From NCBI GenBank assembly GCA_023262185.1, contig JALRDO010000002.1, forward strand, positions 14,044-78,043: DNA of 64,000 nucleotides, written 5' to 3'. The translations under genes were made by a program, and so were the position numbers. Every line of letters begins with the position of its first letter. Within the stretch, counting starts at the first letter, position 1. This document shows, piece after piece, positions 1 through 64,000 of this stretch. Source of the stretch: Flavobacteriaceae bacterium (GTDB lineage: Bacteria; Bacteroidota; Bacteroidia; Flavobacteriales; Flavobacteriaceae). The notes below the pieces were generated by a model. That model ran no database searches. It was not told where the DNA came from and worked only from the letters and a program-made list of their open reading frames with translations.

Positions 1-1
1 C

Positions 2-1213
2 GTATTGCAGCATCAAGGTGCTCAAGATGTATGTATGGTTGTATCTGCCATGGGCAAAACCACCAATGCTATGGAAGAGGTGGTGTCGAGCTACTACAAA
101 GCAAAAAAATCGAATTCCGAGGAATTGATTCCGATTGTCAACGAGTCGCTTAGCCCGGTTAAGTTCTATCATGAGCAGATCATCGATGATCTTTTTGGTT
201 CCTCAGCTGAGGAGGTAAAAGCCAGTGTGGCGGTACTTTTTGAAGAGATGTTTGGGTTTCTAGCCTGGAACAAATCGTTGAATCATTCATTCATCTACGA
301 TCAGATTGTCGGATACGGAGAATTATTGTCAACCACCATTGTTAGCGCATATCTCTCACATCAAGGTATTGCCAATAGATTCATAGATATTCGCCAATAC
401 ATTAAAACGGATAGTTCGTATCGAGACGCCTCGGTGCAATGGGAAGAGACTAACGAGCGTTTAAAGACTCTTTCTTCTTCAAAAGAATTGCTCGTTACTC
501 AAGGGTTTTTAGGGAGTGATTCAAATAATTTCACCACTACACTAGGCCGCGAAGGATCTGATTACACTGCCGCTATCTTGGCCTACGGCTTCGATGCAGA
601 ATCTGTAAGCATCTGGAAGGATGTGCCTGGTGTTCTCAATGCTGATCCACGTGCCTTTAAAAACGCTATTCAGCTGCATCAAATTTCCTATACAGAAGCC
701 ATTGAATTGGCTTTTTATGGGGCTTCGGTGATTCACCCCAAAACGCTTCAGCCTCTTCAACGCAAAGGCATTCCTCTTTACGTAAGAAGCTTTCTAGATC
801 TCGAAAATCAAGGTACTTGTGTTACTGCGGGTTCACCGCTCGTGCCTGAGGTGCCCTGTTATATTGTCAAAAAGAATCAGGTGTTGCTAGAGTTGGCTAC
901 CCAAGATTTCTCTTTTATGGCAGAGCATCATTTAAGTTCTGTGTTTGAGCTAATTTCGAAGTACCGTCTTAAGGTAGATCTGATCCAGAATTCGGCTATT
1001 AGTTTTAGGGTTTGTCTGGATAATCGCTTCGATCAATTTGATGCCCTTACTCAAGAATTAGAAGATCAGTACGCGATGAAGTTTCAGAAAGGAGTATCAC
1101 TCTACACCATCCGACATTTTGATGAAAAGGCCTACGAGGCATTACCCAAAGAATCTAAAATAGTTTTGGAACAACGCACAGGAGAAACCCTACAGATTGT
1201 GGCCGGAGAATAA
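2..1213 (+). CDS. lysC: aspartate kinase (N-terminus lies outside the window)
   Basis: Frame is open to the window edge. Kinase motifs VVSAMGKTTN and TLGREGSDYTAA, with a C-terminal ACT-like region. Confidence 0.85.
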   Translation, partial: VLQHQGAQDVCMVVSAMGKTTNAMEEVVSSYYKAKKSNSEELIPIVNESLSPVKFYHEQIIDDLFGSSAEEVKASVAVLFEEMFGFLAWNKSLNHSFIYDQIVGYGELLSTTIVSAYLSHQGIANRFIDIRQYIKTDSSYRDASVQWEETNERLKTLSSSKELLVTQGFLGSDSNNFTTTLGREGSDYTAAILAYGFDAESVSIWKDVPGVLNADPRAFKNAIQLHQISYTEAIELAFYGASVIHPKTLQPLQRKGIPLYVRSFLDLENQGTCVTAGSPLVPEVPCYIVKKNQVLLELATQDFSFMAEHHLSSVFELISKYRLKVDLIQNSAISFRVCLDNRFDQFDALTQELEDQYAMKFQKGVSLYTIRHFDEKAYEALPKESKIVLEQRTGETLQIVAGE

Positions 1214-1415
1214 GGAGGAGTGTGTTTGTTTGGAAGGTCTTAAAAAGAGCAGAAGGCCAACAAATATCATAAAAATGATACCAAACAAACCCAATTTAAA
1301 GCTGACCTTCTGTTGCCCTTTTAAGTTCTTCTATTGGTAAACCCAAAAAAACCACTAGGTTAAAAAATCGTTAACAAAGGTAAGCATATAATCCCGGATT
1401 TCTTGTTGTGATTTT

Positions 1416-2351
1416 CTACAACCTGGCAATTTTATCAAGGACTGTTTTTGCTAGGAGATAATGGCTATCGTGTGTCCATCCAGCGATGTGAGGACTCAGC
1501 AGAACATCATCACGCTTCAGGAGCGCTTTGAGTTCTTCGGGAGTGTTTTCTTGGTCAAAGAGTGCGGTGAATGCTTTGTTTTCGTATTCGAGAACGTCTA
1601 GTGCGGCGCCTCTAATCTTTCCACTATCTAACCCTTTCAAGAGGGCGCGGGTATCCACGGCGCTCCCTCTAGCGGTGTTGATGAGCCAGAAAGGCTTTTG
1701 CATAGTTTCAATAAAATTGTCATCAATAAGGTGAATAGTTTGACGGGTCTGAGGGGTATGCAGACTCACTACATCTACCTTTCCTGAAAAATCCTTCCAA
1801 TTGACTTGACGAGCGTTTTCATTCTCCACGCCTTCAAGAATATCATGGCAAAGTACTTCGCAGTCGAACCCTGAGAGGCGTTTGGCAAACTGCTTTCCCA
1901 TATAACCATATCCAATAATACCCACGGTGAGGTTTGAAAGTTCAATGCCCCGGTTCTCAGCCCTTTTCCATACTCCTGTGCGGACTTCTTGATCTGCTCT
2001 TCTGAGGTTGTTGAGCAAGCTCAAAAGCATTCCGAGGGCATGCTCTGCAACGGCATTGCGATTGCCTTCGGGTGCCGAGACGATCGCTATCTGTTGTTCA
2101 GCAGCGGCCTCAAGGTCTATGTTTTCAAGCCCGGCCCCAATGCGACCAATGAACTGCAGTTGCTCTGCCCTTTGTAAAAGCGCACGATCTATAGGGATAC
2201 GAGATCGAATAATGAGGCCTGTGTAGTCGCCTATCTTCTCTAAAAGCGATGCGTATGAAGAGGTATAGTCTGCTTCGTTATGGTAGTTCAGTGCTTCAAG
2301 CCCATTCCAAAGCACCTCGTGATTTTCGTCGAGATGCAGCACCTTTCTCAT
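1416..2351 (-). CDS. D-isomer-specific 2-hydroxyacid dehydrogenase family protein (phosphoglycerate dehydrogenase-like)
   Basis: NAD-binding GIIGYGYMGKQFAKR, NTARG, and catalytic-His region SPHIAGWT. 4-nt overlap with mgtE. Confidence 0.75.
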   Translation of the reverse strand: MRKVLHLDENHEVLWNGLEALNYHNEADYTSSYASLLEKIGDYTGLIIRSRIPIDRALLQRAEQLQFIGRIGAGLENIDLEAAAEQQIAIVSAPEGNRNAVAEHALGMLLSLLNNLRRADQEVRTGVWKRAENRGIELSNLTVGIIGYGYMGKQFAKRLSGFDCEVLCHDILEGVENENARQVNWKDFSGKVDVVSLHTPQTRQTIHLIDDNFIETMQKPFWLINTARGSAVDTRALLKGLDSGKIRGAALDVLEYENKAFTALFDQENTPEELKALLKRDDVLLSPHIAGWTHDSHYLLAKTVLDKIARL

Positions 2352-3706
2352 AGTCCTAAGATCAATTTTGCAATCCAGAAATAGATGAGGATTCCGAAGA
2401 TGTCATTGCTTGTGGTGATGAAAGGTCCGGTGGCTACTGCAGGGTCAATTCCACGTTTGTTTAAAAAAAGAGGTATGAAGGTTCCGATGAGACCGGCAAT
2501 GATGATCACGGCGATTAAGGATAGAGAAACGGCAGAAGCGGTCAGCAACTCGCCCTTCCATAACCATGTACTTAGGAACAAAAGAACAGCCAAAATCAGC
2601 CCGTTGAGGAGTGAGAGAAACAATTCTTTCGAGAGTCTTGCCCCAATACTTCCCTTGATGTCGTCGTTAGCGATACCCTGAACAATGATGGCACTAGATT
2701 GCACCCCTACATTTCCGGCCATCGCCGCGATTAGTGGAGTAAAGAAAAACAAAATGGCGTGCTCACTGATGATTGACTCGAATGTTCCCATGATAAATGC
2801 GGCTCCTAATCCTCCAATCAAGCCTACAATAAGCCACGGCAAGCGTGCGCGAGTAAGATCTAAGATACTGTCGTCGGCATAGACGTCTTGCGTAATACCT
2901 GCCATCTGCTGATAGTCTTTATCTGCCTCTTCTTTGATCACGTCCACAATATCATCAATGGTGATACGGCCCACTAAACGCTTCATTTCGTCAACTACAG
3001 GAATGGCCTCAAGATCGTATTTTGCCATAATCTTTGCTACCTCTTCAGGGTCTTCATTGACACTGACGTAATCTACCTTAGGAATGTAAACATCCTTGAT
3101 GTGTGCATTGTTAGGACTGATTAGTAAATCTTTTAATGAGAGTCTCCCTTTTAGGATGTTCTCATTGTCTACTACATAAATCGAATGCACACGGGTAACG
3201 TATTCGGCCTGTGCTCTCATCTCTCGAACGCAAGTGGTCACCGTCCAATTCTCATTTACTTTAATGAGCTCCTTAGCCATCAGTCCACCCGCTGAGTTCT
3301 CATCGTAGCGTAAGAGTTCAATGATTTCGGCAGCATGTTCACGGTCTTCAATTTCAGAGATTACCTCTTGTGCTAACTCTGAAGGGAGTTCTGTGATGAT
3401 ATCGGCAGCGTCATCGGTGTCCAATTCTGCAAGCTCTGATGCGATTTCGACTGGACTTAATTCGCTGAGTATCTCTTCACGTAAGTCTTCGTCTAACTCT
3501 GTCAAAACATCACCCGTGCGTTCAGAATCGAGTGTACGGATTAAGAATAAGGCTTCTTCGAGTTGAAGTTCATTCGCAATCTCTGCAATATCGGCGTAGT
3601 GAAAGTCGTTGAAAAATTCTTGGAGCGCCGCTGTATTTTGAGCCCCAATCAACGATCTGATCTCGTCTAGAGTTTCTTGGGTGAGTTTAAAGGGCTCCAT
3701 GTTCAA
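2348..3706 (-). CDS. mgtE: magnesium transporter MgtE
   Basis: Acidic MgtE N-domain, a CBS pair, and a C-terminal 5-TM domain ending PFITTSNDIFG. Confidence 0.9.
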   Translation of the reverse strand: MNMEPFKLTQETLDEIRSLIGAQNTAALQEFFNDFHYADIAEIANELQLEEALFLIRTLDSERTGDVLTELDEDLREEILSELSPVEIASELAELDTDDAADIITELPSELAQEVISEIEDREHAAEIIELLRYDENSAGGLMAKELIKVNENWTVTTCVREMRAQAEYVTRVHSIYVVDNENILKGRLSLKDLLISPNNAHIKDVYIPKVDYVSVNEDPEEVAKIMAKYDLEAIPVVDEMKRLVGRITIDDIVDVIKEEADKDYQQMAGITQDVYADDSILDLTRARLPWLIVGLIGGLGAAFIMGTFESIISEHAILFFFTPLIAAMAGNVGVQSSAIIVQGIANDDIKGSIGARLSKELFLSLLNGLILAVLLFLSTWLWKGELLTASAVSLSLIAVIIIAGLIGTFIPLFLNKRGIDPAVATGPFITTSNDIFGILIYFWIAKLILGL

Positions 3707-4499
3707 TGCGTGTGCTAAGTTCTACAAACGCGTCCACAGCAAGCTGTTCGGGTCGCAGATCAAAGATAGCATCTTCTGTAAGACTTAATGGAATATTAAG
3801 ACCTTTTAGACTATTTCTCAGGGTCTTGCGCCTTTGGTTGAAGGCTGTCTTTACCACCAGTTTTAAGGTGTTATAGCTACAAGACAATTCTGTGGCGCTT
3901 TTTCGCTTAAGAACGATCACTCCTGACTGTACTTTTGGTGGCGGATTAAAGACTTCAGGATGAACGGTAAAGTCATAGTGAGCCTCGTAATAGGCTTGAA
4001 CGAGTACGCTCAATATGCCATAGGTTTTAGAATCTGGTTTCTCGCAGATCCGCATGGCTACCTCTTTTTGAAACATGCCGGTAAATTCGAGTACGCGGTT
4101 TCTGTGTTCGAGCATTTTAAAAACGATCTGTGAAGAGATGTTGTAAGGATAGTTGCCCGTAATAGCGATGGGAAGACCGGGAAATATAGTGTCTAAATCC
4201 AATTTTAGAATATCGGCATAACGGACATTTAAGTTGGACGGCTCATGCGTGTTTTTGAATGTAGTATTTAAGTAGGCAATAGATTCTTCGTCTAAATCTA
4301 TGGCTTCAAGCTCAATAGGCTTTTGGATAAGGAATTTAGTTAACACCCCTGTTCCTGGTCCGATTTCAATGACATGCTTATAGCCTTCAAGACTCAAGGT
4401 GTTGGCAATACGTTCAGCGATGGCGTCACTGGTTAAGAAATGCTGGCCTAGTTGTTTTTTTGGACGAACTCCGTCAGAAGATTTGTGTCTTCCGCTCAC
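3687..4499 (-). CDS. rsmA: 16S rRNA (adenine1518/1519-N6)-dimethyltransferase
   Basis: LGQHFL and the SAM motif EIGPGTGVLT. Length is typical of KsgA. Confidence 0.9.
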   Translation of the reverse strand: MSGRHKSSDGVRPKKQLGQHFLTSDAIAERIANTLSLEGYKHVIEIGPGTGVLTKFLIQKPIELEAIDLDEESIAYLNTTFKNTHEPSNLNVRYADILKLDLDTIFPGLPIAITGNYPYNISSQIVFKMLEHRNRVLEFTGMFQKEVAMRICEKPDSKTYGILSVLVQAYYEAHYDFTVHPEVFNPPPKVQSGVIVLKRKSATELSCSYNTLKLVVKTAFNQRRKTLRNSLKGLNIPLSLTEDAIFDLRPEQLAVDAFVELSTRIEHGAL

Positions 4500-4825
4500 G
4501 ACGGAGGATTTAATTGGGCCCGTCCGATGAGCTCAAGCTCTGTGGTAAAGGTCAGGGCCTTGGTGCCGAATAGGTCGTGAAGTTGACGCTCAAAACGAGG
4601 ATGCTCTTCAGCTAAAAAATGATCCAAGGTGGCTTTATTAGGGCAGAGGTATTGCACCGAAAAATTTAGTCCGTCTTCTTTTTGTTCAGACAATATTCGG
4701 GTAAATGTAGCTTCTCTGAACTTTCCGGTTGAGAGCATCATTGGAATATGGGTCTCACGCATATGCGCCACCCATTCTTTTTCAATGTGTTTGTCTATAT
4801 GCGTGGTGACGTTGTAAATAACCAT
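4496..4825 (-). CDS. small conserved protein, probably DUF4286 family
   Basis: 109 aa with N-terminus MVIYNVT..EW..HM...HIP.ML.TGKF, which I recall from Bacteroidota DUF4286 proteins. Translationally coupled to rsmA. Confidence 0.55.
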   Translation of the reverse strand: MVIYNVTTHIDKHIEKEWVAHMRETHIPMMLSTGKFREATFTRILSEQKEDGLNFSVQYLCPNKATLDHFLAEEHPRFERQLHDLFGTKALTFTTELELIGRAQLNPPS

Positions 4826-4827
4826 CC

Positions 4828-6099
4828 TTAATCAATGCGCTCAAAATGGGTGTAGGGTACTAATGCCTTTGGAATATAAATCCCATCAGGTGTTTGATGG
4901 TTTTCAAGTAAGGCGGCCAGAACCCTTGGCAGTGCTAGCGCACTTCCGTTTAGGGTGTGTGCTAGGGCTTTCTTTCCGTGATTGTCTTTGATTCTAAGCT
5001 TTAAGCGATTTGCCTGGAAGGTTTCAAAGTTTGAAACCGAGCTGATTTCTAGCCATCTTTTTTGCGCTGCCGAATAGACCTCAAAGTCATAGGTTAGCGC
5101 AGAGGTAAACCCTAGGTCTCCACCGCACAATTGCAAAATGCGGTAAGGAAGTTCAAGGGCTTTAAGTATGGTTTTGACATGTTCGACCATTCCCTCTAGG
5201 GCTTGGTATGAATTTTCAGGTTTCTCTACGCGCACGATCTCTACCTTGTCGAATTGATGCAAGCGATTCAATCCGCGCACGTCAGAGCCGTAGCTTCCGG
5301 CTTCGCGGCGGAAACAAGGCGTATAAGCAGTCATAGCAATAGGAAGGTCGGATTCATTGAGCATGACATCCCTCAAAATATTCGTTACAGGGACCTCAGC
5401 AGTCGGGATAAGGTAAAGGTCGTCGTTGGTGATGTGGTACATCTGACCTTCTTTGTCTGGTAATTGACCCGTACCGTAGCCTGATGCCGCATTTACCACA
5501 TGAGGAGGTTGAATTTCTTGATATCCGGCCTCTATGTTCTTGTCTAAGAAAAAGCTTATGAGCGCTCGTTGTAAGCGCGCGCCTTTGCCTTTATATACTG
5601 GAAATCCAGCACCTGCGATTTTCACCCCTAATTCAAAATCGATCAAGTCGTATTTCTTAGCCAATTCCCAATGCGGAAGTGCCTCTTGATCCAATTCAGG
5701 GAGTTCAGCTGCGCTGAAAACTTCTTTGTTATCCGTTTCGTTTTTTCCCGAAGGAACTGATTCGTGTGGGGTGTTTGGAAGGTGATACAAGGCATCCGTT
5801 AACGCCTCGGCCTTTTCGTTCAGCTCTTCTTGAAGCACTTTAGAGCGCTCTTTGAGGTCGGCTGTTTTTGCTTTTAGCGCTTCGGCTTCGACACCTTTTC
5901 CGGCCTTAAAGAGCATACCTATCTCTTTCGCCAAGTGGTTCGCTTCGGCTAAAACAGTATCTAGCTCTGCTTGAAGTGATCGGCGCGATTCGTCTAATGC
6001 AAGTAATGCATCGATTGATTCAGCGGCATCAAGCCCTCTTTTTTTAAGAGCGGCCACCACTGTTTCTTTAGACTCGCGTAGGGTGTGAAGTTCAAGCAT
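4828..6099 (-). CDS. serS: seryl-tRNA synthetase
   Basis: N-terminal coiled-coil arm and class II motifs (FRRE, TAEVP, GSALA). Confidence 0.95.
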   Translation of the reverse strand: MLELHTLRESKETVVAALKKRGLDAAESIDALLALDESRRSLQAELDTVLAEANHLAKEIGMLFKAGKGVEAEALKAKTADLKERSKVLQEELNEKAEALTDALYHLPNTPHESVPSGKNETDNKEVFSAAELPELDQEALPHWELAKKYDLIDFELGVKIAGAGFPVYKGKGARLQRALISFFLDKNIEAGYQEIQPPHVVNAASGYGTGQLPDKEGQMYHITNDDLYLIPTAEVPVTNILRDVMLNESDLPIAMTAYTPCFRREAGSYGSDVRGLNRLHQFDKVEIVRVEKPENSYQALEGMVEHVKTILKALELPYRILQLCGGDLGFTSALTYDFEVYSAAQKRWLEISSVSNFETFQANRLKLRIKDNHGKKALAHTLNGSALALPRVLAALLENHQTPDGIYIPKALVPYTHFERID

Positions 6100-6130
6100 G
6101 AATTAAAATTTGCAGCAAAAGTAGAAAAAC

Positions 6131-7078
6131 CTAAGAAAGAAGCCCTTCTTTGAAGTACTTAAGCGTCATGGATTTATCCTCTTTGAGTTGAGCGCTTAGT
6201 GCTTCTAAGGATTCAAAACGCTTTTCGCTGCGAAGACGCTTGTGAAAAGAAACGCTTATGCGCCTGTTGTATAGGTCTGAATCGAAATCAAGGAGATGCA
6301 CCTCAGCGTGTAATCCTCCTTGATTAACCGTGGGATTGATGCCGATATTCATCATTCCTTTTACCGATTTTCCGTCAAGATTGGCGCTTATAATGTAAAC
6401 GCCGTTTGCCGGCAGTAGTTTCTTTGGATCGATCTGCTCAAGATTTGCAGTCGGAAATCCTAGTGTTTTACCTAAACCCTTACCTCTTGAAACAGTACCG
6501 CTTATACCGTAGTGGTAACCGAGGTACTGATTGGCTTTGTGAACCACACCTTCAGATAGCGCGTTTCTAATTTTAGTGGAGCTCACCGCTACATCATCAA
6601 TGTCTTGTGCTTCGATTTCGGTTACTTTAAAATCAAAGCGCTTAGCGAAATAATAAAGGTCTACTATATCTGCCTCTCGGTTGCGACCAAAACGATGATC
6701 GTATCCTACGATGAGGTGCTTGACTTTTAATTTTGAGACTAAGACGTCTTCTACATATTCGCGTGCGGTAAGCCTTGAGAATTCTTTAGAAAAAGGGTGC
6801 ACCACCATGCTTTGAAGCCCCAGAGATTGCAGTCGATTGGCCTTCTCTTCTTGGGTGGTAAGCAACTTGATATTCGTGTCTTTTTGCAATACCTCTCTAG
6901 GATGGGGTGAGAAGGTGAGGAGACAAGAATATAGGTGTTCTTTTGTGGCGATTTGAACTACCTGCTCAATGATTTTTTGGTGGCCAATATGTACACCGTC
7001 GAAGGTTCCGATCGTTAATACGGTTCCTTTAGTGCTCGTAAAGTCATTGATTTGGTCGAATCTCTCCATCAATTGCAA
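6131..7078 (-). CDS. ribF: bifunctional riboflavin kinase / FAD synthetase
   Basis: GTFDGVHIGHQ nucleotidyltransferase motif and a C-terminal riboflavin kinase domain (PTANL). Confidence 0.9.
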   Translation of the reverse strand: MQLMERFDQINDFTSTKGTVLTIGTFDGVHIGHQKIIEQVVQIATKEHLYSCLLTFSPHPREVLQKDTNIKLLTTQEEKANRLQSLGLQSMVVHPFSKEFSRLTAREYVEDVLVSKLKVKHLIVGYDHRFGRNREADIVDLYYFAKRFDFKVTEIEAQDIDDVAVSSTKIRNALSEGVVHKANQYLGYHYGISGTVSRGKGLGKTLGFPTANLEQIDPKKLLPANGVYIISANLDGKSVKGMMNIGINPTVNQGGLHAEVHLLDFDSDLYNRRISVSFHKRLRSEKRFESLEALSAQLKEDKSMTLKYFKEGLLS

Positions 7079-7086
7079 GACGTCAA

Positions 7087-7653
7087 CTAGGTATTATTAT
7101 ATGTGTTCATGGTTGCCTCTAGGCCATTAAAGGAAAAGGTTTTAATAGCTTCGCTCGCTTTAGCGAGTCGTTCACCGAGTTGCTCTTCTTCTGCTGAATC
7201 CCAACTTCCGAGAACATAGTCGACCTGTTGCCCTTTAGAAAAGTCTGCCCCAATGCCGAATCTAAAACGCGGATAGTTAGTGGTGCCTAAACGTGCTTGA
7301 ATATCCTTTAAGCCGTTATGCCCACCATCACTTCCTTTTGCCTTGATTCGGAGGGTGCCAAATGGGAGATTCAAATCATCAGTTACGATGAGCAATCCAT
7401 CGAGGCCTATTTTCTCTTGTTGCATCCAATAACTCACGGCCTTTCCGCTGAGGTTCATATAGGTGTTCGGCTTTAATAAATAGAGTTCGCGGCCCTTATA
7501 ACGCACTTTTGAAAGACTTCCGTGTTTCACCTCTTCATAGCTTCCCGCTAGATCTGTATTTAGGGTGTCAACGATCTTAAAGCCGATATTGTGTCGCGTC
7601 TCTTCGTATTCTGTACCGATGTTTCCTAAACCGACTATGAGGAACTTTTTCAT
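7087..7653 (-). CDS. pth: peptidyl-tRNA hydrolase
   Basis: VGLGNIGTEYEETRHNIGF and GHNGLKDI motifs. Confidence 0.95.
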   Translation of the reverse strand: MKKFLIVGLGNIGTEYEETRHNIGFKIVDTLNTDLAGSYEEVKHGSLSKVRYKGRELYLLKPNTYMNLSGKAVSYWMQQEKIGLDGLLIVTDDLNLPFGTLRIKAKGSDGGHNGLKDIQARLGTTNYPRFRFGIGADFSKGQQVDYVLGSWDSAEEEQLGERLAKASEAIKTFSFNGLEATMNTYNNT

Positions 7654-7692
7654 GAGCTAGATTGCAATGACTAGAAGTCAAAGCAAATTTAG

Positions 7693-7729
7693 AAAAAAGA
7701 CTAGCCCCCTTTTAAAGGGGGCTAGTCTT
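7693..7729 (-). terminator. intrinsic terminator after rplY
   Basis: 13-bp perfect stem aagactagccccc/gggggctagtctt, followed on the minus strand by a T-run. Confidence 0.8.
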
Positions 7730-7759
7730 GCGTTAGTCAAATATAAAGTCTGACTGTTT

Positions 7760-8416
7760 TTATTCAGCCGCTTCAGAAGTTTCTTCAGCAGCAGCACCTT
7801 CTGCGGCACCTTCTGCGCCTTCTGCAGCACCTTCTGCACCTTCTGCAGTTTCTTCCTCTTCTTCAACAGCATTTCTAGAAGTTTTAACCTGAACGATAGA
7901 AGTGTTATCTGGATGCATAAAGGTGTATTCTTCTGAAAGCACATCCCCAACTGAAATGGTGCCTCCGATACGAAGCTTCGAAATATCAACATTAATGACA
8001 TCCGGAAGGTTGGCCGGAAGAGCCTTGACTGTAAGCTTTCTGTTTCTAAACATCAAGCGTCCTCCATTCATCACCCCAGGAGCATTTCCGTTTAATTTAA
8101 CAGGAATGTTCATGGTTACAGGCTTGTCTTCAAATAATTGATAGAAGTCAATGTGTAGGATTTTGTCGGTAACCGGGTGAAATTGAATGTCTTGAAGTAC
8201 CGCCTCAAAACGTCCTCCATCATTAAGCTCAATTACCACAGTGTGTGCATTAGCAGTGTACACTAGGGATTTGAAGCTTTTTTCTTCTGCCATAAAATGA
8301 ATTGGCGCATCCCCCCCGTAAAGCACGCAAGGGACCATTTCAGCATTACGTAGGGCCTTACTAGCCTTCTTGCCCACGCTTTCTCTTTTAGATCCTTTGA
8401 TTGTAATTGATTGCAT
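7760..8416 (-). CDS. rplY: 50S ribosomal protein L25 / general stress protein Ctc, with acidic Ala/Glu tail
   Basis: An N-terminal L25 domain and a Ctc-type beta domain. The tail is [34 protein letters not shown]. Confidence 0.9.
7791..7848 (-). repeat. in-frame short tandem repeat (about 5 units of gcaccttctgc-like sequence) encoding the AEG(A) repeats of the L25 tail
   Basis: Direct reading: gcaccttctgcg gcaccttctgc gccttctgca gcaccttctgc accttctgca. Confidence 0.8.
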
Positions 8417-8425
8417 GTATAAAAA

Positions 8426-9367
8426 TTAAAGTATAAACTTTGATGAGATCGAGGTATTGTTGTGCACACGATGCATCACATCGGCAAATAATTCAGCACA
8501 ACCAAGTACCTTAATCTTCTCTGATTCGTGTTTTTTGTCAATCGAGTCTGTAATGATTAACTCACTCAATTTCGATTGTTCTATTTTTTTGTAGGCATCG
8601 CCGGATAGAATTCCGTGGGTTGTAATCGCTCTAACACTCAATGCTCCTCTCTCAATCATGAGGTCGGCTGCACGAGTCAGCGTACCAGCGGTATCTACCA
8701 TGTCGTCTACGAGCACTACGTTCTTTCCTTCAACTTCACCAATGAGTTCCATATGGGTGACTACATTGGCTTTTTCTCTCTGCTTGTAACAAATAACCAC
8801 ATCAGATTCTAGTGCCTTTGAATACATGTACGCGCGTTTAGAACCACCCATGTCAGGTGAAGCCATGCATAAGTTGGGCAAGTTTAGATTCTTGATGTAA
8901 GGCAGAAATATAGTTGAGGCAAAAAGATGGTCAACAGGTTTCTCAAAAAAGCCTTGGATCTGGTCTGCGTGAAGATCCATGGTGATGATACGCGTTGCCC
9001 CAGCGGTCTCGAGCATCTTGGCAACAAGTTTTGCTGCGATCGGAACTCTTGGCTTGTCTTTGCGGTCTTGTCGAGCCCACCCAAAGTAAGGCATAACTGC
9101 CGTAATGTGCCTCGCTGAAGCGCGTTTTGCGGCATCAAGCATCAACAACATTTCCATCAAATTTTCTGAGCTCGGATTGGTAGATCCGATAATGAAAACG
9201 CGTGTGCCTCGAACCGACTCTTCAAAGCTGGGCTGAAATTCACCGTCTGAATATCTAGAAAAATTCACCTTACCTAAAGGCATACCGTAGGCCTCTGCAA
9301 TGCGCTCTGCTAGAGCAGTACTCTGCGTACAGGCAAAAATCTTCGGGGTGAGTGTAGTGTTAGACAT
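8426..9367 (-). CDS. prs: ribose-phosphate pyrophosphokinase
   Basis: DLHADQIQGFF and the PRPP loop VLVDDMVDTAGT. Confidence 0.95.
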   Translation of the reverse strand: MSNTTLTPKIFACTQSTALAERIAEAYGMPLGKVNFSRYSDGEFQPSFEESVRGTRVFIIGSTNPSSENLMEMLLMLDAAKRASARHITAVMPYFGWARQDRKDKPRVPIAAKLVAKMLETAGATRIITMDLHADQIQGFFEKPVDHLFASTIFLPYIKNLNLPNLCMASPDMGGSKRAYMYSKALESDVVICYKQREKANVVTHMELIGEVEGKNVVLVDDMVDTAGTLTRAADLMIERGALSVRAITTHGILSGDAYKKIEQSKLSELIITDSIDKKHESEKIKVLGCAELFADVMHRVHNNTSISSKFIL

Positions 9368-9394
9368 GCGAATCGCCTCATTTTAAGAGAGGTG

Positions 9395-9402
9395 CAAATT
9401 TA
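9395..9402 (-). promoter_or_regulatory. Bacteroidota-type -7 promoter box TAAATTTG for the prs-rplY-pth unit
   Basis: Exact TAnnTTTG match on the minus strand, 28 nt before the prs start. Confidence 0.55.
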
Positions 9403-9467
9403 AATAAATAATTCACCTACCCATCATACCTACTTAAAAAACCAGCCGTTAAACACAAAATATTTAC

Positions 9468-9475
9468 TAATTTTG
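9468..9475 (+). promoter_or_regulatory. -7 promoter box TAATTTTG for tRNA-Leu(CAA)
   Basis: Exact TAnnTTTG match, 10 nt before the mature tRNA 5' end. Confidence 0.6.
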
Positions 9476-9485
9476 CCGTCCACTT

Positions 9486-9567
9486 GCCTTGGTGGCGGAA
9501 TTGGTAGACGCGCTGGATTCAAAATCCAGTTTCTTCGGAAGTGTGGGTTCGATTCCCACCCAAGGTA
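9486..9567 (+). tRNA. tRNA-Leu (anticodon CAA), type II with long variable arm, CCA not encoded
   Basis: Folded by hand. Acceptor gccttgg/ccaaggt, anticodon stem ctgga/tccag with loop ttCAAaa, T arm gtggg-ttcgatt-cccac. Confidence 0.9.
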
Positions 9568-9586
9568 CAAATAAGCAGATTCAAGT

Positions 9587-9605
9587 CAGCCCGCAGGGCT
9601 GTTTT
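9587..9605 (+). terminator. hairpin plus T-run after tRNA-Leu
   Basis: cagccc-gca-gggctg followed by tttt. Confidence 0.6.
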
Positions 9606-9617
9606 GATAAAAGAATC

Positions 9618-9658
9618 AAAGCCCATCAAGCCCTGCTTGTTTGGGCTTTTGTTTTTTT
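9618..9658 (+). terminator. second hairpin plus long T-run
   Basis: aaagccca ... tgggcttt stem enclosing an inner hairpin, followed by ttttgttttttt. Confidence 0.55.
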
Positions 9659-9706
9659 ATCAAATGCACAGGCATAGCCTGTGTTCTTGAAGCTATTTTC
9701 AACATG

Positions 9707-9750
9707 TTCGCAGTGGGAACATTGGCCGCAAGGTCAATGATCTCCCACCC
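9707..9750. repeat. 44-bp hairpin element, copy 1 (GCAA loop)
   Basis: Identical to 9781-9824 except for one base. Folds as a 6-bp plus 8-bp stem with a tetraloop. Confidence 0.85.
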
Positions 9751-9780
9751 AATTTAGGAAGGGTAGAGGTTGTTTTAGGT

Positions 9781-9824
9781 TTCGCAGTGGGAACATTGGC
9801 CGTAAGGTCAATGATCTCCCACCC
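9781..9824. repeat. 44-bp hairpin element, copy 2 (GTAA loop), overlapping the last codons and stop of the 9808-10215 CDS
   Basis: 43/44 identity to copy 1. The spacer between copies is 30 bp. Confidence 0.85.
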
Positions 9825-10215
9825 GTGTCCAGGTTTGGTCGGCGTCTAAGCGGTAAGAACCCTCGAGTTCGAAGTTGCATTCTTCAGGGCTCAAGATGGA
9901 TAAGAAGAGCCCTTTTCCAGGCTTTGAATACAAGTGGTACGTTTTACCCACCACAGGCTCAAAACTGAATGAGGCCTGATACACCTTGCGGTTGTCTTCA
10001 ACCTCTTTCATCATAGTCTCGTATGCCTTTTTCAATTCATCAATACGTGCCTTAAAGCGAGCATTGACTTGATGTGCACCCCGCTGCTTCCATCCAGTTA
10101 GGTCGGTGGGTTTGATTACTGGCCCTGTTACGTTGGTAGCATAAGGCTTCAAGAAAGCATCGAATTGCTCGCTTTCTTCATTATAGACGACTGAATCGGG
10201 CTTTTTATCCTTCAA
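9808..10215 (-). CDS. conserved hypothetical protein (possibly DUF2452 family)
   Basis: 135-aa ORF that overlaps gpx by 11 nt. The family assignment is from memory only. Confidence 0.45.
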   Translation of the reverse strand: MKDKKPDSVVYNEESEQFDAFLKPYATNVTGPVIKPTDLTGWKQRGAHQVNARFKARIDELKKAYETMMKEVEDNRKVYQASFSFEPVVGKTYHLYSKPGKGLFLSILSPEECNFELEGSYRLDADQTWTRVGDH

Positions 10216-10741
10216 AGTACTTGGTTATTTTTGATGATGTCGGATCTGTAGTAGAAAGATACGAATCGATCAAAACACGCTCTGGACTGATGAGGTATTT
10301 TTGGAAATTCCACTTTACGGTGCTAGACTTTGTCCCATTTTCTTCTTTCGAGGTAAGCCATTTGTACAGTGGATGGGATTGAGGGCCTTTAACTTTTACC
10401 TTTTCGGTCATGGTGAAACTCACTCCATAATTGAGGGAGCAGAAAGACTGAATGTCTTCAGCCGACCCCGGTTCTTGTGCCCCAAATTGATTACAGGGAA
10501 CTCCAATGATTTCAAGCTTGTCTTGATGCTGCTCATAGAGTGACTGAAGCTTCTTGTACTGGGGAGTAAAACCACAGTTCGAAGCTACATTTACAATAAG
10601 CAGATATTTACCGTCAAAAGCATCCCAGACTAGGGGATTACCGTCTAGTTTTTTGATCTCTATGTTCGGTAAGGGGTGTGGCGTACTAGGGGTACCATTC
10701 ATTTTGAGCAAACTATTTTTTATCGAATCAACTAGTTTCAT
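10205..10741 (-). CDS. glutathione peroxidase (Cys type)
   Basis: NVASNCGFT active site, CNQFGAQEPG and WNFQKYLI motifs. Confidence 0.9.
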   Translation of the reverse strand: MKLVDSIKNSLLKMNGTPSTPHPLPNIEIKKLDGNPLVWDAFDGKYLLIVNVASNCGFTPQYKKLQSLYEQHQDKLEIIGVPCNQFGAQEPGSAEDIQSFCSLNYGVSFTMTEKVKVKGPQSHPLYKWLTSKEENGTKSSTVKWNFQKYLISPERVLIDSYLSTTDPTSSKITKYFEG

Positions 10742-11442
10742 TATCCGTAGATATAACGGTGTAATTCAGCTAATTTTTCGGTTTGTTCAAATTGTCCACC
10801 GTAGAATGAAGTGACCGTAGCTGAGGTGTCGTCTTTGATTCCGCGCGAAGAAACGCAAAGGTGTTTTGCATCGATAATCACAGCAACATCCTCAGTGCCG
10901 AGTATGGCTTGTAAATCTGTACCAATCTGATTAGTCAGTCGTTCTTGAACTTGAGGTCGCTTGGCATAATATTGAACGATCCTGTTGAGTTTAGACAATC
11001 CAATCACCTTACCCGAAGAAATATAGGCGACATGAGCTTGTCCAATAATCGGCACAAAATGGTGTTCGCAGTTTGAATAAAAGGTGATGTTTTTTTCTAC
11101 GAGCATTTGCCCGTATTCATATTTGTTTTCAAACAACGCCACCTTAGGTTTGTTTGCTGGGTTCAGCCCTGAGAAAATCTCGTCGATGTACATTTTGGCC
11201 ACGCGCATGGGAGTGCCTCTTAATGAATCGTCAGTGAGATCGAGCCCCATTACGTGCATGATTTGCTCGAAAAGTGCAGCAATTTGCTCTTTTTTCTCAG
11301 TATCACTTTGTTCGAAAGCATCAGCTCTTAGTGGAGTTTCTAATCCGGAATACAGGTGATCGTCACCGATTTCATCTATATCCAAACCAGCAAAGGCCTT
11401 TGACGAAAGCGCTCTCTCAATAAGTGTTTTGGGATTGTTCAT
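10741..11442 (-). CDS. folE: GTP cyclohydrolase I
   Basis: SNCEHHFVP zinc-site motif and VIIDAKHLC. Confidence 0.9.
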   Translation of the reverse strand: MNNPKTLIERALSSKAFAGLDIDEIGDDHLYSGLETPLRADAFEQSDTEKKEQIAALFEQIMHVMGLDLTDDSLRGTPMRVAKMYIDEIFSGLNPANKPKVALFENKYEYGQMLVEKNITFYSNCEHHFVPIIGQAHVAYISSGKVIGLSKLNRIVQYYAKRPQVQERLTNQIGTDLQAILGTEDVAVIIDAKHLCVSSRGIKDDTSATVTSFYGGQFEQTEKLAELHRYIYG

Positions 11443-11474
11443 AGCAGTGTATCGTTTAATTAACGCAACACTAC

Positions 11475-11482
11475 CAAAGATA
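11475..11482 (-). promoter_or_regulatory. -7 promoter box TATCTTTG for folE-gpx-hypothetical
   Basis: Exact TAnnTTTG match on the minus strand, about 33 nt before the folE start. Confidence 0.5.
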
Positions 11483-11521
11483 CTAATTCTGTTTAACTAT
11501 ATTTAAATTTTATTAAACAAA

Positions 11522-11938
11522 TTAATGAGGCAGCTTGGGGCGGAGCATTCCGTAAACAAAGGTTCCTGCAATGGCAGAGGCCAGAACAACAATTACGGGT
11601 AAAAATCCTGCTCCGATTAGCGTAAAAATCGGGCCAGGACATGCACCGGCAAGACCCCAACCAAGGCCAAAAATTGTTCCGCCAAACAAATAGTTTTTCC
11701 ATCCTTTGGCTTTTGGTGGAATGATAATTTCTTCGCCTGAGAAAGATTTCACTTTGTTGCGTTTAATCAGTTGAATTCCGATGACTCCTACAGCTAAGGC
11801 TGAGCCTATGATCCCGTACATGTGAAATGAATCGAACTGGAACATTTCAACGATTCTAAACCAAGAAGCAGCTTCTGACTTGAACATAATGATGCCAAAG
11901 GCGATTCCGGTAAGTAGGTATTTTATAGTATTTATCAT
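11522..11938 (-). CDS. YeeE/YedE-family sulfur-compound transporter, C-terminal-half homolog
   Basis: 138-aa, 4-TM protein with a GLAGACPGP motif. Lies 3 nt after its partner gene. Confidence 0.7.
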   Translation of the reverse strand: MINTIKYLLTGIAFGIIMFKSEAASWFRIVEMFQFDSFHMYGIIGSALAVGVIGIQLIKRNKVKSFSGEEIIIPPKAKGWKNYLFGGTIFGLGWGLAGACPGPIFTLIGAGFLPVIVVLASAIAGTFVYGMLRPKLPH

Positions 11939-11941
11939 GAC

Positions 11942-12505
11942 TTAAGCGAATAGAAGTGGGTAAATAAAATGAACCATTAAAAGTCCTCCGGCAAAGAAGC
12001 CAATCACTGCGATTAAGGAAGGAAGCTGAAGATCACTGAGACCTGATATCGCATGACCTGAGGTGCATCCGCCTGCAAAGCGCGATCCAAAGCCCACTAA
12101 AAAGCCCCCGACGGCAATGAGAATTAAACTTTTCGGATTCGAGAGCGCTTCCATAGAGAAAAGTTGTTCTGGTAAATAAGCACTTCCTCCGTCGTTAAAT
12201 CCGTATTGCTGAAGCCATTGAATGGTGTTTTCTGAAATATCAACCGATACGTCAGTGCTCAAAAAGGTAATCGCGATATATCCACCTACTATAGCACCGA
12301 TACTAAAAACGAGGTTCCATCGCTGAGCCTTCCAATCAAACTTAAAGAAATCACACGCCTTATTGCCACCAATGGCTGCACAAAGGGTTCTGAGATTTCC
12401 TGACATTCCGAAATTGCGGCCAGAGAGGATGAGAAAAAACATCACCGCCGCGATAAGCGGGCCCGACACGTACCAAGGCCATGGATTAAGTATAGCTTCT
12501 AACAT
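11942..12505 (-). CDS. YeeE/YedE-family sulfur-compound transporter, N-terminal-half homolog
   Basis: 187-aa membrane protein with a FAGGCTSGHAISG motif. Confidence 0.7.
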   Translation of the reverse strand: MLEAILNPWPWYVSGPLIAAVMFFLILSGRNFGMSGNLRTLCAAIGGNKACDFFKFDWKAQRWNLVFSIGAIVGGYIAITFLSTDVSVDISENTIQWLQQYGFNDGGSAYLPEQLFSMEALSNPKSLILIAVGGFLVGFGSRFAGGCTSGHAISGLSDLQLPSLIAVIGFFAGGLLMVHFIYPLLFA

Positions 12506-12527
12506 AAATTTCTGAATTTAAATATTC

Positions 12528-12535
12528 CAAAAATA
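12528..12535 (-). promoter_or_regulatory. -7 promoter box TATTTTTG for the yeeE pair
   Basis: Exact TAnnTTTG match on the minus strand. It starts 30 nt after the dyad centre at 12565.5. Confidence 0.55.
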
Positions 12536-12554
12536 AAAGGAATTCGATTGACAA

Positions 12555-12576
12555 AAAGGTAACCTAGGTTACCTTT
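12555..12576 (-). promoter_or_regulatory. perfect 22-bp palindrome with GTAAC-ctag-GTTAC core (candidate Crp/Fnr operator, site A)
   Basis: aaaggtaacctaggttaccttt is its own reverse complement. One of four related dyads in the locus. Confidence 0.6.
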
Positions 12577-12621
12577 CGAAATAAAGAAATAAAAAAAACT
12601 CCATTGGGAGGTTTTTAGAAT

Positions 12622-13905
12622 TTAAACATCTTCTCCTTTGAGCATCTTATTCCAATAGAGGTAAGGAAGCCCAAACTTCTTTAACATCCACAACCTCCAG
12701 TGTTCCTTTGAACTGTCGAATACTAGCATCTGCTTTAATTTCGGATCTGGGGTGAAGTTGTTGTCGTAGTCGAACTCTGCAAGAACCATTTTTCCATACC
12801 CCGTTACTAGCGGACATGAAGAATATCCATTATAACTCCTTGTGCCGAGCTTATTCTCTTTTTTGAGTTTAAGAATATTATCGATTACGATAGGTGCCTG
12901 GTTACGTATCGCAGCTCCTGTTTTGGCTGTCGGTACTCCGACCACATCTCCGATGCCAAAGACATTAGCAAACTTTTGGTGTTGAAGTGTGTGTTTATTT
13001 ACATCAAGCCATCCTTCCTCATTCGCTAAAGCCGATTCGCGAACAAATTTTGGTGCTGCTTGTGGTGGTGCCAAATGAAGAAAATCGAACTTAATCGCGA
13101 TGCGGCCACCTTCTTCTTTAGTGGCTCCGAAAGCATTTTGAGGATCCCATGAACAACCCTCTTTCTGACTGAAGCAGGCGTGATCTTCGGGTGTTTTATC
13201 GGTAAAGTATACGACCTTGTTTTTTCCATCAATTTCAACTGGAGTGTGATACGGATGAAAATGAATACCATATTTACGGATGACCTTCATCAAGGTTTCT
13301 CGTATAACAGGTACCCCAAAAATGACGGTCCCAGGAGTAGCGAACATCATGTTGGTTTTCTTGTCAATGCCTTTTTTTCTGAGATAATCAGCGGCTAGAT
13401 AGGCGATCTTTTGAGGCGCTCCACCACATTTTATAGGAGTGGCGGGTTGCGTAAAGATTGCGTTTCCGCCTTTGAATTCTTGTAGTAGCTTCCAAGTGTG
13501 TTCAGGATCTGTATAGTTACTGCAAACTGCCCCTGATTTCATGGCATCCTCTAGACCTTTAATCATGCTAGGTTCCATCACTAGTCCTGGAGAAACGACG
13601 AGAAAGTCGTAAGAAATAGTTCCATTACTCGCTGTTTCTACCGCATTGTTCTCGGGATCAAAGCTCGTCACGGCATCTTTAATCCAATCGACGCCAGAGG
13701 GGATGAGTTCTGCCATGGGCTTCGCCGTTTTATTGTAGTCGAAAGTGCCGGCGCCAACTAATGTCCATGCTGGCTGGTAGTAGTGTGTGTCGGCGGGATC
13801 GATAATTCCGATAGATAAAGACTTGTCTAATTTTCTTAAACGAGCGGCCGTCATTAAGCCACCAGTTCCTGCCCCAATGATGAGGATTTCAAGTGATTTA
13901 GACAT
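12622..13905 (-). CDS. sqr: sulfide:quinone oxidoreductase (type II-like flavoprotein)
   Basis: N-terminal FAD fold IIGAGTGG. Redox Cys motifs PIKCGGAPQK and YSSCPLVTG resemble type II / mitochondrial-type SQR. Confidence 0.8.
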   Translation of the reverse strand: MSKSLEILIIGAGTGGLMTAARLRKLDKSLSIGIIDPADTHYYQPAWTLVGAGTFDYNKTAKPMAELIPSGVDWIKDAVTSFDPENNAVETASNGTISYDFLVVSPGLVMEPSMIKGLEDAMKSGAVCSNYTDPEHTWKLLQEFKGGNAIFTQPATPIKCGGAPQKIAYLAADYLRKKGIDKKTNMMFATPGTVIFGVPVIRETLMKVIRKYGIHFHPYHTPVEIDGKNKVVYFTDKTPEDHACFSQKEGCSWDPQNAFGATKEEGGRIAIKFDFLHLAPPQAAPKFVRESALANEEGWLDVNKHTLQHQKFANVFGIGDVVGVPTAKTGAAIRNQAPIVIDNILKLKKENKLGTRSYNGYSSCPLVTGYGKMVLAEFDYDNNFTPDPKLKQMLVFDSSKEHWRLWMLKKFGLPYLYWNKMLKGEDV

Positions 13906-13945
13906 CTGTTTAGGTATTAGTTAAGTGTTTAGGTTTGAAAAAGGT

Positions 13946-13998
13946 AAAAAAAAAATAACCCTTTGCCTTTGTAACATAAGTTACATAAGCAAAGGGTT
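13946..13998 (-). terminator. intrinsic terminator after the persulfide dioxygenase gene
   Basis: Stem aaccctttgc/gcaaagggtt (10 bp), extended by the inner dyad. A T10 run follows on the minus strand. Confidence 0.7.
13970..13985 (-). promoter_or_regulatory. dyad tGTAACataaGTTACa (candidate Crp/Fnr operator, site B) upstream of sqr
   Basis: Perfect half-site symmetry. Shares its centre with the terminator hairpin. Confidence 0.55.
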
Positions 13999-14022
13999 GT
14001 CTTAAAAAAGAAAACAGGTGTT

Positions 14023-15441
14023 TTATGCCGATGGCATCGTTGATGGGCAAACGTAGTCGGTCAATTTAATTTCAGCAGCCTCCATGGCTTTGAATCCACC
14101 GTCTACATTGATCATATTGTGAATTCCGCGGCTCTTTAAAATTGAAGCGGCAATAACTGAACGGTATCCTCCAGCACAATGAATGTAGAACGATCCGTCT
14201 TCTGGGAATTCTTCTAGATAATTATTTAAGAAATCAAGAGGAGCGTTGTGCGAGTCAGGAACACGGTGTGCATAGTGTTCAGACTCTTTACGAACGTCAA
14301 AGATCTCTACTGGGCCTGAAGCCATTTCTTTCTTGAGTTCTTCTGCAGTTACAGTGCTTACATTGTCGTATTCTTTGCCTGACTTCTTCCACTGCTCGAA
14401 ACCTCCTTCTAGATAGCCTAGTGTGTTGTCGAACCCAACGCGTGCAATGCGTGTGATGGCTTCTTCTTCACGACCTTCTGGAGTCACCAAAAGAATAGGC
14501 TGCTCAGTGTCTGCTACAAGGGCGCCAACCCATGGGGCAAAGCTTCCATCAAGACCGATAAAAATGGAACGAGGCACATGTCCCTGCGCGAAGTCTTTCT
14601 CGTTGCGAACGTCAAGAACAATAGCGCCTGTTTGATTTGCAACGTCTTCGAAGGCCTCAGGGCTCAACGGACGAGATCCACGCTCAAGTACTTCATCAAA
14701 ATCATCGTATCCTTCTTTATTCATCTTCACGTTTAGAGGAAAATATTGAGGAGGAGGCAGCAATCCGTCGGTTACCTCTTTGACGAATTCTTCTTTGGTC
14801 ATATCTGCACGAAGGGCATAGTTCATTTTTTTTTGGTTACCCAACGAGTCAACCGTTTCTTTCATCATGTTTTTTCCGCAGGCTGAACCTGCTCCGTGAC
14901 CTGGATATACCGTAACATCGTCTGCTAATGGCATAATCTTATTGCGTAAGCTGTCGTATAAGGTTTCTGCCAATTGCTCTTGGGTCATGTGTGCCGCTTT
15001 TTGTGCCAAATCGGGTCTTCCGACGTCACCTAAGAAAAGGGTGTCACCACTAAAGATGGCATGGTCTTTACCCGATGCATCTCTCAACAAGTAGGTGGTC
15101 GATTCCATGGTGTGACCTGGGGTATGTAAAACAACAATGGTAACATCTCCTAATTTAAACTCTTGCCCATCTTTTGCGATAATAGCGTCAAAACTAGGGT
15201 TCGCATTTGGTCCATAGATAATAGGAGCCCCCGACTCTTTTCCTAAGGTAACGTGGCCACTCACGAAGTCGGCGTGAAAATGCGTTTCAAAAATGTACTT
15301 GATCGATGCATTTGACTCTTTAGCTTTATCAAGGTATGGTTGAACCTCGCGTAATGGATCGATGATGGCTACCTCTCCGTTACTTTCAATATAATAAGCT
15401 CCTTGAGCTAGGCATCCGGTGTATATCTGTTCTATTTTCAT
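14023..15441 (-). CDS. persulfide dioxygenase (MBL fold) fused to two rhodanese-homology domains (CstB-like)
   Basis: Metal motif HFHADFVSGH. The middle rhodanese-like domain has no Cys. The C-terminal rhodanese has the active loop HCAGGYRS. Confidence 0.8.
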   Translation of the reverse strand: MKIEQIYTGCLAQGAYYIESNGEVAIIDPLREVQPYLDKAKESNASIKYIFETHFHADFVSGHVTLGKESGAPIIYGPNANPSFDAIIAKDGQEFKLGDVTIVVLHTPGHTMESTTYLLRDASGKDHAIFSGDTLFLGDVGRPDLAQKAAHMTQEQLAETLYDSLRNKIMPLADDVTVYPGHGAGSACGKNMMKETVDSLGNQKKMNYALRADMTKEEFVKEVTDGLLPPPQYFPLNVKMNKEGYDDFDEVLERGSRPLSPEAFEDVANQTGAIVLDVRNEKDFAQGHVPRSIFIGLDGSFAPWVGALVADTEQPILLVTPEGREEEAITRIARVGFDNTLGYLEGGFEQWKKSGKEYDNVSTVTAEELKKEMASGPVEIFDVRKESEHYAHRVPDSHNAPLDFLNNYLEEFPEDGSFYIHCAGGYRSVIAASILKSRGIHNMINVDGGFKAMEAAEIKLTDYVCPSTMPSA

Positions 15442-15498
15442 GTTGTATGTTGATTTTTGTTTTGCAAGGCGAAAATAGTATAGCCTTAATTTTCAAAA

Positions 15499-15514
15499 TG
15501 TTACTAAAGTTACA
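15499..15514 (-). promoter_or_regulatory. dyad tGTTACtaaaGTTACa (candidate Crp/Fnr operator, site C) upstream of the dioxygenase gene
   Basis: One central mismatch from perfect symmetry. 29 nt lie between the dyad centre and a TATTTTCG -7-like box. Confidence 0.5.
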
Positions 15515-15518
15515 TATT

Positions 15519-17246
15519 CTAGGATTTTGACTCTAGCGCGATTTTTTTACCCAAATCTTCTGCGCCATGCTCACCCGATGCTACTTGGTAGGCACTGTGT
15601 GTGTTTTCAAAAAACGAATCTTCTCCAAGAAGAGATACAATACCACTTCGCCTTAGGATATCCCTTATTGGTCCTATAGGTCCAGCGATCGAAACAGTAA
15701 TGTTTTTTGATTTCAAATCTTCAAAGAATTGACGTAGCATAAAGGCGGCTGAACTATCGATATAGTTTATAGGCTCTACATTTAAAATGAGGTGTTTTAA
15801 TGAGGCTCCTCGCCCCTCAATGGCCGCCATGAGGCTAGTTTTGAAATATTCTTTGTTTCCGAAATAGAGCTGTCCATCAAAACGAAAAAGCAATATGGCC
15901 GGATCGATGGTTACCTCATTGGCAAAGCGCTTCACATTTCTGTAATAAGGGCTTTGGTTCACCCGAGCTAGAATGGCATAGTGAGGGCTTGAACTGCGGT
16001 AAACAAGAAGTAACAGTGAGAGCAGCACACCAAACAATATTCCTTCTTTGATTCCTACTGTTAGTGTAATCACAAAGGTAAAAATCAATAGCGCAAATTC
16101 ATCCTTTCTGTTTTTCAACAGGGTTAGAGGATATTGAATATCGATCAGACCGAATACTGCTACCATTATTATGGCGGCAAGAACGGTGTTAGGAAGGTAA
16201 TAAAATAGTGGGGTAAGAAAGAGTAAGGTTAAACCTACAATGGCTGCGCTGATAAAAGAGGCTAGGGTAGAATTGGCTCCTGCCTGATCGTTAACCGCCG
16301 TTCTAGAGAACCCGCCCGTGGTAGGATAGGATTGAAAAAGTGAGCCCACCAAATTAGAGAGCCCCAAGGCGACCAACTCTTGGTTTGGTTTTACTTCATT
16401 GAGTCTGTGCTTTTCTTCTATAGCCTTGGCAACCGAGATAGCTTCCATGAAGGCGATCAGTGCTAAGGTCATTGCGATAGGGAATAGTTCTGAGATACGA
16501 TCTTGTCCTACTGAGGGGACTCCAAAAGAGGGCAGCCCTGAGGGAACTTCTTGTACAATAGAAAGTCCTAATTGATCCAATCTAAATAAGTAGGTGATGA
16601 CAATCCCTAAAACAGTCACAATGAGTGCTCCGGGAATACATTTGTTGAGTCGTTTTAATACTTTGATGAGCATTATGGCCGCTATTCCAAGCCCTAACGC
16701 AATAAGATTGGTTTGGTCAATGGTTTTAAGGGCATTTAAAAGCAAAATGTGTATTTGATTGCTTCGTTCTATTTGGGTCCCTAAAAGGTGTTTGAGTTGA
16801 CTTAGGCCAATAATGAGAGCAGCCGCTGTGGTGAATCCACTGATTACAGGCTTTGAGAGAAAGTTGACCAAGAATCCCATGCGGACCATTCCTAAAACAA
16901 ACTGTATAACTCCCATGAACAATGCTAGAAAAATAGCCATGCTCAAATATTCTTCAATACCCGAAAGCGATAAGGCTCCGAGTCCTGAGGCGACGAGCAA
17001 CGAGTCCATCGCAACAGGTCCGACGCTTAACTGACGCGATGTTCCGAGAATACCATAGATGACCTGGGGGACAAGCGCAGCATATAATCCAAATACCGGA
17101 GGTAGGCCTGCAATCATCGCATAAGCCATACCTTGAGGAATGAGCATGATACCCACAGTGATTCCTGCCGAGAGGTCACCACCTAGGTATTCTTTTTTGT
17201 AATTGGGCAGCCAGTCTAGCAGAGGTATAAAGGACTTCAATTTCAT
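15519..17246 (-). CDS. SulP-family inorganic anion transporter with C-terminal STAS domain
   Basis: 575 aa. Multi-TM SLC26/SulP core (SVGPVA motif) and a STAS-like tail. Confidence 0.85.
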   Translation of the reverse strand: MKLKSFIPLLDWLPNYKKEYLGGDLSAGITVGIMLIPQGMAYAMIAGLPPVFGLYAALVPQVIYGILGTSRQLSVGPVAMDSLLVASGLGALSLSGIEEYLSMAIFLALFMGVIQFVLGMVRMGFLVNFLSKPVISGFTTAAALIIGLSQLKHLLGTQIERSNQIHILLLNALKTIDQTNLIALGLGIAAIMLIKVLKRLNKCIPGALIVTVLGIVITYLFRLDQLGLSIVQEVPSGLPSFGVPSVGQDRISELFPIAMTLALIAFMEAISVAKAIEEKHRLNEVKPNQELVALGLSNLVGSLFQSYPTTGGFSRTAVNDQAGANSTLASFISAAIVGLTLLFLTPLFYYLPNTVLAAIIMVAVFGLIDIQYPLTLLKNRKDEFALLIFTFVITLTVGIKEGILFGVLLSLLLLVYRSSSPHYAILARVNQSPYYRNVKRFANEVTIDPAILLFRFDGQLYFGNKEYFKTSLMAAIEGRGASLKHLILNVEPINYIDSSAAFMLRQFFEDLKSKNITVSIAGPIGPIRDILRRSGIVSLLGEDSFFENTHSAYQVASGEHGAEDLGKKIALESKS

Positions 17247-17255
17247 GTATAGAGG

Positions 17256-17888
17256 TTAGAGGTCTATGATTTCGATATGATTTCGATGCAGTTTAATGCT
17301 ACCTACTTGCTCTAGTTTTTTGAGTAGGCGTGAAATTACTACACGAGAGCTGTGAAGCTCTTCAGCGATCTCTTTGTGTGTTTGGTACACAGAGTTTTCG
17401 CTGTTGATTCTAGATTTTTCTTTGAGATAGTCTTCGAGCCTTTCGTCTAGGCGTTCAAATGCCACTTTTTCTAGGCTTTCTAAAACCTCTTCAATGCGAT
17501 TTTGATAGTTTGAGAATACAAAGGTGCGCCAGCTTTGGTAGCGACCGAGCCACTCCTCCATCTTTTGAACCGGTATCATGATAAGTAAGGTGTCTAACTC
17601 GGCCACTGCTCGAATATGACTCTTTCGTTGCTCTACACAGCAGCTCATAGACATTGAACAGGTGTTTCCTTCCTCTACATAATAAAGGAGTAATTCTTCG
17701 CCATTATCGTACTCGCGTAAGACCTTAATCGCTCCGGTTAAGAGTAAAGGGATGCTTTTAATGTATTCTCCACTTCTTATGATTTCAGATCCGGCCTCTA
17801 TCTCGCGAAAGGTTCCAACCTGATTGATTTCTTGAAGTAAGGCGGATTCAAATATTTCTCCGTATGTCCCAGTGAGTTCTTTAATCAT
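17256..17888 (-). CDS. Crp/Fnr-family transcriptional regulator with clustered cysteines
   Basis: cNMP-binding-like barrel and C-terminal HTH SRVVISRLLKKLE. Its only cysteines are C77, C83 and C84 (TCSMSMSCC). Confidence 0.85.
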   Translation of the reverse strand: MIKELTGTYGEIFESALLQEINQVGTFREIEAGSEIIRSGEYIKSIPLLLTGAIKVLREYDNGEELLLYYVEEGNTCSMSMSCCVEQRKSHIRAVAELDTLLIMIPVQKMEEWLGRYQSWRTFVFSNYQNRIEEVLESLEKVAFERLDERLEDYLKEKSRINSENSVYQTHKEIAEELHSSRVVISRLLKKLEQVGSIKLHRNHIEIIDL

Positions 17889-17971
17889 GGTTAGGTGATG
17901 AAAGTGCTTTCTCGAAAGTTAATGAAGAATTGTTTGCGAGCATAAAACTAAGCACTAGTAGGTTCGTCAAA

Positions 17972-17987
17972 AGTGACTTGGGTTACA
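17972..17987 (-). promoter_or_regulatory. dyad aGTGACttggGTTACa (candidate Crp/Fnr operator, site D) upstream of the regulator gene
   Basis: One mismatch from symmetry. 29 nt lie between the dyad centre and a TAGTTTTA -7-like box. Confidence 0.5.
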
Positions 17988-18002
17988 CTTAGGGTATAAA
18001 AC

Positions 18003-18030
18003 AAAAAAAGCGCCCACAAGGAGCGCTTTT
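18003..18030 (-). terminator. intrinsic terminator after the TonB-dependent receptor gene
   Basis: agcgc(cc)...(gg)a gcgct stem, followed on the minus strand by T7. Confidence 0.7.
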
Positions 18031-18049
18031 ATAGTTGAAGTGAAAGATC

Positions 18050-20581
18050 TTAGAGGTTTACGCGAAGCGTAGCGTTCCAAGTTCTTCCGAATCCGAACCA
18101 TACTGAGTTACGGACGTCAACACCGTTCCAAGTTTGAGAACTTGAAGTAGCGTGGATGTTTGTATTTGACTCAGCGATATATACTGTGTCCAACAAGTTA
18201 TTAATGTTTACTCTGAAGCTTGCGTTGTTTCCGAAAAGATCGAAACGGGCCATGGCTCCGAAGTCAATCAATCCGTACGATGGAAGCTTAACCGCTCCAT
18301 CATTGTTAGCTTCTAAGAAAGCTGAATCAACGATGCTGTAGTCAGCGTAAAGACCATCCACAAAGCGATACCCTAAATCAAATGAAATATTGTTTCCAAC
18401 TTTCTGCATGGCTTCAGCATAGAATACAAATTGAGCGGCATCACCCACTTTGGCATCCTTAATGTAAATTGTTCCTTCACCAATTTTTTGATTAGTATCA
18501 TCATATACTTCCGAAGAGAAGTCTTTGGTGTACTTCCAATTACCAGCAGATAACATACCTTTTAATCTGAAGTCTGGGGTGGTGTAATAGGTAGCTTCAA
18601 GTTCTAGTCCTTGATGTAAAACATCTACATCCTTAAATTGAGCTGTTCCTGAAGTGCCCCCATCCAAAGTAAAGCCTCTTGATATAAATCTATTTCCCCA
18701 AACTGTTGAGTAGAGATTCGCATTTAATTTAAAATCTGAACCTATGTATCCGTATCCCGCTTCAACAGATGTAATTTTTTCATTCTGCAAATCAGGGTTT
18801 ATTTTATTCGCGAAACCAGGGAAAACAGCATCAAATAATGGTTGACGAGAAATATATCCAGCATTTACGAAAAGATTGTTACTTGAATCTAAATTAATAT
18901 TTGCTCCACCCTTAACGTATCCACCAGGTGAATTTTGAACTGCAGAAATAGGATTGCCAACTTGATCAAAGTAGTCAACACGCTGGTAACTTTGACTTGA
19001 AAGACCAGCTTGAAGTACTGAAGTAAATTTATCGTCGTTGTTGTATTCAACCAATCCGTTAAATCCAGCCCACTTTACAATTCCTAGGTTGTAGTAATCG
19101 ATTTTTGGACCGCGGATTCCTGTTTTTCTGAAAGGATCAGCAGCTACAGTGGTTTCAATAATCAACCCTGATGTATTTTTATTTCCAGTAGAATAGTATC
19201 CATCTAGACCTAAAAGATCATTTAATACCCTATAGTGGTACCCTGTGTAAGAGCGTAAATCAACTCCAAAAGAATAACGGAATTTGTCGGCACGAATGTC
19301 AAGTGAAGAGATCGCACCTACCCAGTCATGAGAGTTCATTGAAGCACGACGAATCATAATTTCTCGGCTTACTCCATCATTTCTAAATCCATTTGATCCA
19401 ATGAGTTTTCCCGAGTATCCAGAAATGGCTCCTGAATAGGGCTTTGCATTAGCTCTATTAGTAGCAACTACTGCGTCAAAATTAATAGTTCCGTCAGGGA
19501 ATCGAGTTCCTCTTCCATTTTCTAAGTAATGAGTGGTTAAGTCAATATTATATGGATACATATCGATAGCTTTGTTACGGAAGTTGCTTCCTCGAGGCCC
19601 AGTTCCACCTCCGCGACCAGCTGATGCGTATACCGAGGTGTTCAACTGAACGTTGTCAGAAATATCCCAATCCCAGTTAAAAGTAGCCAACGGTTTGTTG
19701 TAGAAATTTCTTCTCATGTTGTATTCTTCCCCATTCAAAATACCTCCGTTGGTGTTCCAGCGACGATCGATACCGTCTTTGTGGTCCGTACCAAAATTTT
19801 GGTAGTCACGGATAGAAACCCAGGCGTCACGCTGATGGTGCCATTGTCCAGCTCCTAACATTGTTAGGTTGAAGTTGTGGTTTGACCCTTCAGGACTGTA
19901 TCCTACAGAGGCAAAATACGTCCAACCTTCTCCTTGAGTAGAGTTGATGTAACCGTCACCCTTCCAGTAGGTAAGAAGTAATGAAGTAGCCCATCCTTTC
20001 TCATTGGTACCTGTGTTGTGAACTGCAGTGGTTTTAGTATAACCGTCGTTACCCAACATCTGAGCGAATACTCCCCCAGCTTGACGATCTGCAGCTTTAG
20101 TGAAGATCGAAACCGTACCACCAACAGAAGGCACAGCCAATCTTGAAGCTCCAAGACCTCTTTGAATTTGGATGCTAGAAGTCACATCGGTAAGACCTTG
20201 CCAGTTTGACCAGTAAACCCATCCGTTTTCCATATCGTTCACGGGTTGACCGTTAATAAGGAATGCAGTGTTACTTTGAGAAAATCCGCGAAGACTGATA
20301 CGGCTATCTCCGTATCCTCCACCTTGTTTGGTGGCGTACACCCCTGGGGTGTTGTTCATAATTTCAGGAAATTCGAGGTTACCCACTTTAAATGCAACAT
20401 CATTTGCTGTAATGGTAGATACAGCTACAGGAGTAACACGTTCCTTTGCAACATCGATCACACGAGAAGAAACAACAACTTCTTCCAATTCTTGGATCAA
20501 CATTGAATCACTTTCTTGTTGCGCTTGAGCTGAAGCAATTAAAACAGCTGAGAAGGCCAACAGTGAAAAGAATTTTTTCAT
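18050..20581 (-). CDS. TonB-dependent outer membrane receptor
   Basis: Signal peptide ending ASAQA, a plug domain (SLRGF, INGQPVND), and a long beta-barrel. Confidence 0.85.
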   Translation of the reverse strand: MKKFFSLLAFSAVLIASAQAQQESDSMLIQELEEVVVSSRVIDVAKERVTPVAVSTITANDVAFKVGNLEFPEIMNNTPGVYATKQGGGYGDSRISLRGFSQSNTAFLINGQPVNDMENGWVYWSNWQGLTDVTSSIQIQRGLGASRLAVPSVGGTVSIFTKAADRQAGGVFAQMLGNDGYTKTTAVHNTGTNEKGWATSLLLTYWKGDGYINSTQGEGWTYFASVGYSPEGSNHNFNLTMLGAGQWHHQRDAWVSIRDYQNFGTDHKDGIDRRWNTNGGILNGEEYNMRRNFYNKPLATFNWDWDISDNVQLNTSVYASAGRGGGTGPRGSNFRNKAIDMYPYNIDLTTHYLENGRGTRFPDGTINFDAVVATNRANAKPYSGAISGYSGKLIGSNGFRNDGVSREIMIRRASMNSHDWVGAISSLDIRADKFRYSFGVDLRSYTGYHYRVLNDLLGLDGYYSTGNKNTSGLIIETTVAADPFRKTGIRGPKIDYYNLGIVKWAGFNGLVEYNNDDKFTSVLQAGLSSQSYQRVDYFDQVGNPISAVQNSPGGYVKGGANINLDSSNNLFVNAGYISRQPLFDAVFPGFANKINPDLQNEKITSVEAGYGYIGSDFKLNANLYSTVWGNRFISRGFTLDGGTSGTAQFKDVDVLHQGLELEATYYTTPDFRLKGMLSAGNWKYTKDFSSEVYDDTNQKIGEGTIYIKDAKVGDAAQFVFYAEAMQKVGNNISFDLGYRFVDGLYADYSIVDSAFLEANNDGAVKLPSYGLIDFGAMARFDLFGNNASFRVNINNLLDTVYIAESNTNIHATSSSQTWNGVDVRNSVWFGFGRTWNATLRVNL

Positions 20582-20611
20582 GTTAAATGAGATTTTTTAC
20601 GTTTTATAAAG

Positions 20612-20619
20612 CAAAAATA
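20612..20619 (-). promoter_or_regulatory. -7 promoter box TATTTTTG for the TonB-dependent receptor
   Basis: Exact TAnnTTTG match, about 30 nt before the start codon. Confidence 0.5.
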
Positions 20620-20752
20620 AGTCTACAATTTCTACAAAAGTTAAGTCCATATTAAATCATTCATATATTTATCAACCGTTTTTTGTTTAATATTTTGATT
20701 AAAAATTCTAACAATAAAAATTAACTAATCCCCGACATTCATTAAAACATGC

Positions 20753-20760
20753 TAAATTTG
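20753..20760 (+). promoter_or_regulatory. -7 promoter box TAAATTTG for susC/susD
   Basis: Exact TAnnTTTG match, 20 nt before the ATG. Confidence 0.55.
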
Positions 20761-20780
20761 AATTTCTAAACACTAATGAG

Positions 20781-23700
20781 ATGAAAAAACTTTTATTAAC
20801 AATTTTGCTTATAACCGCCACAATTGCTGTGACGTTTGCGCAGAGCAGAGTTTCTGGTACAGTTTACGACGAGACAGGACAACCTCTTCCTGGAGCAACA
20901 ATCGCAGTAAAGGGAACCTCATTTGGCGTAGCCACTGATTTTGATGGAAACTTTGCAATAAATGCAGAGAACACTCAAGTGCTTGTGGTGAGCTATATTG
21001 GCTACAAAAATCAGGAGGTCACTGTAGGAGCACAATCAACAATCGAGGTATACCTCGAACTAGGAAACCAGCTTGACGAGGTGGTTGTAACCGGATTTGG
21101 ACGTGAATCAAAGAAATCATTCGCGGGTGCTGCCAAAGTTGTAACTGGGGAAAACATAAGTCAAAAATCCTTCACTAATGTTTCGCAGGCACTTGCAGGA
21201 GAGGCAGCTGGGGTAAACGTTATAAGAACATCTGGACTTCCTGGATCTAGTTCGACGGTTCGAATTCGTGGTTTTGGTTCTATTAATGGAAATGCCGATC
21301 CCCTCTATATTGTGGATGATGCACCCTTCCAAGGATCATTAAACGACATTAACCCTAACGATATAGCTTCAGTAACCGTGCTAAAGGACGCTTCGGCAAC
21401 TGCCCTTTACGGTTCTCAAGGTGCAAGTGGGGTAATCGTTATCACAACCAAAAAAGGTTCTGACTTAGGTGATAAAATTGATGTTACGATTAAATCGGGT
21501 ACCAACTATGAGGGTATGCCGAGATATGACCGTATTTCTTCGCCTGAAGAATATATGAATATCACTTGGGATGGTCTATATCAAAGAGGTCGTCAATTAA
21601 TTGATTCGGGTGAGGTAAGCACAGATGACTACGCCAACGCAACGATTTATGCAAATGAAAGAATTTTTGGTCCGGCAGGTATTGACCCAATGTATAACAT
21701 GTGGGCCAAATCTCCTGCAGGAACAACTACAAGGCCGGATTGGGGGTATTACTCTAGAAGGTATACGCCTGAGGATTGGAATGAATATGCATTCCAAGAT
21801 GCTAGCCGCCAAGAAGTTTTTGTAGGTATTTCAAATTCATCAGATAGATCTTCGGTTTATTCATCATTTGGTTACATTGATGATCAGTCCTATGCTATTA
21901 ATTCAGATTACAAGCGTATAAATGCTAGAATGAGATCTAACCAAAAGTTTGGAAAGTCAATAGAAATTTCAAACACTTTGGCTTACAATTACGACATTAC
22001 GAATAATGCAGGTAACGTAAGTAACTCTAGCAGCCAGTTCTGGTGGGTAAATAACTTACCTCCTATTTATCCCTTATTCTTAAGAGATGATGATGGTAAA
22101 AAAATTGAAGATCCCATTTATGGAGGATACCTATACGATTATGGACTTCAAAGAGGATTTGGTCCCTTAACTAATGGAGTAGCTGACTCCTTTTTAGATG
22201 TTAATAGAACCAAATCACATGCCATTAATTTTAACCAAGAATTGCGCGTTGACCTATTTAATGGATTAACCTTTGAGAACAACACAGCAGTTCAATACAC
22301 CATGTCGAATTATGACAATCTGAATGAACCTTTTTACAGCCCTTCTAAAGGAGCCGGAGGAAGTATATATAAGTCTAAGTCGCAAACTGTAAATTATTCT
22401 ATCCGTACCGGTTTGCGCTATGAAAAGGATTGGGACGATTTTACAATGGACATGTTTGTAAATCATTTGTCTCAGAAATATGAGAATAATTTTATGGCTG
22501 CCTCCATGACTAATTTGGTTCGTCCAGATGGTCTAGAATTAGATAACGCGGTTGTACTGCCTTACAATCCATCCTCAGACACTCAAGCTTATTCATTGGA
22601 AAGTTATGTAGGTAATCTAAACTTAGGTTTAAAAGACCGCTATTTCTTAACAGCAAGTTTCAACCATGACGGTTCTTCTCGTTTTGTTAATGAGAAGTGG
22701 GGTAATTTCTATGCTGTTGGACTTTCTTATGTCATTAGTGATGAGTCATTCTTTAATGTAAAGGGAATAGATTATTTAAAAATGCGAGGTAGTTATGGTA
22801 GTATTGGTGAAGCTAGAGGTAACGGTTTCTATCCTGGCTATGACCTTTTCTCTATCCAAAACTTAAATGATAAGGTTTCGCTTTCTTTTGATACAAAAGG
22901 AAATAAGGATCTTACATGGGAACGCGCGGACATGCTTGACTTGGGTCTTGAATTCGGACTATTCTCAGGATTGATTGACGGTGAAATAGGTTACTACCAA
23001 AAAACTATTAACGACATGTTCTTTTCAAGAAGAGTAGGTCCATCTGCAGGATACGCCTTATTAGATGTTAATGATGGAAGCCTAAGTACTTCAGGTATTG
23101 AATTTGATATTGATTTCAATCTTATAAATACCAGAGAATCATCACTTTCTATTGGTCTTATTGGGGAATCATTCGCGGAAAACTTCAACGCATTACCACT
23201 AGATCCATCTACTGGGTTTGAACAAAAATTTCAAGTTGATGGGAATTTTGGATGGGAAGTTGGTAGATCCAGATATGAGTATTATCTAAGGGAGTCTGCA
23301 GGGGTGGATCCAAAAACTGGAAAAGCTCAATGGTATATGAACTTCGTTGATAATGACTTTGATGGTGAGTTCACTACTGGCGATGAAATAGTTCAGTCGC
23401 TTACACAATATTTACTGGATAATCCTACTGCAGCTATTTCAGAGACAAAAACTGATGTATATAATGACGCAACTAGGAGATTTGTGGATAAGCAATTTAT
23501 ACCAGATGTACGTGGAGCCTTTAGATTAAAGGGAAGTCATAAGAACTTCAACCTGACTATGCTTTTTAACTATTCTTTAGGAGGGTATATTTTCGATAAC
23601 GGGTATCAATTATTGATGAGTAATGCCAATCCGGGAAATAACGCATTCCATATTGATATGCGTGATCGTTGGCAAAAAAATGGCGACATTACAGATGTCC

Positions 23701-23990
23701 CAATTTATGACACAAATCTTCAAATAAACCAAAACGGTTCATCAACTCGATTCTTAGTTAAGGGTGATTATATTGCGCTTACTAATATTCGTCTCGGGTA
23801 CAATCTACCTTCTGATTTTATTAACAAAGTTGGTTTTAAAAGGGCCGATATATTTGTGACCGGTGATAATTTATTTGTTACCTCAGCTCGAAGAGGTTTG
23901 AACCCTACCACTTCTCAGACTGGTGGCTCGAACTATTACAAGTACAACCCGCTTTCTACAATCACTTTAGGTATAAACTTAAATTTATAA
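20781..23990 (+). CDS. SusC/RagA-family TonB-linked outer membrane protein
   Basis: Signal peptide, a carboxypeptidase-regulatory-like domain (VSGTVYDETGQPLPGATIAVKG), a plug, and a barrel of about 1000 aa. Confidence 0.9.
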   Translation: MKKLLLTILLITATIAVTFAQSRVSGTVYDETGQPLPGATIAVKGTSFGVATDFDGNFAINAENTQVLVVSYIGYKNQEVTVGAQSTIEVYLELGNQLDEVVVTGFGRESKKSFAGAAKVVTGENISQKSFTNVSQALAGEAAGVNVIRTSGLPGSSSTVRIRGFGSINGNADPLYIVDDAPFQGSLNDINPNDIASVTVLKDASATALYGSQGASGVIVITTKKGSDLGDKIDVTIKSGTNYEGMPRYDRISSPEEYMNITWDGLYQRGRQLIDSGEVSTDDYANATIYANERIFGPAGIDPMYNMWAKSPAGTTTRPDWGYYSRRYTPEDWNEYAFQDASRQEVFVGISNSSDRSSVYSSFGYIDDQSYAINSDYKRINARMRSNQKFGKSIEISNTLAYNYDITNNAGNVSNSSSQFWWVNNLPPIYPLFLRDDDGKKIEDPIYGGYLYDYGLQRGFGPLTNGVADSFLDVNRTKSHAINFNQELRVDLFNGLTFENNTAVQYTMSNYDNLNEPFYSPSKGAGGSIYKSKSQTVNYSIRTGLRYEKDWDDFTMDMFVNHLSQKYENNFMAASMTNLVRPDGLELDNAVVLPYNPSSDTQAYSLESYVGNLNLGLKDRYFLTASFNHDGSSRFVNEKWGNFYAVGLSYVISDESFFNVKGIDYLKMRGSYGSIGEARGNGFYPGYDLFSIQNLNDKVSLSFDTKGNKDLTWERADMLDLGLEFGLFSGLIDGEIGYYQKTINDMFFSRRVGPSAGYALLDVNDGSLSTSGIEFDIDFNLINTRESSLSIGLIGESFAENFNALPLDPSTGFEQKFQVDGNFGWEVGRSRYEYYLRESAGVDPKTGKAQWYMNFVDNDFDGEFTTGDEIVQSLTQYLLDNPTAAISETKTDVYNDATRRFVDKQFIPDVRGAFRLKGSHKNFNLTMLFNYSLGGYIFDNGYQLLMSNANPGNNAFHIDMRDRWQKNGDITDVPIYDTNLQINQNGSSTRFLVKGDYIALTNIRLGYNLPSDFINKVGFKRADIFVTGDNLFVTSARRGLNPTTSQTGGSNYYKYNPLSTITLGINLNL

Positions 23991-23994
23991 CACA

Positions 23995-25494
23995 ATGAAA
24001 ACATTTAAAAGTCTATTATTTGCAGCTGTTACTGTTTTCCTTTTTTCGTGTTCTGAAGAGTTCTTGGAAGAAATTCCAAGAGGTTCGTTGATCTCATCCG
24101 ATGAACTTGGAGAGGTGAGCAAAGTGAATACCGAAATTGGTAATGCAACAGTTGGTGGTATTTATACAACATTCTATTCTTCTGGAGTAGGAGGTTCTAC
24201 TCGTCACTCTGATTTTGGAGTGAAAAGTAATGATATGAATATGGACATGCTCGCAGGAGACATGATTTTAGGGGCAAAACGCTACGGATGGTGGAGATGG
24301 AATTCAGAACTTACTGTAGGAGCTGATTTCGTATCAATAGAAAATTACATTCCATGGAGATTTCTATATCGTGTGGTAAACCTTGCGAATTTGGTTATCG
24401 ATGGCCAGGGAGGCTCAGATGCTGTTCCTGAAACAGATGCTGCAAAAGCTCTAATGGGTCAGGCCAAAGCTGCTAGAGCATGGGCATACTTCAATTTAGT
24501 TCATCTCTATGTAGATGATATTCATTTACGAGATAAACTGGTGTTACCAATTTACACATCCTCTACGGAAAATGTTGGGAAGAGCTCGCTAGGTGAAATT
24601 TATAATTTGATGGAGAAGGATCTGACTGATGCAGTTTCTTACCTTGCAAATTTTCAACGTTCGGCAAAATTTGAAATTAATGCTGATGTGGCGCGCGGAG
24701 TACTTGCTTATGTATATGCTGCCCAAAACAAGTGGTCAAAAGTAAAGGAAACCACAGAGGCGATTGTATTATCAGGTAAATATCCTATTATGGATAGAGA
24801 TGAAATAATAGCAGGCTTTAATGCTGTAAACAATCACCCAGGCATTATGTGGGGAACTGACATCACCACTGATAACGGCATGAATCTTCTTTCTTTCTGG
24901 GGTCACGTTGATTATTATAGCTATAGCTACGCTGGTGTTGGAGATCCAAAGATTATCAATTCAGACTTGTATAATGCCATGGATCCAAGTGATGCTAGAA
25001 GAGGTCAGTTTGGATATACAATTTTTACTCGTAATGGTCCGTTTGCACCAATTCGTAAGTTTTACCGTGAAGGTGCAGCACCTGAATTCAAAAGATTTGG
25101 TGGACCATCAAGTGGCTTTACTTCAGATATTCATTATATGCGAATTTCAGAATTTTGGCTACTTCATGCTGAAGCGTCGGCAGAGTTAGGAGATTTATCT
25201 GCGGCTCAAAGCTCATTAAAAAAGTTATTGGATTTAAGGGTAGACAATTCTTCTTACGTAGATGCACTTTCTCAGTCTGAGTTATTGGATGAGATTTATC
25301 TTCAAACACGTATTGAGCTTTGGGGAGAAGGAAAGTCTTACTTCGCACTTAAGCGTCGTAAGGGAACGGTCACACTTCCTGCTAACCACTTGGATTTCCC
25401 AGGTAGACAATTATCGCACAATGATAATTTGCTCACCTTAGAGATTCCTGAGGCGGAAATTCTTTACAACCCGTTATTGAACGAGCAGAACTAA
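23995..25494 (+). CDS. SusD/RagB-family nutrient-binding outer membrane lipoprotein
   Basis: Lipobox FLFSC. Lies immediately downstream of susC and has the TPR-like SusD composition. Confidence 0.85.
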   Translation: MKTFKSLLFAAVTVFLFSCSEEFLEEIPRGSLISSDELGEVSKVNTEIGNATVGGIYTTFYSSGVGGSTRHSDFGVKSNDMNMDMLAGDMILGAKRYGWWRWNSELTVGADFVSIENYIPWRFLYRVVNLANLVIDGQGGSDAVPETDAAKALMGQAKAARAWAYFNLVHLYVDDIHLRDKLVLPIYTSSTENVGKSSLGEIYNLMEKDLTDAVSYLANFQRSAKFEINADVARGVLAYVYAAQNKWSKVKETTEAIVLSGKYPIMDRDEIIAGFNAVNNHPGIMWGTDITTDNGMNLLSFWGHVDYYSYSYAGVGDPKIINSDLYNAMDPSDARRGQFGYTIFTRNGPFAPIRKFYREGAAPEFKRFGGPSSGFTSDIHYMRISEFWLLHAEASAELGDLSAAQSSLKKLLDLRVDNSSYVDALSQSELLDEIYLQTRIELWGEGKSYFALKRRKGTVTLPANHLDFPGRQLSHNDNLLTLEIPEAEILYNPLLNEQN

Positions 25495-25513
25495 GATTCT
25501 GTTTCTAGAATAG

Positions 25514-25546
25514 AAAAAGCCCGGATCGATTGGTTCGGGCTTTTTT
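25514..25546 (+). terminator. intrinsic terminator after susD
   Basis: gcccgga/ttcgggc stem followed by T6. Confidence 0.75.
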
Positions 25547-25617
25547 GTTTGGTGATAACGGAACGGGATTGCTTAACCTTTCGGTTAAGCGGCCCAAAGG
25601 GAGACCACTACATCAAA

Positions 25618-25659
25618 AGAAAGAAAACCGGCTCACTTTTGTGAGCCGGTTTTCTTTCT
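25618..25659 (-). terminator. long hairpin downstream of tRNA-Asp
   Basis: 18-bp inverted repeat agaaagaaaaccggctca / tgagccggttttctttct. Confidence 0.6.
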
Positions 25660-25667
25660 ATTGATGC

Positions 25668-25741
25668 GGTCTGGACGGGACTCGAACCCGCGACCCCCTG
25701 CGTGACAGGCAGGTATTCTAACCAACTGAACTACCAGACCT
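25668..25741 (-). tRNA. tRNA-Asp (anticodon GTC)
   Basis: Folded by hand on the minus strand. Acceptor ggtctgg/ccagacc, anticodon stem cctgc/gcagg with loop ctGTCac, T arm gcggg-ttcgagt-cccgt. Confidence 0.9.
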
Positions 25742-25777
25742 TAGCTTTGTAGCCTTATGAGAGGCTTAAGCGGGGGC

Positions 25778-25785
25778 AAATATAA
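25778..25785 (-). promoter_or_regulatory. -7 promoter box TATATTTG for tRNA-Asp
   Basis: Exact TAnnTTTG match on the minus strand, 36 nt upstream of the tRNA. Confidence 0.5.
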
Positions 25786-25844
25786 ACTATTATGGTTCCT
25801 ATCACCAAAAAAAGTTTAAAAAGATCGCCCCTTATCTATGGGGT

Positions 25845-26162
25845 TTACAGTGCGGCGTCTATCGCCTCTGCGTAAACATTTTTGGCAGCTACTCCTACTT
25901 GGCGGTTTACGATCTCTCCGTCCTTAAAAACGAGAACAGTAGGGATGTTTCGTACTCCGTATTTCGCAGCGAACTGTTGGTGGTTATCTACGTCTACTTT
26001 ACCTACGACAGCTTTGCCTTCATAGTCTTGTGCAAGCTCTTCGATGATCGGACCTACCATACGACAAGGACCACACCATGCAGCCCAGAAATCTACCACT
26101 ACGGGTTTGTCTGATTTTAGTACGACTTCTTCAAATGATGCGTCAGTTATTTCTAATGCCAT
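25845..26162 (-). CDS. trxA: thioredoxin
   Basis: WAAWCGPCR active site, 105 aa. Confidence 0.95.
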   Translation of the reverse strand: MALEITDASFEEVVLKSDKPVVVDFWAAWCGPCRMVGPIIEELAQDYEGKAVVGKVDVDNHQQFAAKYGVRNIPTVLVFKDGEIVNRQVGVAAKNVYAEAIDAAL

Positions 26163-26213
26163 AAAACTAAAATTGTTTATCGTGCAAAGTTATGCAATTA
26201 TGCTGCTTAAATG

Positions 26214-29200
26214 TTAGGCATTCACCGTGTAATGAATGTTTTCATTATCAAGTTGTTCAAGCAGCTCGTTGCAGATGGTGATCTGGTTTTTTCTGCTCTT
26301 TAATTGAAGGTTTAGGTCTTCATCGTGCAGGGCAAAGCTAATGGGCTTTTTGCCCTTAAAAGCCTTTAAGACTTTGTCGATCTTGGTAATTTGGTCTTGG
26401 TTAATGTCCGCAGCTTTTAAATGCAGTGTAAGGCGTTTGGATTGCTGCTCCATGATGTCTTGCAGTAATTTGACGTCATTGAATTGCAGACGTGGTTCAG
26501 AGGTGGTTCCTGTGTTTCGATTCAGATAGCCTTCGCGTATCGATAGGCGAATGAATAAGAAGTTCCCAGGCCTAAAGAAGTGCTCGTATTTGAGGTAATC
26601 TTCACCGAATACCCTGAAGCTATGCGCTCCGCTATAGTCTTCTAGGGTGAAAGTGCCCCATCTTTTTCCGTTGCGTGAAAGTCGATCTTCGTTCTCGGTA
26701 ACGACTCCGCCTAAGGTGATTTCGAGTCCGATAAAGGGTTCAAGATCCGTCGATAGGGCAGCAACTTCAGCTTTGGTAAAGAGCTTTAGTTCGCGCTTGA
26801 AATCATCTAGAGGATGTCCGCTTAGATAAATGCCGACAACCTCTTTTTCTTTACGCAGTAATTCCATGGTGGGCCAGGGTTCGCAAGCAGGTATTTCAGG
26901 CTCACTGACCTGAGCAGAGGGATCGTCTTCAAAGAGGCTGACCTGTGCCGCTTGTTGACTTTCTTTAAGTCGTGCTGCCGAGCGTAAAATCTTTTCGAGG
27001 TAATTCGTTTCGTCTGAGCCAAGCTGAAAGTATTGACTGCGCATGGCCCCAAACGAGTCGAAGGCTCCTGCGATGGCAAGGTTCTCGAAGGCTTTTTTGT
27101 TGGCTGCCCTGAGATCAACACGTTTGGCGCATTCGAAGACAGAGGTGTAGGCGCCGTTTTCTTTGCGCTCTTCTACTATAGCCTCAACGGTGCTTCGTCC
27201 AACACCCTTGATGGCTCCCATACCAAATCGGATAGCACGTTCTTTATTCACCGAAAACTTGTAATACGATTCGTTAATATCTGGACCAAGTACGGCAATC
27301 CCCATTCGTTTGGCTTCTTCCATGAACAAGGTTACCTGATCGAGATTGTTCATGTTATTCGACAGCACTGCGGCCATGTATTCGGCAGGATAATGCGTTT
27401 TGAGGTAGGCGGTTTGATAAGCGATATAGGCGTAACAGGTCGAGTGGCTTTTGTTGAACGCGTAGCTGGCGAAGGCCTCCCAATCGGTATAGATTTTTTC
27501 AAGCGTTTCTTTCGGATGTCCCTTCTTGATACCCCCATTGATAAATTTGGGTTTGAGTTGATCGATGAGGTCCTTTTTCTTTTTACCCATCGCCTTACGC
27601 AAGACGTCTGCCTCACCTTTGGTGAATCCGGCGAGCTTTTGAGATAGCAGCATTACCTGTTCTTGATAAACGGTAATACCATATGTCGACTCGAGGTATT
27701 CTCGCATCTCGGGCAAATCGTAGGTAATCTCTTCTTTGCCGTGTTTTCTATTGACGAAACTCGGAATGTATTCCAGGGGTCCTGGACGATAGAGTGCATT
27801 CATGGCAATCAGATCGTCAAAGCTGGTGGGTTTTAAATCTTTGAGGTATTTCTGCATTCCTCGGGACTCGTATTGGAAGATTCCGATCGTTTCGCCCCGT
27901 TGGAATAGCTCAAAAGTAGGTGCATCATCGAGCGGAAATTGGTCAGGATCTAAAAGCTCACCTGAGCGCGCTTTGACGATTTTCACCGTGTCTTTAATGA
28001 GGGTCAAGGTCTTCAGGCCTAAGAAGTCCATTTTAAGAAGACCTGCGCTTTCAACTACTGAGTTGTCGAATTGAGTGACCCACATTTCGGCATCTTTTGC
28101 GGTGCTTACCGGCACAAAATTAGTAATATCATCAGGGGTGATGATGACACCACAGGCATGTATGCCTGTATTTCGGATGGTTCCTTCAAGACGCTTGGCG
28201 ATCTTCAGTGTCTTACCTAGGTCGTCATTTGACTTAGAAAGCTCTTGAAGCTCTGCAATCTTTTTGGCGTCGTCACTTCGGTACTGTTGATTTAGTTCCT
28301 TAACATCAAGATCCCAGATCTTAGCAAGCTTGGTCATATCGGGCAAGAGCTTAGCTAAGCGATCTGCCTCGGGTAGGGGTAAATCAAGTACTCTAGCGGT
28401 ATCTCTAATAGCCGATTTTCCAGCCATGGTTCCGTAGGTGATAATTTGAGCAACTTGATTGGATCCGTACTTGTTGATGACATAATCGATTACACGTTGA
28501 CGCCCTTCGTCATCAAAGTCAATATCAATATCAGGGAGAGATACGCGATCCGGATTCAAGAAACGCTCGAAAAGCAAATCGTATTTGATCGGATCAATGT
28601 TCGTGATCCCTAAACAATAGGCCACGGCCGACCCTGCGGCCGAACCTCTTCCGGGCCCCACCGAGACCCCCATTTTGCGCGCCTCTCTGATAAAATCTTC
28701 TACAATCAAGAAATACCCTGGGTACCCTGAGTTTTGAATGGTCTGAAGCTCAAAATCTATCCGCTCTCTAAGAGCATCATCTAAAGTTTCATAGCGACGT
28801 TTTGCTCCCTCGTATGTCAGATGCCTCAAATAGGCATTTTCACCTCGCTTTTCTGAGTCAAATTGGTCCTGAAGATCAATGAACTCTTCAGGAATATCAA
28901 ATTGCGGCAATAAAACGTCTCTGGCAAGTTCGTAGTTTTCGACCTTGTCAATGACTTCTTCGATATTCGAAAGTGCGTCTGGCAGGTCAGCGAAGAGACT
29001 GCGCATTTCTTCAGACGATTTGAAGTGATAGGCGTCGCTGGGTAGCCCATTTCTGAATCCGCGCCCGCGCCCTACTGGGGTTTCTTTTAGCTCTCCTTCT
29101 TTGACGCAAAGCAGCAAATCTTGAAGCTCGTGATCGTCGGCCGTCTCGAAAAAACAATCGTTAGTGGCTACTAATTTGACTTGATGCTTTTTGGCGAGCC

Positions 29201-30545
29201 GCACTAAAACCTCATTCACCACCTGTTCTTCTTCGAGGCCGTGCCTCATGATCTCAAGGTAAAAGTCTTCTTTAAAATGTTCTTTGAACCAGATCAGGGC
29301 CTCTTCTGCTTGTTGTTCTCCCTGACTGAAGATTTTATTGGCTACCTCACCAGACAATCCGCCTGATAAAACAATAAGTCCTTCAGCATGATTTAAGAGC
29401 AAGGCTTTGTCTATGCGAGGTACATAATAGAATCCTTCGGTATAGGCTTTTGAGGTAAGCTTGGATAGGTTTTGGTATCCCTTTTTATTTTTAGCGAGCA
29501 AAACGACTTGGTAGCCGTTGTCTTTTACGTTTTTGTTTAGTCGGTCTTCTGCCAACTGAAGTTCACATCCAACAATTCCTTTTTTCGGATCTTCAGGATG
29601 GGCTTTATTGTGTTGTTGGACTGCATTTACAAAACTGAATGCACCCATCATATTTCCACTATCAGTGAGAGCGACTGCCTGCATTCTTTCTTCAACTGCC
29701 TTGCGCAAAAGGGCCTCTGGTCGCATTGTTGCCTGTAGTATCGAGAATTGTGAGTGTGCGTGTAGGTGAGCAAAGGCGAATTCAGCTACAGCTTCTTGTT
29801 GTTTACTGTTTGGTGTGGCAGGTACTAACGGAGTTTCTTGTTGCTTCAGTACCTCTGAAGCTTCTTTTAAATTACGGTGGCTAAAGCCATAGGTTGGCAC
29901 TGGCCCAGGATGGAGTTCAAGAAAGGATTCCTTTTGCGCTGGGGTGAACCCGAGCTGTTCTAGGTTGAATGATCCGATCCGAACTAGTTCAAAGAAACAG
30001 CGTGCTGTAGCCTCAACATCTGCACTGGCATTGTGTGCCTCGTCGAAGCCTGCTCCAAAAAGGTGTTGGTGCAATTCGGTTAAGGTGGGTAGTTTGAATC
30101 GCCCGCCTCTTCCGCCAGGTAATTGACAGAGTTGGGCGGTTGTTTCGGTACAGGTATCAAGAACGGGCTTATCCGTTAATGGAGCTGTGGGTTTACCCGT
30201 TCTGTAAAGCTCTGCACCTATAATGTTGATGTCAAAGTCGATGTTCTGGCCAACTACGAAGATGGCTTTTGCAAGCGCTTCCTCAAAAAGATCTAAGAGT
30301 TCACCGAGGACTATTCCCTCTTTTTCTGCCAACGCAGTAGAAATACCATGAATGCGTTCAGATTCAAATGGAATGGTGAATCCTTCTGGTTTTAAGAGGT
30401 ATTCGTGTTGTTCAACCACTGCTCCAGACGCATCGTGCAACTGCCAGGCGAGTTGAACCATACGAGGCCAATTCGCTGAGTCGCTCAATGGGGCTTTGTA
30501 TGATTTCGGAAGCCCAGTAGTTTCAGTGTCAAATATTAAAAACAT
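26214..30545 (-). CDS. dnaE: DNA polymerase III alpha subunit (DnaE1) with N-terminal DnaQ-like 3'-5' exonuclease domain
   Basis: Exo motifs FDTETTG, NIDFD and HNASADVEA in the first ~190 aa, followed by PHP (HLHAHSQFS), the polymerase core and an OB fold. 1443 aa. Confidence 0.9.
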   Translation of the reverse strand: MFLIFDTETTGLPKSYKAPLSDSANWPRMVQLAWQLHDASGAVVEQHEYLLKPEGFTIPFESERIHGISTALAEKEGIVLGELLDLFEEALAKAIFVVGQNIDFDINIIGAELYRTGKPTAPLTDKPVLDTCTETTAQLCQLPGGRGGRFKLPTLTELHQHLFGAGFDEAHNASADVEATARCFFELVRIGSFNLEQLGFTPAQKESFLELHPGPVPTYGFSHRNLKEASEVLKQQETPLVPATPNSKQQEAVAEFAFAHLHAHSQFSILQATMRPEALLRKAVEERMQAVALTDSGNMMGAFSFVNAVQQHNKAHPEDPKKGIVGCELQLAEDRLNKNVKDNGYQVVLLAKNKKGYQNLSKLTSKAYTEGFYYVPRIDKALLLNHAEGLIVLSGGLSGEVANKIFSQGEQQAEEALIWFKEHFKEDFYLEIMRHGLEEEQVVNEVLVRLAKKHQVKLVATNDCFFETADDHELQDLLLCVKEGELKETPVGRGRGFRNGLPSDAYHFKSSEEMRSLFADLPDALSNIEEVIDKVENYELARDVLLPQFDIPEEFIDLQDQFDSEKRGENAYLRHLTYEGAKRRYETLDDALRERIDFELQTIQNSGYPGYFLIVEDFIREARKMGVSVGPGRGSAAGSAVAYCLGITNIDPIKYDLLFERFLNPDRVSLPDIDIDFDDEGRQRVIDYVINKYGSNQVAQIITYGTMAGKSAIRDTARVLDLPLPEADRLAKLLPDMTKLAKIWDLDVKELNQQYRSDDAKKIAELQELSKSNDDLGKTLKIAKRLEGTIRNTGIHACGVIITPDDITNFVPVSTAKDAEMWVTQFDNSVVESAGLLKMDFLGLKTLTLIKDTVKIVKARSGELLDPDQFPLDDAPTFELFQRGETIGIFQYESRGMQKYLKDLKPTSFDDLIAMNALYRPGPLEYIPSFVNRKHGKEEITYDLPEMREYLESTYGITVYQEQVMLLSQKLAGFTKGEADVLRKAMGKKKKDLIDQLKPKFINGGIKKGHPKETLEKIYTDWEAFASYAFNKSHSTCYAYIAYQTAYLKTHYPAEYMAAVLSNNMNNLDQVTLFMEEAKRMGIAVLGPDINESYYKFSVNKERAIRFGMGAIKGVGRSTVEAIVEERKENGAYTSVFECAKRVDLRAANKKAFENLAIAGAFDSFGAMRSQYFQLGSDETNYLEKILRSAARLKESQQAAQVSLFEDDPSAQVSEPEIPACEPWPTMELLRKEKEVVGIYLSGHPLDDFKRELKLFTKAEVAALSTDLEPFIGLEITLGGVVTENEDRLSRNGKRWGTFTLEDYSGAHSFRVFGEDYLKYEHFFRPGNFLFIRLSIREGYLNRNTGTTSEPRLQFNDVKLLQDIMEQQSKRLTLHLKAADINQDQITKIDKVLKAFKGKKPISFALHDEDLNLQLKSRKNQITICNELLEQLDNENIHYTVNA

Positions 30546-30608
30546 GCAGGAGAGAAACGAACTTTAAATTTAGTGAATGAATATGCTTTAGAAACTCGTG
30601 AATTCGTT

Positions 30609-30616
30609 TATCTTTG
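30609..30616 (+). promoter_or_regulatory. -7 promoter box TATCTTTG for rpsP-rimM
   Basis: Exact TAnnTTTG match, 60 nt before the rpsP ATG. Confidence 0.55.
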
Positions 30617-30676
30617 CACGACTTTTAAACAATGTATTAATAACCTAAGGTCGGGCACCTTAAAATTTAATGTGAT

Positions 30677-31339
30677 ATGCCAGTTAGAATTAGACTTCAA
30701 AGACACGGTAAAAAAGGAAAACCATTTTACTGGGTAGTAGCCGCTGATGCGCGCTCAAAAAGAGACGGAAAATACCTTGAGAAACTAGGTACTTACAATC
30801 CAAACACACATCCAGCAACTGTTGACTTAGATGTAGACGCTTCTGTTAAGTGGCTGCAAAACGGTGCTGAACCTACGAATACTGTAAAGGCAATTCTTTC
30901 GAATAAAGGAGTGTTATTGAAGCATCACCTTGTTAAAGGTGTTGCGAAAGGTGCACTTACTGAAGAGCAAGTAGAAGAGCGTTTCGCTCAATGGTTAGCT
31001 GAGAAAGAAAGAGCGGTTCAAGCACTCAACTCTTCACTTGATAAAGCTAAAGTAGATGCTAAGGCTAAAGCGCTTGAGGCCGAAAAAGAAGCCAATGAAA
31101 AACGCGCTGCTGCGATTGCTGCTGCTAATGCTCCTGAGCCAGAAGTAAGCGAAGAACCGGCTGTTGAGGAAGCTGCTGTTTCTGAAGAAACTGCTGAAGA
31201 GGCACTTGCTGCTGAGGCTGCAGTTGAAGAGGCACCTGCTGAAGAAGCTCCAGCCACTGAGGAAGCTGCAACTGAAGAGACCCCTACTGCTGAGGCTCCT
31301 GCTGAAGAAGAGGCAGACGAAGAGAAGCTAGTAGAGTAA
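30677..31339 (+). CDS. rpsP: 30S ribosomal protein S16 with long Ala/Glu-rich C-terminal extension
   Basis: N-terminus MPVRIRLQRHGKKGKPFY. The S16 core covers roughly the first 90 aa; the rest is low-complexity A/E/K. Confidence 0.9.
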   Translation: MPVRIRLQRHGKKGKPFYWVVAADARSKRDGKYLEKLGTYNPNTHPATVDLDVDASVKWLQNGAEPTNTVKAILSNKGVLLKHHLVKGVAKGALTEEQVEERFAQWLAEKERAVQALNSSLDKAKVDAKAKALEAEKEANEKRAAAIAAANAPEPEVSEEPAVEEAAVSEETAEEALAAEAAVEEAPAEEAPATEEAATEETPTAEAPAEEEADEEKLVE

Positions 31340-31352
31340 ATCTCATTTTCTG

Positions 31353-31880
31353 ATGAAGAAAGATGCCTGTTATCGATTAGGTCACATTGCATCTAAATAT
31401 AGTTTTAAGGGGGAGGTGCTACTCAAGTTAGATACCGATGATCCCCATACGTATCAAGAAATGGAATCAGTTTTTGTGGAATTAGACCACGAACTGGTTC
31501 CATTTTTTATTGAATCCTCTCGATGGCATCGCGATTTTCTACGAGTGAGCTTTGAGGGGGTGGACACTGAGCAAGAAGCAGAGGCATTAATAGGAAAATC
31601 ATTGTACAGACCACTCTCAGAGCTTCCTGAGTTAGAGGGAGATCAGTTTTATTTTCACGAAGTGATTGGGTATACCGTTACAGATCGCACCTATGGCGAG
31701 GTGGGTAGGCTTAGTGCTATCAATGACAGTGCCGTACAGGAGCTTCTTGTGATTACTCATGAATCGGGTAAAGAGGTATTGATTCCGCTAGTTGATGAAC
31801 TTTTTCTCGGTGTTGATCGCGAACAAAAGGTGCTTACTATTGACTCACCTGAAGGATTAATTGCGCTTTATTTATCTTAA
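31353..31880 (+). CDS. rimM: 16S rRNA processing protein RimM
   Basis: Size, position after rpsP, and RimM/PRC-barrel-like sequence. Confidence 0.8.
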   Translation: MKKDACYRLGHIASKYSFKGEVLLKLDTDDPHTYQEMESVFVELDHELVPFFIESSRWHRDFLRVSFEGVDTEQEAEALIGKSLYRPLSELPELEGDQFYFHEVIGYTVTDRTYGEVGRLSAINDSAVQELLVITHESGKEVLIPLVDELFLGVDREQKVLTIDSPEGLIALYLS

Positions 31881-31885
31881 TTGGA

Positions 31886-32602
31886 ATGTCTGTATTTCGC
31901 TTTAAACACTTTTCAATCGATCAGTCTGAGGTTGCGATGAAGGTCGGTACCGATGGAGTCTTATTAGGTGCCTGGGCCGAGGTTTCGAATAAGGCTTCTC
32001 GTATTCTTGATGTTGGTGCGGGGTCGGGTCTCATTTGTCTACAGATGGCACAGCGTTATCCGACGACCCAGGTTTTGGGTGTCGAGCGAGATCAAGCGGC
32101 TGCTTCGGCTGCATTAGCGAATATTTCAAATAGTTCGTTTTCGGATCGCATCGCTATCCTTGAGGATGATTTTGTAAGCTGGTATCCGAATTGTGAAGAG
32201 CGTTTTGGCGCGGTGGTGAGTAATCCTCCCTTTTTCGATGAATCTCCCAAGGACGAACACGATGCGCGCCATCTCGCAAGGCACTCGGCATATCTTCCGC
32301 TAGATACCTTGGTGAAGGGCGCGGCACGACTGCTTGTAGTTGACGGATCTTTTTCTGTGATTTTACCTTATGAGCGGGCCACAGATCTTCAACGTATAAC
32401 GGCTTCACATGGACTTGAGTTAAAACGTTACTGCATGGTAAAAGGACGCTTTGATACTCCTGTTCGTCGTGTATTGTTTGATTTTGTAAAGACCTCAGCG
32501 CCTATCATTGCACACCGAGAAGAGTTGGTGATCGAGCTTGATCGCAATGTGTATACTGAAGAGTACCGTGAGCTTACTGCCCCATTCTATTTAAACTTCT
32601 AG
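31886..32602 (+). CDS. tRNA (adenine-N6)-methyltransferase (TrmN6/YfiC-like)
   Basis: SAM motif LDVGAGSGL and catalytic NPPF (VVSNPPFF). Confidence 0.75.
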   Translation: MSVFRFKHFSIDQSEVAMKVGTDGVLLGAWAEVSNKASRILDVGAGSGLICLQMAQRYPTTQVLGVERDQAAASAALANISNSSFSDRIAILEDDFVSWYPNCEERFGAVVSNPPFFDESPKDEHDARHLARHSAYLPLDTLVKGAARLLVVDGSFSVILPYERATDLQRITASHGLELKRYCMVKGRFDTPVRRVLFDFVKTSAPIIAHREELVIELDRNVYTEEYRELTAPFYLNF

Positions 32603-35579
32603 GGCTAGGTGCCAGTGATTTTACACTGTACCTAGGGTCAGGAACATAATCGAGTCTCTCGAGACGAATAACCTCTATACTATAGTGATTAAAGCTGTTC
32701 ACGGCTTTTCCGTAGCAGCTATAAATTCCTTTGCTTCGACAGGGATATTTTTGTGCGACATCCGGAAAAGATACACTGTCGAAAATAGTTCCCTCTCGAT
32801 CGAGAAAGGTTGCGAATTGCATGTGTTCGCCTTTATGTGTTTTGGTATTTTTCACGGTAACCAAGTATCCGTAAAGGGTAATACAGCGGTTTTCGAATAC
32901 ATGTAGTTCCTTAGCACTCGGATGTTCGGGTAGCGGAGTTTTTAGAAGTTCAAAAGTGAGGCTGAGCGGAAATCCTAAGAGCTCCCATGCTTCAAATACC
33001 TCTTCTACAGGATTGACTTCTATGTGGTTGAGCTCGAATTTCTGCTCATCGGTCGGAAAGAGACGTGCTGAACCTTTCACGGCAGGTAGGTTTCTGTAGC
33101 TGTAGAGCTGCCATAGTAGTTCGTGCTTGGTTTTATTGGTGAAACGAAAGGCGTTGCTTCGAATAAGCAGGCTGATTTGATCGGTGCTCAACGGTACGCG
33201 GTCGATAAAGTCGGTGAGGCTCTTAAAACCTCCTCTGTGTTGGCGCTCTTTGAGTATCCGCTCGCAGCTGCGGTCTTCGAGCTCTTTCAGATACATAAGG
33301 CCGAGGTATAGGCGCTTGCCTACAAGTGTGTTGAGGTAATGGCTGTGATTGATGCATTGAAGCTCGACAGCGCCCCCGAGTTGTTCGAAGTGCTTGAGGT
33401 AGAACTCGGGGCTATAGAATCCTCCTCCGTTATTGAGCACGGAGGTCATGTATTCTAGGGGGTAGTATACTTTGAGATAAAGGGTCTGATAACTTTCTAT
33501 GGCGTACGAGGCTGAGTGTCCTTTGGCGAAGGCGTAGCCTGCAAAACTCTCTATCTGTTTCCAAACCTCTTGGGCGACCTCTTTCGAGTGGCCTCGATGT
33601 GCACACCCCTCGAAATAGCTTCTCTCTAACATCAAAAATTCTGACTTAGAGCGTGACTTTCCGCTCATGGCTCTTCGAAGAATGTCGGCTTCTGCTAGGG
33701 ATAGACCGGCAAATAAATGAGCGACTTTGATGACGTCTTCTTGATAGACCATCACGCCATAAGTGTCTGGCATGATCTTGAGCAGTTCAGGATGTACCTT
33801 GCGCGTTCGTTCTTTGTCGCGATGTCTCAAGATGTACTCGTTCATCATGCCGCTTTGTGCCACCCCTGGGCGTATGATAGAGCTCGCCGCCACAAGTTCT
33901 AAGTAGCTCTTGGTCTCTAGTTTTTGCAGAAGCATGCGCATGGCCGGAGATTCGATGTAGAAGCAGCCCATGCAATCACCGCGACTCAAATACGAATTCA
34001 ATTGAGGGTCGTTTTTAAAGCGATCGACTTGGTGAATGTCTAGCGTTTTTCCTTGGTTAGAAGCCACCAGTCTTATAGCCTCTTGTATTTTTGAGACGCC
34101 GCGTTGCGATAAGATATCAAACTTGTACAGGCCTACAGCCTCGGCAATGTGCATGTCGAATTGCACGGTCGGATACCCTTTTGGGGGCATAAAGGTGCTT
34201 GCGAAACGGTGTATGGGTTTGCTGCTGATGAGTATTCCTCCGGCGTGAATGCTTAGGTAATTGGGTAATCCGTGTATGTAAGCAGCGTATTTGAGTACCA
34301 GTTGATGGAGTGATTCGTTGGGGTGTTTGCGCGAAAGAGGTCGAAGCGTTTCGACGAGATGATCGATCTCATCTTTTGGTAGTCCGAATACTTTTCCGAT
34401 CTCTCGTATAACCGCTCTTTTCTGAAAAGTCACATAGCTGCCCAGCAATGAAACGTGTGTGAAGCGCTGAAAGATGTAGTCGATGATTTCGTTGCGCTCT
34501 TTCCAACAAAAGTCGATATCAAAATCCGGAGGACTTGACCGGTACTCGTTCATAAAACGCTCAAAATACAGGTCGAGCTCTAGGGGATCTACGTCGGTGA
34601 TGCGCAGCAGATAAGCTACTACACTATTGGCACCACTTCCGCGACCGACATAATGGAATCCTCTTTTTTGTGCATAGGTTACAATGTCGTGGTTGATCAA
34701 AAAGTACGAGACGAACTGCTTCTGTTCGATGAGTGAAAGTTCTTTCTCTACACGCTGCTTTAAGGCCTCAGTGGGCTCGGGGTAGCGGTAGTGGAGCCCC
34801 TGGTTGCAGAGCCTGCGAAGCAAACGGATGTCTTCAGGGGTGCTGCCAGTGAAAGTGTTGAGATTTTGCGATTCGGCCTGCTGATGAAATTGAAAATCAA
34901 GCTGACAACGATCGATAAGCGCAGAGGTGTTTTCTAGTAAGAATTCAACGTCTGAGAGTTGCTCATAGAGTACCGATCTTGAGGGCATTTGATCGGCTGG
35001 GTCTGCCTGTTCTTCGCTGCTGAGCTTGCTGAGCAGTGTGTTGTTGTCAATAGCCCTGAGCAGTCGGTGTGTATTGAAGTCGCGCTTTGATCTGAAACTT
35101 ACGGGCTGCAGTAGTATGAGTTTATCGGGGGTTTTGATCAGTTTATTGAGGCTGAGTTTTCTGAGTTCTCGAAGACTGACACCGATGTATTCGTTGGCTC
35201 TCAATGAGTGTCCTGAAGTTTTGAGAGCAGACTCGAAAGGATAGATGACAATGGCGTGTTCAAATGCAGGAGCCTTTGTTTCAAAGGCTTTGCCCTCATG
35301 AAGGTGCTTGGCGAGAAAGGAGTTCAATTCAAAGTAGGCGTCTTCGTTAGGGGCGATTCCGACGAATTGACAAGAGGTGCCGTTTCTGAAATCGACACCT
35401 ACGACGCCCTTTATCTGTTTGTGCTGCGCATACCTCAGAAATGAAAGCACTCCAGAGGTGGTGTTGATATCTGTTAGACCCACACTGTTGTAACCTTGTT
35501 CTATGGCTAGGTCGACGAGCGCCTCTTCTGAAAAGGTTCCGTATCTCAGACTGTAGTAACTGTGGCAATTCAGTAGCAT
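32574..35579 (-). CDS. dnaE2: error-prone DNA polymerase, DnaE2-type Pol III alpha homolog
   Basis: N-terminal PHP (LLNCHSYYSLRYG), an alpha-subunit core, about 1000 aa, no exonuclease or tau-binding tail. Starts 2 nt after the Y-family polymerase gene. Confidence 0.8.
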   Translation of the reverse strand: MLLNCHSYYSLRYGTFSEEALVDLAIEQGYNSVGLTDINTTSGVLSFLRYAQHKQIKGVVGVDFRNGTSCQFVGIAPNEDAYFELNSFLAKHLHEGKAFETKAPAFEHAIVIYPFESALKTSGHSLRANEYIGVSLRELRKLSLNKLIKTPDKLILLQPVSFRSKRDFNTHRLLRAIDNNTLLSKLSSEEQADPADQMPSRSVLYEQLSDVEFLLENTSALIDRCQLDFQFHQQAESQNLNTFTGSTPEDIRLLRRLCNQGLHYRYPEPTEALKQRVEKELSLIEQKQFVSYFLINHDIVTYAQKRGFHYVGRGSGANSVVAYLLRITDVDPLELDLYFERFMNEYRSSPPDFDIDFCWKERNEIIDYIFQRFTHVSLLGSYVTFQKRAVIREIGKVFGLPKDEIDHLVETLRPLSRKHPNESLHQLVLKYAAYIHGLPNYLSIHAGGILISSKPIHRFASTFMPPKGYPTVQFDMHIAEAVGLYKFDILSQRGVSKIQEAIRLVASNQGKTLDIHQVDRFKNDPQLNSYLSRGDCMGCFYIESPAMRMLLQKLETKSYLELVAASSIIRPGVAQSGMMNEYILRHRDKERTRKVHPELLKIMPDTYGVMVYQEDVIKVAHLFAGLSLAEADILRRAMSGKSRSKSEFLMLERSYFEGCAHRGHSKEVAQEVWKQIESFAGYAFAKGHSASYAIESYQTLYLKVYYPLEYMTSVLNNGGGFYSPEFYLKHFEQLGGAVELQCINHSHYLNTLVGKRLYLGLMYLKELEDRSCERILKERQHRGGFKSLTDFIDRVPLSTDQISLLIRSNAFRFTNKTKHELLWQLYSYRNLPAVKGSARLFPTDEQKFELNHIEVNPVEEVFEAWELLGFPLSLTFELLKTPLPEHPSAKELHVFENRCITLYGYLVTVKNTKTHKGEHMQFATFLDREGTIFDSVSFPDVAQKYPCRSKGIYSCYGKAVNSFNHYSIEVIRLERLDYVPDPRYSVKSLAPSPRSLNRMGQ

Positions 35580-35581
35580 GA

Positions 35582-36796
35582 CTAATACTTTCGGTGGGCA
35601 AGCACTATAGGCGGCTTACCGTTAAACGGATTGTCGAGTCGTCCTATGGTTTTTGCATTCATTCCTGAAGCCCTGATCACACTTCTGTCACCGTATTTTA
35701 AACGGATGTGATCTAGGGCTTGGTATAAGCGTGTTTGGGTTTCAGTGTCTTGAAAGAGGTCAATCTGATAATTTCCGGCAACGAGATGGCTGAAACGTAC
35801 ACCGATTAAACGCACTCTTAGCCTCCTGTGATACAAAGCCTGAAAGAGCTCTAGTGTTTTGGGTATGAGTTCGTGGTCTGCACTGGTATACGCGATGCGT
35901 GATTGCTTAGAGTGCGTCTCAAAATCTGCATATCGAATTTTCACACTGATACAGGCAGTTAGCTTGTTTCCTCTGCGCAGCTGAAAGGCTAGGTTCTCGG
36001 TCATCGCTACCAAAAGTGACTTTAAGTGTGCTACATCTATGGTATCGCGATCGAAGGTGCGTTCTGTAGAGATAGATTTGCGTTCGCTGTACGGAATTAC
36101 AGGAGAAGGATCGATACCCTGAGCTTTTCTCCATAGCACTTGCCCGTTCTTGCCCAAGGTATTGATCATGAGCTGTTCAGGAAGTTGTTGTAGGTCGTGA
36201 ATATGTCGGATGCCTAGGCGCCTCAACAACTGTTCAGTCTTAACGCCAACCATTGGCATTTTTTGTATGGGCAGTGGGGCCAAGAAAGGTTTTTCGTAAC
36301 CGAAATCAACCTTTAACTGGTTGTTAGGTTTTGCCTCACTGGTTGCTACTTTTGAAACGAGCTTGCTCGTTGAGAGCCCAAAAGACAGAGGGAGCCCACT
36401 CTCTTTCATTACTTTTTGACGCAATTCGCTAGCGAACTTATAGCTGCCAAAAAAGTGATCTAAACCGCTTAGGTCGGCATAGAATTCATCGATGCTTGAC
36501 TTTTCAAACACAGGTACTTCTTGCTGAATAATTTCTGTAATGAGGTCAGAATACTTGCTATAGGTTCCGGCGTTTCCGCGTATAACAATGGCTTCTGGGC
36601 AGCGTTGACGTGCAATTTTCATAGGCATACCTGAGTGCACCCCAAAACCCCGAGTCTCATAGCTGCAAGCCGCTACTACACCGCGATCGCCCACACCTCC
36701 TACGAGTAGGGGTTTTCGGGCCAGACGACTATCGAGTAGACGCTCTACCGAGACAAAGAAGCTGTCGAGATCTAGATGTAGAATACTGCGTTCCAA
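35582..36796 (-). CDS. Y-family DNA polymerase (DinB/Pol IV-like, catalytic residues intact); start revised to TTG at 36796
   Basis: HLDLDSFFVSVE and SSIDEFYADLS carboxylate motifs. The revised N-terminus M-ERSILHLDLDSFF matches the usual DinB spacing. The track start at 36871 reads through palindromic promoter DNA. Confidence 0.8.
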   Translation of the reverse strand: MERSILHLDLDSFFVSVERLLDSRLARKPLLVGGVGDRGVVAACSYETRGFGVHSGMPMKIARQRCPEAIVIRGNAGTYSKYSDLITEIIQQEVPVFEKSSIDEFYADLSGLDHFFGSYKFASELRQKVMKESGLPLSFGLSTSKLVSKVATSEAKPNNQLKVDFGYEKPFLAPLPIQKMPMVGVKTEQLLRRLGIRHIHDLQQLPEQLMINTLGKNGQVLWRKAQGIDPSPVIPYSERKSISTERTFDRDTIDVAHLKSLLVAMTENLAFQLRRGNKLTACISVKIRYADFETHSKQSRIAYTSADHELIPKTLELFQALYHRRLRVRLIGVRFSHLVAGNYQIDLFQDTETQTRLYQALDHIRLKYGDRSVIRASGMNAKTIGRLDNPFNGKPPIVLAHRKY

Positions 36797-36824
36797 AAGG
36801 GTTGAAAAAGGGAAATAAAAATAT

Positions 36825-36837
36825 GGAATAATTCCAT
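36825..36837 (-). promoter_or_regulatory. box 2 of tandem ATGGAATTATTCC repeat (palindromic core GGAAT-T-ATTCC), candidate operator
   Basis: Exact 13-nt direct repeat of 36845-36857, 29 nt upstream of the revised start. Confidence 0.5.
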
Positions 36838-36844
36838 TTATAAA

Positions 36845-36857
36845 GGAATAATTCCAT
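36845..36857 (-). promoter_or_regulatory. box 1 of tandem ATGGAATTATTCC repeat, candidate operator
   Basis: Exact 13-nt copy. Centre-to-centre spacing is 20 bp. Confidence 0.5.
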
Positions 36858-36890
36858 AAAAAATAATACAATAGTAAGGGTGCTTCGGGC

Positions 36891-36898
36891 TATATTTG
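36891..36898 (+). promoter_or_regulatory. -7 promoter box TATATTTG facing the nitroreductase-ruvC-hemW side
   Basis: Exact TAnnTTTG match, 157 nt before the next plus-strand ATG. Confidence 0.4.
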
Positions 36899-37054
36899 CA
36901 GTGTTGTGTTGTGCAGTACACACTGCACGCTAAGAGCGGCCTCGCAGATGCGATGCTGACCTTTGAAAGGCTTTCCTTAGGGGAGGCTTTTTTTGTTTAC
37001 ACCCTATCTGAAGCCTTGCAAATAGCGTATTTTTAAAGGATAAAAAGAAACGCT

Positions 37055-37615
37055 ATGTCACTACAAGATAGTATCAGAAGCCGCAGAAGTGTGCATCCGC
37101 CCGCTTATAACGATAAGCCCATTGCTGAACAAGACATTCAAGAAATGCTTGAGGCAGCACGATGGGCGCCTACGCACAAGAAAACACAGCCCTGGAGGTT
37201 TGTGGTCATCCGAGACGCCGCTAAACAGAGATTGGCTGACGCCATAGGAGAGGCCTATAAAGCGCATACCCAAAAATTCAGTGAGATTACCTTTGACAAG
37301 CTCAGAGGTAACCCCTTAAAATCTCAAGTGACTATTGCTATTTGTATGAAACGCGATCCGAAAGAATCTCTTCCCGAGTGGGAAGAAATTGCGGCCGTAG
37401 GAATGGCCGTGCAAAATCTTTGGCTTGTGAGTCATGAAAAGGGGATAGGCGGATACTGGAGTTCTCCTGGGGTGATCGCGCATCTCAACGACTTTCTTGA
37501 ACTCGATGATTACGAGCGTTGTCTAGGATTCTTCTATATGGGGTATTACGACGAGGCCCCTAGAGATTCAGAGCGCCTCTCTCTCGATGAGGTGGTACGT
37601 TATATAGACAACTAA
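37055..37615 (+). CDS. nitroreductase-family protein
   Basis: RRSV...PPAY N-terminus, the WAPTHKKTQPWRF motif, 186 aa. Confidence 0.8.
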   Translation: MSLQDSIRSRRSVHPPAYNDKPIAEQDIQEMLEAARWAPTHKKTQPWRFVVIRDAAKQRLADAIGEAYKAHTQKFSEITFDKLRGNPLKSQVTIAICMKRDPKESLPEWEEIAAVGMAVQNLWLVSHEKGIGGYWSSPGVIAHLNDFLELDDYERCLGFFYMGYYDEAPRDSERLSLDEVVRYIDN

Positions 37616-37633
37616 TTCGGTAACTTCGTTGCT

Positions 37634-38185
37634 GTGGCAGCATCAAAGATTATTTTAGGGGTTGATCCAGGAACCACCATTATGGGATTCGGTTTGATCG
37701 AGGTAAAGGGCGCTGAAATGCAGTTCATTGATATGAACGAACTACAGCTCACCAAGATCTCAGATCCTTACGTCAAACTCAAGATGATCTTCGAACGAAC
37801 CGTAGCGCTTATCGATCAGTTTCATCCCGATGAAATGGCCTTAGAGGCTCCTTTTTTCGGTAAAAACGTTCAGTCAATGCTCAAACTCGGAAGGGCACAA
37901 GGAGTGGCGATGGCTGCAGGTTTGTCGCGTCAAATTCCGGTAACGGAGTACCTTCCGAAGAAGATAAAAATGGCCATCACGGGCAACGGAAATGCCTCAA
38001 AAGAACAGGTGGCTAAAATGCTTCAGGGGATGCTTGGCATCAAAACACTTCCTAAAAACCTAGATGCTACCGATGGTTTAGCTGCCGCGGTATGTCACTT
38101 TTATAACGCGGGCAAGCCTGAAGCTACAAAGGCTTACCATTCTTGGTCTAGTTTTATCTCTCAGAATAAAGACCGCATCAGTTAA
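37634..38185 (+). CDS. ruvC: crossover junction endodeoxyribonuclease RuvC (GTG start)
   Basis: [14 protein letters not shown] catalytic Asp region and the [13 protein letters not shown] motif. Confidence 0.9.
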
Positions 38186-38187
38186 GT

Positions 38188-39339
38188 ATGGCCGGATTGT
38201 ACCTTCACATTCCCTTTTGTCGACAGGCGTGCCACTACTGTGATTTTCATTTCTCTACTTCTTTGGCCAAGATTGGTCCAATGGTTCAGGCGATGAAATC
38301 AGAGATTGAACAGCGCGCTCCTGAATGGGAAGGAGAGCGCTTTGAGACCCTTTATTTCGGCGGAGGAACCCCTTCGTTAATTGCCCCTGAATTGTTGGTT
38401 GAACTCATCGATACGGCAAAGTCTTTTCTTCAGTTTGAGTCTGAACTAGAGGTAACACTCGAATGCAACCCCGAAGACATAGACGAGGCCTCTCTGAAAG
38501 CCTGGAGGTCAATGGGAATAAATCGATTGAGTATCGGTGTTCAGGCCTTTGAAGACCACGCCTTGTCCTTAATGAATCGCGTGCACAATGCAACCCGCGC
38601 AAAGCATGTGTTGCAATTAGCCACTACTTTTTTCGAACGTATTTCTGTCGATTTGATCTACGGTATCCCCGGAAGGTCTGACGCGCAGCTGATGAATGAT
38701 TTGGCCACGATCCTAGATCTTGGAATCACCCATGTTTCTGCCTACGCGCTGACGGTAGAACCTCAAACTGCTTTAGAACGGTTTATCGCCAAGGGAATTA
38801 TCGATCCGATTGACGAAGAGCAAGCGGCGCGTCAATTCAATCTGATCATGGATAGTTTAGAAGATGCAGGATTTGTGCATTACGAACTTTCTAACTATGC
38901 CCTTCCCGGACACGAGTCTCGAAACAATTCAGCCTATTGGATGCGTAAACCCTATTTAGGGATTGGTCCGGGGGCCCACAGTTTTAGGGAAAACGAAAGG
39001 CGTTGGAATGTGTCAAACAACCCTTCTTATATCCGTGCATTGAAAGACGGAACTTCTTTTTTCGAGACCGAAACACTCAGCAAGCGAGATCACTACAATG
39101 AATACGTGATGACGGCTTTGCGCACGCATTGGGGAGTTTCATTAGACTATTTGACCACGGCTTTCGGACGGGCGTTCAAAGACTATTTCACCATGATCAG
39201 CACCCCATTTATACTTGACAATTTACTGTTCGAAGATGAGGGTGTGATTCTTGCTACACGAAAAGGTAAGTTTCTGATCGATGGGATAGCCAGTGAGTTA
39301 TTTATGCTCGAACTGCAATCTCCGAAAGAAGAAAATTAG
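38188..39339 (+). CDS. hemW: radical SAM heme chaperone HemW (HemN-like, oxygen-independent coproporphyrinogen oxidase family)
   Basis: CRQACHYCDF radical-SAM cluster motif and a C-terminal HemN_C-like domain. Confidence 0.85.
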   Translation: MAGLYLHIPFCRQACHYCDFHFSTSLAKIGPMVQAMKSEIEQRAPEWEGERFETLYFGGGTPSLIAPELLVELIDTAKSFLQFESELEVTLECNPEDIDEASLKAWRSMGINRLSIGVQAFEDHALSLMNRVHNATRAKHVLQLATTFFERISVDLIYGIPGRSDAQLMNDLATILDLGITHVSAYALTVEPQTALERFIAKGIIDPIDEEQAARQFNLIMDSLEDAGFVHYELSNYALPGHESRNNSAYWMRKPYLGIGPGAHSFRENERRWNVSNNPSYIRALKDGTSFFETETLSKRDHYNEYVMTALRTHWGVSLDYLTTAFGRAFKDYFTMISTPFILDNLLFEDEGVILATRKGKFLIDGIASELFMLELQSPKEEN

Positions 39340-40727
39340 GATTTCGTAAGCTCGGTGTAGTACTGATAGAAATAGGGAATGGTTTCTATTCCCTTAAAGT
39401 AATTCCACACTCCATAGTGTTCGTTGGGTGAGTGAATGGCATCGCTGTCAAATCCGAATCCCATCAAAACCGATTTTACTCCAAGGACTTCTTCAAAAAG
39501 CGCTACGATCGGAATGCTGCCTCCACCGCGCTGCGGTACTGGGGTGATACCGAAACTGCGCTCAAGGGCTTTTTCTGCCGCAAGGTATCCGACGCTATCG
39601 ATGGGGGTTACGTAAGGCTTACCGCCGTGATGTGGTTTTACCTTGACCTCAACGCCCTCAGGTGCGATCGCTTTGAAGTGATCCGTGAAGAGCTGCGTAA
39701 TCTCTTCGTGATCTTGATCGGGAACGAGACGCATTGAAATTTTTGCATAGGCTTTTGAAGGCAAAACTGTTTTTGCGCCTTCACCGATATAGCCACCCCA
39801 GATGCCGTTTACATCGAGTGTCGGACGGGTAGATGCACGTTCATTAGTGGTGTAACCGGCTTCTCCTCTAACCGCACTTATGTTAAGGTGTTCTTTGTAC
39901 TCCTTTTCATCGAAGGGCACGCGCGCCATAGCTTCGCGCTCTTCTGCTGAAAGTTCTACAACCTTGTCATAGAACTGCGGGATGGTAATATGCCCCTTCT
40001 CATCGTGGAGCGATGCAATCATTTGAGAAAGTACATTGATTGGATTAGCCACGGCCCCACCGTAAACTCCTGAGTGCAAATCGCGATTTGGTCCGGTTAC
40101 TTCTACCTCTACGTAGCTCAATCCGCGCAGTCCCGTTTGAATAGAAGGGATGTCTCTGCTGATCATTCCGGTATCCGAGATGAGAATAATGTCACAGGCG
40201 AGTTTGTCAAGGTGATCCTTGAGGAATCCCGCAAGGTTGTCGCTTCCGACCTCTTCTTCTCCTTCAATCATAAATTTCACGTTACACGGAAGCTGATCGG
40301 TTTGGGTCATGTATTCAACCGCCTTAACGTGCATGTAGAACTGCCCTTTGTCGTCACAAGCACCGCGCGCAAAGATGGCCCCTTCTGGATGGGTTTCAGT
40401 ACTGCGGACTACCGGTTCGAAAGGTGGAGAATCCCACAAGTTGATGGGGTCTGGGGGTTGCACGTCGTAGTGTCCGTATACAAGAACCGTCGAAAGGTTC
40501 GGATCTATTATTTTTTCTCCATAAACCACAGGATAGCCCGGGGTTTGAATGACTTCACATGAAGTGCATCCCACGCGCTCCAATTGTTCTTTGGTGTAAG
40601 CTGCAGCACGATGGACCTCTTCTTTATAAGCCGGATCGGCACTTACTGAAGCGATTTTAAGCAATTCTAGGAGTTCATCGAGCATGCGCTCTTTGTGAAT
40701 CGCTATATAAGCCTTTGGGTCTTGCAT
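39336..40727 (-). CDS. M20-family dipeptidase; start revised to ATG at 40727
   Basis: HYDVQP, GACDDKGQ and EGEEE metal-site motifs. The upstream 63 codons of the track ORF are antisense to tRNA-Leu and its promoter. Confidence 0.85.
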   Translation of the reverse strand: MQDPKAYIAIHKERMLDELLELLKIASVSADPAYKEEVHRAAAYTKEQLERVGCTSCEVIQTPGYPVVYGEKIIDPNLSTVLVYGHYDVQPPDPINLWDSPPFEPVVRSTETHPEGAIFARGACDDKGQFYMHVKAVEYMTQTDQLPCNVKFMIEGEEEVGSDNLAGFLKDHLDKLACDIILISDTGMISRDIPSIQTGLRGLSYVEVEVTGPNRDLHSGVYGGAVANPINVLSQMIASLHDEKGHITIPQFYDKVVELSAEEREAMARVPFDEKEYKEHLNISAVRGEAGYTTNERASTRPTLDVNGIWGGYIGEGAKTVLPSKAYAKISMRLVPDQDHEEITQLFTDHFKAIAPEGVEVKVKPHHGGKPYVTPIDSVGYLAAEKALERSFGITPVPQRGGGSIPIVALFEEVLGVKSVLMGFGFDSDAIHSPNEHYGVWNYFKGIETIPYFYQYYTELTKS

Positions 40728-40803
40728 GAAGTGTCGTTTAAAACGTTTGTCGAAATTACAAAACAAGAAATGGAAATCGTGGGCTGAAATTTCAAAAAAT
40801 AAG

Positions 40804-40811
40804 TATATTTG
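40804..40811 (+). promoter_or_regulatory. -7 promoter box TATATTTG for tRNA-Leu(TAG)
   Basis: Exact TAnnTTTG match, 22 nt before the tRNA. Confidence 0.55.
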
Positions 40812-40833
40812 CCGCCTCCATATTAGAGAAGTC

Positions 40834-40915
40834 GCGGGCGTGGTGGAATTGGTAGACACGCTAGACTTAGGATCTAGTGCCGCGAGGTGTGGGAGTTCGA
40901 GTCTCCCCGCCCGCA
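40834..40915 (+). tRNA. tRNA-Leu (anticodon TAG), type II
   Basis: Folded by hand. Acceptor gcgggcg/cgcccgc, anticodon stem ctaga/tctag with loop ctTAGga, T arm gggag-ttcgagt-ctccc. Confidence 0.9.
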
Positions 40916-40942
40916 CTAAACTTCTCTTGACGTCTCTCCTTT

Positions 40943-42169
40943 TTACAGGTAGTTTTCTATGGCTTGCATCACCCTTTGGGTGGCCCCAAGTCGATTGGTA
41001 ATCTCCTTCTTATTTAAAGCTCCCATTTCACGTATCAGTCGAGGTTGTTTGTGAAAATTAGTGAGGGATTCTTCGAAGGTTTCATAGTCGTGAACCACAA
41101 GTAGACCTCCTTTTTTGACCAATTCGACGACTTCAGGAAAGGTATCGAATTGAGGACCTATAAGTACCGGGATACCAAGAGCTGCGGGTTCGAGGGTATT
41201 GTGTAGCCCTGTCTTAAATCCTCCACCAACTAGAGCTATGTTTGCACTCTGATAGACTTGATTCAGGAGTCCGATGTGGTCTATAATAAGAACTCTAGAA
41301 GGGGCCAACTCTTCTTCGCTCCAGAGTGCCACGGGTTCATTGAGCATGCTTCGTAAGGCTTCAGCCTGTGATTTAGACGGACGATGTGGGGCGATAATCA
41401 CGCAAAAATCGTCGTCAAGGTGATCTCTTAGATAGTTGACGATCAGCTCATCTTCTTCGGGCCAAGAACTCCCGACGACTAAACAAAACCTATGGTTCAA
41501 AAAGTTTTCTATGCGCTCTAGGGGTTGGAGCTCTTTGGCCAATTGAGAGACTCGATCAAAACGGGTGTCTCCTGCTAAAGAAACGGCTGTGTCAGGTGCC
41601 ATTTGTTGGGCAAGAGCCATAGACTGTTGATCTTGACAAAGGATGGCTTCAAAAGAAGCGAGTAGTTTTCGACCAAAGCGATAGTTGAAGAGGGTTTGTC
41701 CCTTATAGAATCGAGCGGCAATTAAAAAATGAGGTACTCCTCTATGGTGTAAGGCTTTGAGGTAGTTTGGCCATAATTCATATTTCACAAAAAGAGCAAT
41801 ATCTGGATTGATATGATTCAAAAAACGGTTGGCATTCGATGCAGTATCTAAGGGTAAGTAACACACGGCATCTGCGAGCACTCGGTACTTCACCACTTCA
41901 TAGCCTGAGGGTGAAAAAAAACTGACAAGTACAAAGGGCGGTGCCGACTGACCTCTTAGCGCCTGAAGGATGGGTACAGCCTGTTCGTATTCTCCTAATG
42001 AGGCCACATGCAGCCATACGGTCTTGCGATCCTGTTTAGGAAGGTCTGCGATGACTTTCCAGGTGTTTTTCCTACCCATTGTCCACGTCTTGAGCTTTGC
42101 ATTGAAAAGGCTCGCAGGACCTAGTAATACTTGGACGAGATAGGTGATAAAACCGTATACTGTAAACAT
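40943..42169 (-). CDS. waaA: 3-deoxy-D-manno-octulosonic acid (Kdo) transferase
   Basis: WLHVASLGEYEQAVPIL motif and a GT30-like C-terminal half. Confidence 0.85.
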   Translation of the reverse strand: MFTVYGFITYLVQVLLGPASLFNAKLKTWTMGRKNTWKVIADLPKQDRKTVWLHVASLGEYEQAVPILQALRGQSAPPFVLVSFFSPSGYEVVKYRVLADAVCYLPLDTASNANRFLNHINPDIALFVKYELWPNYLKALHHRGVPHFLIAARFYKGQTLFNYRFGRKLLASFEAILCQDQQSMALAQQMAPDTAVSLAGDTRFDRVSQLAKELQPLERIENFLNHRFCLVVGSSWPEEDELIVNYLRDHLDDDFCVIIAPHRPSKSQAEALRSMLNEPVALWSEEELAPSRVLIIDHIGLLNQVYQSANIALVGGGFKTGLHNTLEPAALGIPVLIGPQFDTFPEVVELVKKGGLLVVHDYETFEESLTNFHKQPRLIREMGALNKKEITNRLGATQRVMQAIENYL

Positions 42170-42216
42170 CCGGTTGTTTTTGGCGAAGGTACAATCTTTA
42201 GAAAAGTGTGAATTGC

Positions 42217-42224
42217 TACCTTTG
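42217..42224 (+). promoter_or_regulatory. -7 promoter box TACCTTTG for degT-like/galE
   Basis: Exact TAnnTTTG match, 19 nt before the ATG. Confidence 0.5.
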
Positions 42225-42243
42225 AGATTCTATACTTCGGTTC

Positions 42244-43404
42244 ATGAAAGAACATAACATCCAGATGGTTGACCTAGTGGGTCAATACGAGGAAATCAAA
42301 AATGAAATTAAGGCAGGATTCGACGAGGTGCTTGAAACAGCCTCTTTTATCAATGGGCCTGCTGTTAAAAGCCTTCAGTCTTCATTAGAGCAGTACCTAG
42401 GGGTTAAACATGTGATCCCCTGCGCCAACGGAACCGATGCGCTGCAAATAGCCATGATGGGACTGGGTTTAAAACCAGGCGATGAGGTCATAACCGCAGA
42501 TTTTACCTTCGCCTCAACGGTTGAGGTCATCGCGTTGCTCGGTTTAACGCCGGTCTTAGTCGATGTAAAATGGGATGATTTCACCATTGATGTGGCAGCT
42601 GTAGAAAAGGTAATTACTCCCAAAACAAAGGCTATCGTTCCCGTTCATTTGTTCGGGCAATGTGCCGATATGAAGGCGATCATGGATTTGGCTGAGCGCC
42701 ATAACCTCAAGGTGATCGAAGACAACGCCCAAGCTATTGGGGCACGGTATCTCGATCCATCTGGATCACGTCCGATGGCCGGAACGATCGGACATGTTGG
42801 TGCGACCTCGTTCTTTCCCTCTAAAAATTTAGGGTGTTATGGCGATGGGGGTGCCTTGTTCACCAACGATGACGACCTGGCCCATACCTTACGTGGAATT
42901 GTCAATCACGGAATGTATGAGCGTTATCACCACGACGTGGTAGGGGTAAACTCAAGATTAGATAGCTTACAGGCGGTAGTGCTCAATGCAAAGTTGTCGC
43001 GCCTAGATGTTTACAGCGCAAAGAGACAGGATGCAGCGCGTGCCTACAACAGAGCACTCTCAGGTCTTTCAGGGGTCGAAACCCCGGTGACCGTGAGCGC
43101 TTGCGAAGGCATTTGCGACACTTGTAACTGCCATGTTTTTCATCAATACACGATGAAAATTGATGGAAATCGCAGAGATGGGTTGGCCCAACATTTAGCC
43201 CAAAAAGGGATTCCGTTTGGAATCTATTATCCGATTCCACTTCACCGTCAGAAAGCCTATCGCGATGAGCGTTACAACGAAGGTGATTTTTCAGTGACAA
43301 ACGCATTGAGTGATGCGGTAATCTCACTGCCTATGCATACCGAACTGACCGTAGAACAGATTGATTTTATTACTTCAGAAATACGAAGCTTCTTAAGCCG
43401 TTAA
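42244..43404 (+). CDS. DegT/DnrJ/EryC1/StrS-family sugar aminotransferase
   Basis: CANGTDAL and PLP-lysine region SFFPSKNLG. Confidence 0.85.
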   Translation: MKEHNIQMVDLVGQYEEIKNEIKAGFDEVLETASFINGPAVKSLQSSLEQYLGVKHVIPCANGTDALQIAMMGLGLKPGDEVITADFTFASTVEVIALLGLTPVLVDVKWDDFTIDVAAVEKVITPKTKAIVPVHLFGQCADMKAIMDLAERHNLKVIEDNAQAIGARYLDPSGSRPMAGTIGHVGATSFFPSKNLGCYGDGGALFTNDDDLAHTLRGIVNHGMYERYHHDVVGVNSRLDSLQAVVLNAKLSRLDVYSAKRQDAARAYNRALSGLSGVETPVTVSACEGICDTCNCHVFHQYTMKIDGNRRDGLAQHLAQKGIPFGIYYPIPLHRQKAYRDERYNEGDFSVTNALSDAVISLPMHTELTVEQIDFITSEIRSFLSR

Positions 43405-43406
43405 TT

Positions 43407-44423
43407 ATGGAAAAAATACTGGTTACAGGAGGATTGGGATTTATCGGATCGCATACCGCGGTGGCACTTCTAGAATCAGGGTTTGAAGTGATTATCATTG
43501 ACGATCTATCCAACGCCTCAAAAGAAGTGTTGACCGGTATCCAAACGATAACGGGAGTGCTTCCTGAATTTCATCAAATAGACCTCAGAGACAAAGAAGC
43601 AGTAAGCCAATTTTTTAAGGCGCATACCGATCTGAAATACGCCATTCATTTTGCCGCCTCAAAAGCGGTGGGCGAGAGTGTGTCTGATCCGCTGTTGTAT
43701 TACGAGAACAATCTGATGGGGTTGATCAACCTGTTGAACCCTTTGGTCTCAAAATCCTCAGGTGTAATATTTAGCTCTTCTTGTACCGTATACGGTCAAG
43801 CCGATCAGATGCCCATCACCGAAGAGGCTCCGATTAAACCTGCCGAGTCTCCTTATGGCAATACCAAACAAATTGGTGAAGAGATTCTAAGGGACACTGT
43901 GGCTGCTCATCCTCAGCTTTCGGTAGTGGCGCTGCGCTATTTCAATCCAATAGGAGCTCATGAGTCGGCCGAAATAGGAGAATTGCCTATTGGGGTTCCT
44001 CAGAATTTGGTGCCCTTTATCACCCAGACGGCTATTGGAATGAGAGCTCAGCTTTCGGTTTGGGGTAATGACTACCCTACTATAGACGGCACTTGTATCC
44101 GCGATTATATTCATGTGGTAGACCTTGCATATGCACACTTGGCCGCATTGAAACGCCTTATCCAAAAGCAGCAAAAGATGCCGTTCGAGGTGTTCAATGT
44201 GGGTACGGGAAAAGGGAGTTCAGTGCTAGAAGTTATAGAAAGCTTTGAGCGCGTTTCAGGTCAAAAGTTAAACTACCGCATTGCTGAGCGCAGAGCAGGT
44301 GATGTCATACAGGCGTATGCAGACACGACAAGAGCCAATGAGGTTCTCGGGTGGAAGGCGCAATTCACTTTAGATGATGCCATGCGATCGGCCTGGAAAT
44401 GGGAACAAAAAGTACGCGGATAA
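43407..44423 (+). CDS. galE: UDP-glucose 4-epimerase
   Basis: GGLGFIGSH Rossmann motif and the catalytic YGNTK. Confidence 0.9.
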   Translation: MEKILVTGGLGFIGSHTAVALLESGFEVIIIDDLSNASKEVLTGIQTITGVLPEFHQIDLRDKEAVSQFFKAHTDLKYAIHFAASKAVGESVSDPLLYYENNLMGLINLLNPLVSKSSGVIFSSSCTVYGQADQMPITEEAPIKPAESPYGNTKQIGEEILRDTVAAHPQLSVVALRYFNPIGAHESAEIGELPIGVPQNLVPFITQTAIGMRAQLSVWGNDYPTIDGTCIRDYIHVVDLAYAHLAALKRLIQKQQKMPFEVFNVGTGKGSSVLEVIESFERVSGQKLNYRIAERRAGDVIQAYADTTRANEVLGWKAQFTLDDAMRSAWKWEQKVRG

Positions 44424-44486
44424 GCCCATGGAATTAAATAATTACCAATTCACTACAAAACATGGCGTTAGGCCGCTTAAAGGTCT

Positions 44487-44494
44487 TATTTTTG
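44487..44494 (+). promoter_or_regulatory. -7 promoter box TATTTTTG for sucA
   Basis: Exact TAnnTTTG match, 26 nt before the ATG. Confidence 0.55.
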
Positions 44495-44520
44495 TGGGTC
44501 GAAATCCTATGGTTTTTTAG

Positions 44521-47322
44521 ATGGATAAGTTTTCATTTTTAAATGCCGCTCATACGGTATTTTTTGAAACGATGTACGAACAGTACCTCGAAAACCCCGA
44601 TAGTGTAGAGCCAAGTTGGAAGGCTTTTTTTCAAGGGTTCGATTTCGGGGTCGAAAGTGTTCTTGAAGATTGGGATCTCGAAGAAGCGGCCAATGGCCAA
44701 GCTCATCACCTGCAGAATGGTACCGTTCATGTTGTTCCCGAATCGGTACAGAAGGAGTTTCAGGTCGTCAAGTTAATAGACGGTTATCGCACTAGAGGCC
44801 ATCTATTCACTCAAACCAATCCCGTCCGTGAGCGCAGAAAATATGCACCCACTCTAGCACTAGAAAATTTTGGATTGCTAGAATCAGACTTAGACCTTGA
44901 GTTCAGTGCAGGTGAGATCATAGGAATCGGCAAAGCCACGCTTAAAAATATCATTGAACACCTTGAGCGCATCTATTGTGAGTCTATCGGGGTAGAATAT
45001 ATGTACATGCGCAACCCTGAGCGTATTGCTTGGATTCAAGAACAATTGAATCCAAACGATAACCGTACGGTATTCTCAAACGAAGAGAAGATTTATTTGC
45101 TCAAAAAGTTGAATGAAGCAGTTGCTTTTGAGAGCTTTTTACACACCAAATACGTAGGTCAAAAACGATTCTCGCTTGAAGGGAATGAGTCGTTGATCCC
45201 AGCGCTCGACGCTATTATTGAACTTGCTGCCACGAAAGGAGTGAAGCAGTTTGTTTTAGGTATGGCACACCGTGGAAGACTGAACGTGCTAACCAATATT
45301 TTCGGAAAATCGCCTAAGGATATCTTTTCTGAGTTTGATGGTAAGGATTATGAAGAAGCCATCTTTGACGGTGATGTGAAGTATCACCTAGGATGGACTT
45401 CAAAGAGAGAAACCCTATCGGGCCATGTGGTAAATATGAATATTGCCCCGAACCCTTCTCACCTTGAAACCGTTAACGGGATTGTAGAAGGAATCACACG
45501 AGCGAAGCAAGACAATGATCACCGTGAGAATCCGCAAGAGGTACTTCCGATTTTAATTCACGGAGACGCTGCATTTGCGGGTCAAGGTGTAGTCTACGAA
45601 GTAATTCAAATGGCAAAACTAGACGGATACCGCACTCAGGGTACCGTTCATATTGTAGTCAATAACCAAATCGGGTTTACCACAAACTATTTAGATGCGC
45701 GTTCATCGACCTATTGTACCGATGTCGCTAAGGTGACTCTTTCTCCTGTACTGCATGTCAATGCAGATGATGTCGAGGCTGTAGTCCATGCGGCACAATT
45801 GGCCCTAGAATACCGTATGCGCTTCTCTCTTGATATTTTCATCGATTTATTGGGGTATCGCAAATACGGACACAACGAAGGAGATGAACCGAAGTTTACT
45901 CAACCTCTTCTGTATAATGCCATTGCCAAACATAAAAATCCCAGAGACCTCTATGCCGATAAACTAATCGCCTCAGGAGTTATCTCAACCGATTTTGTTG
46001 CTCAAATTGAAGAGGAATACAAAAACAATCTAGAATTTGATTTAATCGATTCGCGAAAGGTTGAAAAAACAGTGATCACTCCATTTATGCAAGATGAGTG
46101 GGAGTCCTTTAAAGGTTTAGCAGATGCATCTGCTATGTTAAAGGCTGTGGACACTTCTTATCCACAAGATAAATTAGACCTACTTGCAGCGCGCATCACC
46201 ACCCTTCCTGAGGGTGTAAAACTCATTCGAAAAACAGAGCGTTTGATTGATGCCCGACATCAGATGTATTTTGAAAGCAATCAGCTCGATTGGGCAATGG
46301 GAGAACTTCTAGCGTATGCCAGTTTATTAGAAGAGGGTAACGATGTGCGTATTACAGGTCAAGACGTAGAACGCGGGACCTTCTCTCACAGACACGCTGT
46401 GCTTAAAACCGAAAAGCACGAAGAAGAGGTAGTGCTACTCAATACATTAGGGGAGCTACAAAACGGAGATTTCTACGCCTATAATTCGCTTCTTTCTGAG
46501 TATGCGGTTATGGCTTTTGATTATGGCTATGCCATGGCTAGCCCTTCGACCTTAACCATATGGGAGGCACAGTTTGGTGACTTCTCTAACGGGGCACAAA
46601 TTGTGATCGATCAATACCTTTCGGCCGCAGAAGATAAATGGAAGATGCAAAACGGTTTGGTGCTGTTCTTGCCCCATGGATACGAGGGCCAAGGAGCAGA
46701 GCATTCATCTGGAAGAATGGAACGTTATCTTCAACTCTGTGCGAAAGACAATATGTTTATTGCTGATGTGACCACTCCTGCAAACCTCTTTCATATTGTA
46801 AGACGCCAACAAAAGGCTCCGTTTAGAAAGCCGCTGGTGGTGTTTACTCCGAAGAGTTTATTGAGACATCCTAAAGTAGTCTCTGCTAAAGAAGAGCTTG
46901 CAAGCGGTTCTTTTCAGCCTCTTATTGACGATGCAGAAGTGAAGCTTTCTGAGGTCAAGACATTGGTATTGTGTACCGGTAAATTTTACTACGACCTGCT
47001 GGTACGTCGAGAAGAGGAGAAACGCATGGATGTTGCGCTTGTGCGACTCGAACAACTGTTCCCTCTTCCTGTAGAGGATCTCGATGCTCTGCTCGCAAAA
47101 TACGACAAGGTTGATGAGGTTGTTTGGGCTCAAGAAGAACCAAGAAACATGGGAGCGTACTCTCATCTACTTCTTCATTACGACAAAGCAAGAGCATTTA
47201 GAGTGGCTTCAAGAAGATTTTATGGTGCTCCAGCAGCCGGAAGCGCGGTTCGTGCTGCCAGAAGGCATAAACAAGTCATCGATTACGTATTCGATAAAAC
47301 ACGCGATAATTTTAAACTTTAA
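44521..47322 (+). CDS. sucA: 2-oxoglutarate dehydrogenase E1 component
   Basis: 933 aa with ThDP-binding and transketolase-like regions. Followed by sucB. Confidence 0.95.
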   Translation: MDKFSFLNAAHTVFFETMYEQYLENPDSVEPSWKAFFQGFDFGVESVLEDWDLEEAANGQAHHLQNGTVHVVPESVQKEFQVVKLIDGYRTRGHLFTQTNPVRERRKYAPTLALENFGLLESDLDLEFSAGEIIGIGKATLKNIIEHLERIYCESIGVEYMYMRNPERIAWIQEQLNPNDNRTVFSNEEKIYLLKKLNEAVAFESFLHTKYVGQKRFSLEGNESLIPALDAIIELAATKGVKQFVLGMAHRGRLNVLTNIFGKSPKDIFSEFDGKDYEEAIFDGDVKYHLGWTSKRETLSGHVVNMNIAPNPSHLETVNGIVEGITRAKQDNDHRENPQEVLPILIHGDAAFAGQGVVYEVIQMAKLDGYRTQGTVHIVVNNQIGFTTNYLDARSSTYCTDVAKVTLSPVLHVNADDVEAVVHAAQLALEYRMRFSLDIFIDLLGYRKYGHNEGDEPKFTQPLLYNAIAKHKNPRDLYADKLIASGVISTDFVAQIEEEYKNNLEFDLIDSRKVEKTVITPFMQDEWESFKGLADASAMLKAVDTSYPQDKLDLLAARITTLPEGVKLIRKTERLIDARHQMYFESNQLDWAMGELLAYASLLEEGNDVRITGQDVERGTFSHRHAVLKTEKHEEEVVLLNTLGELQNGDFYAYNSLLSEYAVMAFDYGYAMASPSTLTIWEAQFGDFSNGAQIVIDQYLSAAEDKWKMQNGLVLFLPHGYEGQGAEHSSGRMERYLQLCAKDNMFIADVTTPANLFHIVRRQQKAPFRKPLVVFTPKSLLRHPKVVSAKEELASGSFQPLIDDAEVKLSEVKTLVLCTGKFYYDLLVRREEEKRMDVALVRLEQLFPLPVEDLDALLAKYDKVDEVVWAQEEPRNMGAYSHLLLHYDKARAFRVASRRFYGAPAAGSAVRAARRHKQVIDYVFDKTRDNFKL

Positions 47323-47343
47323 TCATTTAGTTCTGCCCATATC

Positions 47344-48567
47344 ATGATTTTAGAAATGAAAGTTCCCTCACCGGGAGAGTCCATCACAGAAGTTGAAATT
47401 GCAACTTGGCTTGTTCAAGATGGAGACTACGTAGAAAAAGACCAAGCTATTGCTGAGGTGGATTCTGACAAGGCCACTCTTGAGCTTCCTGCTGAGGCTA
47501 GTGGCGTTATCACACTTAAGGCTGAAGAGGGTGATGCCGTAGCTGTAGGCCAGGTGGTGTGTCATATTGATACTGCTGCAGCTGCCCCTGAAGGAGCTAA
47601 AACTGCCCCCGCAGCAAAAGCGGCTCCAGCACCGGCGGCACCTGCCGTTGAAACTCCGTCTGCTTCTGCACCTAAAGCGGAGACTTATGCTTCAGGAACC
47701 CCTTCTCCGGCAGCAAAAAAACTCATGGATGAGAAAGGCCTCGATGCGCAACAAGTCACAGGCACGGGTCGTGATGGTAGAATTACCAAAGACGATGTAG
47801 TGAACGCCAAGGTTGCGATGGGAACTATTTCGCAAGATGCGAATCGCAAAGAGACACGCACAAAACTCTCTATGCTGAGAAGAAAGGTAGCAGAACGCCT
47901 TGTCTCAGCTAAAAATCAGACAGCGATGTTGACCACCTTTAATGAGGTAGATATGTCAGCAGTTTTTGAACTTAGAACTCAATATAAGGATGCCTTTAAA
48001 GAAAAACACGATGTAGGATTGGGATTTATGTCATTCTTCACCATGGCGGTTATTCGTGCGCTTAAAGAGTATCCGGCCGTAAATTCTATGATTGACGGTA
48101 AAGAGATGATCAGCTATGATTTTTGCGATATCAGTATTGCTGTTTCAGGTCCGAAGGGATTAATGGTGCCGGTTATTCGCAATGCAGAAGAGTTGACCTT
48201 TAAGGGAATCGAAAATGAGGTAAAACGTCTTGCCCTTCGCGCACGAGACGGACTAATTACTGTAGACGAGATGACCGGAGGAACGTTCACCATCTCTAAC
48301 GGAGGAGTCTTTGGTTCCATGTTGAGCACGCCGATTATCAATCCACCACAGAGTGCCATTCTAGGAATGCATAACATTGTGGAGCGTCCTATCGTAAAAA
48401 ACAAAGAGATCACAATTGCCCCTGTCATGTACCTGGCACTTTCTTATGATCACCGCATTATAGACGGACGCGAATCGGTTGGATTCTTGGTAGCTGTCAA
48501 AGAGGCCATTGAAAATCCAGTTGAATTGTTGATGAACGGTGATATCAAAAAGGCACTTGAACTATAA
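47344..48567 (+). CDS. sucB: dihydrolipoyllysine-residue succinyltransferase (E2o)
   Basis: Lipoyl motif EVDSDKATLE, an Ala/Pro linker, and the catalytic DHRIIDG. Confidence 0.95.
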   Translation: MILEMKVPSPGESITEVEIATWLVQDGDYVEKDQAIAEVDSDKATLELPAEASGVITLKAEEGDAVAVGQVVCHIDTAAAAPEGAKTAPAAKAAPAPAAPAVETPSASAPKAETYASGTPSPAAKKLMDEKGLDAQQVTGTGRDGRITKDDVVNAKVAMGTISQDANRKETRTKLSMLRRKVAERLVSAKNQTAMLTTFNEVDMSAVFELRTQYKDAFKEKHDVGLGFMSFFTMAVIRALKEYPAVNSMIDGKEMISYDFCDISIAVSGPKGLMVPVIRNAEELTFKGIENEVKRLALRARDGLITVDEMTGGTFTISNGGVFGSMLSTPIINPPQSAILGMHNIVERPIVKNKEITIAPVMYLALSYDHRIIDGRESVGFLVAVKEAIENPVELLMNGDIKKALEL

Positions 48568-49341
48568 ATGATAGTCGATACGCATATTCATCTTTATTCA
48601 GAAGAATTTGCGCAAGACGCAAATGAGCTAATCGCTCAAGCCCGAACACTTGGGATTGAGCGATTTTTTCTTCCGGCAATCGATGCCTCGTATTACGACG
48701 CTATGAAGGCCTTGAAGACGACCTATCCAGAACAGGTGCATCTCATGGCTGGTCTGCATCCTACGCATGTGAATGAAACGGTTGAAGCCGAACTTTCTAG
48801 GGTAGAACAAGAACTGAACGAAGGCTATGCTGTCGCCATAGGAGAAATCGGGATTGACCTCTACTGGGACACTTCAACACTAAGCATCCAGCAATACGCC
48901 TTTGAAAAGCAGGTGGTTTGGGCTTATGAGCGCAAGCTCCCAATTGTGATTCACTGCCGAGAGGCTTTCGACGAGATTTTTGAAGTTTTAGAGAACCTTC
49001 GAGAAAGAGGAGTTACGGTTAAGGGTATATTGCATTGTTTTACGGGAACCTTAGCGCAGGCAAAGCGGGCCTTAGGGCTTGAATTATTATTAGGTATAGG
49101 AGGGGTGGTAACTTTCAAGAATGGAAAGATAGATACCTTTCTCTCAGAGATCGACCTAAAACACATCGTGTTAGAGACAGATGCTCCATATCTTGCTCCT
49201 GTACCACATCGCGGAAAGCGCAACGAACCTTCCTTTATATATAGAGTAGCAGAAAAGGTTGCTTCTTGTTACAGCCTTTCTATTGAAGAGGTTTCTAGAC
49301 AAACGACGCTGAATGCTTTCAATTTATTTAAGGTTCAATGA
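48568..49341 (+). CDS. TatD-family metal-dependent hydrolase/DNase
   Basis: DTHIHL start motif, with the HCF and ETDAPYL motifs. Confidence 0.85.
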   Translation: MIVDTHIHLYSEEFAQDANELIAQARTLGIERFFLPAIDASYYDAMKALKTTYPEQVHLMAGLHPTHVNETVEAELSRVEQELNEGYAVAIGEIGIDLYWDTSTLSIQQYAFEKQVVWAYERKLPIVIHCREAFDEIFEVLENLRERGVTVKGILHCFTGTLAQAKRALGLELLLGIGGVVTFKNGKIDTFLSEIDLKHIVLETDAPYLAPVPHRGKRNEPSFIYRVAEKVASCYSLSIEEVSRQTTLNAFNLFKVQ

Positions 49342-50369
49342 GTGAGCGCAGATCTATATTAATTATTTATACCGGGGGTACGATTGGCATGCAAACGGGT
49401 GCCTCTAATGAAGGGTTGGTTCCGGTGCACTTCAGCGAACTTATTCGAAATCTACCCGAATTGAATCTGTTAGATTGCAATATCGATCATCTTACCTTAG
49501 AACCACCAAAAGACTCCTCATCGATTGAAGCTGATGATTGGTTGAGGTTACGACAGGTGATTCTGGATCGCGCAGAAACCTATTTCGGCTTTGTGGTGCT
49601 CCACGGAACGGATACTATGAGTTTTTCTGCTTCAATGCTGAGCTTTTTATTGCTAAATCTCAGAAAACCCATTGTCTTTACAGGATCTCAGCTCCCTCTG
49701 GGGACGCTAAGAACCGATGCTAAAGAAAACCTAATCACTGCCATTGAGATCGCATCCGCAATTCACAATGAGGCCCCCTTACTTCAAGAGGTGGCTATTT
49801 ATTTTGAATACAAGTTGTATCGTGCCAATCGCAGTACCAAGGTAAATGCTCATCATTTTAAGGCGTTTGACTCTCCGAATTATCCATGGCTCATGCGCTC
49901 AGGAGTGCATATGGAAATTCAGTACGACCTGCTGCTCAGACCTTCTGCAGTTTGGCGCGATGAATTCGAACATAAGACGCTTAAAAAGTCGGTATATGTG
50001 TTAAAATTGTATCCTAATATTCCCGATGCCTTTTTCGAAATTGACTTCCCAAATGCGGAAGCTTTAATCCTTGAAACTTTCGGATCTGGGAATAGTATGG
50101 AGCGGCCATCGCTCATCTCATTTTTGAAACGGGCTGCTGAACAAAACCTACCTATCATCAATGTTTCTCAGTGTTTAGGGGGTTCAGTAGAGATGGGGAG
50201 GTATGCCTCTAGCAATGCTTTCGTCTCAACTGGAGTGATTAATGGTAGAGACATGACTACCGAGGCGGCCTTGGCAAAGGCGCACTATTTGGTCGCCCTT
50301 GAAACCCCTTATTCGGACTTCAAATCGCGTTTCGAAACCCCTTTATGCGGTGAAATTTCAGTAAAATAA
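49338..50369 (+). CDS. ansA: type I (cytoplasmic) L-asparaginase
   Basis: YTGGTIGM and HGTDTM motifs. Confidence 0.85.
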   Translation: MSERRSILIIYTGGTIGMQTGASNEGLVPVHFSELIRNLPELNLLDCNIDHLTLEPPKDSSSIEADDWLRLRQVILDRAETYFGFVVLHGTDTMSFSASMLSFLLLNLRKPIVFTGSQLPLGTLRTDAKENLITAIEIASAIHNEAPLLQEVAIYFEYKLYRANRSTKVNAHHFKAFDSPNYPWLMRSGVHMEIQYDLLLRPSAVWRDEFEHKTLKKSVYVLKLYPNIPDAFFEIDFPNAEALILETFGSGNSMERPSLISFLKRAAEQNLPIINVSQCLGGSVEMGRYASSNAFVSTGVINGRDMTTEAALAKAHYLVALETPYSDFKSRFETPLCGEISVK

Positions 50370-50484
50370 TTCTATCACCTTTTCTAGGTCTTTTATTTTT
50401 TGTTTCTTGGTGCTCGCTTGCAAAAGCTCGAATCAATAATTTTTTATCTTTAAACCGTTTCTAACAAATTTTAAGTCTTAAAAA

Positions 50485-51213
50485 ATGAAAAGATTAACCT
50501 TAACTCTAGCTACAGCTGGAATGTTCATTTTTGGTACAGCATCTGCTTCTGCTGCTGTTTTACAAGAAGAAGCTGCTGCTTCTAAAGGATTTACTCAAGT
50601 ACTAAAAGAGCAATTTATTCAAGGGGGGCCTGCCTTTATGGGTATCGTACTTCTTTGTTTGATTCTTGGTCTTGCCGTGGCTATCGAGCGTATTCTATAC
50701 CTTAACATGGCTACTACCAACACTGTTGCTCTAAGAGAACAAGTAGAACAAGCTTTAGCCGAAGGTGGTGTAGAAGAAGCAAAATCAGTTTGTAGAGATA
50801 CTAAAGGCCCAGTTGCTTCAATTTTCTACCAAGGTCTTGAGCGCGCTGGAGACGGAGTTGAGGCCGCAGAGAAAGCCGTAGTTTCTTACGGAGGAGTTCA
50901 AATGGGGCAGCTTGAGAAAAACGTTTCATGGCTATCTCTCTTTATCGCAATTGCTCCGATGCTTGGGTTCATGGGTACGGTAATTGGTATGATCCAGGCC
51001 TTCCAAAAGATCGCTGCTGTGGGTAACCTTTCAGCTTCACTTATCGCTGGAGATATTCAGGTGGCACTCTTGACTACAGTATTTGGTCTGATCACCGCGA
51101 TTATTCTTCAAATTTTCTACAACTACATTATCGCTAAAATCGACGCTATCGTAAACGATATGGAGGATTCTTCGATCTCTCTTATCGATATGTTAGCTAC
51201 TGTTAAGAAATAA
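50485..51213 (+). CDS. exbB: MotA/TolQ/ExbB proton-channel family protein
   Basis: Signal-like N-terminus and the conserved C-terminal TM pair (GFMGTVIGMI ... TTVFGL). Confidence 0.85.
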   Translation: MKRLTLTLATAGMFIFGTASASAAVLQEEAAASKGFTQVLKEQFIQGGPAFMGIVLLCLILGLAVAIERILYLNMATTNTVALREQVEQALAEGGVEEAKSVCRDTKGPVASIFYQGLERAGDGVEAAEKAVVSYGGVQMGQLEKNVSWLSLFIAIAPMLGFMGTVIGMIQAFQKIAAVGNLSASLIAGDIQVALLTTVFGLITAIILQIFYNYIIAKIDAIVNDMEDSSISLIDMLATVKK

Positions 51214-51241
51214 TTTAGTAGAACTCTCAAAACACGAAATC

Positions 51242-51688
51242 ATGCACAGAATTATTAAAATTGTTCTCATAGTGCTAGGAGTGCTTTCGGCAGTTCTATG
51301 GTCAAGTCTTCCTGAGGCTGATATGCCACCTTCTGAGGCTATCCAAAGTGTACCGATGGATCTAATGTTCAAAGTAGTGTTCTTGTTACTACTTGTAGCT
51401 ACTGCTGCTTCTTTGTTCTTTGGTCTTAAAAAGACGTTCACTTCTCCTGGAGGACTCATGAGAATTCTTAAAACTGTTGGTTTTGCAGCTGTCCTTACAA
51501 TTGTAGGCTATGCTGCAGCGGGCGGAGAAGAGCAAGTAGTTGAGGCTGTTCAGACAGAGCGTGGTCTTACTACTACGGTAGGAACCGTTAAAACAATCGG
51601 AACCCTTCTGAATATTTTCTTCGGAATGGTGATGATTGCTATTGTTCTTATGGTCTTCCCAAGCCTTAAGCGTCTAATTGGAAAATAA
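51242..51688 (+). CDS. hypothetical 4-TM membrane protein embedded in the exbB-exbD cluster
   Basis: 148 aa with four hydrophobic segments. I recognise no motif. Confidence 0.5.
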   Translation: MHRIIKIVLIVLGVLSAVLWSSLPEADMPPSEAIQSVPMDLMFKVVFLLLLVATAASLFFGLKKTFTSPGGLMRILKTVGFAAVLTIVGYAAAGGEEQVVEAVQTERGLTTTVGTVKTIGTLLNIFFGMVMIAIVLMVFPSLKRLIGK

Positions 51689-51695
51689 TTAAGCT

Positions 51696-52316
51696 ATGCC
51701 TAGAAGAAAAGGAGCCCCAGAGGTTAATGCCGGGTCTATGGCCGACATAGCTTTCTTACTGCTTATCTTTTTTTTGGTGACTACTACCATTGAAACAGAT
51801 GCAGGTTTAGATCGTATGTTGCCTCCTATTGAGCCGCCAGATACTGATGTAATTATTAAGCAGAAGAATATTTTTACGGTGAACATTAACAAGAATGGCC
51901 AATTATTGGTTGAAGAAAAGTTGATGGACATCCAGGATCTTCGCGCTGAGGCTATTGCCTTTTTAGACAATGGAGGTAGTCCTTCTGGAACCCCAGAGTA
52001 CTGCAATTATTGTAAAGGAAAGCGAGATGCCGGTTCGTCGGATAACCCGCAGAAAGCGATTATCTCATTGAAGAATGACCGTGAAACGCCATACAGTACG
52101 TATATCACTGTACAGAATGAGCTTGTTGCGGCCTACAACGATTTGAGAAACCGTGAGTCTAGAAGGTTGTACGGACGTGACTTCACAGAGATGGAGTCAG
52201 AGTATTTGAATCCTGAAACCCCTTCAAGTGTTCGTGATGAACTGAAGGAAAAGGTCCAGCGTGTTCAAGAACTCTTTCCTCAAAAGCTCTCTGAAGCTGA
52301 AACAAGTAAAATTTAA
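51696..52316 (+). CDS. exbD: ExbD/TolR-family biopolymer transport protein (long form)
   Basis: N-terminal motif NAGSMADIAFLLLIFFLVTTT. Confidence 0.8.
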   Translation: MPRRKGAPEVNAGSMADIAFLLLIFFLVTTTIETDAGLDRMLPPIEPPDTDVIIKQKNIFTVNINKNGQLLVEEKLMDIQDLRAEAIAFLDNGGSPSGTPEYCNYCKGKRDAGSSDNPQKAIISLKNDRETPYSTYITVQNELVAAYNDLRNRESRRLYGRDFTEMESEYLNPETPSSVRDELKEKVQRVQELFPQKLSEAETSKI

Positions 52317-52336
52317 CTTTTAAGAAAAAGAGCGTC

Positions 52337-52819
52337 ATGTCAAAATTTGCAAAAAAGAAAGACGGAGACTTGCCAGCGGTATCAACCGCCTCGCTTCCGG
52401 ATATCGTATTCATGCTTCTCTTCTTCTTTATGACGGTAACTACTATGAAAGATAGTTCACTACTTGTGGAGAACATTCTTCCGAATGCCGATCAGACTAA
52501 AAAGTTAGAGAAGAAAGATCGAGTTATTTATATCTACGCGGGTAAACCTACTCAAGAGTACTCAAAAACCTTTGGTGAAGAGCCAAAGATTCAGCTCAAT
52601 GATAAGTTTGCCAACGTTCCTGAAGTAGGTCCTTATATTCTTGCAGAACGTGCTAAAAAGCCACAAGAATTACAGAATGTATTGACTACTGCTTTGAAAG
52701 TGGACAGAGACGCGAATATGGGTATCGTGATGGATATTAAGCAAGAGTTGCGTAAGGTGAACGCCTTGAAAGTGAACTATACCACTTATGAGGGTAATGC
52801 TTTTGCAAACTTGCAATAA
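52337..52819 (+). CDS. exbD: ExbD/TolR-family biopolymer transport protein
   Basis: N-terminal motif SLPDIVFMLLFFFMTVT. Confidence 0.8.
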   Translation: MSKFAKKKDGDLPAVSTASLPDIVFMLLFFFMTVTTMKDSSLLVENILPNADQTKKLEKKDRVIYIYAGKPTQEYSKTFGEEPKIQLNDKFANVPEVGPYILAERAKKPQELQNVLTTALKVDRDANMGIVMDIKQELRKVNALKVNYTTYEGNAFANLQ

Positions 52820-52840
52820 CAACTAGTAACGTGTTTTACA

Positions 52841-52870
52841 AAAGCCTCGGTTCTGCCGGGGCTTTTTTTA
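52841..52870 (+). terminator. intrinsic terminator after exbD, abutting the rpoN stop codon
   Basis: 7-bp stem gcctcgg/ccggggc, 5-nt loop, then T7. Confidence 0.75.
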
Positions 52871-54310
52871 TAGACTCCTTCGAAGGCGTGCTACGGGTAA
52901 TTCTAATTGCTCTCTGTATTTAGCTACAGTTCTTCGAGCAACCTTATATCCTTTTTCTTTTAAGGCCACGCCTATTTGATCGTCGGTCAGTGGACTGCTC
53001 TTGTCCTCAGTTTCAATCAGTTCTTTGACTAGAGATTTTATCTGGCGTGTAGAAACGGTTTCACCTTCTGCATTGGTCATTGCATCTGAGAAGAATGACT
53101 TGAGCAATTTTGTTCCATAAGGTGTATCGGCGTATTTGCTATTAGCCACTCGAGAGACCGTAGAGATATCCATCTGAATAGCCTCTGCAATATCCTTAAG
53201 GATCATAGGTTTCAAATCTTGCTCATCTCCACTTAAAAAATAGTCTTTTTGATGATTGACTATTGCATTCATGGTGATAAGTAAGGTGTTCTGACGTTGC
53301 TTGATTGCGTCGATAAACCACTTAGCAGCATCTAGTTTTTGTTTTACAAACTGAACCGTGTCTTTCTGTTCCTTGGTGGATTTGCCGTCTTGATAGGTGC
53401 GTATCAGCTCTTGGTAAGATTTTGACACATGAAGCTCTGGTGCATTTCGTCCATTTAAGAGCACCTCTATAACGTCATCTTCTACTCTTATTGTAAAATC
53501 AGGAACGATATAGGTCGTGGTTTTGTTTTGTCCTGCAAAGCTTGCTCCAGGCCTTGGATTGAGCTTTTCGATCTTATGTAAGGCCTCTTTCAGAAGTGCT
53601 TGATCTGTCTTGTGTTTGCTCAATATTTTCTCAAAATGCTTCTTCGAGAACAATTCAAAAGAATCCTGAATTACGGCTTTAGCTAGTTCATTTGCTGGAC
53701 TAGTGGTTTGTCGTTCGAGTTGTAAGACAAGACATTCAGAGATATCTCTAGCGCCAACACCAGCAGGATCCAATTGATGGATAATTTTTAACGCCTCTTC
53801 AAACTGCTCCTTTTCAACCATGAGATTCATGTGAAAGGCCATGTCATCAATGAGGTCTTCTTCTGGTCTTCTGAGGTATCCGCCTTCATCAAGGCTTCCG
53901 ATGAGATACTCTGCGATTAAGAAAGTGCTTTCGTTAATATCAAAGGTTCCGAGTTGGCTAATTAAATGCTGATGAAAAGTTGTTTCGGCAGCATAAGGTA
54001 CCTGATGATCTTTAGACTCTTCTGGATAATTTGAGCTTGTTGTTTTGTAATCTGGGATATCGTCATCTGTAAGATAACTCTCCATGTCAAGCGTGTCGCT
54101 TTCTCGATCCTCCCACTCTTCTTCTTGTGGTTCAAAGAGGTCGTCGTTTTCTAATTCTTCTCTTCCGTGTTCTAAAGCAGGATTCTCTTCAATTTCTTGC
54201 TTCAATCGCTCTTCAAAAGCTAAGGTTGGTAGTTGAATCAGCTTCATGAGCTGAATCTGCTGTGGAGATAGCTTTTGGCTTAGTTTGAGTTGAAGCTGCT
54301 GCTTAAGCAT
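52868..54310 (-). CDS. rpoN: RNA polymerase sigma-54 factor
   Basis: Gln/Leu-rich N-terminus, an acidic region, and the C-terminal RpoN box ARRTVAKYR. Confidence 0.95.
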   Translation of the reverse strand: MLKQQLQLKLSQKLSPQQIQLMKLIQLPTLAFEERLKQEIEENPALEHGREELENDDLFEPQEEEWEDRESDTLDMESYLTDDDIPDYKTTSSNYPEESKDHQVPYAAETTFHQHLISQLGTFDINESTFLIAEYLIGSLDEGGYLRRPEEDLIDDMAFHMNLMVEKEQFEEALKIIHQLDPAGVGARDISECLVLQLERQTTSPANELAKAVIQDSFELFSKKHFEKILSKHKTDQALLKEALHKIEKLNPRPGASFAGQNKTTTYIVPDFTIRVEDDVIEVLLNGRNAPELHVSKSYQELIRTYQDGKSTKEQKDTVQFVKQKLDAAKWFIDAIKQRQNTLLITMNAIVNHQKDYFLSGDEQDLKPMILKDIAEAIQMDISTVSRVANSKYADTPYGTKLLKSFFSDAMTNAEGETVSTRQIKSLVKELIETEDKSSPLTDDQIGVALKEKGYKVARRTVAKYREQLELPVARLRRSL

Positions 54311-54322
54311 GAACTTACCTCT

Positions 54323-55708
54323 TTAAAATTCTGCGTTTTGGGGAGTCCTTGGATAGGGTATAACATCTCTTATATTACCCATTCCGGTGGCGAACATAAC
54401 AAGGCGCTCAAAGCCAAGTCCAAAGCCGCTGTGAACGGCAGAACCAAATCGTCTAAGATCGAGATACCACCAAAGCTCTTCTGGATCTATATCCATAGTT
54501 TTGATCTTTTGCTCTAACACCTCTAGGCGCTCTTCACGCTGCGATCCACCTACGATTTCTCCAATTCCTGGAAACAATACATCCATAGCACGTACAGTTT
54601 TCTGATCTTCATTCAGACGCATATAGAAGGCCTTGATCTTCGCCGGATAATCAAAGAGTACCACGGGTGCATCAAAGTGCTTTTCTACCAAGTAGCGTTC
54701 GTGTTCACTCTGAAGATCTGCACCCCATTCAGAGATGGGGTATTTGAATTTTTTCTTCTGATTAGGCTTAGAGTGTTTAAGGATTTCAAAAGCCTCTGTA
54801 TAGCTCAAACGAATAAAGGGTTTGTCTACTACAAAGTTGAGCTTCTCAATAAGACGCATGGGGCTGCGTTCTGCTTGTGGCTTATTCTTGTCCTCATCTT
54901 CAAGGCGTTGCTCTAAGAAGGCTAGATCTTCTTTGCAATGCTCTAGCACGTATCCAAGTGTGTATTTGATGAAGTCTTCGGCCAACTGCATCGTATCTTC
55001 TAGATCGTAAAAGGCCATTTCAGGTTCTATCATCCAGAATTCTGCAAGGTGTCTTGAAGTATTAGAGTTTTCTGCTCTAAATGTCGGACCGAAGGTGTAC
55101 ACCTTTCCGAGCCCCATTGCATAGGTCTCGGCTTCTAGTTGCCCGGATACGGTGAGATGAGTGGCTTTACCGAAAAAGTCTTCGTTCTCTAGTTTGAACA
55201 TTTCTCCAGCACCTTCGGCATCTGAGCCGGTAATGATAGGAGTGTTCATGTAAAAGAACCCACTCTCATTAAAATAGCGATGAACCGCAAACGCTAGGGC
55301 AGACCTCACACGCATGATTGCTGCAAAGGTGTTGGTTCTGATGCGTAGATGCGCTTTCTCTCTTAAGAATTCGAGACTGTGTTTTTTGGGTTGAATAGGG
55401 TACTTCTCTGGGTCAGATCCGCCTAAAATGGCTAAACTAGAAACTTGAACCTCTACCGTTTGTCCTCTTCCTTGGCTTTCTACCAATTTTCCTTCAACCT
55501 TGATTGCCGTTCCGGTATGTATAGCATTTAACACGGATTCATCCAATTGCTCAAAATCAACTACACATTGCAGGTTAGTTAGTGTAGATCCGTCGTTCAA
55601 TGCAATAAAACGGTTGCTTCTGAATGTTCTTACCCAACCCATCAAAGTGATAGACTGGTTCAATGGACTGCGCTCTAAAAGTTCCTTTATCGTTTCAGGC
55701 TTATACAT
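54323..55708 (-). CDS. asnS: asparaginyl-tRNA synthetase
   Basis: OB anticodon-binding N-domain and class IIb motifs (FRAE, GGSQRE, GFGLGFERL). Confidence 0.9.
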   Translation of the reverse strand: MYKPETIKELLERSPLNQSITLMGWVRTFRSNRFIALNDGSTLTNLQCVVDFEQLDESVLNAIHTGTAIKVEGKLVESQGRGQTVEVQVSSLAILGGSDPEKYPIQPKKHSLEFLREKAHLRIRTNTFAAIMRVRSALAFAVHRYFNESGFFYMNTPIITGSDAEGAGEMFKLENEDFFGKATHLTVSGQLEAETYAMGLGKVYTFGPTFRAENSNTSRHLAEFWMIEPEMAFYDLEDTMQLAEDFIKYTLGYVLEHCKEDLAFLEQRLEDEDKNKPQAERSPMRLIEKLNFVVDKPFIRLSYTEAFEILKHSKPNQKKKFKYPISEWGADLQSEHERYLVEKHFDAPVVLFDYPAKIKAFYMRLNEDQKTVRAMDVLFPGIGEIVGGSQREERLEVLEQKIKTMDIDPEELWWYLDLRRFGSAVHSGFGLGFERLVMFATGMGNIRDVIPYPRTPQNAEF

Positions 55709-55756
55709 AATCAGGCAATTTTAGGGCTATAAAGATACATTTTGCCCTTGGCTTGT

Positions 55757-58162
55757 TTAGTCAATCGAGTCGACTTCTTTAGGTAGAATGTCAATTTTAG
55801 GTTGTTTCAACACCTTTTTATTGGCGATACTTCGCTCTAAGGAGATTAATAGGCAAGGAAGCAGTACGAGATTGGCGAGCATAGCCATAAGAAGTGTTGC
55901 AGAGATTAATCCTCCTAAAGCCTTGGTACCTCCATAATTACTGATCATAAATACCGAAAATCCGAAGAATAGAACCACAGAAGTATAGAACATACTCACC
56001 CCAGTTTCTTTGAGTGCTGCAAAAACCGACTTTTTGATTTGCCAGTCGTTCAACACTAGCTCTTGTCGGTATTTTGCCAAAAAGTGAATCGTATCATCTA
56101 CCGATATTCCAAAGGCGATACTAAATATTAGAATAGTAGAGGGTTTGATCGGAATTCCTACAAAACCCATAAGCCCAGCAGTTACCAGAAGAGGTAAGAG
56201 GTTTGGAATGAGGGATACAATAATCATCTGATACGACCTGAAGAGGTAGGCCATAAATAAGGAGATTAGAATCACTGCTAGCAGCAGGGAGATCAATAGG
56301 TTGTTAACCAGATAGCGTGTTCCCTTTAAATACAGTAAGGCTTTACCGGTGATGCTGACATCGTAGCGGTCAGAAGGAAAAATACGATCTATGGACCTGT
56401 AGAGTTGTTCCTCGAGGATTTCCATTCTACTGGTCTTTACATCCTTCATCATAAGTGAAAGACGGGCTGTTTGCTCTTTACTGTCGACCATCGAACCTAA
56501 TAGATCGCCTTTTGATTCTGAATCAATAGGAGAGGTGATCGCACCCAAAATAAAATTTCGTTCTTGGGACGTTGGCAACTGATAATACCTCGGCAAGCCC
56601 TTGTAAAAGGCTTGTTTGGCATATTTAATTACCGCAGATATCGATAGGGGTTTAGAGAGTTCATCGTTTTGCGCAATTTCTTCTGACAAGCGTTCAATTC
56701 TATTGAGGTTGGCAGTGTTTAAAGCTCCTTTTTCACGACCGGTATCCACTAAGATTTCTACAGGGAGTATACCACTAAATTGATTTTCGTAGAACAGAAT
56801 GTCGTCGTAAAAATCAGTATTCTTTGGAAGATCTTCAATTCGACTTCCGGTGATTTCAATTTGATAGATACCAATGATACTTAGCGCGAGCAAAACTACA
56901 GATGTCCCGTACACGGCGATGCGATGATTCCGCACAATTCTCTCCATGGTAGAAACAAATAAATCAATCCAAGGTGTATTCAGGTGTTGCAGGTGCTTGT
57001 CTTGAGGCAGGGGTAGGTAGCTGTATATGATAGGAATGATAAGTAGCGAAAGCGCAAAGATTCCTAAAATATTTATGGACGCCACCACTCCAAATTCTCT
57101 AAGTAGAGCGCTGCTTAAAATGATGAAGGTTGCAAAACCTGATGCCGTGGTTATGTTGGTCATCAGTGTAGCGTTTCCGACACGTGAGATGACGCGCATC
57201 AGCGACCTAGCCTGGTTTCCGTGTTTTTTGACCTCTTGCTGGTACTTGTTGATTAAGAAGATACAATTAGGGATTCCAATTACAATTATTAAAGGAGGGA
57301 TGAGGGCCGTAAGTATAGTAATCTCATAACCCAGAAGTCCGATGATCCCGAAAGACCAGCTTACTCCGATAAGTACCACAATCATTGAGATGAATGTGGC
57401 TCTAAAACTCCTAAAAAAGAAGAAAAAGAGCAATGCGGTGACCAGTAATGCACCAATGACAAACAAGATCATCTCCTTTTTAAGGGTTTCTGCATTTCTA
57501 GTTTTGATGTATGGCATGCCCGAAATGCGTGCCTGAACACCCGATTCTCTCTCAAAGGTTCTAATCATCCCCTCAAAGTCGTTCAAGATGAATTGACTTC
57601 TGACTTTGGTATTGACAAGATCCGGATCCATATAAGCGATCGTGCGAATCGCTAAACTTTTTGGATCGTATATGATGTTTTCGTAAAACGGCAGACGTTC
57701 GAAGAGGTGATAAAGCTTTGATTTAGCGTTTTCATCGCTTAAAGCCTCTCTTGGATTGAATGGAGCTGTGGTGAGTTGCCCTGATTTGCCTTCTCTTACG
57801 ATTTCATCAATATTGTCAAGCGATATCACTTTCGTGATTTCGGGGGCAGCCTCGAGTTGTTTGCTCAATCTATTGAAGGCATTGAATGATTTCGCTGTAA
57901 AGAGGTCACGCCCCTCTACGGCAATTAAAATAGCATTGTCTTCTATGCCGAAGATGTCTGTGAATGCCTGATATTTGAGAATCTCAGGGTGATCGTTAGG
58001 GAGAACAGAGGTCTCAGCATTAGAGAACTTAACATTGCTCCATTGACTGATAAAAAAGAGGGTAGTGATCACTATACCAACTACCCATGCGATTCGGTTC
58101 CTGAGAATAATACGGGCTACTGCAGGCCAGAAACCTTCGAAGAATGCGGCCAGCTTTCCCAT
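55757..58162 (-). CDS. RND-superfamily / MMPL-like (SSD-containing) transporter
   Basis: 801 aa. Two 6-TM bundles separated by large soluble loops, the internal duplication typical of MMPL/HpnN-like exporters. Confidence 0.7.
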   Translation of the reverse strand: MGKLAAFFEGFWPAVARIILRNRIAWVVGIVITTLFFISQWSNVKFSNAETSVLPNDHPEILKYQAFTDIFGIEDNAILIAVEGRDLFTAKSFNAFNRLSKQLEAAPEITKVISLDNIDEIVREGKSGQLTTAPFNPREALSDENAKSKLYHLFERLPFYENIIYDPKSLAIRTIAYMDPDLVNTKVRSQFILNDFEGMIRTFERESGVQARISGMPYIKTRNAETLKKEMILFVIGALLVTALLFFFFFRSFRATFISMIVVLIGVSWSFGIIGLLGYEITILTALIPPLIIVIGIPNCIFLINKYQQEVKKHGNQARSLMRVISRVGNATLMTNITTASGFATFIILSSALLREFGVVASINILGIFALSLLIIPIIYSYLPLPQDKHLQHLNTPWIDLFVSTMERIVRNHRIAVYGTSVVLLALSIIGIYQIEITGSRIEDLPKNTDFYDDILFYENQFSGILPVEILVDTGREKGALNTANLNRIERLSEEIAQNDELSKPLSISAVIKYAKQAFYKGLPRYYQLPTSQERNFILGAITSPIDSESKGDLLGSMVDSKEQTARLSLMMKDVKTSRMEILEEQLYRSIDRIFPSDRYDVSITGKALLYLKGTRYLVNNLLISLLLAVILISLFMAYLFRSYQMIIVSLIPNLLPLLVTAGLMGFVGIPIKPSTILIFSIAFGISVDDTIHFLAKYRQELVLNDWQIKKSVFAALKETGVSMFYTSVVLFFGFSVFMISNYGGTKALGGLISATLLMAMLANLVLLPCLLISLERSIANKKVLKQPKIDILPKEVDSID

Positions 58163-58166
58163 AGAA

Positions 58167-58721
58167 TCACACCTTCATGATTTCTGACTCTTTTAATTTC
58201 AAAGCGTCGTCAATCTTGGTGATAAATGAATTTGTTAGCTCTTGTACATCTCCTTCGGCGTCTTTTAAAACGTCTTCGCTAATCTCAATTTTCTTAAGCT
58301 CTTTATTAGCCTCTTGACGTGCCGACCTTACGCTGATCTTCGCGTCTTCAGATTCTGCCTTGGCTTGTTTCACAAGGTCTCTTCTACGCTCTTCTGTGAG
58401 TGGAGGAACGCTTATAATGATGAGATCGCCGTTATTCATAGGGTTAAACCCTAGGTTTGAATTAATGATCGCTTTCTCGATTTCAGGAAGCATCGCCTTC
58501 TCCCAGGGTTGAACAGATAAAGTTCGGGCATCAGGAGTGTTGACATTGGCCACCTGAGAAAGGGGCGTAAGAGAACCGTAATAGTCCACTTGCACCGTTG
58601 AGAGCATTACGGGATTTGCTTTTCCGGCTCGTATTTTGATAAAGGCCTTTTCAAGGTGGGTTATGGCACCTTGCATTTGATCTTTTGCTTCTTCTAAAAT
58701 GAGTTCAATTTCTTCGTTCAT
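58167..58721 (-). CDS. frr: ribosome recycling factor
   Basis: 184 aa with the PLTEERRRDLVK motif. Confidence 0.95.
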   Translation of the reverse strand: MNEEIELILEEAKDQMQGAITHLEKAFIKIRAGKANPVMLSTVQVDYYGSLTPLSQVANVNTPDARTLSVQPWEKAMLPEIEKAIINSNLGFNPMNNGDLIIISVPPLTEERRRDLVKQAKAESEDAKISVRSARQEANKELKKIEISEDVLKDAEGDVQELTNSFITKIDDALKLKESEIMKV

Positions 58722-58725
58722 AGCA

Positions 58726-59433
58726 TTAGAGGTTTACTTCAGTACCTACATCTTCTCCGGTAACTACTTTGAGTAGATTACCATCTTTATTCATATCGAA
58801 AACCACAATGGGTAATTCGTTTTCTTGACTCAAGGTGAAGGCGGTGGTATCCATGACCTTTAGTCCCTTGTTGAGCACATCTTGAAAACTGATTTTATCA
58901 TATCGGACAGCGCTTTTGTCCTTTTCTGGATCGGCACTGTAGATGCCGTCTACGCGTGTACCTTTTAGAATGACGTCCGCCTTAATTTCAATAGCTCTTA
59001 GAACAGCAGCAGAATCTGTGGTAAAATAGGGGTTTCCTGTACCTCCGCCAAAGATAACTACACGCCCTTTTTCAAGGTGCCTCATAGCCCGTCTACGAAT
59101 GAAGGGCTCTGCCACTTCGTCAATTTTTATAGCCGTTTGAAGCCTTGTCTCAACGCCTTGGTTTTCAAGGGCGCTTTGAAGTGCTAGACCGTTGATTACC
59201 GTGGCGAGCATTCCCATGTGATCTCCTTGAACCCGATCCATTCCCTGGCTGGCTCCTGATAGACCTCTGAAAATATTACCGCCACCAATCACGATAGCAA
59301 CTTCAATATCGCGGTCGATTACGGTTTTGATCTCGCTCGCGTATTGCTCAAGTCTTTTGGCGTCTATTCCGTACTGTTGGCCCCCCATTAGGGACTCTCC
59401 ACTAAGTTTGAGGAGGATTCTTTGGTAGCGCAT
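58726..59433 (-). CDS. pyrH: UMP kinase
   Basis: RILLKLSGE and GGGNIFRG motifs. Confidence 0.95.
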
Positions 59434-59462
59434 TGCTAATTTATTCTATTTCAAAAGTACAC

Positions 59463-59488
59463 AAAAAAGCCATCCTAATGGGATGGCT
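59463..59488 (-). terminator. intrinsic terminator after tsf
   Basis: agccatcc/ggatggct stem, followed on the minus strand by T6. Confidence 0.75.
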
Positions 59489-59514
59489 TTGGTTTTAACG
59501 GTATGCAGCTCGGA

Positions 59515-60339
59515 TTATCCTAGTGCTACTCTTTTAAATGCAGTGACACTTAAATTCTTGTCTGCTGACTTCACGTATTGATCTACACTCAATTTAGAGT
59601 CTTTGATAAAATCTTGGTTTACAAGCGTGTTGTCTTTAAAGAATCGCTTAAGTTTCCCTTTAGCGATATTGTCTAGCATTTCTTCTGGCTTACCTTCTTG
59701 GCGCAATTGATCTTTTGCGATCTCAATTTCTTTGTCGATAATCGATTGATCAACGCCTTCTTCATTTAGGGCTACAGGGTTCATGGCCGCAGCTTGCATC
59801 GCCACATCTCTAGCGATCACGTCAGCTTGATCTGCTTTCGCTGATAACCCTACTAGGGTAGCAATCTTATTTCCGGCATGGATGTAAGAACCTACAAATG
59901 GAGCCTCTAGTAGTTCAAATGCACCAATCTCGATTTTCTCTCCGATAACTCCAGTTTGCTCGGTAAGTTTCTCTGAAACTGTAATAGAACCGTATGTTTT
60001 GCTTAACAAATCTTCTAATGAAGAAGCATCAAGTGCCAATTGGGCAAAGTCATTTGCCATGGCTACAAAAGAGTCGTTCTTCGCTACGAAATCTGTTTCA
60101 CAGTTTAGTGAGATCAAAACACCTTTAGTAGCATCACCGTTAACAACAGCTATTGCGGCACCTTCAGAAGACTCGCGGTCTGCTCTATTGGCTGCTACTT
60201 TTTGACCTTTTTTTCTAAGGATTTCGATTGCTTTGTCAAAATCACCTTCTGCTTCAACTAAGGCTTTCTTGCAGTCCATCATACCAGCTCCGGTTGACTT
60301 TCTTAATTTGTTCACATCTGCTGCAGAAATTGCACTCAT
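59515..60339 (-). CDS. tsf: elongation factor Ts
   Basis: UBA-like N-terminus LRKSTGAGMMDCKKAL. Confidence 0.95.
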   Translation of the reverse strand: MSAISAADVNKLRKSTGAGMMDCKKALVEAEGDFDKAIEILRKKGQKVAANRADRESSEGAAIAVVNGDATKGVLISLNCETDFVAKNDSFVAMANDFAQLALDASSLEDLLSKTYGSITVSEKLTEQTGVIGEKIEIGAFELLEAPFVGSYIHAGNKIATLVGLSAKADQADVIARDVAMQAAAMNPVALNEEGVDQSIIDKEIEIAKDQLRQEGKPEEMLDNIAKGKLKRFFKDNTLVNQDFIKDSKLSVDQYVKSADKNLSVTAFKRVALG

Positions 60340-60428
60340 ATCAAATTGTATTTAATTCTTATTGATTGTATAAAGGTCTGACCTTTAAGTAAGGAACAGT
60401 TTAAATAAAGGTTAATCGCTAATTAGAT

Positions 60429-61250
60429 TTAGTCATTAGCTTCATCATCGCCTTCAGAAGTTTCAGCCTCTTCTGAGTTAAGGTCAGCCTCGACCTCTGC
60501 GGTTTCAGTTTCATCTAATTCAGCCTCTTCTACAGCACCTTCGCTAGCGTCTAGTTTTTCAGCTTTACGCTCTGTTAACCCTTCGCTAATTGCGGCTGTT
60601 ACGCTTGAGAGGATAATTTCAATTGACTTACCAGCGTCGTCGTTTGCTGGAATCACAAAATCGATGTCTCTAGGGTCACAGTTGGTGTCTACCATTGCGA
60701 AAACAGGAATATTTAGGCGTTGTGCCTCTTTCACTGCGATGTGCTCACGCATTACGTCTACGATGAATAGTGCTCCTGGAAGACGTGTCATGTCAGAAAT
60801 TGAACCAAGGTTCTTTTCTAGTTTGGCACGTAGACGATCTACTTGAAGTTTTTCTTTCTTAGAAAGGGTATTGAATGTACCGTCTTTTTTCATGCGATCG
60901 ATAGCACTCATTTTTTTCACGGCCTTACGGATAGTGATGAAATTCGTTAACATCCCCCCTGGCCAGCGCTCAGTGATGTAAGGCATGTTTACTGAAGAAA
61001 CCTTTTCAGCTACAATTCCTTTAGCTTGCTTTTTAGTTGCAACGAAAAGAATCTTGCGTCCAGAGGCAGCAATTTTCTTAAGTGCTTCATTCGCCTCTTC
61101 AAGCTTTGCAGCGGTTTTGTAAAGATTGATTACGTGAATTCCATTGCGCTCCATGTAGATGTAAGGAGCCATGTTAGGATTCCATTTTCTGGTGAGGTGA
61201 CCGAAATGTACACCTGCATCTAGAAGTTGTTTAACTTCGACTTTTTCCAT
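60429..61250 (-). CDS. rpsB: 30S ribosomal protein S2 with acidic C-terminal tail
   Basis: LLDAGVHFGH motif. The tail is rich in E/D/A. Confidence 0.95.
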   Translation of the reverse strand: MEKVEVKQLLDAGVHFGHLTRKWNPNMAPYIYMERNGIHVINLYKTAAKLEEANEALKKIAASGRKILFVATKKQAKGIVAEKVSSVNMPYITERWPGGMLTNFITIRKAVKKMSAIDRMKKDGTFNTLSKKEKLQVDRLRAKLEKNLGSISDMTRLPGALFIVDVMREHIAVKEAQRLNIPVFAMVDTNCDPRDIDFVIPANDDAGKSIEIILSSVTAAISEGLTERKAEKLDASEGAVEEAELDETETAEVEADLNSEEAETSEGDDEAND

Positions 61251-61387
61251 TTTAAATTTAGTTTACGTTCTGATTTAGCAATAGCCCGGTGGTCATTTAA
61301 ATAAAATCGCCCTGGCTATTTAGATGCTAAACTAAACTGGTTATCACTATGTAAATTGAACACGAAGTGTTCGTTCCAATCTCGAGA

Positions 61388-61774
61388 TTAACGTTTCGAG
61401 AACTGGAATTTCTTTCTTGCTTTTTTCTGACCGAATTTCTTACGCTCAACCATACGAGGATCTCTTGTAAGAAGTCCTTCTGGTTTTAGTGCTAATCTAA
61501 ATTCTTGGTCGATTTCGCAAAGAGCACGAGAAATCGCCAATCTCAATGCCTCTGCTTGTCCTGTAATTCCTCCTCCGAAAACTGATGCTTTTACATCGTA
61601 TTTTCCGATTGTTTCAGTCAATTCGAAGGGTTGATTTACTTTGTATTGCAGCGTTCCTGTAGTAAAATAGCTATCAAGTGGTCTTTTGTTAATGGTAACA
61701 GATCCACTTCCTTCAGAGAGGTAAACTCTAGCTACTGCTGTTTTTCTTCGTCCTATTTTGTGTATTACTCCCAT
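61388..61774 (-). CDS. rpsI: 30S ribosomal protein S9
   Basis: GRRKTAVARV motif and C-terminal KKFQFSKR. Confidence 0.95.
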   Translation of the reverse strand: MGVIHKIGRRKTAVARVYLSEGSGSVTINKRPLDSYFTTGTLQYKVNQPFELTETIGKYDVKASVFGGGITGQAEALRLAISRALCEIDQEFRLALKPEGLLTRDPRMVERKKFGQKKARKKFQFSKR

Positions 61775-61784
61775 TACAGATTAG

Positions 61785-62240
61785 CTATTTGAGGTCGTTT
61801 AAATTGATTTGAACCGGCTTTTGCGCTTCTTGATCGTGCGTATCGCCTGCATAAACTCTTAAATTTCTAAAGAGTTCTGCTCCTAATTTATTTTTGGGTA
61901 GCATCCCTTTAACCGCATTCTCAATGATGCGCTCAGGATGACTCTCAAAGAGTTCTTTTGTGGTTGTTTCGCGCTGACCACCTGGATACCCGGTGTGACG
62001 CAAGTACTTCTTGTCAGTTGCTTTTGAACCTGTCAACGCAACTTTTGAAGCATTGATAACTACCACGTTATCTCCACAATCAACGTGAGGAGTAAAACTA
62101 GGCTTGTTTTTACCTCTTAAAATTGTCGCCACCTTAGAGGCTAAACGTCCCAAAATTTGCCCTTCAGCATCTACTAAAACCCACTGTTTATCTACAGTGG
62201 CCGCGTTGGCAGATTTGGTTTTATAACTTAATGTATCCAC
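61785..62240 (-). CDS. rplM: 50S ribosomal protein L13
   Basis: WVLVDAEGQILGRLAS motif. Confidence 0.95.
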   Translation of the reverse strand: MDTLSYKTKSANAATVDKQWVLVDAEGQILGRLASKVATILRGKNKPSFTPHVDCGDNVVVINASKVALTGSKATDKKYLRHTGYPGGQRETTTKELFESHPERIIENAVKGMLPKNKLGAELFRNLRVYAGDTHDQEAQKPVQINLNDLK

Positions 62241-62284
62241 AGTTAATGAAATTTTATTCGCTACACGTTAAAACTAACGGGCTG

Positions 62285-62292
62285 CAAATGTA
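62285..62292 (-). promoter_or_regulatory. -7 promoter box TACATTTG for rplM-rpsI
   Basis: Exact TAnnTTTG match on the minus strand, 44 nt before the ATG. Confidence 0.55.
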
Positions 62293-62340
62293 CAATTATT
62301 CGTTTGAAATACAAATCGATAAAATGATGTTGCACAAACT

Positions 62341-64000
62341 TTAATGTGCTTCAAACCAGTTCGCCCCAATTCCGACATCCACCTCAAGCGGAACGCCTAA
62401 TTCTGCTGCATTTTGCATTTCTTGAACGACGAGATTTTTCAGGAGGTCTATTTCTTCTTTCGGGCATTCGAAAACAAGTTCATCGTGTACCTGAAGCAAC
62501 ATTTTGGCAGCCAATCCATCTTTATGCAAACGGTGGTCTACCGCAATCATTGCTTTTTTGATGATATCTGCTGCTGATCCCTGGATGGGTGCATTGATTG
62601 CATTGCGTTCTGCAGCTGATCTTATCATGCCGTTTGCTGCATGAATGTCTTGGAGGTAGCGTCTTCGCTTAAATAGGGTCTCAACATAACCGTGTTCCCT
62701 AGCAAAGGCTACCTGATCGCTAATGTAGGTTCTAAGTTTCGGATAGGTGGCATAATAGGTTTCTATCAGTTCCTTGGCCTCAGATCTACTCAAGGTTGTT
62801 TGATTGCTTAATCCGAATGCCGAAACTCCATAGATGATTCCGAAGTTAACGGTCTTCGCCTGGCTACGCTGTTCACGCGTAACCTCTGAAAGGGGTACAC
62901 CAAAGACTCTAGAAGCTGTTGAACGGTGAATGTCTTCTCCTTTCTGAAAGGCTTCGATCATGGTGTCTTCTTTACTCAATGCTGCAATGATTCTCAATTC
63001 GATTTGCGAATAATCTGCAGCCAAGATGGTCCATGAAGAATCTCTTGAAACAAAAGCCTTGCGGATAAGGCGCCCATTGTCTGTTCGTATGGGGATGTTT
63101 TGAAGGTTCGGTTGTACACTGCTCAATCGCCCAGTAGCCGCTACAGTTTGCATGAATTGGGTGTGAATGCGCTTACTCTGTGCATTGACTTGTTGCGGAA
63201 GTGCCTCTACATAGGTATTTAAGAGTTTGGCGAGGCCTCGGTATTCTAGAATATCCGCGGCAATCTGATGATTTTTTGCAAGCTCAGATAAAATTTCTTC
63301 TGATGTGGAGTATTGGCCAGTCTTTGTTTTTTTAGGCTTTTCTACCAGTTTTAATTTTTCAAAGAGCACAATTCCCAATTGTTTAGGAGAGGCAAGGTTG
63401 AAGGTTTCTTCGGCTTGTGCATAGACAGATTCTTCTAGCGCGTTAAGCTGTTTACTGAAGATCTCTTTTAAAGATTCAAGGTATTCTTCATCTAGGGCAA
63501 TACCGTTGAATTCCATTCGGGCAAGTACGCTCAGAAGAGGAATTTCTAGTGTAGTGTATAGTTCGAGTAGCCCCCATTTCTCTAGCTCGGAATGAAGTAA
63601 AGGATACAAGCGCAGATTTAAGTCGCTAAGACTGCAGAGGTACTCGGTCGCTTTTTCGGATTCAACCGATTCGAGCTCGGCGGTTTTTTTGTTTTTGACC
63701 CCTAAAATTTCTTCGGTGTTCTTCAAATCGAGACCCAGATAGCTTTTCACTAAAGTGAAGAAGTCATGTCGCATGTCTGGATTGATCAGGTAGTGCGCCA
63801 AGGTATTGTCAAAAAGCGCTGCACTCAAGTTGATGTCATTACGACGCAGCATTTTTAATGCTTCTTTTAGCTGGTGACCAATGAGTGTTATACCTCCATC
63901 GAGGATTTCTTGGAGCTGAATCCAAAATTGTTTTTGATTCGGACTCTCAGTTTCAAAGGGTATGTAGAATCCTTTATGAGGGCTCCAAGAAAAAGCGATG
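62341..64000 (-). CDS. polA: DNA polymerase I (C-terminal part; gene continues beyond the window)
   Basis: Pol A motifs DYSQIELR, NFGIIYG and QVHDELVFE. The frame stays open upstream of the track Met at 63852, through 3'-5' exo-domain-like sequence, to the window edge. Confidence 0.9.
   Translation of the reverse strand, partial: IAFSWSPHKGFYIPFETESPNQKQFWIQLQEILDGGITLIGHQLKEALKMLRRNDINLSAALFDNTLAHYLINPDMRHDFFTLVKSYLGLDLKNTEEILGVKNKKTAELESVESEKATEYLCSLSDLNLRLYPLLHSELEKWGLLELYTTLEIPLLSVLARMEFNGIALDEEYLESLKEIFSKQLNALEESVYAQAEETFNLASPKQLGIVLFEKLKLVEKPKKTKTGQYSTSEEILSELAKNHQIAADILEYRGLAKLLNTYVEALPQQVNAQSKRIHTQFMQTVAATGRLSSVQPNLQNIPIRTDNGRLIRKAFVSRDSSWTILAADYSQIELRIIAALSKEDTMIEAFQKGEDIHRSTASRVFGVPLSEVTREQRSQAKTVNFGIIYGVSAFGLSNQTTLSRSEAKELIETYYATYPKLRTYISDQVAFAREHGYVETLFKRRRYLQDIHAANGMIRSAAERNAINAPIQGSAADIIKKAMIAVDHRLHKDGLAAKMLLQVHDELVFECPKEEIDLLKNLVVQEMQNAAELGVPLEVDVGIGANWFEAH

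Follow-up and report, generated by a model that had tools for sequence, protein, structure and literature searches.

The window, a stretch of 64,000 nucleotides of Flavobacteriaceae DNA, carries a sulfur locus in which genes for a Crp/Fnr-family regulator and a SulP-family transporter are followed by pdo, sqr and yeeE-yedE (Table 1). These gene assignments had already been made in a preliminary description based on the sequence alone, and all of them held. For the sqr product, the nearest NCBIfam model was the type III SQR, with a score under the cut-off of that model. As crp and sulP are separated by a 9-nt gap without a dyad, they are probably cotranscribed from promoter a, which is isolated by a terminator-like hairpin from the upstream TonB-dependent receptor gene. 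The transcription units controlled by the four dyads (a to d) are most likely crp-sulP, pdo-rhodanese, sqr and yeeE-yedE, an assignment that is inferred and lacks binding data.

Table 1. Features of the sulfur locus and the additional motif match, with positions in the window. Operator roles and dyad centers relative to the transcription start are predicted.
Feature	Position	Strand	Sequence	Description
yeeE-yedE	11522..12505	-		yeeE (11942-12505) and yedE/DUF6691 (11522-11938), two halves of a sulfur-compound transporter, one operon
-7 box, yeeE promoter	12528..12535	-	TATTTTTG	23 nt after dyad d
Dyad d	12559..12572	-	GTAACCTAGGTTAC	Putative operator, yeeE-yedE promoter; within 22-bp palindrome 12555..12576; predicted center -42.5
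sqr	12622..13905	-		Sulfide:quinone oxidoreductase-like flavoprotein
-7-like box, sqr promoter	13939..13946	-	TACCTTTT	24 nt after dyad c (family mode +2 nt)
pdo intrinsic terminator	13957..13998	-		Long hairpin, -26 kcal/mol, z = -6.6, then U10 run (13947-13956)
Dyad c	13971..13984	-	GTAACATAAGTTAC; also written GTAACTTATGTTAC	Putative operator, sqr promoter; predicted center -43.5
pdo	14023..15441	-		Persulfide-dioxygenase-like MBL-fold protein fused to two rhodanese domains
-7 box, pdo promoter	15470..15477	-	TATTTTCG	22 nt after dyad b
Dyad b	15500..15513	-	GTTACTAAAGTTAC; minus strand GTAACTTTAGTAAC	Putative operator, pdo-rhodanese promoter; predicted center -41.5
sulP	15519..17246	-		SulP-family anion transporter with STAS domain; starts 9 nt after crp
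crp	17256..17888	-		Crp/Fnr-family regulator, 210 aa; domains cNMP_binding and HTH_Crp_2
-7 box, crp-sulP promoter	17943..17950	-	TAGTTTTA	Starts 22 nt after dyad a (family modal spacing)
Dyad a	17973..17986	-	GTGACTTGGGTTAC; minus strand GTAACCCAAGTCAC	Putative operator before crp-sulP transcription unit; predicted center -41.5
Terminator-like hairpin and T-run	18006..18030	-		Ends upstream TonB-dependent receptor gene; isolates promoter a
Fifth pattern match	22012..22025			Inside SusC/RagA ORF; 7.5 bits, below mean top shuffle score

The four dyads, the perfect 22-bp palindrome around dyad d and the fifth match were confirmed at the coordinates given in the preliminary description, as were its distances to the start codons of about 92, 66, 73 and 61 nt (91.5, 65.5, 72.5 and 60.5 nt from the centers of dyads a to d). 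Dyad b begins 5 nt past the sulP stop codon, and all four strong dyads lie within approximately 450 bp of intergenic DNA of this single locus. Dinucleotide-preserving shuffles of the window yielded 0.27 matches to GTNAC-N4-GTTAC and 0.43 to GTNAC-N4-GTNAC, approximately the 0.5 chance matches estimated previously, and the observed count was reached in 0 of 100 shuffles. When scored with a position weight matrix derived exclusively from the sites of distant relatives (loci L005 to L080), dyads c, b, d and a reached 24.9, 20.3, 19.7 and 17.1 bits, respectively; the mean top shuffle score was 9.2 bits, and dyad a fell slightly below the best of 30 shuffles (17.2 bits). Near relatives carry equivalents of dyad a before crp (L002 to L004), and dyad b is conserved in L001 to L004. 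Of the five matches in the window, four are real sites, whereas the one inside susC scored at chance level, lies outside the system and was rejected as an operator.

Phylogenetic footprinting, which had been suggested as a check, was performed on 80 orthologous Flavobacteriaceae loci (1.44 Mb) and was strongly positive. GTAAC-N4-GTTAC occurred 257 times in these loci versus 1.2 times in shuffles, and a dyad was conserved no more than 160 nt upstream of orthologues of pdo (85/90), sqr (21/24), yeeE (14/24) and sulP (10/23). No dyad was found within this distance of any of the 24 orthologues of yedE, the second gene of the yeeE operon. An ORF start followed 20 to 200 nt downstream of 277 of the 319 sites, with a peak at 50 to 70 nt. 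Dyads also precede genes encoding TauE, sulfite-oxidase-like and TsdA-like enzymes, a peroxiredoxin and cytochrome bd, and the target families share coherent sulfur-detoxification functions; hcp is absent from the annotated target families of the 80 loci. Within the sites, 5+5 bases are conserved and the N4 and the flanks are variable. As the search pattern itself dictated the core of the family logo, independent evidence comes only from the enrichment, position, flanks and spacing of the sites. Furthermore, the loci were selected for encoding the regulator, and sqr and pdo genes of regulator-less genomes were outside the comparison. The sites, their conservation and the content of the putative regulon are shown by these data.

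The data also show a spacing rule for the dyads relative to the promoter. In 251 of 316 family sites, a strong TAnnTTT(G) box follows the dyad at a distance of exactly 22 nt. Given that a flavobacterial map of transcription start sites places the -7 box at -12 to -5 (PMC9723704), this spacing puts the modal dyad center at -41.5, the position of a class II activator. In the window, 29, 29, 31 and 30 nt separate the centers of dyads a to d from the first base of the TAnnTTTG-like boxes, exactly as described previously, and the published box position supports the earlier proposal of a class II location at -41 to -43, with centers at -41.5, -41.5, -43.5 and -42.5. Transcription starts were inferred from the -7 box and are unmapped. 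The spacings of sites c (+2 nt) and d (+1 nt) are rare in the family, with 3 and 2 occurrences, respectively, among the 316 sites; the latter also occurs in L002 and L003, and the box of promoter c (TACCTTTT) is a weak match. Of the -33 element, only T-G at -34/-33 survives across the family.

The dyads are likely operators of the adjacent Crp/Fnr protein, acting as a class II activator of a sulfur-detoxification regulon, although no experimental data are available. The regulator dimer would bind each TGTAAC-N4-GTTACA-type site centered approximately 41.5 to 43.5 bp upstream of the transcription start, abutting or overlapping the weak -33 element of the Bacteroidota sigma-A promoter, and would activate transcription by contacting RNA polymerase directly, as CRP, FNR and NtcA do at class II promoters. 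Alternatively, the same regulator could occupy the -33 region as a repressor released by reactive sulfur, like CstR, SqrR and BigR. The dedicated, well-studied persulfide sensors are all repressors except FisR (PMC13467558), occupancy of a site that abuts or overlaps the -33 position could also repress, and the TTTG directly after the dyad in window promoters a, b and d makes activator-free function conceivable. However, occlusion would not require the rigid 22-nt spacing, which is also kept at most sites in relatives whose half-sites differ; the spacing therefore favors an activator that touches the polymerase. Moreover, the -33 element is degenerate family-wide. Crp/Fnr proteins at -41.5 are mostly activators. 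We consider the repressor reading unlikely, and the sign of regulation remains inferred.

A further possibility is that another protein binds the dyads, or that they are structural RNA or DNA elements, with the proximity of the Crp/Fnr gene being incidental. The strong terminator hairpin of pdo has dyad c at its tip, a design that recurs in L002 to L004 (CCCTGTGTAAC..GTTACACAGGG and a T-run), the palindrome containing dyad d folds, and binding of the regulator rests on no binding data. However, dyads a and b show no significant fold (z = -0.5 for b), and 5+5 conserved bases around a variable N4 with variable flanks are the pattern of a protein footprint rather than of a stem. The 14-bp dyad also has the length and CRP register typical of CRP/FNR sites, and the motif varies with residue 181 of the regulator. 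This explanation is thus very unlikely.

The recognition helix of the regulator reads S-R-V-V-I-S-R, so that CRP positions R180/E181/R185 correspond to R/V/R, the same residues as in NtcA, which reads GTA-N8-TAC. Relatives with 39 to 46% identity and Glu at position 181 are associated with TGTGAT or TGTGAC half-sites, mostly with the 22-nt spacing, and adjoin a rhodanese, PDO-rhodanese, TauE, YeeE/YedE, SulP or SQR-like gene. The half-site motif changes along with residue 181, and this match between protein residue and DNA is shown. The sites are tied to the regulator by this match, by the CRP register, by the presence of the regulator gene in every locus and by sites before its own operon in 45 of 77 loci (15 directly, 30 before a small upstream gene). 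These results support the earlier assignment of the dyads to the adjacent regulator, whose binding, activating role and inducing signal are still inferred. The autoregulation proposed at the same time needs a qualification, as 32 of 77 regulator operons had no site within 620 nt. Autoregulation, itself inferred from sites without binding data, is not universal among the loci.

Among known systems, NtcA of cyanobacteria is the second-best solved-structure group for the regulator by both sequence (1e-10) and fold. Both proteins share the R-V-x-x-x-R recognition residues, the NtcA site GTA-N8-TAC covers GTAAC-N4-GTTAC as a special case, and NtcA acts from a class II -41.5 box with a poor -35/-33 element, the geometry predicted here. 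However, the regulator scored 44.7 bits against an NtcA equivalog cut-off of 245, belongs to another phylum with another sigma-factor promoter type, and has a sulfur instead of a nitrogen regulon; NtcA senses 2-oxoglutarate (bound ligand named in PDB 2xhk), and its aligned segment has no counterpart of the pocket cysteine triad described below. The earlier statement that GTAAC-N4-GTTAC boxes are predicted for HcpR-like regulators was correct: Rodionov et al. 2005 (PMC1274295) predicted the consensus GTAACnnnnGTTAC, identical to that found here, upstream of hcp for HcpR2, a group of Crp/Fnr proteins of Bacteroides, Clostridium, Thermotogales and Treponema that are predicted to regulate hcp in NO/nitrite stress. 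Both regulators lack Glu at CRP position 181, but HcpR2 has Pro where the regulator has Val, and hcp, the predicted HcpR2 target, is missing from the annotated target families described here. No P. gingivalis HcpR chain was among the PDB sequence hits of the regulator at E <= 0.01. The caution that sulfide oxidation would constitute a different regulon was justified, as both regulator and regulon differ. Identities as HcpR2, FNR, NtcA or CRP were rejected.

The ligand pocket contains a C-x5-CC motif (C77-x5-C83-C84) in 80 of 80 orthologues, and C77 is kept in >90% of 141 aligned family members. In a confident structure model (pLDDT 93), C77 caps helix 78-86, which carries C83 and C84, and the segment aligns with the phosphate-binding cassette of CRP. 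The invariant C77 and C83-C84, in the pocket equivalent to the cAMP pocket of CRP, may be the sensing site, and sulfide-derived sulfane sulfur or sulfide itself may be the signal, which is held less firmly. The signal was deduced from regulon content alone and lacks experimental data; a class II activator responding to pocket-bound sulfite or thiosulfate, or to sulfide, O2 or redox state through a haem or Fe-S cofactor, is also possible. Indeed, the segment that holds the cysteine cluster corresponds in the alignment to the haem ligands Cys75/His77 of Rhodospirillum rubrum CooA, a CO sensor, and C77-S-M79 lies in a similar place to C75-M76 of CooA and Cys76/Met78 of the haem-binding PgRsp of P. 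gingivalis, which its authors modelled on 3DV8 (PMC6955866), the best structural hit of the regulator. Enzymes and exporters for sulfite and thiosulfate are also in the regulon. In contrast, the haem spectra of PgRsp were unchanged by single Cys76, Met78 or His85 substitutions (PMC6955866), the regulator sequence has neither the CooA-type N-terminal Pro ligand (nor an Ala ligand) nor an FNR-type N-terminal cysteine cluster, and the hallmark of known persulfide sensors is a conserved pair or triad of cysteines (PMC13467558). The recognition helix of CooA is unlike that of the regulator, whose haem binding is undetermined. Membership of PgRsp in the same subfamily is a lead only, as its sequence was not compared.

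Known dedicated persulfide sensors belong to the CsoR (CstR), ArsR (SqrR/BigR), sigma-54 activator (FisR) and MarR (SscR) families. They resemble the regulator in their conserved sensor cysteines and in the kind of regulon (sqr, pdo or pdo-rhodanese, rhodanese, TauE, YeeE/YedE) but have unrelated folds, and they act by derepression (CstR, SqrR, BigR) or sigma-54 enhancer binding (FisR) as opposed to the predicted class II activation. In Chlorobaculum tepidum, a member of a sister phylum that shares the promoter type, a CRP-like motif was footprinted to the sulfide-responsive psrABC and cydAB (bioRxiv 10.1101/172254), so that cytochrome bd is among the motif-linked genes there as well. However, that motif is spacerless, located near -58 and confined to two species, sqr is under another operator and the repressor CT1277, and a link between regulator and motif was not established. 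No paper on a Crp/Fnr-type sulfide or persulfide regulator was found in the literature searched, and Crp/Fnr-type members are missing from a review of persulfide sensors dated August 2026 (PMC13467558). Throughout the Flavobacteriaceae, this regulator and its motif would govern a regulon for the detoxification of sulfide and reactive sulfur, comprising persulfide dioxygenase-rhodanese, SQR, the TauE and SulP exporters and YeeE/YedE, together with the sulfite-oxidase-like and TsdA-like enzymes, the peroxiredoxin and cytochrome bd. If true, this would represent a bacterial sulfide-response switch of a type not described before.

Matches to the pattern GTNAC-N4-GTTAC were found at five places in the window, comprising dyads a to d, which precede the sulfur-related genes, and a fifth match at 22012-25. 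Searching with the symmetric pattern GTNAC-N4-GTNAC returned the same five places. The chance means per window were 0.27 and 0.43, respectively, and the observed count was never reached in dinucleotide-preserving shuffles. The preliminary description, made from the sequence alone, had placed one dyad in each promoter region of this locus at a class II-like distance from a -7 box (the Bacteroidota sigma-A element TAnnTTTG) and had noted a perfect 22-bp palindrome around dyad d. This observation is confirmed: the distances hold, as does the palindrome (12555-12576). The matrix used to score the window sites was built from loci L005-L080 of the comparison set alone. The score of dyad a lies slightly under the top score of 30 shuffled windows (17.2 bits). 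The match at 22012-25 was excluded as a regulon member, as it scored only 7.5 bits, whereas the best scores of shuffled windows averaged 9.2, and is located within the susC ORF. In the closest clade (L001-L004, with regulators 74-88% identical), the site positions are unchanged and the flanks have diverged.

Dyads and genes of the sulfur locus, with dyad distances (nt) and matrix scores (bits)
Feature	Position	Strand	Centre to start codon	Centre to T of -7 box	-7 box	Score
Crp/Fnr regulator	17256-17888	minus
SulP+STAS transporter (start 9 nt past regulator gene)	15519-17246	minus
MBL-fold persulfide-dioxygenase-like protein with two fused rhodanese domains (pdo-rhodanese)	14023-15441	minus
SQR-like flavoprotein (sqr)	12622-13905	minus
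yeeE	11942-12505	minus
yedE	11522-11938	minus
Dyad a (before crp-sulP)	17973-86		91.5	29	TAGTTTTA	17.1
Dyad b (before pdo-rhodanese)	15500-13		65.5	29	TATTTTCG	20.3
Dyad c (before sqr)	13971-84		72.5	31	TACCTTTT	24.9
Dyad d (before yeeE-yedE)	12559-72		60.5	30	TATTTTTG	19.7

The comparison set consisted of 80 loci (L001-L080) of up to ±10 kb around regulator orthologues, 1.44 Mb in total. Orthologues 57-65% identical to the regulator occur across the Flavobacteriaceae, including Aquimarina, Kordia, Maribacter, Mangrovimonas, Nonlabens, Cellulophaga, Robiginitalea, and Dokdonia, and an identical regulator sequence is present in uncultured Flavobacteriaceae assemblies. Cultured strains with an orthologue include Maribacter sp. 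R77961 (L024), Cellulophaga baltica DSM 24729 (L047), Kordia jejudonensis (L008), and Dokdonia ponticola (L016). As the loci were picked via the regulator and the sites via the pattern, the core of the resulting logo is fixed by construction; the independent evidence lies in enrichment, positions, flanks, and spacing. The pattern GTNAC-N4-GTNAC occurred 319 times in the 1.44 Mb, compared to 15.7 times in block shuffles, and the strict form GTAAC-N4-GTTAC occurred 257 times, compared to 1.2. An ORF starts 20-200 nt downstream of 277 of the 319 sites, with a sharp maximum at 50-70 nt.

The spacing between dyad and promoter is highly uniform. In a logo built from 246 sites oriented toward their genes, t-n-T-GTAAC-N4-GTTAC-(t-g) is followed by 20 uninformative positions and then by the -7 box, with T (94%), A (89%), two unconserved positions, T (94%), T (97%), T (88%), and G (57%). 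A strong TAnnTTT(G) box began exactly at position 37, 22 nt past the dyad, in 251 of 316 sites, while every other offset accounted for no more than 8 cases. In Flavobacterium psychrophilum, mapped transcription starts locate the sigma-A TAnnTTTG box at -12 to -5 (PMC9723704); together with the 22-nt spacing, this puts the modal dyad centre at -41.5. The 29-nt distance from dyad centre to the T of the box in these 251 sites, as well as in window dyads a and b, would correspond to the position of a class II (CRP/FNR/NtcA-type) activator, near -41.5 and overlapping the -35/-33 element, with the start sites inferred and unmapped. Based on numbering likewise inferred from the -7 box, the -33 TTG element is reduced to T-G at -34/-33, immediately adjoining the dyad, and the promoter-proximal flank is asymmetric, with T where symmetry predicts A. 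In window promoters a, b, and d, the dyad is directly followed by TTTG, which precedes the -7 box by 16-17 nt. Dyads a and b have the modal spacing, and dyad d has one additional nucleotide, as is also the case at yeeE of the near relatives L002 and L003. A sigma-70-type promoter scan was uninformative (16 matches versus 12.5 expected), because Bacteroidota promoters differ. Activation by the regulator is the likely mode of action, although it is inferred, as transcription dependence and polymerase contact are untested.

Dyad c departs from this arrangement, with a spacing of 24 nt (+2) versus the near-invariant 22 nt of the family, a weaker box, and a T10 homopolymer (13947-13956) in the spacer; slippage in this run would shift operator-promoter phasing at sqr. 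The palindromes could also be read as terminator hairpins only. This was excluded for dyads a and b, neither of which has a significant fold. Dyad c sits at the tip of a hairpin of -26 kcal/mol that runs into U10 (13947-13998, minus strand), and we infer, without binding data, that one palindrome here doubles as the intrinsic terminator of pdo and the operator of sqr. The near relatives L002-L004 share this arrangement upstream of sqr, with a stem that differs in sequence (CCCTGTGTAAC..GTTACACAGGG plus a T-run). The type of the SQR-like protein itself is unsettled: its best NCBIfam match is 'type III SQR, selenoprotein subtype', at 240 bits, under half of the 525-bit cut-off. Downstream of yedE on the same strand are folE (GTP cyclohydrolase I) and a glutathione peroxidase gene (10205-11442); they are separated from yedE by a 79-nt gap, and no dyad was found.

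Across the comparison set, a dyad was found no more than 160 nt upstream of 85 of 90 pdo-rhodanese, 21 of 24 sqr, 14 of 24 yeeE, and 10 of 23 sulP orthologues. None of the 24 yedE orthologues was preceded by a dyad, which fits the place of yedE as second gene in its operon. Clustering of downstream ORFs revealed further predicted targets: a TauE/SafE exporter (37 loci), a DUF983 protein encoded before the regulator gene (22), a fatty-acid-hydroxylase-family membrane protein (15), a single-domain rhodanese (11), a 1-Cys peroxiredoxin (10), a molybdopterin sulfite-oxidase-like enzyme (7), a methyltransferase (6), an HMA-domain protein (4), a TsdA-like dihaem cytochrome c (4), and cytochrome bd subunit I (2). 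This predicted content is that of known sulfide and reactive-sulfur regulons (review PMC13467558). Dyads obeying the 22-nt rule precede the genes for cytochrome bd subunit I (L047, 14788-16196), the TsdA-like cytochrome (L050, 18680-19717), and the sulfite-oxidase-like molybdoenzyme (L019, 19311-20531), and the predicted regulon thus extends to respiration and sulfite/thiosulfate oxidation. The DUF983 product is a small membrane protein with a Cys-x2-Cys ... Cys-x2-Cys arrangement, encoded about 450 nt upstream of crp in loci among L005-L080 (e.g., L019, 9606-10004); in the 22 loci its gene is the first of a dyad-preceded operon that includes the regulator gene, and it is absent from the window. 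Six Maribacter loci (L043, L044, L050, L064, L065, and L075) carry two pdo-rhodanese paralogues, the first of which (at about 11516 in most; about 60% identical to that of the window) is preceded by GTGAC-N4-GTCAC, not GTAAC-N4-GTTAC. This hints at a possible second regulator specificity inside one locus.

Several lines of evidence connect the dyads to the adjacent regulator. The protein has the architecture that defines the CRP/FNR superfamily, with a cNMP-binding beta-roll at the N-terminus, a long dimerisation helix, and HTH_Crp at the C-terminus: it exceeds the cut-offs of Pfam PF00027 and PF13545, and Foldseek matched its AF2 model (pLDDT 93) to 3dv8, CAP, NtcA, DNR, and FNR at E values of about 1e-13. 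The dyad consists of two 5-bp inverted half-sites in CRP register (G-T-x-A ... T-x-A-C within 14 bp), with the family logo tnTGTAAC-N4-GTTAC. The CRP DNA contacts R180, E181, and R185 align with R182, V183, and R187, and the helix S-R-V-V-[IV]-S-R was found in 79 of 80 orthologues, the remaining one giving no match to the pattern. The regulator gene is present in every locus by search design. A dyad lies no more than 160 nt upstream of it in 15 loci and before the small upstream gene (DUF983) in 30 loci, while 32 loci have no dyad within 620 nt upstream of the regulator gene. In 57 of the 80 loci, a dyad is located no more than 40 nt past the regulator stop codon, where it is predicted to drive the next gene.

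More distant relatives provide a further comparison. Of 1.84 billion cluster representatives searched, 1617 (50% identity clusters) matched at E < 1e-10, and the recognition helix of the best 150 reads R-V-V... or R-E-V.... Ten distant members (39-46% identity) were looked up, and the gene neighbourhood was readable for eight. Six of these adjoin sulfur genes, and all six have Glu at the CRP E181 position: P0129 and P0135 (rhodanese), P0148 (PDO-rhodanese, rhodanese, TPMT, and HMA), P0142 (TauE, YeeE/YedE, and PDO), P0132 (two rhodaneses, HMA, and SulP), and P0147 (a divergent SQR-like gene). Uninformative were P0143 (1.4-kb contig, DUF6132 gene alone) and P0161 and P0158 (contigs of at most 1.6 kb without an annotated neighbour). 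From the 1617 clusters and the six of eight readable neighbourhoods, the regulator family appears widespread in Bacteroidota. Dyads upstream of Glu-type relatives have TGTGAT/TGTGAC half-sites (e.g., TGTGATATTCGTCACA), and where a -7 box is recognisable, the spacing is mostly 22 nt as well. The half-site is GTAAC for Val-type proteins and GTGAY for Glu-type relatives, a joint change of residue 181 and half-site base 3 that is predicted by the CRP-DNA recognition code (Rodionov 2005). Overall, the proposal that the dyads are operators of the adjacent regulator is supported by comparative genomics, and we consider it likely, as an inference without binding data. Some loci, namely L006 (14106-14675), L024 (17034-17615), L040 (6028-6606), L041 (15745-16362), and L071 (11318-11896), contain a paralogue as a second Crp/Fnr gene, with 34-41% identity. 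Glu occupies CRP position 181 in its product, which keeps the first cysteine alone (GESC[IVA]MS), and in L006, L024, and L071 the hybrid dyad GTAACATATGTCAC lies directly behind the gene.

The regulator could in principle belong to a described group. The preliminary description mentioned GTAAC-N4-GTTAC boxes predicted for HcpR-type regulators, which is correct: the HcpR2 operator consensus GTAACnnnnGTTAC (Rodionov 2005) is shared by the window dyads. However, HcpR2 has Pro at the CRP Glu-181 position, whereas Val was found there in the regulator and in 79 of the 80 orthologues, and HcpR2 is tied to the hybrid-cluster protein gene hcp, whereas the predicted targets in the window comprise crp-sulP, pdo, sqr, and yeeE. 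No hcp was found among the Pfam-annotated target clusters of the 80 loci (small clusters were not all annotated), and the regulator was rejected as HcpR2 on the basis of Val in place of Pro and the lack of an annotated hcp target. The Porphyromonas gingivalis HcpR chain was not among its PDB sequence matches at E ≤ 0.01. FNR binds its [4Fe-4S] cluster through an N-terminal cysteine cluster and a central cysteine; this identity was rejected, as residues 1-76 of the regulator contain no cysteine. The residues R182, V183, and R187 follow the pattern of NtcA, whose helix R-V-T-V-T-R reads GTA-N8-TAC, but the regulator scored only 44.7 bits against the NtcA equivalog TIGR03697 (cut-off, 244.95) and 41 bits against the CRP equivalog (cut-off, 266), and both were rejected. 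Among the cAMP-binding residues of CRP (G71, E72, R82, and S83), Ser alone is kept (S90); the Arg position is Lys89, and the cassette reads C-S-M-x-x-x-C-C.

C77, C83, and C84, the only cysteines of the regulator, are invariant as C-x5-CC in all 80 orthologues. C77 is kept in >90% of 141 aligned family members and in about 97% of the top 150 representatives, of which 55 have the full triad and most others a second cysteine at 83 or 84. AlphaFold run on 17 close orthologues gave a pLDDT of 54 and was set aside; the 141-sequence alignment gave 93.2. In this model, helix 78-86 bears C83 and C84, C77 lies immediately before it, and the C77-C84 segment aligns with the phosphate-binding cassette of CRP (I70, F76, and E77), i.e., the ligand pocket. 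The same segment aligns with F74-C75-M76-H77...C80 of CooA, with C77 at most one residue away from the haem ligand Cys75 and M79 at Met76, but the regulator lacks Pro2/Ala2 as the N-terminal haem ligand. The haem-binding 'novel family' Crp/Fnr protein PgRsp of P. gingivalis was modelled by its authors on 3DV8, the best PDB match of the regulator, and has Cys76/Met78, single substitutions of which left its haem spectra as before. A cofactor-based mechanism remains a live alternative. With the cysteine chemistry untested, we prefer thiol-based sensing of sulfane sulfur as an inference, and lean slightly toward a sulfide-derived signal.

In an August 2026 review (PMC13467558), the known dedicated sulfide/persulfide sensors come from the CsoR, ArsR, Fis, and MarR families, and none is named for Bacteroidota. 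CstR, SqrR/BigR, and FisR control sqr, pdo, rhodanese, or tauE-type genes, as does the regulator according to its predicted regulon. Their folds are of the CsoR, ArsR, and Fis/sigma-54 types, whereas the regulator has a Crp/Fnr fold and is therefore at most a functional analogue, not a relative. Their cysteines form di- to tetrasulfide links that switch DNA binding; those of the regulator are conserved, but their chemistry has yet to be tested. The closest published case is a different system: in Chlorobaculum, a spacer-less CRP-like motif has been linked to psrABC and cydAB (preprint), and sqr is under a different repressor there. No prior description of a Crp/Fnr-type sulfide/persulfide regulator or regulon was found in the literature searched, but coverage was incomplete (subscription journals and RegPrecise), and this is absence of evidence only.

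The element as such is familiar, a Crp/Fnr operator placed as in class II promoters (with start sites inferred); what is new is its setting, which combines a Bacteroidota -33/-7 promoter with a predicted sulfide-detoxification regulon and a predicted cysteine-triad sensor. A bolder reading, which could equally well prove right or wrong, is that the regulator is the founding Crp/Fnr-family hydrogen sulfide/persulfide sensor. The pocket that holds cAMP in CRP would then contain its Cys-x5-Cys-Cys cluster, alone or together with a cofactor, and the protein would activate Bacteroidota sigma-A promoters in class II fashion. In that case, dedicated reactive-sulfur regulators would gain a new structural class, and the protein would be for sulfide what FNR is for O2, CooA for CO, and DNR/HcpR for NO. 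Provided that the cysteine cluster does the sensing, the Crp/Fnr fold would also cover a wider range of gases and small molecules. The approximately 250 promoters with identical geometry are a natural data set for class II activation on -33/-7 promoters, and a sulfide-inducible promoter cassette for Bacteroidota genetics would follow. In the sea, Flavobacteriia play a major part in breaking down organic matter rich in sulfur, both algal and particulate. The conserved regulator, motif, and promoter rule together provide a testable regulon for sulfide handling in this group.

Follow-up and report, generated by a model that had tools for sequence, protein, structure and literature searches.

A Crp/Fnr-family regulator with a cysteine in the former cAMP pocket is a candidate reactive-sulfur sensor in Flavobacteriaceae

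Which signal is read by the regulator that precedes a set of sulfur genes in this flavobacterial genome, and how might it be converted into gene expression? The regulator gene is located on the minus strand at positions 17256 to 17888 of the window, i.e., the whole stretch of 64,000 nucleotides that was analyzed. Its open reading frame, its Pfam domains, and its predicted fold identify the product as a Crp/Fnr-family regulator of 210 amino acids, which belongs to the CCC clade of a PgRsp-like family. The original prediction had stated that C77, C83, and C84 are the only cysteines of the protein, and the sequence confirms this. They are encoded at positions 17637 to 17660 (minus strand), the reverse complement of which reads TGT TCA ATG TCT ATG AGC TGC TGT and is translated into C-S-M-S-M-S-C-C. 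Three randomly chosen positions in a protein of 210 residues shared a span of eight residues in 0.3% of the trials.

The regulator belongs to the CRP/FNR superfamily, with a beta-roll, a long dimerization helix, and a Crp-type winged helix-turn-helix domain. Both a cNMP_binding domain (PF00027, residues 28-116) and an HTH_Crp_2 domain (PF13545, residues 165-210) were detected above the Pfam cut-offs, and 7385 homologs were found. An AlphaFold2 model, which was built from an alignment of 21 sequences and has a mean pLDDT of 78.6, exhibits a secondary structure consistent with CRP/FNR proteins, including a helix that spans residues 118-161, and a Foldseek search with this model matched only proteins of the CRP/FNR fold. 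The Pfam domain, the alignment to CRP, and conservation in the family place the helix-turn-helix region at about residues 170-195 (THKEIAEELHSSRVVISRLLKKLEQ, positions 17304 to 17381, minus strand). In the recognition helix, R182-V183...R187 occupy the positions of R180-E181...R185 of CRP. A paralog of the regulator was not found within the 64-kb window.

The three cysteines had been placed by eye over the phosphate-binding cassette of CRP, and a profile alignment to E. coli CRP (hhalign, classical numbering) bears this out, because it pairs the cluster with CRP residues 70-77: C77 with I70, S78 with G71, M79 with E72, C83 with F76, and C84 with E77, followed by K89 with R82 and S90 with S83. 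The CRP residues that contact cAMP, i.e., G71, E72, R82, S83, T127, and S128, correspond to S78, M79, K89, S90, L136, and E137 of the regulator. Only the equivalent of Ser83 is retained, E72 and R82 are lost, and K89, at the R82 position, is variable among the homologs. The regulator lacks most contact residues of a cAMP receptor, and it scores 41 bits with the NCBIfam CRP model versus a cut-off of 266. It does not resemble FNR either, which carries an N-terminal Cys-x2-Cys-x5-Cys motif and a fourth cysteine near the C-helix. As had been noted before, this pattern is not matched: the N-terminal cluster is absent, since there are no cysteines besides 77, 83, and 84, and the score with the NCBIfam Fnr model is 19 bits versus a cut-off of 228. 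The pLDDT of the AlphaFold2 model is below 50 at residues 79-87.

The sulfur genes that follow the regulator are all encoded on the same strand. The start of a gene for a SulP/STAS anion transporter (15519 to 17246; Pfam Sulfate_transp and STAS, TIGR00815 above its cut-off) is only 9 nt past the regulator stop codon, and metatranscriptome contigs that span this junction reveal that the two genes are present on one transcript and that transcription of the locus takes place in seawater. Further downstream are genes for a CstB-like persulfide dioxygenase of the MBL fold with two rhodanese domains and the C-terminal loop HCAGGYRS (14023 to 15441; Pfam Lactamase_B and two Rhodanese stretches), for a sulfide:quinone oxidoreductase-like (SQR) flavoprotein (12622 to 13905; Pfam Pyr_redox_2 and a partial NCBIfam SQR_III match below the cut-off), and for a split pair of YeeE/YedE-type sulfur transporters (11522 to 12505, comprising 11942-12505 and 11522-11938; Pfam Sulf_transp and DUF6691, weak TsuA match). 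A glutathione peroxidase gene is also present downstream in the window. This arrangement is conserved: in 78 of 80 orthologous loci same-strand sulfur genes (SulP or TauE, the CstB-like dioxygenase-rhodanese, SQR, YeeE/YedE) directly follow the regulator. The first downstream gene encodes TauE in 42 loci and SulP in 25, the dioxygenase-rhodanese gene is found downstream in 67 loci, the YeeE/YedE pair in 24-26, and an SQR gene inside the flank in 22. The conserved synteny, together with an operator that travels along with the regulator, supports a role as dedicated regulator of the adjacent sulfide- and persulfide-oxidation genes, in agreement with the earlier assignment to this locus.

The predicted operator is the 14-bp dyad GTAAC-N4-GTTAC. 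Seven matches are present in the window, compared to an expectation of 1.0, and the four dyads that had been reported for the locus are real, two of them perfect and two with one mismatch (no strand is assigned to them). The dyad upstream of the regulator gene (GTAACccaaGTCAC, 17973 to 17986) has one mismatch, and a -7-like box (TAGTTTTA, 17950-17943) is found 29 nt from its center, which implies autoregulation. The dyad upstream of the dioxygenase-rhodanese gene (GTAACtttaGTAAC, 15500 to 15513) also has one mismatch and a -7-like box (TATTTTCG, 15477-15470) at a distance of 29 nt from its center. The dyads upstream of sqr (GTAACttatGTTAC, 13971 to 13984) and of yeeE (GTAACctagGTTAC, 12559 to 12572) are perfect; the former is nested in an inverted repeat with arms of 24 nt (13952-14003) and is centered 31 nt from a -7-like box (TACCTTTT, 13946-13939), the latter is centered 30 nt from a -7 box (TATTTTTG, 12535-12528). 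Three further one-mismatch dyads at 20039, 22012, and 52826 were taken to be chance matches, the first two being located inside coding open reading frames.

The orthologous loci contain 236 perfect dyads in 1.18 Mb, compared to an expectation of 1.35, and nearly all of them fall into the range from -700 to +8200 relative to the start of the regulator. In the direction of the operon, the center of 177 of the 236 dyads is spaced by exactly 29 nt from a TAnnTTT box, compared to 13 in the control direction, and a TTTG -33 element after the dyad was not found across the 236. For the spacing between the -7 box and +1, the published Bacteroidetes promoter consensus was used. Taken together, binding of the regulator to GTAAC-N4-GTTAC is strongly indicated, with dyads centered about 41 bp upstream of four predicted transcription starts. 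The promoters concerned, which have no -33 element, are the regulator's own, shared with sulP, and those in front of sqr, of yeeE/yedE, and of the CstB-like dioxygenase-rhodanese gene. The 29-nt phasing to the -7 box and the missing -33 element argue strongly for a class II activator at these promoters, which almost certainly switches on the neighboring sulfide-detoxifying genes. In principle, repression from a position near -41 is also conceivable. Repression via promoter occlusion was considered and judged unlikely, given the phasing, which is exact to 1 bp, and the missing -33 element.

The conservation of the cysteines differs between close and distant relatives. The triad is invariant in all 21 aligned homologs and in all 80 genome loci (56-88% identity), and 79 of the 80 orthologs have exactly three cysteines. 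Culturable genera with orthologs include Maribacter, Aquimarina, Kordia, Dokdonia, and Cellulophaga. In the wider family, C77 is retained in 137 of 141 representatives and, together with G52 (138/141), it is the most highly conserved residue of the sensor domain; C77 by itself characterizes a large family in Bacteroidota. It is part of a pocket motif G-[ED]-[ST]-C-x-[ML]-[ST], which has the form GNTC77SM79S in the regulator, and it is accompanied by conserved Y69, S90, and R131, the counterparts of the cAMP contacts S62 and S83 and of R122 in CRP. The other two cysteines vary: the 137 representatives comprise 50 CCC, 22 CCx, 29 CxC, and 36 Cxx members, and the CCC state changes about 23 times on the family tree. 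Loss of C83 and C84 has recurred in the family, and the context of sulfur genes has outlasted it. Members with one or two cysteines also lead clusters with genes for TauE, YeeE, YedE, dioxygenase-rhodanese, rhodanese, OsmC, or YgaP_TM, and this context is present in the CCA, CAG/CGG, CAC, and CTL classes, while some relatives of the CCC class lack recognizable sulfur genes nearby. The proposed link of the three cysteines to the sulfur context thus holds insofar as the locus-linked orthologs all retain them, but the triad is not a specific mark of that context in the family, in which C77 is retained almost throughout and C83 and C84 can be lost while the context is kept. A bridge between paired cysteines, which the original prediction had suggested as a mechanism, cannot be the core mechanism of the family, because C83 and C84 vary and one- and two-cysteine members retain the sulfur clusters.

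The family has a member that has been studied, i.e., PgRsp (PGA7_00004090), a Crp/Fnr regulator of Porphyromonas gingivalis, to which redox sensing, heme binding, and control over hmu, bcp, and virulence genes have been ascribed (Smiga and Olczak, 2019, PMC6955866). The comparison is based on a stretch of 24 residues and the C-terminal seven residues of PgRsp. The published mutagenesis primers translate to YIKAGES-C76-I-M78-SFLGGL-H85-NETSKVK, and this motif matches a subfamily with GESCIMSFLGG[IL]H, the cysteine of which aligns with C77. A relative with the identical motif (L186) and relatives with near-identical motifs (L171-L250) are 36-39% identical to the regulator over the full length. 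On this evidence PgRsp is most likely a single-cysteine member of the same Bacteroidota family. It resembles the regulator in its length (about 207-210 amino acids for both), in its best structural template (3DV8), and in binding to its own promoter. In contrast to the regulator it contains only the first cysteine, with G82/G83 replacing C83/C84, and it belongs to the other major clade (split support 99). Rhodanese, OsmC, YgaP_TM, or TauE-YeeE-YedE genes are present in 70 of 80 PgRsp-like loci; Porphyromonas was absent among these loci, which were obtained in a scan with PgRsp-like proteins at an identity of at least 60%. A link between PgRsp and sulfide was not found in the published literature.

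From the sequence we infer a sensing chemistry in which C77 reads sulfane sulfur via its thiol, C83/C84 act as resolving thiols, and the modification switches the class II activator on, a reading that may just as well turn out right as wrong. The signal would be reactive (sulfane) sulfur that arises from the oxidation of sulfide by SQR. C77, which is situated at the ribose-phosphate site for cAMP in CRP and is flanked by the conserved Y69, S90, and R131, would become persulfidated. In the CCC clade the vicinal C83/C84 of the same cassette would resolve this persulfide, with a di-, tri-, or tetrasulfide link as the product. Like cAMP in CRP, this covalent change would make the phosphate-binding cassette stiff relative to the long C-helix and thereby bring the DNA-binding domains into the ON position. 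In single-cysteine relatives, including PgRsp, a persulfide or mixed persulfide of C77 would serve as a tethered "ligand." Precedents for thiol-disulfide switching in the Crp/Fnr fold are FLP (FNR-like protein) of Lactobacillus casei, CprK, and FixK2, in which DNA binding depends on the oxidation state of cysteines. In these proteins, however, the cysteines are located at the N-terminus, in the C-helix, or in the DNA-binding domain, and none of the three is known to be tied to sulfide metabolism. More tentatively, and with some doubt, the whole PgRsp-like family could be the dedicated reactive-sulfur sensor of Bacteroidota, with the cAMP pocket rebuilt around one cysteine, the persulfide or thiosulfonate of which would be a tethered ligand held by S90 and R131 that switches on a class II activator; C83/C84 of marine Flavobacteriaceae would then be an added resolving or tuning module, e.g., a polysulfide-bridge lock. 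Several observations do not fit easily with sensing at C77: C83/C84 were dispensable in evolution, PgRsp binds heme in vitro, the cluster coincides with the heme-ligand segment of CooA, and the AlphaFold2 confidence for residues 79-87 is low.

The heme binding of PgRsp in vitro makes a heme-based mechanism a serious, if rather unlikely, rival. Heme b would sit in or beside the pocket, the thiolate of C77 (perhaps with M79) would be an axial ligand that can be switched, in the manner of CooA (Cys75/His77) or RcoM (Cys/Met), and sulfide would bind or reduce the iron, displace the thiolate, and turn the regulator ON. Sensing by heme recurs in the Crp/Fnr fold (HcpR, DNR). CooA of Rhodospirillum rubrum (PDB 1FT9) has the same fold, and its segment F74-C75-M76-H77...C80, with the heme ligands Cys75 and His77 (and Cys80), aligns with the segment C77...C83 at most one residue off, with low overall sequence similarity (hhalign E-value of 4.5e-8). 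In contrast to CooA, the regulator has the N-terminus M-I-K without Pro2 or any other CooA-type Pro/Ala ligand, it has no histidine at the position equivalent to the CooA ligand His77 (or His82), and no coo or other CO-related genes were found in a Pfam scan of the neighboring genes. Residues 72-90 are devoid of histidines, the nearby H91 is not conserved, and a conserved histidine is missing in the sensor domain across the family. M79 was considered as a conserved second heme ligand and rejected, because its conservation is below 60% family-wide; an equivalence with the ligand Met68 of P. gingivalis HcpR was also rejected, because Met68 is located by the flap and not in the phosphate-binding cassette. 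Moreover, cysteine-containing proteins often bind heme non-specifically in vitro. PgRsp purifies as a red protein and can be titrated with heme (Soret bands at 412 nm, oxidized, and 425 nm, reduced), but its C76A, M78A, and H85A variants each had unchanged heme spectra, and heme did not affect its binding to DNA (PMC6955866). For SqrR/YgaV a role of heme in the sensing of sulfide has recently been reported (PMC12344995).

The old cAMP pocket might alternatively be occupied reversibly by a sulfur anion or a low-molecular-weight persulfide (thiosulfate, sulfite, polysulfide, or the persulfides of CoA or glutathione), with S90 and R131 gripping the anion in the way that phosphate is bound by CRP and 2-oxoglutarate by NtcA, and the cysteines only shaping the pocket. 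We regard this as unlikely: the conservation of Y69, S90, and R131 at ligand-contact positions, the ligand-binding proteins NtcA and CRP as nearest characterized sequence relatives in the PDB, and the anion transporter (TauE or SulP) that is nearly always encoded by the first downstream gene would agree with it, but it offers no reason for a cysteine being better conserved than any other residue of the pocket (137/141), does not account for the two further clade-invariant cysteines, and is at odds with the variability of K89. A general thiol-oxidation switch for disulfide or peroxide stress, as proposed for PgRsp and shown for FLP, would be turned on by every oxidant capable of producing a C77-C83/84 disulfide or sulfenate, and its link to sulfide would be indirect. 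The regulon argues against it and makes it improbable, because the enzymes are specific for sulfide and persulfide (SQR, CstB-like dioxygenase, YeeE), each under an operator of its own, whereas the folE-gpx genes have no dyad. Dedicated persulfide sensors reportedly discriminate against peroxide (10.1101/2020.03.22.001966). In favor of general oxidation, the PgRsp mutant is sensitive to peroxide and air (PMC6955866), genes for OsmC-type peroxidases follow 35 of 80 PgRsp-like regulators, and the window contains the downstream glutathione peroxidase gene. FNR, itself an Fe-S sensor, belongs to the Crp/Fnr family, and the three clustered and invariant cysteines could be imagined to serve as ligands of an Fe-S cluster or of a soft metal, in the latter case in a three-thiolate site as in ArsR-type sensors. 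However, most relatives retain one or two of the cysteines and still have the sulfur context, a conserved fourth ligand is absent, vicinal Cys-Cys pairs seldom ligate one cluster, and metal-resistance genes were not found in the Pfam scan of the neighboring genes, so that this explanation is highly improbable.

The sensing at C77 that we favor can be compared to other systems. CstR (CsoR family), SqrR/BigR/YgaV (ArsR family), and FisR (sigma-54 activator) are likewise dedicated regulators whose genes accompany those for SQR, persulfide dioxygenase-rhodanese, TauE, or YeeE, sensing is presumed to take place at conserved cysteines in them as in the regulator, and the S. aureus cst operon (tauE-cstR-cstA-cstB-sqr) parallels its gene set. 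In contrast to the CsoR or ArsR fold of CstR and SqrR/BigR, the regulator has a CRP beta-roll and a winged helix-turn-helix, its likely mode is activation from about -41 instead of the derepression known for CstR and SqrR, where persulfide treatment joins two conserved cysteines via di- to tetrasulfides and the DNA is released, and, compared to CstR, SqrR, and FisR, its cysteines are confined to one loop of eight residues in one subunit, one of them being universal and two clade-specific. The best match in sequence and fold is a Crp/Fnr protein of Eubacterium rectale from structural genomics (PDB 3DV8, E = 7e-21), in which C77 and C83 have cysteines as their counterparts and C84 has an isoleucine. 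NtcA, the best characterized sequence match, binds 2-oxoglutarate, has no pocket cysteine, and recognizes GTA-N8-TAC. The Crp-family structure 1O5L of T. maritima, which we take to be an HcpR2-type protein, matches the PgRsp-like family with an E-value of only 1e-4. HcpR2-type regulators have an identical predicted operator consensus, GTAAC-N4-GTTAC, and share a residue other than glutamate at CRP position 181, which has been tied to the GTAAC motif (Rodionov, 2005, PMC1274295). However, they are linked to hcp and sense NO via heme, while among the nine neighboring genes of the window that were scanned none matched the hybrid-cluster-protein family.

The dedicated sulfide and persulfide sensors that are known have three folds (CsoR, ArsR, and sigma-54 activator) and are mostly from Proteobacteria and Firmicutes. 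A dedicated Crp/Fnr-type reactive-sulfur sensor was not found to be described in the searchable literature. The suggestion that the regulator represents an undescribed sensor class therefore stands as far as the fold is concerned, but it has to be qualified insofar as the family contains PgRsp as a studied member. The control of sulfide detoxification has not been described for Bacteroidota, a phylum to which abundant marine Flavobacteriaceae, gut Bacteroidales, and the oral H2S producer Porphyromonas belong. With four promoters, three cysteines, and an operator of 14 bp, the system is well defined for experiments. If true, a Crp/Fnr activator that reads sulfane sulfur would add a new class to the known sensors, would represent a covalent route to the classic allosteric switch of CRP, and would suggest a signal that can be tested for PgRsp, a regulator without an explanation so far.

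The regulator, a protein of 210 residues encoded at 17256-17888 on the minus strand, falls into the Crp/Fnr superfamily and belongs to the Bacteroidota family named after PgRsp, the single-cysteine Crp/Fnr regulator of Porphyromonas gingivalis. Its cNMP-binding domain (residues 28-116) and its Crp-type HTH (residues 165-210) both scored above the Pfam cut-offs, and its scores against the NCBIfam models NtcA, CRP and FNR were far below theirs. AlphaFold2 returned the expected beta-roll, a long helix (residues 118-161) and a winged HTH, with a mean pLDDT of 78.6 and values below 50 at residues 79-87. A Foldseek search with this model retrieved CRP/FNR-fold structures only, headed by 3DV8. As the original prediction had stated, the only cysteines are C77, C83 and C84, which form a C-x5-CC cluster; the codons of the C-S-M-S-M-S-C-C segment (TGT TCA ATG TCT ATG AGC TGC TGT) lie exactly at 17637-17660 on the minus strand. 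Three random positions in 210 cluster that tightly in 0.3% of trials.

Five genes follow on the same strand, encoding a SulP/STAS transporter, which starts 9 nt past the regulator stop codon, a CstB-like MBL-fold dioxygenase with two rhodanese domains, an SQR-like flavoprotein and a split YeeE/YedE pair. The four GTAAC-N4-GTTAC dyads noted at this locus were located one in each of four non-coding gaps, two perfect and two with one mismatch, and the whole window holds 7 matches versus 1.0 expected. The perfect sqr-proximal dyad is the centre of an inverted repeat with 24-nt arms (13952-14003), behind which the coding strand has a run of ten Ts (T10); this one sequence could serve as operator for the sqr promoter and also terminate the dioxygenase gene. 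The regulator-sulP junction with its 9-nt gap (17021-17457) is bridged by two metatranscriptome contigs from seawater (runs X1 and X2; identity 95-99%), consistent with a single transcript in situ, and yeeE, sqr and the dioxygenase gene are likewise covered in part; such contigs are evidence of transcription only. After the YeeE/YedE pair, folE (GTP cyclohydrolase I), a glutathione peroxidase gene and a DUF2452 gene continue on the same strand (9808-11442), with no dyad upstream of them in the window. In L002 and L003, the closest two genomes whose flanks are long enough, folE and the peroxidase gene occupy the same position.

With one genome taken per species, a scan yielded 80 orthologous loci (56-88% identity to the regulator), mostly from Flavobacteriaceae, e.g., Aquimarina, Kordia, Maribacter, Cellulophaga, Dokdonia and Robiginitalea. 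Sulfur genes lie directly downstream on the same strand at 78 of them, the first being TauE (42 loci) or SulP (25), with dioxygenase-rhodanese (67), rhodanese (42), YeeE (26), SQR (22) and YgaP-like TM (13) genes further downstream. These loci contain 236 perfect dyads versus 1.35 expected from base composition, nearly all within -700 to +8200 of the regulator start, and the 8 kb upstream hold just one. From this synteny and enrichment the regulator is predicted to be dedicated to the sulfur gene set, with the dyad as its putative operator, in agreement with the control of the locus originally proposed. A 2005 study (PMC1274295) had already predicted this consensus for the 'HcpR2' branch. Tested for the defining features of FNR, CRP, CooA and HcpR2, the regulator fits none of these types, and the operator is the only feature that it has in common with HcpR2.

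For 177 of these 236 dyads, the distance from the centre to the start of a TAnnTTT box towards the operon is exactly 29 nt (13 in the opposite direction); for the four window dyads it is 29-31 nt. As the -7 box of Bacteroidetes, by its published consensus, presumably lies at about -12 to -5, the dyad centre is near -41, where CRP and FNR sit at class II promoters. Downstream of the 236 dyads of the 80 loci there is no TTTG (-33) element. The one-base-exact phasing and the absent -33 element argue for activation via contact with RNA polymerase rather than repression, and the predicted role of a dedicated class II activator of sulfide-oxidation genes seems, on comparative grounds, close to settled. 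CstR, SqrR and FisR are likewise resident regulators of a cst-like gene set, but the regulator differs from them in its fold and in its probable action as an activator. CstR, SqrR and BigR are released from DNA, in contrast to the activation geometry found here.

The profile alignment with E. coli CRP is ungapped across residues 29-91. It places the cysteine cluster in the phosphate-binding cassette, as had been judged by eye. In classical CRP numbering C77 corresponds to I70, S78 to G71, M79 to E72, C83 to F76, C84 to E77, K89 to R82 and S90 to S83; of the cAMP-contacting residues, E72 and R82 have not been retained. The closest solved structure, 3DV8 from the Firmicute Eubacterium rectale, has cysteines at the C77 and C83 positions (MDMCLLSASCIM), so the pocket-cysteine design occurs outside Bacteroidota as well.

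An exhaustive HMMER search found 3315 relatives, of which 197 reached E = 1e-30 or better; among the 150 best representatives, the 141 full-length ones were used for the tree and the conservation counts. C77 is kept in 137 of 141 and is, together with G52 (138/141), the most conserved sensor-domain position, followed by Y69 (134/141), S90 (127/141) and R131 (124/141), which align with S62, S83 and R122 of CRP, at or beside the cAMP-contact positions of the pocket. C83 and C84 are variable (residues 77/83/84: CCC 50, CCx 22, CxC 29, Cxx 36). The tree has two clades (support 99), and CCC is confined to one, where about 23 state changes are needed. Members without C83, C84 or both also stand at the head of sulfur clusters: a CCA protein is followed by TauE, YeeE, YedE and MBL-rhodanese genes, and the CAG/CGG proteins (Mucilaginibacter, Chitinophaga, Cyclobacteriaceae and others) are followed by rhodanese, OsmC, YgaP-like TM or TauE-YeeE-YedE-dioxygenase genes at 70 of 80 loci. 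The check originally proposed, whether the triad is kept only in sulfur context, therefore received a mixed answer: among the locus-linked orthologues T-C-x5-C-C is invariant (80/80, with exactly three cysteines in 79), but family-wide only C77 tracks the sulfur context. P0222, a distant CCC-class relative with 37% identity encoded on a metagenome contig (L167), has MBL-rhodanese, YeeE and YedE genes immediately upstream, and the gene order differs there. Judged by its unusual amino-acid composition it comes from a different lineage, which takes the CCC-sulfur link beyond Flavobacteriaceae. A 207-residue subgroup from Bacteroidales/Lentimicrobiaceae MAGs (L093-L117) has C-x6-CC (HPGEMCIMSFSACCS). 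Most of these loci contain no recognisable sulfur genes nearby, and the regulator adjoins a divergent MntP manganese-efflux gene and a LemA gene, often also a porin-like gene; here the pocket cysteines may serve another signal.

The most economical reading, we infer, is a sulfane-sulfur signal at C77. Sulfane sulfur made by SQR would persulfidate C77, and in the CCC clade C83 or C84 would resolve the persulfide into a (poly)sulfide link inside the cassette; in single-cysteine relatives the C77 adduct itself would be the switch. This modification would hold the cassette in place against the C-helix, in the way known for cAMP in CRP, and thereby bring the DNA-binding domains to the ON position. 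A heme sensor is possible but rather unlikely. In its favour, the F74-C75-M76-H77-S-G-C80 stretch of R. rubrum CooA (reference sequence identical to 1FT9), which carries CooA's own heme ligands, aligns with the cysteine segment, with the register within one residue, and PgRsp binds heme in vitro, with Cys76, Met78 and His85 as candidate ligands (PMC6955866). The spectra of the C76A, M78A and H85A variants were each unchanged, and DNA binding was unaltered by heme (PMC6955866). The phenotype of the PgRsp mutant was strongest in cysteine-free medium (PMC6955866); no literature linking PgRsp with sulfide was found. The translated PgRsp mutagenesis primers (YIKAGES-C-I-M-SFLGGL-H-NETSKVK; C-terminus RNKITLM) show the motif that marks the single-cysteine GESCIMSFLGG[IL]H subfamily, in which L186 shares the entire 18-residue stretch that runs from GES to SK, and RNKITLM is also the C-terminus of L155. 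Somewhat less probable still is a sulfur anion gripped non-covalently by the conserved S90 and R131. A general thiol-oxidation switch at these cysteines appears improbable, and a metal or Fe-S site most improbable of all.

A second, single-cysteine paralogue (CTL; pocket motif GESCVMS..TTL) is present inside Aquimarina/Maribacter sulfur loci (L140, L141, L153, L154, L164, L006, L022), in Maribacter L022 and L154 just ahead of the YgaP-like TM gene and SQR. Two regulators per island suggest two sensors with different signals or targets. A Crp/Fnr persulfide sensor was not found in the literature, in line with the original view of an undescribed sensor class; in a 2026 review of reactive-sulfur sensors, the sole mention of Crp concerns its persulfidation in the proteome of an Acinetobacter. 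Neither the fold nor the class II mechanism is new, and even the family was known before; the novelty would lie in the proposed signal and its read-out by a cysteine pocket.
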